Part shown: one piece after another, positions 1-12,877 of the stretch
Position numbering within the stretch: the stretch's first letter is position 1
Layout of the letters: each line of letters opens with the position of its first letter
Origin: Candidatus Iainarchaeum sp.
GTDB taxonomy: Archaea; Iainarchaeota; Iainarchaeia; Iainarchaeales; CSSED10-239
Reading direction: 5' to 3'
DNA: 12,877 bases
Assembly (NCBI GenBank): GCA_028700905.1
Contig: JAQVRT010000019.1
Span: forward strand, 1-12,877
Made by a program: the position numbers and the translations under genes
Notes under the pieces: model-generated
The model's database searches: none
Seen by the model: only the letters and a program-made list of their open reading frames with translations
What the model was told of the DNA's origin: nothing

Positions 1-814
1 TAGAAGGATTTTCTAAAAATTTTCTAGAAGATGCTATAAATAAACTTAATTGTTTTAAACTTACAGCAGATGCTACATTTCTAGTATCATCAATAGGATC
101 AATTACAACTAAGCTTTCAGAAAATCTTGCTAAATTAACATGTTGCTCTTTAAGTAAAGTAAATTTTATAGGATATTGCCAGTTTGAAGCGTTTTCTAAA
201 ACTGTTATAAAATCTCCATAAAATAAAATTAAAAGTTCACATAAATAACCAGAAAATCCAGAAACAGAAGTGTCAGCTCCATAAGCTCCTATTTGTTTTA
301 AAAAATATTTTAAAAGTCTAGTTTCATCTTTTTGTGTTTCAGACATGTTTTTTAAAACAAACATTAAATGTAAAACAGTTCTATCAACTGCAGAAATTAT
401 AGGTTCATTAGGTTCTATTTTATATGCAGGCACAACTTCAACTTTATGTCCGTCAATTACACCTCTTATATAAGGGTGTTGAGAATAAGCTTTTTCCCAA
501 AAATATCCTTTAAAAGCTTTTTGACCTAATAAAAGACCTTCTTCAATAAATTTTGTTTTTTCAAGAGAAGGAGGATAAATTACAAAAACATCAAAATCTT
601 TTGTATCTCTTAAATTAGTACCTTTTCCAAAAGAACCTGCACAAACAGCAGATAAATGTGGTCCAGGTAATTTTTCAATCTTTTTTATAACATTATCAAT
701 AAATCTTTTTTCTTTTATATTTTGAGAAGTACTAGGTTTTATTTGAGAAAGTAATTTCTTTCTAGTATCTCTATAAATTGATACTTTTGATTTATCAAGA
801 TTTATTGAAGACAT
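1..814 (-). CDS. cca: CCA-adding enzyme (archaeal class I tRNA nucleotidyltransferase), N-terminal part; the ORF runs off the left window edge
   Basis: Absent from the supplied track because it is open at the edge. Hand translation of the minus strand from the ATG (complement of 812-814) gives MSSINLDKSKVSIYRDTRKK...CAGSFGKGTNLRDTKDFDVFVIYP...SQHPYIRGVIDGHKVEVVPAYK...SAVDRTVLH...ETRLLKYFLKQIGAYGADTSVSGFSGYLCELLILFYGDF...VVIDPIDDTRNVASAVSLKQL, with no stop down to position 1. These blocks match, in order, the conserved blocks I recall from archaeal CCA enzymes: GS..R.T.L....D.DVF, EHPY, SAVDRTP.H, GFSGYLCELL and DP.D..RNVA. Confidence 0.85.
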   Translation of the reverse strand, partial: MSSINLDKSKVSIYRDTRKKLLSQIKPSTSQNIKEKRFIDNVIKKIEKLPGPHLSAVCAGSFGKGTNLRDTKDFDVFVIYPPSLEKTKFIEEGLLLGQKAFKGYFWEKAYSQHPYIRGVIDGHKVEVVPAYKIEPNEPIISAVDRTVLHLMFVLKNMSETQKDETRLLKYFLKQIGAYGADTSVSGFSGYLCELLILFYGDFITVLENASNWQYPIKFTLLKEQHVNLARFSESLVVIDPIDDTRNVASAVSLKQLSLFIASSRKFLENPS

Positions 815-876
815 AATAATAATTATAGAACATAAACAATATAAATTGTTTTATAAATTAATTTTAAAAAAAAAAT

Positions 877-1719
877 TTAGTTATTAATATCTTGTGAAAA
901 GTTATCATCGTTTAAAAAATCATCATCAGAAAAATTTTCATCAATTAAAATATTTTGATCATAAAAGTTTTCATCAACAATATTTTCAGTAACAATATTG
1001 TTATCAACTAAAGAATTTTTGTCATAATTACTTAGTTTATTTTGAATATCTGTTAAAGAACCTTCAATCATTTTAGCATCTTTATACATTTGATTAAAAG
1101 AGACATATAAAGAATCATAAACAAATTCTTTTGATTTAGGATTAATCAATAATAATTTTTCATTTAAATTTAAAATTACTTCTGATTGTAAAACATCTCC
1201 AAAAGGATAGTTAACCATAATTACAGAATTATTGGTATCTAAAAGAGATAAACATTCTTCACTTGTAAGTTCAACATTTTCTAAAACATTTCCATTATTT
1301 GATTGACAATAAAGAAGATTATTTTCATTATCAATTACAGAAATTAAAAGAACAGTATTTTTATTTTTTGCAGATAGCATTGATTGAGAAAATACAAGAC
1401 CATCAATTACAGAAGATAAATAATTTGAATCTTGATAATAGTAATTAAAGACTAATAAATAATTTTGATCAGTTCCAAATATTTCAAAACCTTCATGTAT
1501 ATGAAAATTAACTGACTTAAAATCAATATCATTACTTGAGAAAGAAGTTCTTGTTTCAACAACAATTTTACTTAATATCAATGCAATTAATATTGCAACA
1601 ATTATAATTAATATCAATTTAACAATTAATTTATTTCTTCTTTTAATAGAAGATTTTTTTTTAATTTCTTTAACAGTTTGTGTTTTTGCAGAAACTAATG
1701 CTTGAGCCATTTTAATCAC
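877..1719 (-). CDS. Hypothetical single-pass membrane protein with an acidic Asp/Asn/Phe-rich C-terminal tail
   Basis: 280-aa ORF. It has a basic N-terminus (KKKSSIKRRNK) followed by one strongly hydrophobic helix (LIVKLILIIIVAILIALILSKIVV). I recognise no family in the remainder. It lies 3 nt from the upstream gene (1723-2217), suggesting co-transcription. Confidence 0.6.
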   Translation of the reverse strand: MIKMAQALVSAKTQTVKEIKKKSSIKRRNKLIVKLILIIIVAILIALILSKIVVETRTSFSSNDIDFKSVNFHIHEGFEIFGTDQNYLLVFNYYYQDSNYLSSVIDGLVFSQSMLSAKNKNTVLLISVIDNENNLLYCQSNNGNVLENVELTSEECLSLLDTNNSVIMVNYPFGDVLQSEVILNLNEKLLLINPKSKEFVYDSLYVSFNQMYKDAKMIEGSLTDIQNKLSNYDKNSLVDNNIVTENIVDENFYDQNILIDENFSDDDFLNDDNFSQDINN

Positions 1720-1722
1720 ATT

Positions 1723-2217
1723 TTATAATTTTAAATATTTATTTATTTTTTTTAAATTTAATTTAAGATCTTTTGAAACCTCTATAGGCACATAATCTAT
1801 TTTTTTAGAATTTAATTTTTCTTGAAAATAATTAGTTTTATGACAAAATATATTTTCTTCAATTTTTAAAACAGGATAGTTTCTTTCAGCCATTCTATCT
1901 CTTAAAGATTTTTCAGAAGATAATAAAAGAAAAACAAAATCCATTTTTTTTAAAAAAAGTTTAGAAACTTCACAAAATAAATGACCTTCAAAAATAATAT
2001 TTTTTTTCTTTTTTAAAAGATCAAGACATTTTTTTGAAAGAAGAGATGTATCAATTTCATAATCTTTTGTTTCTTCATTTAAGATCGCAATATTATTTTC
2101 TTTAGAAAAATCTTTATCATTAACAACTAAAAACTTTTGAAAAGGAAATTTTTTTTTAACTTCTTGTGCAAGTGTTGTTTTACCACTTGCAACAGAACCT
2201 GTAATTACAAAATACAT
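1723..2217 (-). CDS. P-loop NTPase, Fap7/AK6-type putative adenylate kinase
   Basis: 164 aa. An N-terminal Walker A motif (ITGSVASGKTT) sits directly after the start. The size and layout are typical of the small archaeal Fap7-like kinases. Assignment below the P-loop kinase level is tentative. Confidence 0.55.
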   Translation of the reverse strand: MYFVITGSVASGKTTLAQEVKKKFPFQKFLVVNDKDFSKENNIAILNEETKDYEIDTSLLSKKCLDLLKKKKNIIFEGHLFCEVSKLFLKKMDFVFLLLSSEKSLRDRMAERNYPVLKIEENIFCHKTNYFQEKLNSKKIDYVPIEVSKDLKLNLKKINKYLKL

Positions 2218-2223
2218 AATACC

Positions 2224-4116
2224 TTACCTTAATCTAACACTCTCTAAATTTTGAATTGAAAGTGTATTAATGTGGAATTTCTTTGCAACAAATCTTGCAA
2301 ACTCAGGACAAGAATCACCGTGATTTACTAAAATTGTTTTTGGTTTAGGATTTAAACTTGTAACATAATTTAATAATTCTTGACGATAAGCGTGCCCTGA
2401 AAAAGCATCAATAGTTTCAATTCTAAGATTAACATTTAATGTTTTTGTTTTTCCTTTAGAATCATTAATTATCATTGATTTTAAACCTTTTTGCACCTTT
2501 TGTCCTAAACTATTTCTTGCTTGATATCCTACAAAAACTAAAGAATTATTTGGATTATCTGCAAGTTCATTAAAATATGCAACTGAAGGACCACCTGTAA
2601 GCATTCCTGAAGATGCAATAATAATTGAACCAGGAGAATTTAAAACATTTTCTCTAGAATTTTCTTCATAATCTACAGATTTAAAAAGTTTTGAAGAAAA
2701 TGGAGAATTATTTTGTAAAACTCTAGTTTTAATATTCATTTTTAAATACTCAGGATAAACAGTGTGTATTAAAGAAGCTTCTCTTGTCATACCATCTATA
2801 AAAACATTTTCCGCTTTTAATTTACCACGTCTAAAATATTCTTCTAAAACAATCATTACTTCTTGAGCACGACCAACTGAGAAAACAGGAATTAAAGCAA
2901 TTCCTCCTTTATCATAAGTTTCATTTAAAACTTCTATTAAATGATCTTCAGATTTATTTCTAGAAGGATTTAATGGTTTTCCACCATAAGTACTTTCTAA
3001 AATTAAAGTATCAACTCTTGGATAATTTGCATCCATGTTATTATATAATCTTGTAAAACCATATTTAATATCTGCAGAATAAACTAAATTATGTTTTCCA
3101 TCACCTATATGTAGGTGTGCAGAAGCAGATCCTAAAATATGTGCAGAATTATGGAAAGTAAGTCTTATTCCAGGAGCAATATCTGTAACTTCTCTAAAGT
3201 TTTTAGTTATACAGTGTTTAATAACCTCTTTAACATCTTCTTCACCATAAAGAGCCTCTCTACCTGTTTTTTCAGAAACAGAAATTGCATCTAAAAGTAA
3301 AAGAGCCATAATATCTTTTGTAGGCTCTGTACAATATACAGGACCTCTATAACCTGCTCTAAAAAGATAAGGTAAGAAACCTACGTGATCTATGTGAGCA
3401 TGTGTTATTACAACTGCATCAAGTTCATCTAAAGGAAATCTTATAACACCAAAGAAAGGTGCTTCTTCATTTTTATCAGCTGGATTAATTCCACAATCTA
3501 AAAGTATTTTTGTATCAGGAGTTTCTAAAAGTATAGCACTTCTTCCAACTTCTCTAAAACCACCAAGAGCTGTCATTCTAACCCATTCTTTATTACTTAC
3601 AGGAGGAGAATATATTTTTTTTGCAACTTCTTTTAGAAATTGTTTTCTTTCAGTATTATTTTTAATTGCATACCCTCTTATTTTTTTAATAATTTCAGAA
3701 GGTTCAAGTGGTGCTCTTAATATTTTTGGAATCCATTTTGTTTCTTTAATAATTGCTTTTGAAACATCCCCTTGTTTTCCAATAACAACACCAGGCTTAT
3801 CTGCTTCAATTACAACCTCTGAAAAAACTCCATCAAAAGCAATTGACTTTATTCCAGCATCTTCTGGAATTATTTCTTTAATTTTATTGTAGGCTTCAGC
3901 TGAATCCATTAAAGATGATTTTTCAGTTCTTATATTAATTCTTTTTTTAAATTTGTCAGCAATTTCACCAACAATTGTTTTATTACTAAAAAAAGAATAA
4001 GGGTCATTTGTATAGATAGCAATCTCTGAAGCTTCAGGTTCTATCTTTGAAAACGACATATTTTTCTCATTTAAGAGAGTAGAAATTTGTTTTTTAATAT
4101 TATCGAATAAGTCCAT
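2224..4116 (-). CDS. fttA: aCPSF1 / FttA: KH-domain, metallo-beta-lactamase, beta-CASP ribonuclease (archaeal transcription termination and RNA processing factor)
   Basis: 630 aa. The N-terminal KH region has a GxxG motif (VVIGKQGDV). It is followed by the metallo-beta-lactamase signature ITHAHIDHVG and a beta-CASP-type C-terminal half (ESTYGG..., FSGHA, VNHGD). The length and domain order are those of archaeal CPSF1. Confidence 0.9.
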   Translation of the reverse strand: MDLFDNIKKQISTLLNEKNMSFSKIEPEASEIAIYTNDPYSFFSNKTIVGEIADKFKKRINIRTEKSSLMDSAEAYNKIKEIIPEDAGIKSIAFDGVFSEVVIEADKPGVVIGKQGDVSKAIIKETKWIPKILRAPLEPSEIIKKIRGYAIKNNTERKQFLKEVAKKIYSPPVSNKEWVRMTALGGFREVGRSAILLETPDTKILLDCGINPADKNEEAPFFGVIRFPLDELDAVVITHAHIDHVGFLPYLFRAGYRGPVYCTEPTKDIMALLLLDAISVSEKTGREALYGEEDVKEVIKHCITKNFREVTDIAPGIRLTFHNSAHILGSASAHLHIGDGKHNLVYSADIKYGFTRLYNNMDANYPRVDTLILESTYGGKPLNPSRNKSEDHLIEVLNETYDKGGIALIPVFSVGRAQEVMIVLEEYFRRGKLKAENVFIDGMTREASLIHTVYPEYLKMNIKTRVLQNNSPFSSKLFKSVDYEENSRENVLNSPGSIIIASSGMLTGGPSVAYFNELADNPNNSLVFVGYQARNSLGQKVQKGLKSMIINDSKGKTKTLNVNLRIETIDAFSGHAYRQELLNYVTSLNPKPKTILVNHGDSCPEFARFVAKKFHINTLSIQNLESVRLR

Positions 4117-4266
4117 ATTTGTTCACATTGTTTTTAAAAAAGTATAAATATCATATATTTAATTGTATAATTTAGATTAATTTTCTTTATTGTTTATTTA
4201 AAATAAAAATAAAGATTATAAAGTATAAAAAATTTTAAAGTAATTTTAAAAAAAATAAAAAAAGAA

Positions 4267-4872
4267 CTATTTATATTTTTCAATAGGTAGTTCTTCAATA
4301 CCATCTTTTTTAATAATTACAACTTTTATTCCGTCTCCGCCAGTATAAACATCTCTTTTCTTAGCAGAAGTTATAGCGTCTTTTGCAAGTTCAATAGTAT
4401 CTTTAATAGAAATATTATTTTTATAGCCTTTATCAAGCGCACTTAAAGCAAGTTCTGAACCTGAACCTGAGAATGAAAAATTATCTTCTTTTGAAAATCC
4501 TCCAAGCATATCTAAAGAATAAAGCTCTTGATCAGCTCCTGCAACAATTAATTGAGAATAAAATGGAAGCATTTTACTAGAATTTAAAATATTTGATAAA
4601 AGGGTTACACATGATTTTGTACTTAATGGCCTTTTATGTTCAAGTTCATAAAGGTTAGCGTGATTTTGAAGATATCTAATTAAAACCATAGCATCCCCTA
4701 CAGAACCTGCAATTGTCATTGCAATAGAATCATTAATTTTGTAAATTTTAGTAGTATTATTATTAACTGCTAAATTACCCATTGTAGCTTGCATATCAGC
4801 TGCTAAAACAATACCATCTTTTGCAACAATACCAACTGTTGTTGTACCTGTTTTTAATGTTTTATCATTCAA
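4267..4872 (-). CDS. psmB: Proteasome subunit beta (20S)
   Basis: 201 aa. A short propeptide is followed by the processing and active-site motif KTG/TTTVGIV. The typical Ntn-hydrolase blocks GSVGDA and GSGS are present. Confidence 0.9.
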   Translation of the reverse strand: MNDKTLKTGTTTVGIVAKDGIVLAADMQATMGNLAVNNNTTKIYKINDSIAMTIAGSVGDAMVLIRYLQNHANLYELEHKRPLSTKSCVTLLSNILNSSKMLPFYSQLIVAGADQELYSLDMLGGFSKEDNFSFSGSGSELALSALDKGYKNNISIKDTIELAKDAITSAKKRDVYTGGDGIKVVIIKKDGIEELPIEKYK

Positions 4873-4878
4873 AATAAT

Positions 4879-5556
4879 TCACCCTTTTTTTTTAGTTAAT
4901 TTTTGAACAAACTTAACATTTTCATAATTTGTTGAATCAAAAACTAATTTTGCAAAAAATTGTTTAAAATAATCAATTTCTTGAGGAACCCCTAAAGGCA
5001 TCTCAACTTCAATATCATTTTCTTTTGAAATTAAATTAATTTGTTCTTTTGGCATAAAATAAAATGCCTTCTCTAAAAGTAAAGGAAGTTTATCAGAATC
5101 TTTAGAAATAACTTTATTTATTGTTACAGTATATTCTAAATCTCTTCCAGCATAAATAGGATTAAAATCAACTTTAACTCTTCCACCAGAAACAGAAATT
5201 ATTTTACCTGATCTATTTCCAATATTTACAAATAAACCAACTTCTGGTCTTACATTTTCTTTTTTAAATTCATTTAAAGAAACTAATTCTATTTTTTTAG
5301 GATCTTTATCTTTGAAAGCTTGTTCTTTTTTTAAAATAAATGTTTTTGTTTTAGAAACTTCTAAATCAGAAATATTATCTTCAATACCTTTTAAAAGTTC
5401 TCCAGTACCAAAAACATAATTTAAAGGCTTATATTCATTTTTTAAATTTAAATTATTTTCTTTTGCAATTTCTTTTTTTGTAGTATCTAAAATTTCATTA
5501 GTATTTGCATCTTTTAAAATTAGATCAATTTCAATAATATCTTTTGTCTTTATCAT
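4879..5556 (-). CDS. FKBP-type peptidyl-prolyl cis-trans isomerase (long archaeal SlyD-like type with insert-in-flap region and C-terminal extension)
   Basis: 225 aa. It carries the FKBP blocks FGTGELLKGIEDNISDL and VDFNPIYAGRDLEYTVTINKV (compare the VDFNHPLAGK motif of SlyD and archaeal FKBPs). It lies 6 nt upstream of psmB on the same strand. Confidence 0.8.
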   Translation of the reverse strand: MIKTKDIIEIDLILKDANTNEILDTTKKEIAKENNLNLKNEYKPLNYVFGTGELLKGIEDNISDLEVSKTKTFILKKEQAFKDKDPKKIELVSLNEFKKENVRPEVGLFVNIGNRSGKIISVSGGRVKVDFNPIYAGRDLEYTVTINKVISKDSDKLPLLLEKAFYFMPKEQINLISKENDIEVEMPLGVPQEIDYFKQFFAKLVFDSTNYENVKFVQKLTKKKG

Positions 5557-5815
5557 GTTAATTAACCTCTTGTCTTCTAATCATAGAAACTAAAAATCAA
5601 TAACCTATCTATTACTGTTTTTAAATAATTAAAACAGCCGAATAAAAATAGGAAATTTATAAAAGTAGATTTTTTATATAATATAATTATGAACCGAATT
5701 GCTTAAAAAGATTTGTTTTTATGTAGTAATTACCAATAAAAGTAAATTATTTATAAAATTTTAAAATATTAAAGAAATTATAAAAACTCTTTAAAAAAAT
5801 ATAATTTTTTATAAA

Positions 5816-5867
5816 TTGGCACCAACAATGCCAAAAAAAGATAAATTATTGGCACTAGCAGTGCTAA
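5816..5867. repeat. Two adjacent small hairpins sharing the direct repeat ATTGGCAC, downstream of the RT stop
   Basis: Hairpin 1 is TTGGCA (5816-5821), loop CCAACAA, TGCCAA (5829-5834): 6 perfect bp. Hairpin 2 is TTGGCAC (5849-5855), loop TAGCA, GTGCTAA (5861-5867): 7 bp including one G-T pair on the plus strand. Both are preceded by ATAAATT, and ATTGGCAC recurs at 5815 and 5848 (33-nt spacing). They are the only G/C-containing islands in a 356-nt ORF-free spacer. Confidence 0.5.
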
Positions 5868-5912
5868 GTAAACCCAAATAATATTTTTAAAGTTAAATTA
5901 AAAATAAAGATA

Positions 5913-6923
5913 TTATTTAATATTTAAAATATTTAAAAGCCTATAACAATTTGCATGCTTTGCATAACCTAAAAAAGAAAAAAGAGAAGACCTGAAGTTA
6001 AGTAAAGGCATTTTCTTTTGTTTTAGTAAATAATTATTTTTATTTTGTCTTTTTACAAATCTTTTAATGTTTGATTTTCTTAATCGTACAAAAGAGGAAA
6101 ATACCTTATACCCTAAAAAGTCAACACCTTTAGAAGTTAGGTTTGTATAACTTTTATTTTTAGGAACTGCTAAAAACAAATCTTTTTTTAGAAATAATTT
6201 TATTTTTCTTCTAAAAACCTTTAAATCTCTTTTAGAATCAGAAAATATTAAAAAATCATCAACATACCTATAATAATGTTTAATTTTTAAAGTATGCTTA
6301 ACAAATTGATCTAATTGATTTAGATAAATATTTGCAAACAATTGAGAAGTTAAATTTCCAATTGGGATTCCTTTTTTATTGTTTAAAGAAGAAAAAGAAT
6401 AACTATCTATTATTTGATAGATTATAGATAATAGTTTTTTATCTTTAATTTTTTTATAAATTATACTTTTTAAAACATCTTTATCTATTGAAGGAAAATA
6501 TTTCTTAACATCTTGTTTTAAATAATATTTTGGAGGGTTTTTTGATTGAACTAATTTTTTAATTTCTAAAAAACCTTTAAAAGTGCCTTTTCCTTTTCTA
6601 CATGCAAAAGAGTTGTTTATAAAAGATTTATCAAAGATAGGTTCAATGATGTTTATAATTGCATGTTGAACAACAACATCTCTAAAACAAGGGGCACTAA
6701 TTATTCTTTCTTTAGGTTCATATACCTTAAAGTTTCTGTATTCTGAAAAAGTATATTCTTGGTTTATTAACTCTTCTTGTATTAAAAAAAGTTCTTTTTC
6801 AAGATTGGTTGTAAACTTTAGAATATATTTTTTATTAGGGTTTGATTTTCTTGCTTTTTTATAGGCATTAAAAATATTTTTAAAAGAAGTGAATTCTTGC
6901 CAAAGGTTATTGTATGATTTCAT
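5913..6923 (-). CDS. Reverse transcriptase, diversity-generating retroelement (DGR) clade
   Basis: 336 aa with RT motifs in order. They are YRNFKVYEPKERIISAPCFRDVVVQHAI (motifs 1/2), ACRKGKGTFKG, KQDVKKYFPSIDKDVL (motif 3), GIPIGNLTSQLFANIYLNQLD (motif 4), YRYVDDFLIF (motif 5, YVDD catalytic box), VDFLGYKV (motif 7), then LRKSNIKRFVKRQ and a C-terminal SFLGYAKHANCYRL. The [ILV]GxxxSQ form of motif 4 is the DGR hallmark. The block-by-block resemblance to Bordetella phage BPP-1 Brt, as I recall it, also favours DGR over retron or group II intron RTs. There is no maturase/X or endonuclease domain. Confidence 0.85.
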   Translation of the reverse strand: MKSYNNLWQEFTSFKNIFNAYKKARKSNPNKKYILKFTTNLEKELFLIQEELINQEYTFSEYRNFKVYEPKERIISAPCFRDVVVQHAIINIIEPIFDKSFINNSFACRKGKGTFKGFLEIKKLVQSKNPPKYYLKQDVKKYFPSIDKDVLKSIIYKKIKDKKLLSIIYQIIDSYSFSSLNNKKGIPIGNLTSQLFANIYLNQLDQFVKHTLKIKHYYRYVDDFLIFSDSKRDLKVFRRKIKLFLKKDLFLAVPKNKSYTNLTSKGVDFLGYKVFSSFVRLRKSNIKRFVKRQNKNNYLLKQKKMPLLNFRSSLFSFLGYAKHANCYRLLNILNIK

Positions 6924-7157
6924 TTTTAAAAAGCCTTATTTAAAGTTAAGAGTTATTACAGATTTCTTTTTACATACTATAAAAATACTAAATGTAATAA
7001 CTTATCTTTATATTTGATTTTTTAACATAAAAACAAAATAGTTTTTATGGCACACATTATGTGCAATCAAGAAACATTTTACAGATGTAGTTTTTTAAAA
7101 TATTCGCTTTATATGTTTTTTTAAAACAAAAAAATAAACATACAAACTCTGATAAAA

Positions 7158-7180
7158 CCTCATTATTAAAAATAATAAGG
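7158..7180 (-). other. Stem-loop 5 nt downstream of the target-gene stop codon (candidate DGR VR-flanking hairpin and/or transcript terminator)
   Basis: Arms 7158-7167 and 7171-7180, loop 7168-7170. In minus-strand sense it reads CCTTATTATT-TTT-AATAATGAGG: 10 bp with one U-G wobble. It is followed in that sense by TTTT (complement of 7154-7157). Confidence 0.45.
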
Positions 7181-7185
7181 AGAAA

Positions 7186-8595
7186 CTACTTGACACAGCG
7201 CAGGCCGATGCGGCGGTCCCGGGAACCAGGAGTGTCGAGCAAGGTCAGGCTCAAGACCCCAGCATCAGTGCCATGGCCCCAGTGACCACCGCGCAGAAAC
7301 GCGTATTCAGCAGTAGAAGTGTCTCCAACATCACTATAAGTATAAATTCTACCAACACCATTATCTGTTGCATTATAAGTATTACTTGTAAGTAAAAATA
7401 AATCTTTATACTTTAAAGTGGTATTACCTAAATTATCAGAAGAAATATATTGGTTTTCTCCACCACCTTTGGAATAATCAAAATAATTAAAACCAGTAAT
7501 AAAGTTACTATCATCGGCATTATTAAAACCATCAGGTTGATCTTTTCTTTGTATTGTGTCACTTGTCCATTGTCTTACATTACCGGCTAAATCCCAAATA
7601 ACTTCACCATTAGTTAAAGTTAAGGTTCTTCTTTGACTCCCTGAGCTTTGGCCAGTTCCTGCATAACCATTTGTATCAATTGAAGCTTCTAAAGCTCCTC
7701 CTGGTGTTCCATCGTTATGTCCTGAATAAATATATCCCTGACCAACAGTTCCAGAAGACCAGTTAGATGGAACTTGTTCTATGTTTCGTACAATAGTCAT
7801 CCATTCATTGTTTGTTATTAAATGACCACCTATAGCTTCACAAGCAGCAATAGCTTCGGTTTGGGAAATTCTTGTAACAGGAGAGCCTTCAGGAGTTGAT
7901 ACTAATGTACCAGGAGTAGGGCATAATTCATAACTATAAGTATTATAGGTTAAAGAACCGGTATTACAATCAGGATAATCTGCTACAAGATTTCCTTTAC
8001 CATCTCCATTAACATCCATTTTCATCTCATATTTTGAAACACAAAAACCACCATTTTCATTCATAGTTCCATATAAATGATTACCAGGAACAGGAATGTA
8101 ACCTTCTGGACAAGAAGAAGGTTGTTTTATGGTTTGTAAAATATTATTCTTAGTGATCATTCTGTCATTATCAAGATAAAAAACAATATTTAAATTGTCT
8201 TCTAAAATACCATGGTCAATTACGGCAGATTGGTTTGCAGTTATTGTGATTGGAGGGTCTATAGGGTTAATATTAGTATTACCAAACAAACTATAACCAG
8301 TTATGGTTAGAGAAGTGTGAGGAGAACCATAAGGAGGTTTATATTCTAAAATGGTACGACCATTTATTGAGGTTTTTAAATGTAAATAAAAAGAAGTTTC
8401 TGATTCAGTGAAAATCTCAAGACCAGAGGCTTTGGAAAGAGAATCATTGGTAAAACCTTTTCCCCAAGAAATAATTATACCAATTATAGCAACAGCAACA
8501 ACAACTAAAAGAATAGTGGCTATAAGAGGACTTATAGCTTTTCTTTTTTTAAAAAAAGTTATAAAATAATTACCTTTAATCATAATAATCTGCAT
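7186..8595 (-). CDS. DGR target (variable) protein: archaeal type IV pilin-like N-terminus plus C-terminal FGE-sulfatase (SUMF1) / C-type-lectin-fold domain
   Basis: 469 aa. The N-terminus, KKRKAISPLIATILLVVVAVAIIGIIIS, matches the archaeal class III signal and Pilin_N pattern ([KR]-A-[IV]-S-P-[VIL]-I-x-x-[IVL]-L). From about residue 160 it shows FGE-sulfatase blocks: CPEGYIPVPG, GFCVSKYEM, ISQTEAIAACEAIGGHLITNNEWMTIVRN, GNVRQWTSD and a terminal LRGGHWG...RIGLRCVK. It lies directly upstream of the DGR-type RT on the same strand. The start is ambiguous between M1 (8595) and M5 (8583). Confidence 0.8.
   Translation of the reverse strand: MQIIMIKGNYFITFFKKRKAISPLIATILLVVVAVAIIGIIISWGKGFTNDSLSKASGLEIFTESETSFYLHLKTSINGRTILEYKPPYGSPHTSLTITGYSLFGNTNINPIDPPITITANQSAVIDHGILEDNLNIVFYLDNDRMITKNNILQTIKQPSSCPEGYIPVPGNHLYGTMNENGGFCVSKYEMKMDVNGDGKGNLVADYPDCNTGSLTYNTYSYELCPTPGTLVSTPEGSPVTRISQTEAIAACEAIGGHLITNNEWMTIVRNIEQVPSNWSSGTVGQGYIYSGHNDGTPGGALEASIDTNGYAGTGQSSGSQRRTLTLTNGEVIWDLAGNVRQWTSDTIQRKDQPDGFNNADDSNFITGFNYFDYSKGGGENQYISSDNLGNTTLKYKDLFLLTSNTYNATDNGVGRIYTYSDVGDTSTAEYAFLRGGHWGHGTDAGVLSLTLLDTPGSRDRRIGLRCVK
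7189..7326 (-). other. Putative DGR variable region (VR) including a GC-rich IMH-like 3' end: the last 46 codons of the target gene
   Basis: Hand count gives 81 of 130 nt G+C (62%) for 7191-7320, against 13/60 in 7131-7190 and 19/60 in 7321-7380. Coding-strand adenine is only 16/130. There are no AAY codons, and the codons around the invariant Trp are all NNY (CAC TGG GGC CAT GGC ACT GAT GCT). The island maps exactly onto the ligand-facing C-terminal segment (RGGxW...G[FL]RC) that is the VR in CLec-fold DGR targets. Confidence 0.7.
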
Positions 8596-8708
8596 ATATA
8601 CCTATATAAAAATATATTTAAATATAAGAACAATATATTTATAAAGATAATTAAAAGAGATAAATAGTTTAAAAAATAATAAATTTTAAATTAAATAAAG
8701 AAAAAAGA

Positions 8709-8924
8709 TTATTTTGTTTTTTTAACAAAATAATCAATATCTTTTCCAATACTTGAAAAATCAACCTTAACATTATTTACAGCCATTTTATCTAAGAAAT
8801 CTTTATAAGATATACCTGCAATATCTGCAGCCTCTGATAAAGACAGGCTTTTATTTTCATAAGCCTTAAAAACAATAGCAAGCCTAGATTCATCTATATT
8901 AGAAGTAATATTTGTTTTACTCAT
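8709..8924 (-). CDS. UPF0175-family-like small helix-turn-helix protein (antitoxin-like)
   Basis: 71 aa. LAIVFKAYENKSLSLSEAADIAGISYKDFLDKMAVNNVKV resembles the UPF0175 pattern (...Y..G.lSlg.AAelaGms...F...L...gi). No PIN or other toxin ORF is adjacent. Confidence 0.5.
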   Translation of the reverse strand: MSKTNITSNIDESRLAIVFKAYENKSLSLSEAADIAGISYKDFLDKMAVNNVKVDFSSIGKDIDYFVKKTK

Positions 8925-9032
8925 AAATATATTGTAAACATAACCTTTTTAAAACATTATTTTTACAACCAAAAAGAAGTATTATATTATCTTCTCTACA
9001 GTAATATATAAAAAAGAAAAAGAAAAACAAAC

Positions 9033-11165
9033 ATGCTATCAAAAGAAGAAATTATTCAAAAAATATTAGACATTAACAAATACGAAAAATTAAATCCTAT
9101 GCAAAACTTAGCAAAAGAACATATAGGAACAAACACACTTATCACAACACCAACTGCATCTGGTAAAACAACAGTCTTTGAAATGTATATGCTTGATTGT
9201 TTATTAAACAAAAAAAAGAAAGCAATTTACATCTCTCCTTTAAAAGCATTAACAACTGAACATTACTTAGAAACTAAAAGAAAATTTTCAAAAGAATTTA
9301 ACCTAAAAGTAGGCCTTTCAACTGGAGATTTAGATTCAAGTAATAAATATTTAGAACAATATGATGTTTTATTTTTAACATATGAAAAATTTGATTCAAT
9401 TCTAAGACATCAACCTTCATGGTTAAAAAATGTTGGACTTTTAACAATTGATGAAATTCATGAGCTTGGATCAAATAGAGGCTCAACCTTAGAAGTTATA
9501 ATTACACAACTAAAACATAGTTATAAAGAAATTACTCTTCTAGGTTTATCTGCAACAATAAAAAACTCAAAAGAAATATCTGATTGGCTTTCTGCAAAAC
9601 TAGTTTTAAGTAATTATAGACCTGTACCTTTAGAAACTGGTGTTTTTTATAATGACAATATATATTTTGAAGATAGAAAAGAAGATTTAACTTCTCTTGC
9701 TGTTAAAAATATTAATTTAGGATCAATAATTAAAGATACCTTAAATAAAGAAAAACAAATAATTGTATTTTGTGCATCTAGAAAAAATGCAATGTCATTT
9801 GCAAAAAAATATGGAAAAATAATATCAAGCCACATTACTCCTGAAGAATATAAAAAATTAAGAGAAGTTTCAAAAGAAGCTCTTGAAGCTTTAGAGAATC
9901 CTACAAAACAATGTGAAGAACTTTCTCTTTCTCTTTTAATGGGTTCAGCATTTCATCATGCAGGACTTGTATATAAACAAAGAGAGGTTGTTGAAGAAAA
10001 TTTTAAGAGAGGAAATATTAAAGCAATCTTTGCAACACCTACTCTTGCTGCAGGAATAAATCTTCCAGCATATAGAGTAGTTATTAATAGTGTGTTTAGA
10101 TTTTCAGAAGGTTCAATGGTTCCAATACCAGTAAATGAATTTCAACAAATGGCAGGAAGAGCTGGAAGACCTAAATATGATAAAAAAGGAGAAGCTATTT
10201 GTGTTGTAAATAAAGAAGGAGATATTCCAAAGATATATAACACATATATTGTATCAGGTCCCTCAAACATAGATTCTCAACTTTCTAAAATTAATATTTT
10301 AAGAGGACATTTACTTTCTATGATTCTTGTAAATGAAATAAAGAGTATTGAAGATTTAATTAATTATTTATCAAAAACATTTTACTATTTTACATATGGA
10401 GATAATCACGAAATTAGAAAAAACATACAAGAAATTGCACACGAATTCTACGAATATGGTTTTTTAGAAAAAAAAGAAAATGGTTTTCTAATAACCCCAC
10501 TAGGTAAGAAAGTATGTTATCTTTATATAGATCCATTATCTGCAAATAGTATTCTTAAAGATTTAGAAATTAAAAAGAATAAAGAAACAAAAATAATAGA
10601 TAAAATATTTACAGTTTCAAACACAACAGAAATGTATCCTTATTTAAAATACAAACAAGAAAAAGAAAATACTCTTTTTACAACTTTTGAAGAACTTAGA
10701 CAAAATATTTTCTTTGATTATGAAGATATTTATCTTTTACAAAAAATTTATTTAACAAAACTTATAGCAGACTGGATTGAAGAAAAAGAAGAAAACTATA
10801 TAATTGACGAATATAACACAACACCTGGACAGATTAGAGATTTAATTTCAAAAGCAGAATGGATCTGTCATTCTACAATAGAGCTTTTAAAACACACACA
10901 AGCAAGCATAATATCAATCAAAGAATACTCAAATCTTTTATTAAGAATTAAGTATGGTATAAAACAAGAATTAGTCTCATTAGTTGAACTTAAAAATATA
11001 GGAAGAGTTAGAGCAAGAAGATTATTTAATAATGGAATAAAAAGTGTTAATGATATAAAAAATAATCCAGATAAATTTATTAATTTAATTGGAAAATTTG
11101 GACTTGAGACTTTAAAAGAATTAAAAATAGATTACAAAGAAAAAACAATAAATGAAAAAATCTAA
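9033..11165 (+). CDS. hel308: Ski2-like ATP-dependent DNA helicase Hel308
   Basis: 710 aa. Superfamily 2 motifs are present: motif I TPTASGKT, motif II DEIH, motif III SAT and motif VI QMAGRAGRP. The C-terminal helix-hairpin-helix-like segment (IGRVRARRLFNNGIKSVNDI) is typical of domain 5 of archaeal Hel308/Hjm. Confidence 0.88.
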   Translation: MLSKEEIIQKILDINKYEKLNPMQNLAKEHIGTNTLITTPTASGKTTVFEMYMLDCLLNKKKKAIYISPLKALTTEHYLETKRKFSKEFNLKVGLSTGDLDSSNKYLEQYDVLFLTYEKFDSILRHQPSWLKNVGLLTIDEIHELGSNRGSTLEVIITQLKHSYKEITLLGLSATIKNSKEISDWLSAKLVLSNYRPVPLETGVFYNDNIYFEDRKEDLTSLAVKNINLGSIIKDTLNKEKQIIVFCASRKNAMSFAKKYGKIISSHITPEEYKKLREVSKEALEALENPTKQCEELSLSLLMGSAFHHAGLVYKQREVVEENFKRGNIKAIFATPTLAAGINLPAYRVVINSVFRFSEGSMVPIPVNEFQQMAGRAGRPKYDKKGEAICVVNKEGDIPKIYNTYIVSGPSNIDSQLSKINILRGHLLSMILVNEIKSIEDLINYLSKTFYYFTYGDNHEIRKNIQEIAHEFYEYGFLEKKENGFLITPLGKKVCYLYIDPLSANSILKDLEIKKNKETKIIDKIFTVSNTTEMYPYLKYKQEKENTLFTTFEELRQNIFFDYEDIYLLQKIYLTKLIADWIEEKEENYIIDEYNTTPGQIRDLISKAEWICHSTIELLKHTQASIISIKEYSNLLLRIKYGIKQELVSLVELKNIGRVRARRLFNNGIKSVNDIKNNPDKFINLIGKFGLETLKELKIDYKEKTINEKI

Positions 11166-11195
11166 AATAAGATTTTTCCATTTCAACTAATTAAA

Positions 11196-11480
11196 TTATT
11201 TTTTCTTTTTTAATGGTTTTTTTGCATTTGAAACAATTTTGTCTGCAAGTTCACTTGTTTTTTCAGAAAAAACTGAAAGTCTCATAGTAACCCATACAAC
11301 AATAATAGTTACAATTATAGCATATAAAAACATTGCAATAATTGTTCCTGCACTTCCAAAAATTGAAGTAAATAATGCTTTAATAGCATCATTCCATGCA
11401 AGAGCTGCAACAAGACCAAAAGCACTTGTCATCAAAACATTTATTCTTTCAATAACTTCTTTTTTCATATTTTTATTCAT
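11196..11480 (-). CDS. Small membrane protein, two predicted TM helices, lysine-rich C-terminal tail
   Basis: 94 aa. It has two hydrophobic segments (VLMTSAFGLVAALAWNDAI and TIIAMFLYAIIVTIIVVWVTM) and a basic tail ending in KKPLKKKK. It is preferred over the overlapping antisense ORF 11239-11493 because of its helix pattern and its sensible start context. Confidence 0.6.
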   Translation of the reverse strand: MNKNMKKEVIERINVLMTSAFGLVAALAWNDAIKALFTSIFGSAGTIIAMFLYAIIVTIIVVWVTMRLSVFSEKTSELADKIVSNAKKPLKKKK

Positions 11481-11505
11481 CTCCTTTTTTTAAAAAATAG
11501 AAAAA

Positions 11506-12765
11506 TTAACCAATATTTTCTTTTTTAATAAGCTCTCTTATTAAAACTGTAGCATATTGCCCTTTATCTAATACAAAAGAGATTGTGGCCTTCATTTGTC
11601 CAATATTCAAATTATCTTCTTCTATAGAAATTAACTTTAATTCTTTTGGAAAAGTTATAACTGGCCTAAAATCTCCTTTACAAGAAAGAACAGAATAATC
11701 TTTATTAAAAAAATGTCTAAAATCAATTCCTTCTCTTTTAAAAATTTCTTTTTCAATTTCTCCTGCCCTACCATCTAAAAATTTAGAATCATAACCAAAT
11801 AAAGGTAAATGTAAAACCCCATTTATTACATAATCACCATCTAATGGTTTTAAAAATAAACCTTTGTCAATCCTATAATTAATAATTTCATTAAATAAAT
11901 AAGATTGATAAGCATGAATAAATAAATATTGCATAGATTTTGAAAGAGATTTAAAAGCTCCTAAATAATCTTCAGGATTATTTGCTAAATGATTTAAAAT
12001 AGGAACTTCAAAACCAGATTTAGATGGAAAAGAAGAAGCCCATTTTTTAAAATCATTTGTTTTTAAAATATCTTCTCTAGCATTTTTTAAATCTTGATCT
12101 TCATAAGGAGAAGGAGAAGTTAAGTATAACATAATTGCTTTTTTATATTCTTTTAATATTAAATGTTTGCCAACCTTAGCAGTAACTTCCCTTGCTCCAC
12201 CAAATCTTTGTTCGCCGAAATAATTAATTAATCCTTTTTGATTTATTTCAAGAAAATTTGTTTCAATAATTTCTTTTATTTCTTCTTTTGATAATCCTTC
12301 TATTTGTCTAATAGTTATAATAAATCTATTTTCTTTTAAATCACCAATATCTATTTTTTTAAAAGACCAAAAAGGGTTATATGTTTTAATATCTTTAAAA
12401 TAAAATTTTGAAAGTCTTTCCAATTCAGGATTATAAAGAGAAATTTTTTGAGAAGAAATAGATCTTTTATCTTTTAAGCCAGCATAACCAAATCTATACT
12501 TTGAAAGTCTTAAAAATCTTGACATTTGAGAAATTGCTTGCATAGTTGAAAGGTTATGTTTTTCCATATCAAGAATTAAATGATCTTTTCCTTCTTCTTT
12601 ATTTTCAAATATTTTTTCCCAATCAATAGTTTCTATTTTTTTATCAGGTAAGTATTTTACAGAAGTTTCATAATCTAAACCAATTTCCTCAACAATAAAG
12701 TCTTGTGGAAGTTGTTTTATTCTTCCACCTAAACCTTTTGTATCTGTAACATATCTATAATCCAT
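11506..12765 (-). CDS. truD: tRNA pseudouridine synthase TruD/Pus7 family
   Basis: 419 aa. It carries the N-terminal GGRIKQLPQDFIVEE and the catalytic-Asp block FGYAGLKDKRSISSQ (TruD signature G.KD..A.T.Q). It also has NYFGEQRFG and a C-terminal TRUD-type region. Confidence 0.88.
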   Translation of the reverse strand: MDYRYVTDTKGLGGRIKQLPQDFIVEEIGLDYETSVKYLPDKKIETIDWEKIFENKEEGKDHLILDMEKHNLSTMQAISQMSRFLRLSKYRFGYAGLKDKRSISSQKISLYNPELERLSKFYFKDIKTYNPFWSFKKIDIGDLKENRFIITIRQIEGLSKEEIKEIIETNFLEINQKGLINYFGEQRFGGAREVTAKVGKHLILKEYKKAIMLYLTSPSPYEDQDLKNAREDILKTNDFKKWASSFPSKSGFEVPILNHLANNPEDYLGAFKSLSKSMQYLFIHAYQSYLFNEIINYRIDKGLFLKPLDGDYVINGVLHLPLFGYDSKFLDGRAGEIEKEIFKREGIDFRHFFNKDYSVLSCKGDFRPVITFPKELKLISIEEDNLNIGQMKATISFVLDKGQYATVLIRELIKKENIG

Positions 12766-12768
12766 AAT

Positions 12769-12877
12769 TTAAAGTTCCTTTACATATATTGGAAGCATAT
12801 TTTTATCCATATTAATTACAACTTCTTTTTTCAAAGATTTATTTTCTAAAACTAAACAAGGAGTTAAACCATAATTT
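12769..12877 (-). CDS. 3' end of an unidentified protein-coding gene that enters from the right window edge
   Basis: Hand translation of the minus strand gives ...NYGLTPCLVLENKSLKKEVVINMDKNMLPIYVKEL, ending at TAA (complement of 12769-12771), 3 nt before the truD ATG. Only 35 residues are visible, too short for a family call. Confidence 0.4.
   Translation of the reverse strand, partial: NYGLTPCLVLENKSLKKEVVINMDKNMLPIYVKEL

Follow-up and report, generated by a model that had tools for sequence, protein, structure and literature searches.

The 12,877-bp contig of a Candidatus Iainarchaeum sp. NCBI MAG (DPANN) that was analysed here in its entirety (hereafter the window; 25% GC) carries a reverse transcriptase (RT) gene downstream of a gene for a protein with a C-type lectin (CLec) fold, and thereby raises the question of whether the pair constitutes a functional diversity-generating retroelement (DGR), what remains of one, or something else altogether. 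The first-pass annotation had taken it for a DGR of unusual architecture in a DPANN genome, surrounded by archaeal genes. The host and the neighbourhood stand, with aCPSF1, a proteasome subunit (psmB in that annotation), a class I CCA-adding enzyme and a Hel308-type helicase recovered by Pfam on a syntenic relative. A complete DGR was not found in the window, where the template repeat (TR) and both accessory genes of every close relative are missing, and the architecture is no new design: about 1.1 kb has been lost between variable region (VR) and TR, leaving one hybrid repeat. Specifically, the locus is descended from a canonical DGR, and the window element, a DGR by descent, is a derivative whose VR is fixed and which lacks both the TR and the accessory variability determinant (Avd) (Table 1).

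Table 1. Features of the DGR-derived locus and its surroundings, in window coordinates.
Feature	Position	Strand	Basis or remark
DGR-type RT gene, 336 aa, intact	5913..6923	-	ORF; Pfam RVT_1, 1.8e-22
Similarity breakpoint within the RT 5' end, about codon 25	6840..6860		Sliding identity, five-sequence alignment
Spacer homologous to the canonical TR-to-RT spacer, intact	6924..7182	-	95-100% identical to L013:12611-12860
28-nt stretch (ATCGGCCTGCGCTGTGTCAAGTAGTTT plus one base), identical in L013 VR and TR	7183..7210	-	In-register comparison of L013 VR, L013 TR and window
VR-type body of the hybrid repeat	7211..7303	-	5' flank aligns with relatives' VR flanks; 64% GC
Target (variable) protein gene, 469 aa	7186..8595	-	ORF; upstream of RT, same strand
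Target, CLec/FGE-fold domain	residues 160-469, nt 7189-8118	-	Pfam FGE-sulfatase; model
Target, beta-sandwich	residues 71-153, nt 8137-8385	-	
Target, pilin-like N-terminus	residues 17-54, nt 8434-8547	-	TIGR02537 etc.
UPF0175 gene	8709..8924	-	Pfam UPF0175, 1.4e-8; context, outside the DGR

The RT is, judging by its sequence, of the DGR type. It carries the motifs IGNLTSQ (residues 188-194, nt 6342-6362) and YVDD (residues 220-223, nt 6255-6266), and its best match among solved structures is the 328-aa RT of 8ub7-8ube, which includes GIPIGSLTSQLFANVY and aligns end to end (8ub7_A, residues 2-329; E = 1.2e-49); this supports the Brt-like character proposed for it from the sequence alone. We take 8ub7 to be Bordetella phage Brt, its database title being merely 'Reverse transcriptase'. 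The next-best solved structures are group II intron RTs at about 3e-21 (best 2.6e-21), and a scan of IMG/VR returned relatives of at most 41% identity, plus one partial match at 49%. The closest comparisons come from archaeal cassettes: the RT is 96% identical to that of the canonical cassette L001 and 78% identical to that of Candidatus Forterrea multitransposorum (P0130), the latter value being just 78% because the body of the window RT is of the L001 type. Relaxed selection on an orphan gene was considered and rejected, since dN/dS relative to L001 is 0.14 (at a dS of 0.14), not above the 0.19-0.22 found between intact cassettes.

The target protein, which would have 465 aa from the NCBI start at 8583, stands alone in its 90%-identity cluster. 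Pfam FGE-sulfatase matches residues 234-360 (37.2 bits against a gathering score of 23.3), and with the AlphaFold2 model (pLDDT 86.8) Foldseek placed TaqVP on top (2.5e-10), followed by FGEs, Mtd and TvpA, with further matches to the archaeal type IV pilus 8fk7 (2.4e-4) and to FN3 domains. The C-terminal CLec/FGE fold claimed upstream of the RT is thus supported by both Pfam and the structural comparison that the first-pass annotation had proposed. TaqVP (5vf4), TvpA (2y3c) and Mtd (1yu0-4) have a CLec/FGE-type fold with the VR on the C-terminal face, and TaqVP aligns by sequence over the VR too (RGGDWGNGGVAGL vs RGGHWGHGTDAGV). Unlike these proteins, the window protein has an archaeal pilin-type N-terminal helix and an Ig/FN3-like sandwich ahead of its CLec domain. 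The N-terminus is predicted to be archaeal type IV pilin-like: NCBIfam TIGR02537 arch_flag_Nterm scores 22.6 bits (cut-off 20), a class III signal peptide with a hydrophobic N-terminal helix (K/R-G/A then xSPxIAT...) is present as KRKA-ISPLIATILLVVVAVAII (residues 17-40), and phmmer aligns the target with 8fk7_A at 0.006. Catalytic FGE/SUMF1 enzymes possess a copper-binding Cys pair in the C-terminal subdomain (C336/C341 in the human protein). This pair is absent from the last 200 residues of the target, where the sole Cys is C467, within GLRCVK, and where the equivalent region is the VR, coding for the typical RGGxW...G(L/F)RC(V) terminus. A catalytically intact FGE, which had been named as an outcome contrary to the DGR assignment, is therefore not what this domain represents, and the NCBI name of the target ('SUMF1/EgtB/PvdO family nonheme iron enzyme') mirrors its fold, not its function.

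What the locus once contained can be read from its close relatives, in which a pilin-like CLec target with a 120-nt VR is followed by about 280 nt of conserved non-coding sequence, a 128-aa gene, bAvd (Pfam 2e-21 to 3e-22), the TR, a spacer and the RT. Their TR is 120 nt long and rich in AAC/AAT codons, their TR-to-RT spacer (260 nt) is conserved, and the flank downstream of their VR is of the type TTTTTGAAAAA...GACGGGTGAGACGGCAAGACGG. TR and VR differ almost exclusively at adenines: at 16 of 31 A-sites and 0 of 87 others in L001, at 20/31 and 0/87 in L003, at A only in L012, and at 12 of 30 A-sites and 1 of 91 others in L013. The full cassette lies between the same UPF0175 and FKBP genes in the syntenic L001, L012 and L013, UPF0175 being the left edge of a variable slot that carries the DGR in all relatives (its position is kept in L001, L012, L013 and L006-L009). 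In this population the slot is an indel hot spot: the whole DGR is missing in some strains, AAA_14/HicBA is missing in others, and an IS is inserted in one. The cassette L013 belongs to Candidatus Forterrea multitransposorum (CP045477.1, ~24.8-28.7 kb) and occupies the same slot (TruD, Hel308, UPF0175 ... FKBP, proteasome subunit, aCPSF1). Its pilin-like CLec target shares 79-82% aa identity with that of the window and its TR is of the same type, the window VR fitting the L013 TR best. Unlike the window, Forterrea has kept the VR-downstream region, the 128-aa gene, bAvd and the TR, and it carries an IS upstream as well as AAA_14/DUF4143 and HicBA downstream; the Forterrea genome paper makes no mention of DGRs. 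Compared with the prototype DGR, that of Bordetella phage BPP-1 (Mtd, Avd, TR, Brt), the RT is homologous over its full length and shares the [I/L/V]GxxxSQ and Y-x-DD motifs, the target has a CLec fold with the VR at its C-terminus, and the relatives share the order target/VR, Avd, TR, spacer, RT as well as the adenine-specific TR-to-VR differences. By contrast with BPP-1, the host is a cellular archaeon instead of a phage, the target is type IV pilin-like instead of a tail fibre, the relatives encode the additional 128-aa accessory protein, and the window is devoid of TR and Avd.

The compositionally aberrant end of the target gene, already remarked upon in the first-pass annotation, proved to be a genuine VR. 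Positions 7183-7303 have 63.6% GC and about 11% A, against 32% GC in the remainder of the target gene and 22% in the RT gene. Relative to the L013 TR, this repeat differs at 17 of 30 A-sites and 4 of 91 other sites (Fisher p 2e-9), the A-site changes being to G (8), C (7) and T (2). Along the VR-type body, the AAC/AAT codons of the TR now read CAC, GGC, CAT, GAT, AGC, ACC, CTC, GAC, TCC, GAC, CGC and CGC, and the translation is ...AFLRGGHWGHGTDAGVLSLTLLDTPGSRDRR... In multiple alignments the 5' flank and the body are VR-type and the 3' flank is TR-type, which indicates that the GC-rich segment is a VR/TR hybrid whose body and 5' flank derive from the VR and whose 3' flank is the TR-to-RT spacer. 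In register with the VR and TR of L013, VR-specific sequence extends to 7211 and spacer-specific sequence sets in at 7182, so that, on this alignment, a VR/TR crossover, or an assembler jump, must fall within the 28 nt between them. An excess of non-A differences (11 from the L001 TR, 8 from that of L003) had suggested a long-frozen 'fossil VR'; this idea was dropped, as the orthologous L013 TR leaves 4, not 11, of which one lies at a site variable among TRs (C in L001/L003, T in L012/L013) and another at a site mismatched in L013's own VR too. Horizontal transfer as the source of the GC-rich end was also rejected, the same GC-rich TR/VR with AT-rich flanks being present in all relatives. The TR itself has 52% GC because its scaffold positions avoid A, and mutagenesis of adenines raised the GC content of this already GC-rich sequence to the 64% of the segment.

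A second copy is missing from the window, and with it any TR/VR pair with adenine-specific differences. No TR was detected in its 12,877 bp by a repeat finder (seed 6), nor on either strand by an ungapped scan accepting matches and TR-adenine mismatches, the best placement (95/125, with 30 true matches) being at chance level; tblastn searches of the window with the 128-aa and bAvd proteins of the relatives yielded chance matches alone (E at least 0.17). The conserved block found downstream of the VR in all relatives is gone, and the spacer follows not a TR next to the RT but the VR-type hybrid copy with which the target ORF ends. Alignment with L001 delimits the loss: window positions 11495..7183 correspond to L001 up to the VR end and positions 7299..1 correspond to L001 from the TR onward, the single window repeat being common to both, and 1082 nt (L001) or 1113 nt (L013) are missing in between. 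The target ORF is intact and its stop codon unchanged. The spacer is presumed to be the 3' structured domain of the DGR RNA: it contains blocks that both paralogous loci have conserved, four predicted pairs show compensatory changes (a weak signal, from only four sequences), and it matches no known RNA family in Rfam and tRNA scans of the region.

How the missing segment was lost is best approached through the way such an element would have worked. By analogy with the Bordetella phage DGR, the RT and Avd would have copied TR RNA into cDNA, misincorporating opposite adenines, and the mutagenised cDNA would have overwritten the VR, changing some 12 codons that specify the ligand-binding face of a surface or pilus protein, plausibly an adhesin of the episymbiotic DPANN cell. 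Recombination between the direct repeats VR and TR, with the crossover in their identical 28-nt 3' end, may then have deleted about 1.1 kb within the cell, removing the conserved elements downstream of the VR, the two accessory genes and the body of the TR while keeping the target ORF in frame and fixing the present VR sequence. Because TR, Avd and the VR-side flank are missing, the element would now be unable to diversify its target alone, its RT gene being a still-intact orphan. We hold, with moderate confidence, that a real in-cell deletion between direct repeats is the most likely cause. Both sides of the junction share one type (L013-like), the slot is a hot spot for indels, and the same MAG appears to resolve a second, paralogous DGR canonically, with accessory genes, on a 3396-bp contig (as the accession order MDD4050208-MDD4050211 and the contig size indicate). 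The Forterrea orthologue is likewise canonical in all five places listed, of 16 with the same neighbouring genes, although a collapsed copy would encode an identical protein. Given the undecayed, full-length RT and a spacer 95-100% identical to that of Forterrea, a real deletion would have to be recent. Our literature search, whose scope left aside Paul et al. 2017, found no report of a VR/TR crossover deletion.

An assembly collapse is the alternative that we take most seriously, while considering it less likely than a real deletion. The assembler would have passed from the VR body through the shared 28 nt into the TR-downstream spacer, the organism would retain the full cassette, and the dropped 1.1 kb would be an orphan contig too short for binning; the DGR would then be intact and possibly active. 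The fused contig L004 (2391 bp) contains this junction as well, flanked on either side by sequence 100% identical to the intact L001 strain, and additionally bears the 5' half of the paralogous target, a second switch that makes it look like an assembly chimera; if so, it would show that assemblers can jump at the 28-nt repeat, which counts against a real deletion. The same holds for the mosaic structure of the window, which is a strain-wise patchwork: upstream of the breakpoint in the RT (7184-6848) it matches the Forterrea cassette at 95-100%, and downstream (6847-5899) it matches L001 and L012 at 93-100%. Several strains co-occur in the population, the two paralogous DGR loci per genome share long near-identical stretches, and the other DGR contig of the MAG ends exactly in such a stretch. 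Hypervariable VRs have low coverage per variant, and RT and spacer are without sign of relaxed constraint, both of which agree with a collapse. Against it, current multi-k metagenome assemblers finish with a k above the 28 nt of this repeat (the assembler used here may differ), and the equivalent repeat was resolved both at the paralogous locus of the same assembly, if that contig is read correctly, and in the five Forterrea assemblies mentioned above.

Quite improbable, in our view, is that the TR-less arrangement is itself functional, with the VR rewritten in trans by the second DGR or the hybrid repeat serving as its own template with Avd supplied in trans. The same MAG (putatively the same cell, on the basis of binning) has another cassette that includes accessory genes, DGRs serving several VRs are known (PMC5758913), avd is common and not universal, being present in 74% of DGRs and absent from 26% (PMC5758913), so that avd-free cassettes have precedent, and purifying selection acts on the intact spacer and RT. 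The VR, however, fits a TR of the cis (L013) type better than that of the second locus (4 vs 8 non-A mismatches) and differs from the second-locus type in its last 8 nt too, and the block conserved downstream of the VR in all relatives is gone. In a very improbable elaboration, a self-templating DGR, the hybrid repeat in the TR's former place would repeatedly mutagenise its own template: read-through of the target mRNA would yield a DGR RNA with the VR as template, Avd would come from the second DGR, and adenines would be progressively lost, burning out for lack of resetting from an invariant TR. Adenine is kept at 13 of 30 TR A-sites in the window, a retention not below that of ordinary VRs (L013, 18/30; L001, 15/31; L003, 11/31), and there is accordingly no sign of repeated self-mutagenesis. 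In a milder version of this idea, VR/TR crossover might recur in nature as an off-switch by which a useful adhesin variant is frozen, the window and L004 being its instances. Finally, an unrelated RT (retron, group II intron or defence RT) could lie by chance beside a sulfatase-maturing FGE enzyme, as the database names might suggest: apart from the SUMF1-type name of the target, the best NCBIfam model for the RT is a group II intron RT/maturase, though at 143 bits against a cut-off of 300. The probability of this reading is negligible, given a full-length Brt-like match 28 orders of magnitude better than those to group II RTs, a target that lacks the FGE Cys pair and has the DGR variable protein TaqVP as its nearest fold, and the bAvd and adenine-specific TR/VR pairs of the orthologous cassettes, the latter refuting it.

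As a DGR, the window locus adds little, because intact orthologues are already public, one in a complete genome (CP045477.1) and others in many metagenome contigs; the element is not otherwise uncurated. Its value lies in being a clean example of DGR loss, or apparent loss, between VR/TR direct repeats 1.1 kb apart: a single VR/TR crossover strips the TR, Avd and the VR-side flank, and the in-frame target keeps a fixed variant. Cases of 'RT without TR/VR' counted in DGR surveys should be sorted into real deletions of this kind and repeat collapse. The locus also explains a GC-rich island in a 25% GC genome by adenine avoidance in the TR together with A-to-N mutagenesis, not by horizontal transfer. 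The statements of PMC6349945 and PMC5758913 that cite Paul et al. 2015 and 2017 describe groundwater DPANN and CPR DGRs as chromosomal cassettes of ultra-small episymbionts, with CLec targets proposed for cell-cell attachment; the DPANN hosts listed in the former review are Nanoarchaeota, Pacearchaeota and Woesearchaeota, and the host of the window, a member of Iainarchaeota (Diapherotrites), lies outside these three listed phyla. A DGR-diversified pilus-associated adhesin is described for Bacteroides type V pili in a preprint (bioRxiv 10.1101/2024.11.15.621889), an analogy only, as those pili are bacterial and type V as opposed to archaeal and type IV-like, and belong to other organisms. An archaeal target that is apparently type IV pilin-like and bears a CLec tip is in keeping with the proposed role of DGRs in DPANN cells, the variation of host-attachment structures.

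The retroelement comprises, as deposited, a reverse transcriptase (RT) gene and an upstream target gene, and every gene called around it in the window is encoded on the minus strand. In a profile search the RT hits Pfam RVT_1, and it carries IGNLTSQ at residues 188-194 and YVDD at residues 220-223. Among solved structures, residues 2-329 align end to end with the 328-aa RT of 8ub7-8ube (E = 1.2e-49, versus 3e-21 for the best group II intron RTs); we consider 8ub7 to represent the Bordetella phage Brt, an identity with which its aligned segment (GIPIGSLTSQLFANVY...YMDD) agrees. Homologues number in the thousands, the closest (96% identity) being encoded on the 236-kb contig L001, whose synteny with the window extends to both sides. 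The AlphaFold2 model of the target (mean pLDDT 86.8; 62 homologues in the alignment) finds as its best PDB matches the diversity-generating retroelement (DGR) variable protein TaqVP (2.5e-10), followed by formylglycine-generating enzymes, Mtd and TvpA. Since the last 200 residues hold a single cysteine, the catalytic pair of the formylglycine-generating enzymes is absent. The N-terminal sequence (KRKA/ISPLIATILL...) gives a weak phmmer match to the pilin 8fk7; the N-terminal helix of the model has a match of its own, to an archaeal type IV pilus, as the sandwich has to FN3 domains. Two proposals of the first-pass annotation, a DGR-type RT and an upstream protein of CLec/FGE fold, are thus upheld by motifs, profiles and structural comparison with CLec variable proteins.

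Features of the window and of related contigs (L001, L012 and L013, syntenic relatives with a full cassette, L013 being that of Forterrea; L005, paralogous-locus type; L002, more distant cassette; L006, L007 and L009, strains without the DGR); slot, interval between the FKBP and UPF0175 genes
Feature	Location	Strand	Detail
RT ORF	5913-6923	minus	336 aa
Gap between RT and target	6924-7185		262 nt, AT-rich
Target ORF	7186-8595	minus	469 aa
Archaeal type IV pilin/archaellin-type N-terminus	target residues 17-54 (nt 8434-8547)	minus	TIGR02537 above cut-off
Beta-sandwich	target residues 71-153
CLec/FGE-fold domain	target residues 160-469		Pfam FGE-sulfatase above gathering
UPF0175 (antitoxin-like) gene	8709-8924		no toxin partner adjoining in the window; dN/dS versus L001 2.5, from very few changes
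Slot, window	5557-8708		DGR without its middle
Slot, L001 and L012			DGR only
Slot, L006, L007 and L009			AAA_14/DUF4143 instead of the whole DGR
Slot, Forterrea (L013)			IS (DDE_Tnp_1), DGR, AAA_14/DUF4143, HicBA
GACGGGTGAGACGGCAAGACGG block	L001:8559-8590; L013 about 11415-11450; L005:1494-1520; L012 about 6700-6735		absent from the window
First of the tandem small accessory genes	L001:8806-9192; L013:11681-12067; L002 counterpart 146-556		128 aa

The arrangement of an intact cassette is seen in the relatives. In L001 the order is target (with the variable region, VR, at its 3' end), 128-aa gene, bAvd gene, template repeat (TR), spacer and RT. The same arrangement recurs in L012, in both DGR loci (L003 and L013) of Candidatus Forterrea multitransposorum, a member of the DPANN phylum Iainarchaeota with a complete genome, and in L005, a 698-kb JGI contig. 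TR and VR differ at 16 of 31 adenine sites and 0 of 87 other positions in L001, at 20/31 and 0/87 in L003, and at 12/30 and 1/91 in L013; in L012 all mismatches fall on adenine sites and none elsewhere. Because these differences are adenine-specific, the RT/target family of the window is a DGR family beyond reasonable doubt. The flank downstream of the VR is of the type TTTTTGAAAAA...GACGGGTGAGACGGCAAGACGG, in which the GC-rich block GACGGGTGAGACGGCAAGACGG, ~40 nt 3' of the VR stop codon, is invariant in every canonical relative and at both paralogous loci; ~120 nt past it, the canonical relatives carry a perfect inverted repeat (GCAAATTTTTTT...AAAAAAATTTGC). The block is a candidate target-site element, and with the inverted repeat it may form a VR-side cis element serving target recognition or termination. 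The second accessory gene is a clear bAvd; the first, with no Pfam match in L001 or L013 and a weak Avd-like (23S_rRNA_IVP) match in its L002 counterpart, may be a diverged Avd paralogue. The exact Forterrea target P0137 (L013:10001-11374), VR included, is present on 24 contigs from several samples, and its VR displays no turnover between those samples at consensus level, though the cassette is complete.

A DGR is defined by its TR/VR pair. Within the window, a repeat finder returned no second repeat copy, a both-strand scan forgiving template-adenine mismatches found no TR (best 95/125, with only 30 true matches, the level expected by chance), and no Avd-like ORF or remnant was found. The template, the bAvd gene, its 128-aa partner and the conserved stretch 3' of the VR being missing, the element as deposited is predicted to be incapable of working in cis. 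Blastn of the window against L001 yields two alignments that overlap on the repeat only, one (window 11495-7183) ending where the L001 VR ends and the other (window 7299-1) beginning where the L001 TR begins. In multiple alignments, likewise, the upstream flank and the diversified body are those of a VR and the downstream flank is the TR-to-RT spacer, so that 1082 nt (versus L001) or 1113 nt (versus L013) between VR and TR are missing. Base 7211 is the last one specific to the VR and 7182 the first specific to the spacer; the join therefore lies within 7183-7210, 28 nt over which VR and TR do not differ and which form the longest exact stretch common to both repeats. L013 is the true orthologue of the window cassette: it occupies the same slot, has a spacer 95-100% identical and shares the same ...EYAFLRGG...GLRCVK ends. 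Compared with its TR, the window repeat is changed at 17 of 30 adenines but at only 4 of the 91 remaining positions (p = 2e-9). At window position 7234 (index 70 of the repeat), the T of one TR AAT codon has become C in the window and G in the L013 VR, a recurrent non-adenine difference next to adenines.

The hybrid repeat also accounts for the aberrant composition that the first-pass annotation had noticed at the target's C-terminus. There, the final ~120 nt of the gene (7183-7303) have a GC content of 64% and ~11% A, against 32% GC in the remainder of the gene and 25% in the contig. The TR, whose scaffold codons avoid adenine and whose adenines are concentrated in AAC/AAT codons, is already 52% GC, and the replacement of 17 TR adenines in the window repeat (by G in 8 cases, C in 7 and T in 2) brings the value to 64%. 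The anomaly is a side effect of how the DGR works, not a sign of foreign origin.

The adjoining spacer is conserved and probably structured, and no Rfam family matched it. An apparent hairpin, read by eye from the alignment, lies right after the TR stop codon (window 7140-7182; L001:9727-9750; equivalents in L003 and L013) and keeps its pairing despite sequence change (CCTTATT-GAAA-ATAAGG in L001, CCTTATTATT-TTT-AATAATGAGG in the window); it is not part of the RNAalifold consensus.

Two routes lead to the same product, so that sequence alone cannot decide between them: a real, recent deletion of the VR-to-TR interval, which we somewhat favour, and the collapse of an intact cassette during assembly, to which we would give about one chance in three. 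That the window makes up an entire contig of an NCBI metagenome-assembled genome (MAG), with RT and target deposited as MDD4049834.1 and MDD4049835.1, counts for deletion. The same MAG includes a 3396-bp contig (MDD4050208.1-MDD4050211.1) on which, in accession order, a partial RT (4050208), two genes and a target (4050211) follow one another. This order and the contig's size fit a canonical paralogous cassette, suggesting that the assembler resolved an equivalent 28-nt repeat, which argues against collapse. The partial RT on this contig agrees with the Forterrea RT P0123 at all 128 aa compared, and the MAG would accordingly hold either two loci per genome, as in Forterrea, or two related strains mixed in one bin. 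Also speaking against collapse, the exact Forterrea target sits in a canonical cassette in 5/5 places among the matches listed, with 11 more having the same neighbours, and a collapsed contig would still encode the same target protein; moreover, the population has a hot spot of insertions and deletions at this slot (table).

Collapse gains weight from a second fused contig, L004 (NPIE01025101.1, 2391 bp), with the same VR-to-spacer junction as the window. Over nt 1281-2391 it shows 100% identity to the intact L001 strain to either side of the junction, and in its 5' half (nt 1-1280) it switches to the target type of the paralogous (L005-type) locus; L004 is either a chimera created in assembly or a deletion variant that arose by recombination. 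The window is itself a mosaic, L013-like (95-100%) from the repeat to about RT codon 25 (7184-6848), L001/L012-like (93-100%) over the remainder of the RT (6847-5899) and, over 5677-1, matching L007 and L009, which lack the DGR, at 99-100% identity, with sharp switches of closest relative at about 6848 and about 5700-5880 and dS values versus L001 of 0.00 (proteasome subunit) to 0.59 (Hel308). Such mosaicism could stem from strain merging by the assembler or from homologous recombination, which PMC5905446 reports for this population. The lack of decay in the RT (dN/dS 0.14) and spacer likewise favours collapse over the deletion that we prefer.

The second cassette of the MAG could in principle rewrite the window VR in trans, but the VR fits that TR type worse (8 non-adenine mismatches, versus 4 for the L013 type, with 2 differences among the final 8 nt as well). 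As a conserved, probably structured spacer and the RT remain, self-templating by the hybrid repeat is conceivable but very unlikely; nothing supports it. Longer, more distant homologues of the target (662-684 aa; possibly bacterial) combine the bacterial pilin motif PF07963 (N_methyl) with an FGE-sulfatase domain, so that DGR-varied pilin tips may not be confined to DPANN. Among the matches listed, those aligning to the target over its full length include dozens of DPANN homologues, several of which their sources annotate as 'flagellin-like' or as archaellin/type IV pilin N-terminal proteins.

The initial identification of a DGR was right in kind, as RT and target attest; the TR/VR pair, a TR in its expected position and Avd are not in the window, and the 'unusual architecture' of the first-pass annotation is explained by the absent VR-to-TR interval. 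The locus derives from the Brt/Avd/TR/Mtd type of DGR and resembles it in its workings. It belongs in the same setting as the DGRs of DPANN and CPR lineages described from groundwater metagenomes (PMC6349945; PMC5758913). It is not a new architecture and is to be classified either as a TR-less, truncated descendant of a known DGR lineage or as an intact DGR that was mis-assembled.

Follow-up and report, generated by a model that had tools for sequence, protein, structure and literature searches.

The DGR in the window, by which we mean the whole 12,877-nt stretch of DNA analysed here, appears from its sequence to be a canonical archaeal DGR of Forterrea type in truncated form. The contig (G+C ~23%), taken whole from an NCBI MAG, belongs to a Forterrea-like DPANN archaeon and carries archaeal housekeeping genes for aCPSF1/FttA, a proteasome beta subunit, FKBP26, a Hel308-type helicase and TruD, together with a truncated DGR cassette from which the template repeat (TR) and Avd are absent. 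On the minus strand, a 469-aa target gene (8595..7186) is followed by a 262-nt spacer (7185..6924) and the gene for a 336-aa DGR-type reverse transcriptase (RT; MDD4049834.1, 6923..5913). The target gene ends in the surviving repeat (7186..7298, minus strand), a hybrid with a VR-type body and a TR-type 3' flank. The preliminary description of this DNA had correctly placed the interval 6924-7185 between the target stop codon (7188-7186) and the RT start (6923), and had read it as an empty slot for a TR and an accessory gene. TR and Avd are indeed missing, but the slot has not been vacated: its 262 nt are a normal TR-to-RT spacer.

The C-terminal domain of the target is FGE-sulfatase/C-type-lectin-like (Pfam PF03781, E 3.2e-9, residues 234-360) and ends in the VR, with a C-terminus that reads ...FLRGGHWGHGTDAGVL...RIGLRCVK; the N-terminus is type IV pilin-like (NCBIfam archaellin/pilin N-terminal domain). 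The profile match assigns the variable protein to the C-type-lectin / FGE-sulfatase-like fold. The RT matches RVT_1 (E 1.8e-22), contains the motifs I-G-x-x-x-S-Q (as IGNLTSQ) and YVDD, has no frameshift and shows a dN/dS of 0.14 against the RTs of two relatives, L001 and L003, in line with the earlier statement that the ORF is intact. Homologues with 96-68% identity adjoin bAvd genes and TR/VR pairs, and by these sequence features the enzyme is placed in the DGR clade; the profile libraries used contain no DGR-specific RT model, and the NCBIfam matches of the RT lie below their cut-offs. A group II intron RT/maturase model reaches 143 bits against a cut-off of 300, and the retron and Drt models score far below theirs. 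As no such profile exceeds its cut-off and 5500-7500 contains no intron or retron RNA recognised by Rfam, we rejected a group II intron, retron or defence RT identity.

We scanned both strands of the 12,877-nt contig for a TR by sliding the 113-nt VR along them and tolerating mismatches only at adenines of the candidate template, and the scan returned the VR itself only. At the next-best site, 26 of the 113 nt are non-adenine mismatches, compared to a background of 25-27 in the controls. The same scan recovers the TR in both positive controls, with 1 non-A and 12 A-site mismatches in the complete Forterrea genome (L006) and with 0 non-A and 16 A-site mismatches in L001. An antisense scan, a scan in 40-nt windows and blastn-short of the VR against the window gave nothing above chance. 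It is therefore extremely improbable that a very A-rich, gapped or opposite-strand TR is present in the window and was overlooked. No data support one, and A-rich stretches yield chance "A-site mismatches"; against it stand a best non-self site at background level, a scan that succeeds in two controls, and the empty antisense and blastn-short searches. The preliminary description, which had looked for a TR by eye, had proposed checking its absence by blastn and an A-mismatch-tolerant alignment over the contig, and these alignments find no TR that it missed. The contig lacks an Avd-sized ORF, no ORF in the window matches an Avd family in Pfam, and the spacer (6924-7185, G+C ~21%) contains no ORF longer than 42 aa, which bears out the description of it as AT-rich, ORF-free and lacking an accessory gene.

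Three relatives with orthologous targets have a full cassette at this locus, between UPF0175 and FKBP26: L001 (NPID01000561.1, a 236-kb contig that encodes the closest homologue of the RT, at 96% identity), L003 (a Logan contig with the same cassette layout) and L006 (CP045477.1, the complete genome of Ca. Forterrea multitransposorum, of which L008 is an independent assembly). The intact layout is target with VR, ~300 nt with conserved elements, ORF128, Avd, TR, a spacer of 262-277 nt and RT. In L001, where the neighbouring genes are those of the window (TruD, Hel308, UPF0175 ... FKBP26, proteasome, FttA), the target with its VR lies at 7128-8522, the 128-aa ORF at 8806-9192, Avd at 9192-9533, the AAC-rich TR at about 9604-9724 and the RT at 10001-11011, with a 277-nt spacer between TR and RT. 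The Avd between target and TR in the relatives is a bAvd (PF22296). Within each intact cassette, VR and TR are distinguished by changes at 11-20 adenine sites and 0-1 other sites, and L006 and L008, two assemblies of one genome, have different VRs; together these observations indicate that the intact elements are active.

Every intact cassette of the Forterrea-type DGRs has a conserved 128-136-aa ORF directly 5' of avd (in addition to that of L001, at 6946-7332 in L003, 2499-2885 in L006, 9580-9990 in L012, 4814-5209 in L028 and 146-556 in L002). The encoded proteins have no significant Pfam match, apart from a match of the L002 homologue to 23S_rRNA_IVP, an Avd-like four-helix bundle, at an E of 3.5e-6 that is below the cut-off. 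The ORF128-type protein may be a second Avd-like accessory protein. The six intact VRs all have a conserved 3' flank, TTTTTGAAAA... and then GACGGGTGAGACGGCAAGACGG..., and the intact VR-side junction reads VR followed by TAGTTTTT(A)GAAAA...GACGGGTGAGACGG. A near-invariant GC-rich triple direct repeat, GACGGGTGAGACGGCAAGACGGCAAGACGG, occurs 3' of every intact VR, both in the cassette at this locus (DGR-1) and in a paralogous cassette (DGR-2), and is not found in the window. It lies ~45 nt past each VR stop codon within AT-rich intergenic DNA (L001 8563-8595, and equivalent sites in L003, L006, L007, L012 and L028), and beyond it there is a conserved palindrome, GCAAATTTTTTT...AAAAAAATTTGC. Possible roles for the triple repeat and palindrome are target recognition or a promoter/operator for ORF128-avd.

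When the window is aligned to L001, it matches on either side of a gap, and 7183-7299 matches both the VR (8405-8525) and the TR (9611-9727). The bases directly after the window stop codon, TAGTTTCTCCTTATTATTTTTAATAATGAGG..., are those that follow the TR in L006, so that the 3' flank of the window repeat is the TR flank TAGTTTCTCCTTATT... and not the VR flank TAGTTTTTGAAAA / TAGTTTTTAGAAA. The body of the repeat is that of a diversified VR. Compared to the Forterrea TR (L006 3308-3417), 17 of its 30 adenine sites are changed and every variable codon up to position 85 is altered, with three non-adenine differences (35 C>T, 62 T>C and 71 G>T), all at synonymous third positions. This adenine-site signature implies that a DGR produced the window VR. 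Adenine-site changes end at VR position 85 (window 7211) and the first base specific for the TR flank comes after TAGTTT, which places the join within the 28 nt at 7183-7210 (minus strand; CATCGGCCTGCGCTGTGTCAAGTAGTTT) over which VR and TR have identical 3' ends. A TR-type 3' flank on a VR body means that exactly one VR-to-TR unit is missing. This unit measures 1,225 nt in L006 (2196-3420) and 1,202 nt in L001, and the lost block comprises the conserved region downstream of the VR, ORF128, avd and the TR. At 2.7%, the three non-adenine differences match the 2.7% divergence of the adjacent spacer, and can be read as ordinary strain differences of the lost TR, a reading that does not require decay of a frozen VR.

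VR and TR are direct repeats ~1.2 kb apart whose 3' ends share 28 identical bases. If recombination or slippage took place between these bases, one repeat unit would be removed together with the intervening DNA, and the hybrid repeat (VR body, TR 3' flank), the spacer and the RT would be left behind. Having lost the TR, the cis Avd and the VR-side 3' flank, the cassette could presumably no longer rewrite its target; the VR would be locked as it last stood, with RT and spacer RNA orphaned. The loss event is probably recent, since the RT is intact and shows purifying selection, the spacer shares 97% identity with that of Forterrea, and the repeat body (the last ~110 nt of the target) retains 65% G+C in a genome of ~23%. 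Decay of a kind that would independently show the cassette to be long dead is not seen. One option raised in the preliminary description, a locked VR whose TR was recently lost, thus fits the data provided that the contig is correct, as the syntenic relatives carry ORF128-Avd-TR at this place, the VR has a normal DGR signature against the Forterrea TR, and neither RT nor spacer has decayed. We also considered a cDNA-bridged deletion, and rejected it because L010, a second public contig with the same join, retains the existing VR variant of L001 and is itself a chimera. Handa and colleagues reportedly found in 2018 that the cDNA of the Bordetella phage begins at the TR 3' end and that the spacer is not copied. 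We found no published explicit description of VR/TR crossover as a route of DGR loss, which is nevertheless the expected outcome for 110-nt direct repeats.

On the basis of alignment and predicted folding, the 262-nt "slot" is a conserved, structured TR-to-RT spacer RNA that has been retained intact. It is 97.3% identical to L006 3418-3678, directly 3' of the TR, with 6 substitutions and 1 indel, and is unlike the sequence 3' of any VR. We aligned the spacers of eight distinct cassettes (window, L006, L001, three DGR-2 copies, L002 and L004). Eight helices with 62 pairs are predicted, and 13 of the 62 pairs show compensatory changes, counted among the same eight related spacers that define the structure. 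In the alignment, 96.7% of the cells are paired, compared to 36-56% in slid controls; the 13 of 62 pairs changed on both sides compare with 0-4 in slid controls, and none of 500 shuffles reaches either value. Helix 5 (7050..7064, minus strand) is the hairpin GCACA-CATTA-TGTGC noted in the preliminary description at that very position, and its proposed place in a spacer-type RNA structure is supported by covariation: GCACA/TGTGC in the window, L006, L002 and L004 becomes GCATA/TATGC in L001, L007, L011 and L016, the fourth pair being C-G in four sequences and U-A in the other four. In helix 7 (window 7002-6993 with 6960-6951), six pairs are changed in L002 and L004. Helix 1 (7087..7189, minus strand) joins the end of the repeat plus TTT to the spacer, GUAGUUU (7189-7183) pairing with an invariant AAACUAC (7093-7087) in the most conserved block, AAAAACUACAUCUGUAA. 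It encloses helices 2 and 3 and is predicted in all eight sequences; its pairs never vary, so that covariation speaks neither for nor against it. Only sub-threshold chance matches were obtained with Rfam for window 5500-7500, with no matching family. The folded spacer of the Bordetella phage recruits RT-Avd and supplies the priming adenosine (PMC12875486). By analogy, the archaeal spacer RNA may play the same priming role, and helix 1 may position the priming adenosine.

The DGR-1 locus is a presence/absence island. The flanks of the cassette, window 1-5788 and 8629-12877, align to strains without a DGR here (L029, L018 and L019), and the similarity ends at the island edges (5789..8628). In these three strains, a gene for a 416-aa AAA_14/DUF4143 ATPase lies between UPF0175 and FKBP26 and replaces the DGR. 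The ATPase gene takes the place of DGR-1 in many close strains (L018-L027 and L029-L034), among them the dominant strain of JGI samples 3300042275-8; several contigs end within it. The window is a mosaic. From the VR to ~6847, it is 95-100% L006-like, and the first 80 nt of the RT gene are 100% identical to L006; from ~6815, the RT is 97-100% L001-like, the RT body sharing 96-100% identity with L001 and L003. Across window 1-5788, identity to strains with no DGR at the locus is 98.5-99.2%, and 8629-12877 is ~90% identical to all known sequence. The nearest relative flips sharply at 6815-6847, inside the 5' region of the RT gene, with exact matches on both sides of the switch to Forterrea L006 (6974-6847, 128 nt) and to L001 (6815-6565, 251 nt). 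Judged by these matches, the switch is either a recombination breakpoint or a strain-chimeric join.

Smaller differences are seen elsewhere. Between TruD and a DUF5654 gene, L001 carries a 94-aa ORF together with a gene for a ParE-like toxin (3500-4181), both absent from the window (11495-11506), a small indel of toxin-antitoxin type. Past the RT stop and near the island edge at 5789, a very AT-rich 356-nt intergenic region contains two G+C-richer inverted repeats, TTGGCA-CCAACAA-TGCCAA and GCACT-AGC-AGTGC (window 5817-5869, plus strand), which may be terminator-like hairpins or boundary elements. The genome of Ca. Forterrea, which is known for transposon propagation, has a 421-aa ORF between RT and FKBP26 (L006 4839-6104) with no counterpart in the window, L001 or L003.

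The missing block could have been lost in the cell or during assembly. We put the chance that the window represents a real deletion allele in the strain at about even, slightly above that of an assembly collapse across the VR/TR repeat, which was absent from the options in the preliminary description and is a serious rival that we hold to be somewhat short of even. If the assembly collapsed, the cassette of the strain would be intact and the assembler would have gone from the VR through the shared 3' end into the TR flank, along the 28-nt run or a longer one in this strain, skipping a 1.2-kb loop too short for binning. A real deletion is favoured by a join internal to a 12.9-kb contig that extends for at least 5.7 kb on either side, and by the recombination-prone island at the DGR locus; homologous recombination is documented in the Forterrea lineage (PMC5905446). 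The exact run common to VR and TR is 28 nt only, shorter than the final k of common assemblers, so a false join would normally need supporting reads, and the paralogous cassette in the same bin seems to have been assembled correctly across its own VR/TR pair. On the other hand, de novo Forterrea assemblies left out inter-repeat blocks "in a variety of ways" (Probst and Banfield, PMC5905446), and two Logan contigs (L004 and L005) start precisely at the 3' end of the TR, where assemblers evidently stumble; position 1 of both is the last AAC codon of the TR (AACATCGGCTTGCGCTG...), 276 nt 5' of the RT. Further support for a collapse comes from the presence of two strains in the bin, with a contig that is mosaic (L006-like and L001-like), and from an RT, spacer and VR that all look fully functional by sequence. 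Hel308 appears to occur twice in the bin, at window 9033-11165 (MDD4049837.1) and as MDD4050153.1 on a 4,318-nt contig, the two being >90% identical; MDD4050153.1 is one residue from the protein of a DGR-less strain (P0177; strain J). Two versions of a single-copy gene imply that the MAG contains two strains.

The second public contig with the same join from VR to TR flank, L010 (NPIE01025101.1), is an assembly chimera and as such also speaks for a collapse. It came from a scan of metagenome contigs for the TR-to-spacer junction that returned four loci, none of them another assembly of the window strain. From 1 to ~1284, it is ~100% identical to the DGR-2 locus of a sister assembly (L028), and from ~1285 to 2391 it is 100% identical to the DGR-1 locus of L001, including the exact VR variant of L001; yet L010 jumps from the VR to the TR flank, whereas the same VR in L001 has its normal VR flank. 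Its 2391 nt thus consist of three parts, namely a DGR-2 5' part, the 3' part of the DGR-1 target with its VR, and the DGR-1 spacer with the 5' end of the RT, each ~100% identical to sister assembly GCA_015657875.1. The window itself is not chimeric with the DGR-2 locus, a possibility that we rejected because exact matches to any DGR-2 RT or spacer reach 35 nt at most. When the target protein was used as query in a homology search, its own entry was the only one above 84% identity, and hence there was no independent assembly of the window allele. Exact-protein look-ups with the RT, UPF0175 and the DGR-2 target likewise found no second assembly of the window strain in the collections searched. 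A scan of a genome-contig collection with the 3' end shared by VR and TR returned Ca. Forterrea only, in a collection that excludes the MAG of the window and the assembly of L001.

The preliminary description had also suggested that the TR might be remote, and the same bin does contain a paralogous cassette on a 3.4-kb contig, although its presumed TR leaves three non-adenine VR positions unexplained. This cassette (MDD4050208-211) comprises a partial RT, Avd (MDD4050209.1), a 131-aa ORF (ORF131, PHX47_04375) and a 453-aa target; target and partial RT are both on the 3,396-nt contig, flanking ORF131 and Avd, and the accessions are consecutive. It is the orthologue of DGR-2, intact copies of which are found in Forterrea (L007), L012 and L028, and it probably has a TR, judging from relatives with an identical Avd. 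Between the TRs of DGR-1 and DGR-2, 5 of 110 positions differ. In L008 (Ga0210034_1000002, minus strand; VR1 from 9829 of the reverse complement), the DGR-1 VR is in the DGR-2 TR state at positions 26, 35 and 48, which are all three internal sites that separate the two TRs (TR2 from L009/L007), and keeps the DGR-1 state at 104 and 105; the VR in L006 (CP045477.1), from the same genome, is DGR-1-templated. This pattern suggests that DGR-2 cDNA rewrote the DGR-1 VR in L008, with the transfer boundary before position 104.

The DGR-2 cassette in the bin, the closeness of the two TRs and the cross-templating seen in L008 would all be compatible with a working trans arrangement, in which the window VR is still diversified by the DGR-2 TR and Avd with or without its own RT. 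We nevertheless consider such an arrangement improbable. The VR rewritten in L008 has a normal flank, and the window VR lacks the VR-side 3' flank kept after all six intact VRs; as the corresponding VR-side elements of the Bordetella phage are important for homing (PMC12875486), the conserved flank is by analogy a putative recognition element. In addition, the window VR mismatches the DGR-2 TR at the non-adenine positions 48, 62 and 71, and the DGR-2 contig may derive from the second of the two strains in the bin. From the alignments, the VR now appears to occupy the former place of the TR, directly 5' of the spacer RNA and RT and inside the target transcript. With Avd from DGR-2, the 3' end of the target could then act as a template, giving a self-templating or donor-only DGR that would arise by a single recombination; the VR would donate to the VR of the other cassette or re-mutate its own remaining adenines. 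This is slightly less probable still. Iterative self-mutagenesis was rejected, as the adenine depletion of the VR (17 of 30) lies within the ordinary VR range of 11-20. For a non-canonical template arrangement, the last option in the preliminary description, we found nothing in support.

Set against known systems, the cassette read as a canonical DGR that has lost one VR-to-TR unit is closest to the Avd-TR-RT DGRs (BPP-1 type; Architecture B, Wu et al. 2018, PMC5758913). The two have in common a DGR-type RT, a VR at the C-terminus of a CLec/FGE-sulfatase-like target, adenine-specific differences between VR and TR (seen in the window against the orthologous TR) and a TR-RT spacer that is predicted to be structured, and the relatives of the window also keep the avd-TR-RT order. 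Unlike the BPP-1 type, the window itself is without TR, avd and VR 3' flank, and its relatives have an extra conserved ORF (128-136 aa) 5' of avd. In place of the defined stem-loop of BPP-1, the relatives have the GC-rich triple direct repeat 3' of the VR and then a weakly predicted stem-loop. VR and TR of the relatives are the same through the stop codon, which means that any IMH/IMH* distinction must lie in the flank. Cassettes of Ca. Forterrea multitransposorum (CP045477.1) and other DPANN (Diapherotrites/Iainarchaeia) lie at the same locus with the same gene order on both sides; what the window lacks relative to the Forterrea cassette L006 is one VR-to-TR unit (1,225 nt).

Pseudogulbenkiania sp. 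NH8B offers a further comparison: its DGR is duplicated, and a decayed copy relies on the other in trans (Schillinger et al. 2012, PMC3521204). As in NH8B, there are two paralogous cassettes, one of them incomplete, with near-identical TRs that make service in trans conceivable. In NH8B, however, it is the RT that has decayed, and the distal VRs match the remaining TR at all non-adenine positions, whereas in the window the RT is intact, the TR and Avd are missing, and the VR does not fully match the TR of the other cassette. Multiple DGRs in one genome have been reported, as has a DGR with two avd genes (PMC5758913). A TR, a cis Avd and a VR-side 3' flank, as a functional cassette has, are absent from the contig, and the window cassette is a degenerate member of the canonical Avd-TR-RT DGRs with a C-type-lectin-type target and not a new kind.

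A DGR RT that lacks a TR and stands beside a VR-bearing target does not call for an exotic mechanism: a single VR/TR crossover, made by the cell or by the assembler, suffices. A VR whose 3' flank is the TR flank is diagnostic of such a crossover, and this signature should be useful in genome annotation. If the deletion is real, the locus would be a clean natural case of a DGR being switched off, with a variable protein frozen in one step. Of more lasting value are the predicted, covarying structure of an archaeal DGR spacer RNA, the evidence of cross-templating between the paralogous cassettes of Forterrea and the conserved elements downstream of the VR.

Follow-up and report, generated by a model that had tools for sequence, protein, structure and literature searches.

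A diversity-generating retroelement (DGR) in the genome of an Iainarchaeota (Diapherotrites, DPANN) archaeon, a close relative of Ca. Forterrea multitransposorum, has probably collapsed by deletion between its variable repeat (VR) and its template repeat (TR), leaving a recently fossilised VR that is most likely locked in the state in which it was last written. The window analysed here is the whole contig of 12,877 nt, with 25% G+C. In this window the VR forms the 3' end of a surface protein gene and is followed directly by the spacer that lies between TR and reverse transcriptase (RT) in complete loci, and then by an intact RT gene.

The region stands out by its base composition. Positions 7191-7320 have a G+C fraction of 0.623, and the 60-nt flanks have fractions of 0.22 (7131-7190) and 0.32 (7321-7380); recomputation thus returned the values of 62% against 22% and 32% given in a first-pass annotation of the sequence. 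That annotation had proposed a sliding G+C profile as a check. The remaining 130-nt windows of the contig have a mean of 0.250 (sd 0.058) and peak at 0.438, which places the island 6.4 sd from the mean and makes it the sole segment of this kind in the contig. Counted on the coding (minus) strand, the island holds 16 A, 41 C, 40 G and 33 T, which reproduces the 16 adenines in 130 nt counted earlier, and adenine makes up 12% of the island versus 33% of codons 1-423 of the same gene. The last 39 codons have a GC3 of 72%, compared to 14% for codons 1-430 and 13% for the RT gene, and the island is therefore a feature at the nucleotide level rather than at the amino acid level. The open reading frame 7186-8595(-) reads through the compositional boundary without interruption and ends in YAFLRGGHWGHGTDAGVLSLTLLDTPGSRDRRIGLRCVK followed by the stop codon. 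Its codons and translation agree with the earlier statements that the frame and the C-type-lectin (CLec) motifs cross this boundary and that the island contains no AAY codon. The sharp island at the 3' end of the gene had been assigned to the last 46 codons. Its position holds, but its extent does not: homology to the TRs of related loci covers 7302-7186, the 38 last codons plus the stop codon, and a further 24 nt upstream are just mildly G+C-enriched.

The gene that carries the island (7186..8595, minus strand) encodes the DGR target, a protein of 469 aa (MDD4049835.1) with a Pfam FGE-sulfatase match (E = 3e-9). In the AF2 model (pLDDT 86.7) an archaeal type IV pilin/archaellin-like N-terminal helix, matching pilin 8fk7, is predicted to be followed by beta-rich middle domains and a C-terminal FGE-sulfatase/C-type-lectin fold. 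The best PDB matches of this model in a Foldseek search were two variable proteins of DGRs, TaqVP (5vf4) and Mtd (1yu1), followed by FGE. The VR (7186..7302, minus strand, stop codon included) is the core of the island and lies within the predicted C-type-lectin fold. The protein cluster that holds the target has a single member, and NCBI lists the protein under a Candidatus 'ainarchaeum' MAG. Between the target stop codon and the start of the RT gene are 262 nt, occupied by a homologue of the TR-RT spacer, the 3' part of the DGR RNA (6924..7185, minus strand), which shows 97.3% identity to the spacer of locus L003 of Ca. Forterrea. The RT gene (5913..6923, minus strand) is intact and encodes a DGR-type enzyme of 336 aa (RVT_1, E = 2e-22) carrying YVDD and IPIGNLTSQ, the latter an instance of the [LIV]GxxxSQ motif of the DGR clade. 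Flanking genes code for a Ski2-like helicase, an FKBP, a proteasome beta subunit, a CPSF-like nuclease and TruD, and are archaeal housekeeping genes. Neither an Rfam scan nor a tRNA scan detected anything in the window, and look-ups of its RT and target by exact sequence returned no record.

Orthologous RTs reside in complete TR/VR/avd cassettes. Searches with the RT as query led to the complete genome of Ca. Forterrea multitransposorum, CP045477 (L002 and L003), and to L001 of another Iainarchaeum MAG, look-ups of target homologues yielded L012 and L013 (both from NPID01) and L014, and a metagenome scan added L017-L022. The Forterrea and NPID01 RT proteins are 77-96% identical to that of the window; the RT of the canonical locus L012 shares 96% amino acid identity with it at a dN/dS of 0.14, a value like those of canonical pairs. 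L012 and L003/L019 are syntenic with the window and show the order helicase-UPF0175-target-128 aa-bAvd-TR-spacer-RT-FKBP-proteasome-CPSF. A bAvd was found in L012, L013, L014, L002 and L003. Canonical TRs are located ~270 nt upstream of the RT and have 49-51% G+C and 9-10 AAC codons, and canonical VRs have 55-64% G+C. Forterrea and NPID01 each harbour two loci, A and B, with near-identical TRs. It was considered whether L014 is locus B of the L001 genome, but this was rejected as its VR and TR are identical to those of Forterrea L002.

The relation of the island to these templates is that expected from adenine mutagenesis. Compared with the TR of Forterrea locus A (L003), the window VR is changed at 17 of 27 TR-A sites and at 3 of 73 non-A sites (Fisher p = 1e-9). 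All 12 AAC/AAT codons of the TR are rewritten to NNY in the window, where they read CAC, GGC, CAT, GAT, AGC, ACC, CTC, GAC, TCC, GAC, CGC and CGC (7210..7284, minus strand). The residues concerned (438, 440, 441, 444, 449, 451, 453, 454, 458, 460, 461 and 462) are high-entropy columns among the 8 closest homologues and are interleaved with the invariant residues W439, AGVL, L450, L452, P456, R459 and GLRCV. The 13 adenines remaining in the core of the window repeat are all located at TR-A sites. Canonical VRs show 0-1 non-A mismatches to their best-fitting TR. In BLAST searches, positions 7299-7183 match VR and TR alike in L012, L003, L002 and L013. Together these comparisons support the identification of the island as the VR of a DGR, which had been proposed in the first-pass annotation on the basis of rewritten AAY codons. 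That annotation had named an identical segment in related genomes as evidence against its proposal; the orthologous loci are not identical and differ at the 12 rewritten positions. The same annotation had taken a G+C-rich string at the 3' end for an IMH element. The part CATCGGCCTGCGCTGTGTCAAGTAGTTT indeed forms an invariant, G+C-rich, IMH-like segment (7183..7210, minus strand) that is the same in the VR and TR of L003, while the part CGG GAC CGC CGC contains three rewritten variable codons, and about half of the proposed string consists of variable codons.

The composition of the island has two causes. TRs of this DGR family have ~50% G+C in genomes of 25% G+C, with 70% G+C at their non-A positions and a GC3 of about 70%. 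This content persists across lineages whose RTs are just 58-80% identical, and it is therefore a maintained property rather than the result of a recent transfer. In six canonical TR/VR pairs 94 of 172 A sites were changed, and 69% of the changes gave G or C; the window shows this outcome for 15 of its 17 changes at A sites. A G+C-rich TR provides the starting point of the composition, and adenine mutagenesis, by swapping 17 template adenines, raises the G+C content from 51% to about 63-64% and strips the segment of A. Horizontal transfer was rejected as the cause of the G+C content, since the island is kept in all relatives and the rest of the cassette has a host-like composition. A TR kept at ~50% G+C against a strong A+T mutational background suggests that the template is constrained at the level of its nucleotides. 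The sharp compositional boundaries would fit a chimeric join or foreign DNA of high G+C content, with no link to a retroelement. However, the reading frame and the conserved CLec motifs continue through the island, and the island is present in all orthologues, in genomes of 25% G+C, where it is paired with an AAC-rich TR. These orthologous TR/VR pairs refute such an origin and leave it next to no probability.

The window itself lacks a template. An ungapped identity scan of the whole contig on both strands, with the whole repeat as well as with 40-mers, revealed no TR (best result 59/138 matches), a repeat finder run across all 12877 nt gave nothing, and a scan permitting mismatches solely at candidate A positions returned only poly-A tracts. 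A-biased self-BLAST of the contig, which recovers the TR/VR pair in all 9 canonical loci having enough flank, detected none either. An avd-like ORF was found neither in the ORF list of the window nor with Pfam. A TR/VR pair is thus absent from the window locus, and the A-biased mismatch pattern is seen solely against TRs of orthologous loci. The absence of both TR and avd makes present-day hypervariability of the VR doubtful.

The site of the loss can be located precisely. The window is colinear with L012 apart from one region: 7299-7183 matches VR as well as TR, and the ~1.2 kb between these repeats, consisting of the VR-downstream flank, the 128-aa ORF, avd and TR, is absent. The window continues from the VR stop codon directly into TTTCTCCTTATTATTTTTAATAATGAGGTTTTATCAGAG..., which is the TR-downstream sequence of canonical loci, giving the junction VR-TAG-TTTCTCCTTATT. 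In canonical loci the VR-type downstream flank reads TAGTTTTTAGAAAAAAT...GACGGGTGAGACGG..., with avd and an AAC-rich TR after it, and the spacer of the window is unlike the VR-downstream flank of any canonical locus. The 3' end of the window VR thus retains its invariant G+C-rich segment, but the VR-type flank of all canonical relatives is replaced by TR-type spacer. The 28-nt segment CATCGGCCTGCGCTGTGTCAAGTAGTTT (7210-7183) is the longest exact stretch common to VR and TR; 5' of it all variable codons are VR-type, and 3' of it everything is TR-flank-type. Since the VR state is seen at 12 of 12 variable codons, the change to TR context must have taken place within this segment. In the DGR family of the window the identity of VR and TR extends 3 nt past the stop codon, so that any IMH/IMH* distinction has to reside in the flanks. 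A crossover within the 28 nt common to the 3' ends of VR and TR would remove ~1.2 kb and leave the target with its VR, then the TR spacer, then the RT; VR/TR recombination is therefore the probable cause of the deletion, and an aberrant cDNA-bridged event could yield the same product.

As direct repeats, VR and TR end in 28 nt that match exactly, and the VR could have been joined to TR-downstream sequence through this repeat during assembly, skipping the 1.2-kb loop, in which case the DGR would be normal and active. VR hypervariability breaks up assembly graphs, the MAG is fragmented (a contig of 12.9 kb here and one of 3.4 kb for a locus B) and the RT is intact, all of which would suit such an artefact. 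It appears quite improbable, however. The final k of the usual metagenome assemblers exceeds 28 nt, which counts against a collapse at this repeat. Furthermore, the layout target-VR-spacer-RT without TR or avd was also found in L001/L015/L016 and in L022/L055. L001/L015/L016 have the same genomic context as the window, and their RT, closest to that of canonical L003, has a stop at codon 72. Their VR carries 8-10 non-A mismatches, mainly G/C to A/T, and neither the RT stop codon nor the VR decay that accompany this junction would be expected from an artefact. L022/L055 have an RT of 58% identity and lie in a genomic context other than that of the window. The L022/L055 junction is identical in a JGI contig and a MEGAHIT k141 contig, and collapse of a 28-nt repeat is ruled out for this lineage by its occurrence in the k141 contig. 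Another lineage thus shows this type of junction in several independent assemblies as well as in a k141 contig, and the deletion in this particular contig is probably real.

The nearest RT relatives of these collapsed loci are canonical, L012 in the case of the window and L003 in the case of L001, and the collapses are therefore independent events. The collapse has been taken independently at least three times in the small DGR family of the window. In both other lineages the VR is frozen. The L001-type VR is identical in two tandem copies and in two assemblies. The L022 type is represented by six cluster members on different contigs (five records, at least 3 assemblies), which have an identical VR peptide and vary near the N-terminus. 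Canonical locus A behaves differently: between two samples (L003 vs L019) it differs at 18 of 9005 nt, and all 18 differences are located inside the VR. Among the loci compared, those with a template diversify and those without one are frozen.

What remains downstream of the VR in the window is a spacer predicted to be a conserved, structured RNA that is still intact. Conserved hairpins are predicted at about 7182-7158, 7147-7107, 7065-7049 and 7049-7026, together with a long-range helix of 7002-6993 with 6960-6951. RNAalifold analysis of 10 spacers predicted 49 pairs, of which 11 have compensatory changes. Canonical loci carry upstream of the TR an element, GGGCTTTTACAGAAAAA, that is complementary to TCTGTAAAA in the spacer; this element is lost from the window. 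As the VR has come to occupy the position of the TR relative to the structured spacer and the RT, and the island is poor in A, the locus might be thought to work as a self-templating single-repeat DGR, in which VR and spacer are transcribed and copied by the RT and the cDNA homes back, progressively erasing A. The 13 adenines in the core, however, fall in the canonical range for one pass (11-18) and show no ratcheted depletion. The missing spacer-pairing element, the lack of an Avd in cis and the invariant VRs of the collapsed relatives argue in the same direction, and self-templating is considered highly improbable.

It is also possible, but unlikely, that the collapse is real while the VR is still diversified in trans, by cDNA from a complete locus-B DGR that homes via the G+C-rich 3' segment, to which the retained RT and spacer may contribute. 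Locus B comprises a target, a 131-aa ORF, Avd, TR and RT. A 3396-nt contig carries an Avd (MDD4050209.1) and a target (MDD4050211.1) whose accessions are near that of the window target (MDD4049835.1), and because of this proximity a second, canonical locus B is probably present in the same MAG. Forterrea and NPID01 have both A and B loci with near-identical TRs, and the VR of locus A in L019 matches the locus-B TR with 0 non-A mismatches, compared to 3 with its own TR, so that cross-locus templating does occur in this DGR family. Furthermore, the window RT is under purifying selection. At the marker positions for A- or B-type origin the window VR ties, with 3 non-A mismatches to either type of TR. 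On the other side, the VR has C at its position 59, the base of the lost A-type TR, where B-type TRs have T, and VRs are invariant in both other collapsed lineages. The native downstream flank of the VR is also gone, and such a flank is needed for efficient homing in BPP-1 (PMC3240598).

A collapsed DGR with a fossil VR thus remains the preferred reading. The VR of the window is most likely frozen because there is no A-bearing template, no Avd in cis, and a TR-type 3' flank in place of its own. In BPP-1 homing is efficient only with a sequence directly downstream of the VR, and directionality is determined by the IMH region (PMC3240598). With its donor-type flank, the missing template and the lack of an Avd in cis, the window VR would be predicted to act no longer as a recipient and probably no longer changes, and the hypervariable tip of the target, a surface protein, is most likely fixed in a single state. 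Counting against a frozen VR are the intact RT ORF and its dN/dS relative to L012, which shows no relaxation. Either the deletion is recent, therefore, or the RT is still useful. With just 3 non-A mismatches and 13 adenines that are all at TR-A sites, the VR shows no sign of long decay. It was speculated that DGRs are repeatedly, and possibly under selection, switched off in a single step by VR/TR recombination, which locks one surface-protein variant. RT and spacer would be kept and functional, either together with locus B or through overwriting of the VR in trans from that locus, as the templating across loci in L019 suggests; this proposal is tentative and rather doubtful.

These loci offer a natural experiment in which orthologous DGRs with and without a template can be compared. 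The direct-repeat design of DGRs constitutes a built-in route to self-destruction, and two DGR loci of one DPANN genome can cross-template. Surveys of DGRs require a TR/VR pair, and collapsed loci are therefore invisible to them. In a very A+T-rich genome, a lone, sharp, G+C-rich and A-poor end of a CLec gene can serve as a footprint of past hypermutation. The paper describing the Forterrea genome does not mention the DGR loci L002 and L003. A search of the literature for recombinational deletion between VR and TR, or for TR-less DGR remnants, yielded nothing specific, just laboratory notes on homologous recombination between VR and TR; prior description remains possible. As far as the literature was searched, recurrent self-deletion, the contrast between loci with and without a template, and cross-locus templating are undescribed.

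The element belongs to a known kind, the DGRs of DPANN archaea with CLec targets. Nanoarchaeal DGRs have been described (PMC4372165), and Diapherotrites were included in a DGR survey (PMC5758913). Like the DGR of BPP-1, the window has a target with a C-terminal C-type-lectin fold, and Mtd is among the top structural matches. In both systems the target gene ends in the VR, AAY codons have been turned into NNY, and the VR closes with an invariant, G+C-rich stretch; the canonical relatives of the window share with BPP-1 the order avd-TR-structured spacer-RT. Unlike BPP-1, the window has no TR and no avd, its VR is followed by TR-type spacer rather than by its own downstream element, and the host is an archaeon with 25% G+C. 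TaqVP of Thermus aquaticus (5vf4) is the best structural match of the predicted target model (E = 2e-9), and in both the VR lies on the C-terminal ligand-binding face of a CLec fold; the two proteins are only 17% identical, and the window protein appears to add a pilin-like N-terminus and extra beta domains. In multi-target DGRs, remote or orphan VRs are served by one TR. The window VR resembles these in having no adjacent TR of its own, but differs from them in that it lies next to a TR spacer and an RT, owes its state to deletion of the TR rather than to duplication of a target, and has lost its native 3' flank. Unlike Forterrea locus A, the window misses ~1.2 kb containing the 128-aa ORF, avd and TR; the two loci are orthologous and syntenic and have the same target family, the same spacer and the same VR frame.

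The spacer between the template repeat (TR) and the reverse transcriptase (RT) gene, located directly after the stop codon of the variable repeat (VR) in the window (6924-7185), is a conserved, structured RNA. Alignment A1 revealed a long-range helix as well as several hairpins, supported by compensatory changes at, for example, columns 46/81, 50/77 and 132/140; no Rfam family matched this spacer. Spacer and RT gene together (window 5913-7185) form a mosaic. The spacer shares 97% identity with that of L003, locus A of Ca. Forterrea multitransposorum, and 77% with that of L012, a canonical NPID01 locus, while the adjoining RT gene is 96% identical to that of L012 and 80% to that of L003. These identities suggest that strains have recombined here, with the breakpoint at the start of the RT gene or close to it.

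Exchange of information is also indicated between the two loci of one Forterrea genome. The locus-A VR of another Forterrea sample (L019:2393-2517) showed three non-adenine mismatches to its own adjoining TR (L019:3618-3742; the locus-A TR of L003 and L019) and none to the TR of locus B (L002:9619-9743). Repeat positions 37, 46 and 59 are the markers in this VR that tell the two TRs apart. Its better fit to the locus-B TR, as judged from sequence comparison, indicates templating in trans between the loci. Repeat position 73 (window 7234), the third base of an AAT codon in the TR, is a non-adenine site (T) and reads C in the window, G in the VR of L003 and C in the collapsed locus L001; the TR of locus L020 carries C here. 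Position 73 is either a polymorphic TR site or subject to recurrent misincorporation at a non-adenine base beside two adenines.

Every canonical locus harbours a conserved ORF of 128-135 amino acids between VR and avd (L002:8799-9206; L003:8821-9207; L012:7679-8065; L013:7591-7986), which is deleted in the window. Its product had no Pfam match and may be a second accessory protein. Approximately 45 nt 3' of the VR stop, all canonical loci have kept four tandem GACGG repeats spaced by 8-9 nt (GACGGGTGAGACGGCAAGACGG..AGACGG; L002:8585-8625; L003:8556-8590; L012:7432-7465), a G+C-rich patch amid A+T-rich DNA. This patch, missing from the window, may be the element by which this DGR family recognises its target.

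Between TruD and DUF5654 the closest relative, L012, has a segment of ~680 nt (L012:2373-3054), comprising a 94-amino-acid ORF and the gene for a ParE-like toxin, which is missing from the window (about 11481-11505). In L003, by contrast, the target is preceded upstream by a transposase, and a gene for a 421-amino-acid ATPase lies downstream of the RT.

Two other lineages have collapsed. L001, L015 and L016 contain a 6351-nt tandem duplication (L001:5803-17362) that takes in the target, the RT pseudogene and truncated versions of the helicase and FKBP genes; the VR is the same in both copies and the duplication was found in two independent assemblies. L022 and L055 represent the oldest collapsed lineage: indels have damaged the VR 3' end (L022:3780-3800; L055:2905-2935), TTASAFVV replaces the conserved C-terminal IGLRCV(Q/K), and the downstream RT ORF of 362 amino acids is still open.

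Follow-up and report, generated by a model that had tools for sequence, protein, structure and literature searches.

DGRs abound in DPANN archaea and CPR bacteria, where they are assumed to diversify attachment proteins, and Saccharibacteria associate with their hosts by means of type IV pili. According to a 2022 review, most DGR targets in DPANN and CPR "remain entirely uncharacterized" (PMC8867640), and in the largest survey the archaeal and CPR targets were typically without a recognisable transmembrane or other conserved domain, which left open whether they are surface proteins (PMC8144416). Among the closest described systems are the DGR variable proteins of Bordetella phage (Mtd), Thermus (TaqVP, 5VF4), Treponema (TvpA) and Legionella (LdtA), which have a CLec/FGE fold whose extreme C-terminus is formed by the VR, and an adjoining RT; TvpA and LdtA carry lipoprotein signals, and Mtd is a phage tail fibre protein. 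In gut Bacteroides, the adhesive subunits of type V pili, which undergo lipoprotein-type processing, vary in their ligand-binding part through the action of a DGR (bioRxiv 10.1101/2024.11.15.621889). Bacterial "modular pilins" consist of a small class III carrier module fused to a bulky ligand-binding effector module, one carrier being paired with many effector domains across paralogues; they were described in a survey confined to bacteria, with Streptococcus sanguinis PilB (vWA module) and PilC (lectin module) proposed to be tip-exposed (Raynaud et al., 2021; PMC8179133). Finally, archaeal type IV pilins and related class III proteins (TIGR02537/Pilin_N families, PibD/FlaK substrates, for instance Pyrobaculum 8FK7 and 6W8U or Sulfolobus UpsA) show a basic residue at position -2 and a small one at -1, then a hydrophobic alpha-1 of ∼20-25 residues that begins right at the cleavage site and lacks Glu at +5, and an Ig-like beta-sandwich behind the helix.

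The stretch of DNA analyzed here (12,877 nucleotides, hereafter the window) carries a gene that appears to combine elements of these systems:

7186-8595, minus strand: modular pilin-like ORF of 469 aa, residues 1-44 of which correspond to 8464-8595
8536..8595, minus strand: leader peptide, residues 1-20 (MQIIMIKGNYFITFFKKRKA), ending with K19 (-2) and A20 (-1) at the predicted cleavage site
8464..8535, minus strand: mature N-terminus, residues 21-44 (ISPLIATILLVVVAVAIIGIIISW), predicted hydrophobic alpha-1 of the pilin-like module
8137..8385, minus strand: Ig/FN3-like beta-sandwich, residues ∼71-153, the globular part of the pilin-like module (AF2 strands, pLDDT >90)
7189..8112, minus strand: FGE-sulfatase/C-type-lectin-fold ligand-binding domain, residues ∼162-469 (Pfam FGE-sulfatase, 37.2 bits)
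7186..7303, minus strand: variable repeat (VR) that closes the gene at its 3' end, stop codon included, from composition and comparison with the Ca. Forterrea TR
7145..7185, minus strand: post-VR flank, which resembles the TR flank of relatives and not their VR flank
5913..6923, minus strand: intact DGR-type reverse transcriptase of 336 aa (RVT_1, 80.5 bits; YVDD and IGNLTSQ motifs in the translation)

Gene callers place the start at M5 (8583), which gives a protein of 465 aa (P0001) and a leader of 16 instead of 20 residues. Altogether, we consider it likely that this protein is an archaeal modular type IV pilin-like adhesin, exported and displayed via the pilus pathway. Like archaeal type IV pilins, it has the basic -2 and small -1 residues, the hydrophobic alpha-1 without Glu at +5 and the helix followed by an Ig-like beta-sandwich, and close relatives of the organism encode an A24 peptidase as well as a T2SSE ATPase. 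Unlike them, it has a ∼300-aa FGE/C-type-lectin domain grafted on, which makes the mature protein, at ∼449 aa, some three times as large as a structural pilin; its gene lies outside a pilus operon, its score is sub-threshold for Pilin_N, and its C-terminus is a DGR VR. The carrier-effector architecture, with one carrier and many effectors, is that of the bacterial modular pilins, but the leader is archaeal (K/R at -2) and not of the IPR012902 type, and the effector is of a retroelement-hypermutated kind. It shares with the DGR variable proteins the fold, the C-terminal position of the VR and the adjoining RT, together with adenine-specific differences relative to the TR of orthologous loci; it departs from TvpA, LdtA and Mtd in its predicted class III (prepilin) signal, and from the canonical cases in that TR and Avd are absent from the window. 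The Bacteroides adhesins offer a parallel for a DGR acting on the ligand-binding part of a pilus-associated adhesin, although their pilus system is unrelated and type IV/class III signals and archaea have no part in that case.

Judged by its sequence, the 469-aa protein opens with an archaeal class III (prepilin-type) signal that is conserved among homologues. The original prediction had proposed a pilin-like N-terminus at residues 16-44, and the ORF reads there exactly as quoted, K16 K17 R18 K19 / A20 I21 S22 P23 L24 I25 ... W44, that is, a cleavage motif K19-A20|I21-S22-P23 followed by a 24-residue hydrophobic helix (residues 21-44, Kyte-Doolittle mean 3.2), which is the sole hydrophobic segment of the protein. 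The signal was assessed with our own regular expression and with the criteria quoted in PMC3387779, where an SPase III site is defined by a positive charge in position -2 with G, A or S as the small residue in -1. The family models differ in outcome: residues 18-48 match the NCBIfam model TIGR02537 (archaellin/type IV pilin N-terminal domain) with 22.6 bits (curated cut-off 20, E = 5.6e-5), and the UpsA pilin model also matches the N-terminus; the Pfam model Pilin_N, applied to the N-terminal 161 residues, aligns to residues 19-61 with 15.6 bits where its gathering score would call for 25.2. TIGR02532 gave no match to the protein, whose motif is archaeal and lacks the bacterial GFxxxE N-methylation motif (IPR012902).

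The sub-threshold Pilin_N score, the long leader (16-20 residues) and the proneness of short hydrophobic HMMs such as TIGR02537 to compositional matches would also be compatible with a type II membrane protein whose signal-anchor stays uncleaved, or with a Sec/SPase I signal, the resemblance to pilins being then a by-product. Yet the other N-terminally anchored protein of the window, 877-1719(-) (KKKSSIKRRNKLIVKLILIIIV...), matches no pilin model, and therefore an ordinary basic plus hydrophobic N-terminus is not sufficient to produce a match. Conservation speaks against this reading as well: in a set of 60 homologues (40-84% identity), all have A, S or G at -1 and all but one (59) have K or R at -2, in a leader whose remaining positions show no more than 22% identity. 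Likewise, +1 is I/V/L, +2 is S/E/T and +3 is P/A/S in 60/60, and 40 of the 60 match TIGR02537 individually (E ≤ 0.01), those bearing an A-L-E-P variant not being matched. The segment from -2 to +28 is the most conserved part of the family (mean pairwise identity 0.69, versus 0.41-0.51 in the folded domains and 0.22 in the leader). Moreover, an AxA-type SPase I site is lacking behind the helix, the same N-terminus is found on many proteins with unrelated C-terminal domains and on pilin-sized proteins, and relatives encode a cognate A24 peptidase. On these grounds we rejected both the Sec/SPase I signal and the plain signal-anchor, which we regard as highly improbable.

Behind the predicted class III signal, the full-length AF2 model (pLDDT 88.9, P0001 numbering) consists of a helix (19-51), a sandwich (67-149) and the CLec domain, the alpha-1 helix reaching approximately residue 55 of the ORF (down to 8431); a model of the N-terminal part has a pLDDT of 85. 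With residues 1-157 as the query, Foldseek placed two type IV pilins of Pyrobaculum, 8fk7_A (E = 4.4e-4) and 6w8u_A, at the top, ahead of FN3 domains; the matches to the two pilins have a probability of 1.00 but low TM-scores (0.34-0.40), and generic FN3 domains score nearly equally. A phmmer search against the PDB also retrieved 8fk7_A (E = 0.006, residues 17-115). Structure prediction thus returned the pilin-like beta-sandwich anticipated in the original prediction, as a helix plus sandwich whose best solved matches are archaeal type IV pilins. For the C-terminal domain, Foldseek ranked TaqVP first (5vf4, E = 5.6e-10), itself a DGR variable protein, ahead of FGE and Mtd, and phmmer matches 5vf4 over residues 431-466. 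A profile of the N-terminal module recovered 207 cluster representatives at E ≤ 1e-10, in which the module always lies at the protein N-terminus: it stands alone as proteins of 140-156 aa, or is fused to more than 10 other domain types, among them GLUG, RCC1, Kelch, PKD, Laminin_G_3, Lcl_C, CHB_HEX_C and lectin domains. By this architecture, the product of ORF 7186-8595(-) is an archaeal "modular pilin", i.e., a predicted pilin module with a class III signal that carries an extra functional module of a kind not confined to pilus biology. N-glycosylation sequons, counted as a possible mark of an extracellular location, are not enriched in it (5, versus 6.4 expected).

These features suggest a path from precursor to surface. 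[quoted passage not shown] The mature protein would then present the conserved alpha-1 and the small Ig-like beta-sandwich as a "carrier", leading in the predicted structure to the ∼300-residue FGE/C-type-lectin domain, the last ∼40 residues of which are encoded by a DGR VR, as the comparison with orthologous TRs shows. Type IV filament machinery (T2SSE ATPase and platform) may extract the protein from the membrane and present it as a low-abundance or tip subunit, a placement proposed because of its size of about three structural pilins, or the protein may be held at the surface in a bindosome-like assembly. In both cases the hypervariable pocket would face outward and could act as a fast-evolving attachment ligand. 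In sister genomes the Avd/TR/RT cassette rewrites the lectin pocket by adenine mutagenesis. Given the pilin signal and the pilin-like module, the pilus pathway probably exports and displays this mutation-prone binding domain.

Display on a fibre, as opposed to anchoring in the membrane or in a bindosome-like structure, is an inference. The alternative is that the class III signal is cleaved and the protein then remains at the cell surface as a lectin, held either by the hydrophobic N-terminus or within a short bindosome-like oligomer. The size of the mature protein would fit such a lectin, as would the many paralogues in which the pilin-like module is joined to bulky C-terminal domains and the lack of pilus assembly genes beside the gene or its orthologues; there is also a precedent in the sugar-binding proteins of Sulfolobus, non-pilin substrate-binding proteins with archaeal class III signals that form the bindosome (PMC3387779). 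However, the module also stands alone at pilin size and structurally resembles filament-forming pilins, alpha-1 is conserved in sequence beyond mere hydrophobicity, as fits helix-helix packing in a filament core, and bacterial modular pilins of similar size do enter fibres (PMC8179133). Retention at the cell surface outside a fibre seems to us unlikely, if by no means negligible.

The original prediction was to fall if the genome had neither a prepilin peptidase nor assembly genes and if predictors scored the N-terminus as an ordinary uncleaved anchor. The relatives of the source organism are Diapherotrites (Ca. Forterrea multitransposorum and Ca. Iainarchaeum), hence DPANN, in line with the type of cell that had been proposed. 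Ca. Forterrea (839,632-bp contig) encodes an A24 peptidase (P0499), named "prepilin peptidase" by NCBI, both catalytic Asp of which align with those of FlaK; the gene of this peptidase lies 8 kb downstream of three tandem genes with the same pilin-type N-terminus. A 671-kb contig of Ca. Iainarchaeum carries an ortholog (P0006) together with an A24 peptidase (P0124) and a T2SSE ATPase (P0259), and a second T2SSE ATPase lies 4.7 kb from the paralogue P0091. Peptidase and ATPase, the absence of which would have counted against the original prediction, are thus found in close relatives, but no platform (T2SSF/FlaJ-like) gene was recognized beside the T2SSE ATPases in the two loci inspected (L009 and L004). 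Pilus genes were found neither in the window nor within 10 kb of the orthologues, and the 12.9-kb window holds no A24 prepilin peptidase, a result that applies to this contig and not to the genome, since the window is the whole contig.

The description of the gene as the DGR target in the original prediction was not borne out as it stood. In the alignment of the VR with the TR of the orthologous Ca. Forterrea locus, 97 positions match; as 17 of the 21 mismatches fall at adenines of this TR and only 4 at other positions, segment 7186..7303 was a VR. The GC content there is 0.53 (150-nt interval 7150-7299), compared with ∼0.2 in the flanks, and the RT gene is adjacent. However, the TR itself is absent from the whole window, as assessed by repeat finding, blastn (word size 7) and an adenine-tolerant sliding scan, and so is the Avd gene. 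The gene order in relatives is target, accessory ORF, Avd, TR and RT, with bAvd sitting between target and TR in both L001 and L002. When compared with the intact cassette of L001, whose RT is 95.9% identical at the DNA level to that of the window, positions 7299..7183 (minus strand) align to both VR and TR, and 1085 nt of L001 (11399-12483) are missing. The flank behind the VR is identical to the TR flank of Ca. Forterrea at 35/41 positions, versus 15/45 for its VR flank. From these alignments, 7145..7185 appears to mark a VR/TR fusion that removed a 128-aa ORF, Avd and TR.

This fusion is either a deletion or an assembly collapse. In the latter case, the assembler would have jumped from VR to TR across their identical 3' ends, and the real cassette would be intact and active. 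The VR and TR of relatives share ∼28 identical bases at their 3' ends, the breakpoint falls exactly within this identical stretch, the RT of the window is intact, the contig alternates on a fine scale between L001-like and Forterrea-like segments, and de novo assemblies of Ca. Forterrea were reported to omit blocks between repeats (PMC5905446). On the other hand, frequent homologous recombination was reported for the lineage (PMC5905446), a true VR × TR crossover would yield a product identical to that of an assembly jump, and genuine decay of the cassette has occurred in a sister genome (L007/L008), where RT fragments of 142 and 86 aa remain with neither Avd nor a VR/TR pair. We give an assembly artefact slightly less than an even chance. 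This question bears on the DGR status of the locus and not on the signal peptide. As assembled, the cassette of the window cannot by itself diversify the modular pilin gene, and the VR pocket is frozen in this contig unless the fusion arose in the assembly or the gene is served in trans by a second cassette, of which Ca. Forterrea (L013) offers an example. The message for this contig is more limited: the original signal-peptide call was right, but the assembled cassette is incomplete, without TR and Avd. Of the wider interpretation, the pilin-like module, the DPANN setting and the recurrence of the pilin-DGR link were supported.

The link between pilin-type export and DGR diversification, at first drawn from one sequence, recurs elsewhere. 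Intact cassettes with adenine-biased VR/TR pairs on targets with a class III signal were found at five independent archaeal loci, the pairs lying on orthologues or paralogues in L001, L002/L011, L013, L015, L017 and L020; in L012 (Iainarchaeum) and L031/L035, an RT is present and no convincing adenine-biased repeat was detected. A conserved prepilin-type signal and a pilin module on a family of archaeal DGR targets provide a concrete candidate route for export and display, through an A24 peptidase and the machinery of type IV filaments, and extend to archaea the "modular pilin" concept described for bacteria. A bacterial pilin-like protein with a double FGE domain (P0113, L010) has no RT within 8 kb, and thus not every pilin-FGE fusion is a DGR target.

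We tentatively raise the possibility, without holding it to be the probable outcome, that DGR-diversified modular type IV pilins are a strategy shared by ultra-small episymbionts of both domains, in which the partner of one homologous FGE/C-type-lectin module with its Avd/TR/RT cassette would be an archaeal class III pilin module in Diapherotrites/DPANN, and a bacterial GFxxxE pilin module in Saccharibacteria and other CPR. If true, the pilus tip would be a programmable host-recognition ligand in DPANN and CPR, an inter-domain exchange of the variable module would be implied, and an answer would be at hand for the DPANN/CPR DGR targets in which a signal for export or membrane insertion had not been recognised (Roux et al., 2021). 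On the bacterial side, the same lectin module is combined with bacterial pilin leaders in four DGR loci (three Saccharibacteria, one unclassified), and bacterial relatives of the C-terminal domain carry TIGR02532 (GFxxxE). The occurrence of DGR-targeted GFxxxE pilins in these loci suggests that the pilus may carry a variable tip programmed by a retroelement.

The original observation of an archaeal pilin-like class III signal on the DGR target is confirmed, and its reading is largely right about the type of export. The features concerned are:

8464-8595, minus strand: N-terminus, the opening 132 nt of the target ORF
7186-8595, minus strand: target ORF, 469 aa, or 465 aa (P0001) from the M5 start chosen by gene callers
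877-1719, minus strand: other window protein, combining a basic patch with a hydrophobic helix at its N-terminus

Translation of the first reads identically to residues 16-44 as originally quoted (KKRK/AISPLIATILLVVVAVAIIGIIISW). The NCBIfam model TIGR02537 (archaellin/type IV pilin N-terminal domain) matched residues 18-48 with 22.6 bits (curated cut-off 20), and the UpsA pilin model also matched at the N-terminus. Pfam Pilin_N stayed under its gathering score of 25.2, at 15.6 bits. The 877-1719 protein, used as an internal negative control, matched none of the pilin models. A search over 5.8 billion proteins returned 1034 homologues, several of which JGI and NCBI label "flagellin-like protein" or [quoted passage not shown]. 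When 60 full-length homologues (40-84% identity) were aligned at the cleavage site, K/R was found at -2 in 59 and A/S/G at -1 in all 60, as were I/V/L at +1, S/E/T at +2 and P/A/S at +3. The same positions are decisive for archaeal SPase III, the basic residue at -2 being archaea-specific (Szabo and Pohlschroder, PMC3387779). Taken singly, 40/60 homologues matched TIGR02537 at E ≤ 0.01. The segment from -2 to +28 is the most conserved of the target (mean pairwise identity 0.69, versus 0.41-0.51 for the folded domains and 0.22 for the leader); a plain membrane anchor is expected to conserve hydrophobicity, not sequence. We consider it likely that the target starts with a true class III signal. 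The assignment to a DPANN lineage also largely holds, the relatives including Ca. Forterrea multitransposorum and Iainarchaeum.

The AlphaFold2 model of the full-length target, built on the 60-sequence alignment, is confident (pLDDT 88.9, pTM 0.84) and has three parts (P0001 numbering):

19-51: long helix
67-149: beta-sandwich
about 160 to the end: large C-terminal domain

Its best Foldseek match in the PDB was the Thermus DGR variable protein TaqVP (5VF4, E = 5.6e-10), followed by formylglycine-generating enzymes and Bordetella Mtd, with two archaeal type IV pilins also in the list. When residues 1-157 were modelled separately (pLDDT 85), the top two matches were the archaeal pilins of Pyrobaculum calidifontis (8FK7, E = 4.4e-4) and P. 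arsenaticum (6W8U), both aligned along the entire pilin and ahead of generic FN3/Ig domains, at modest TM-scores of 0.34-0.40. A sequence-only search retrieved 8FK7 over residues 17-115 (E = 0.006) and TaqVP over residues 431-466.

This N-terminal module acts as a pilin "carrier" that recurs across proteins. Its profile (residues 1-157), run against 1.84 billion cluster representatives, gave 1444 matches at E ≤ 1e-3, of which 207 reached E ≤ 1e-10, in every case at the protein N-terminus. Some matches are no more than the module itself, at pilin size (P0430, 140 aa; P0438, 147 aa; P0439, 156 aa); others reach 1134 aa and carry different C-terminal domains.

C-terminal domains among 58 module-bearing proteins scanned
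GLUG repeats: 20
Peptidase_M26_N: 7
CHB_HEX_C / Fn3_assoc: 5
RCC1 propellers: 4
Lcl_C: 4
PKD: 4
Laminin_G_3 (ConA-like lectin): 3
Kelch: 2
FGE-sulfatase: 2

On a Forterrea-type contig (L003, 8515-13288), three tandem genes of 494, 445 and 617 aa have a common N-terminus, the class III leader and alpha-1 helix being nearly identical across all three, and differ downstream; the outer two have about 170 N-terminal and 60 C-terminal residues in common around different middles. By sequence, the three resemble a cassette-like family of surface proteins. [quoted passage not shown] We regard the target as an archaeal modular pilin in which a DGR variable domain serves as the effector module.

The window, which is a whole contig, contains no prepilin-processing or pilus-assembly genes. 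A genome lacking such genes, together with an N-terminus scored as an ordinary uncleaved anchor, had been named as grounds for abandoning the prediction; within the lineage such genes are present, as close relatives encode both an A24 peptidase and a T2SSE ATPase. The Peptidase_A24 gene P0499 lies 8 kb downstream of the L003 tandem genes, on the contig of the paralogue P0040; the identical protein occurs on 40 contigs, apparently including the finished Ca. Forterrea multitransposorum genome (CP045477.1), is named "prepilin peptidase" by NCBI, and has catalytic aspartates (WTDYK, GGGDVK) that align with D18 and D79 of FlaK (3S0X). In GCA_964526055.1, a single 671,531-bp contig holds the target's syntenic ortholog (P0006, 77% identical), an A24 peptidase (P0124) and a T2SSE ATPase (P0259). 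A second T2SSE gene lies 4.7 kb from a 742-aa paralogue (P0091), and no platform (FlaJ/TadC-like) gene was found beside either ATPase gene. Incorporation of the target into a filament, as opposed to retention at the cell surface, is plausible, at what seems to us slightly less than an even chance.

What needs correcting in the prediction is the state of the DGR: the contig as assembled has a variable repeat (VR) at the 3' end of the target gene and an RT nearby, and lacks the template repeat (TR) and bAvd. The elements involved are:

5913-6923, minus strand: intact RT of DGR type, 336 aa
6924-7185: spacer adjoining the RT
7145-7303: VR joined directly to the flank found after the TR in relatives

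The window is AT-rich, and the final 118 nt of the target lie inside a GC-rich stretch. No TR was found anywhere in the window. In the syntenic locus L001, whose target is 84% identical, the order is target, 128-aa ORF, bAvd, TR and RT, and the 123-nt VR/TR pair has 16 differences, every one at a TR adenine; the gene order is the same in the Forterrea genome. The 128-aa ORF, conserved between target and bAvd in these intact cassettes (L001 11679-12065; L002, from Ca. Forterrea, 11681-12067), has no Pfam match and is a candidate for an undescribed DGR accessory gene. Compared with L001 11278-12602, the window lacks the 1085 nt from VR end to TR start (128-aa ORF, bAvd and TR), and its minus-strand segment 7299..7183 aligns with both L001 repeats. 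Past the stop codon, 35/41 positions are identical to the relatives' TR flank versus 15/45 to their VR flank. The repeat itself shows 97 matches to the TR of Forterrea locus 1, 17 mismatches at template adenines and 4 elsewhere, and the one left in the window is a VR.

This junction fits a real VR x TR crossover that removed the accessory ORF together with Avd and TR, leaving the VR frozen. Recombination is common in Ca. Forterrea (Probst and Banfield, PMC5905446), and the same cassette has genuinely decayed in an Iainarchaeum contig (loci L007/L008; GCA_964526055.1, CAZGHU010000001.1, ~351-379 kb), where a ~6.35-kb tandem duplication comprises the 3' part of the helicase gene, UPF0175, the target gene and a DGR with the RT split into fragments of 142 and 86 aa; neither Avd nor a VR/TR pair was found there. 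L007/L008 show the same cassette decaying independently. The junction also fits an assembly collapse, in which the assembler jumped over the ~28 identical bases at the VR and TR 3' ends, and de novo Ca. Forterrea assemblies do omit blocks between repeats (Probst and Banfield, PMC5905446). The DNA identity of the window to its two closest genomes (L001 and L002) is a fine-scale mosaic: the proteasome, FttA and AAA_18 genes share 99.4-99.8% identity with L001, Hel308 and TruD only 88-89%. For the RT, identity is 96% with L001 and 81% with Forterrea, and for the spacer 80.5% and 97%, respectively. Such a pattern is consistent with homologous recombination as reported for Ca. Forterrea, or with a chimeric strain assembly. 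Ca. Forterrea itself has two complete cassettes with paralogous class III-signal targets (L013, CP045477.1, 625-639 kb; L011, 19-32 kb), and the 3' ends of the two TRs hardly differ. An orphaned VR like that of the window might in principle be acted on in trans by such a second cassette.

The pairing of pilin leaders with DGRs recurs in other genomes. Among 78 loci found to encode relatives when one genome per GTDB species was scanned, with N-termini classed by regular expressions, 11 have an archaeal class III N-terminus (6 of them no more than 6 kb from an RT) and 20 the bacterial GFxxxE prepilin motif (5 of them equally close to an RT). VR/TR pairs that are adenine-biased and end at the target stop codon were confirmed in five independent archaeal loci (L001, L002/L011, L013, L015, L017, L020, with L002 and L011 counted as one) and in four bacterial ones, three from Saccharibacteria plus L047 ("bacterium").

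Bacterial pilin-leader DGR targets
L036: 5608-6969
L047: 5386-6870
L055: 2044-3549
L061: 5596-6753

These four proteins carry canonical GFT(L/I)(I/V)ELL leaders and a C-terminal CLec VR, with an RT and an adenine-biased TR close by, and all four pass TIGR02532 (prepilin N-terminal cleavage/methylation) with 29-31 bits (cut-off 16.3). The homologous lectin module and cassette are thus joined to domain-specific pilin leaders in DPANN archaea and in at least Saccharibacteria among CPR bacteria.

Roux et al. left undecided whether archaeal and CPR DGR targets, which typically show no recognisable transmembrane or other conserved domain, are membrane-bound (PMC8144416), and according to a 2022 review most epibiont DGR targets "remain entirely uncharacterized" (PMC8867640). 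A 2024 preprint connects DGRs with the type V pili of Bacteroides (bioRxiv 10.1101/2024.11.15.621889). Another, from 2026 and on the type IV filament systems of archaea, refers to adhesin-like proteins and to DPANN systems, but says nothing of retroelements or lectin/FGE pilins. In the literature covered, which did not include Paul et al. (2017), we found no account of DGR targets with an archaeal class III signal.

The housekeeping genes of the window are archaeal (Hel308-type helicase, TruD, FttA/aCPSF1, proteasome subunit, FKBP). A UPF0175 (antitoxin-like) gene (8709-8924, minus strand) lies directly upstream of the target in every syntenic locus, and in Forterrea a DDE transposase is inserted between the two (L002 8881-9843). 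Between TruD and DUF5654, L001 (6436-7064) and L007 hold an additional gene of 94-96 aa along with a ParE-like toxin, both absent from the window at 11481-11505. Just past the window's TruD end, relatives carry an eRF1 gene (L001 2054-4591; L002 1489-4026) that contains an intein with a LAGLIDADG endonuclease.
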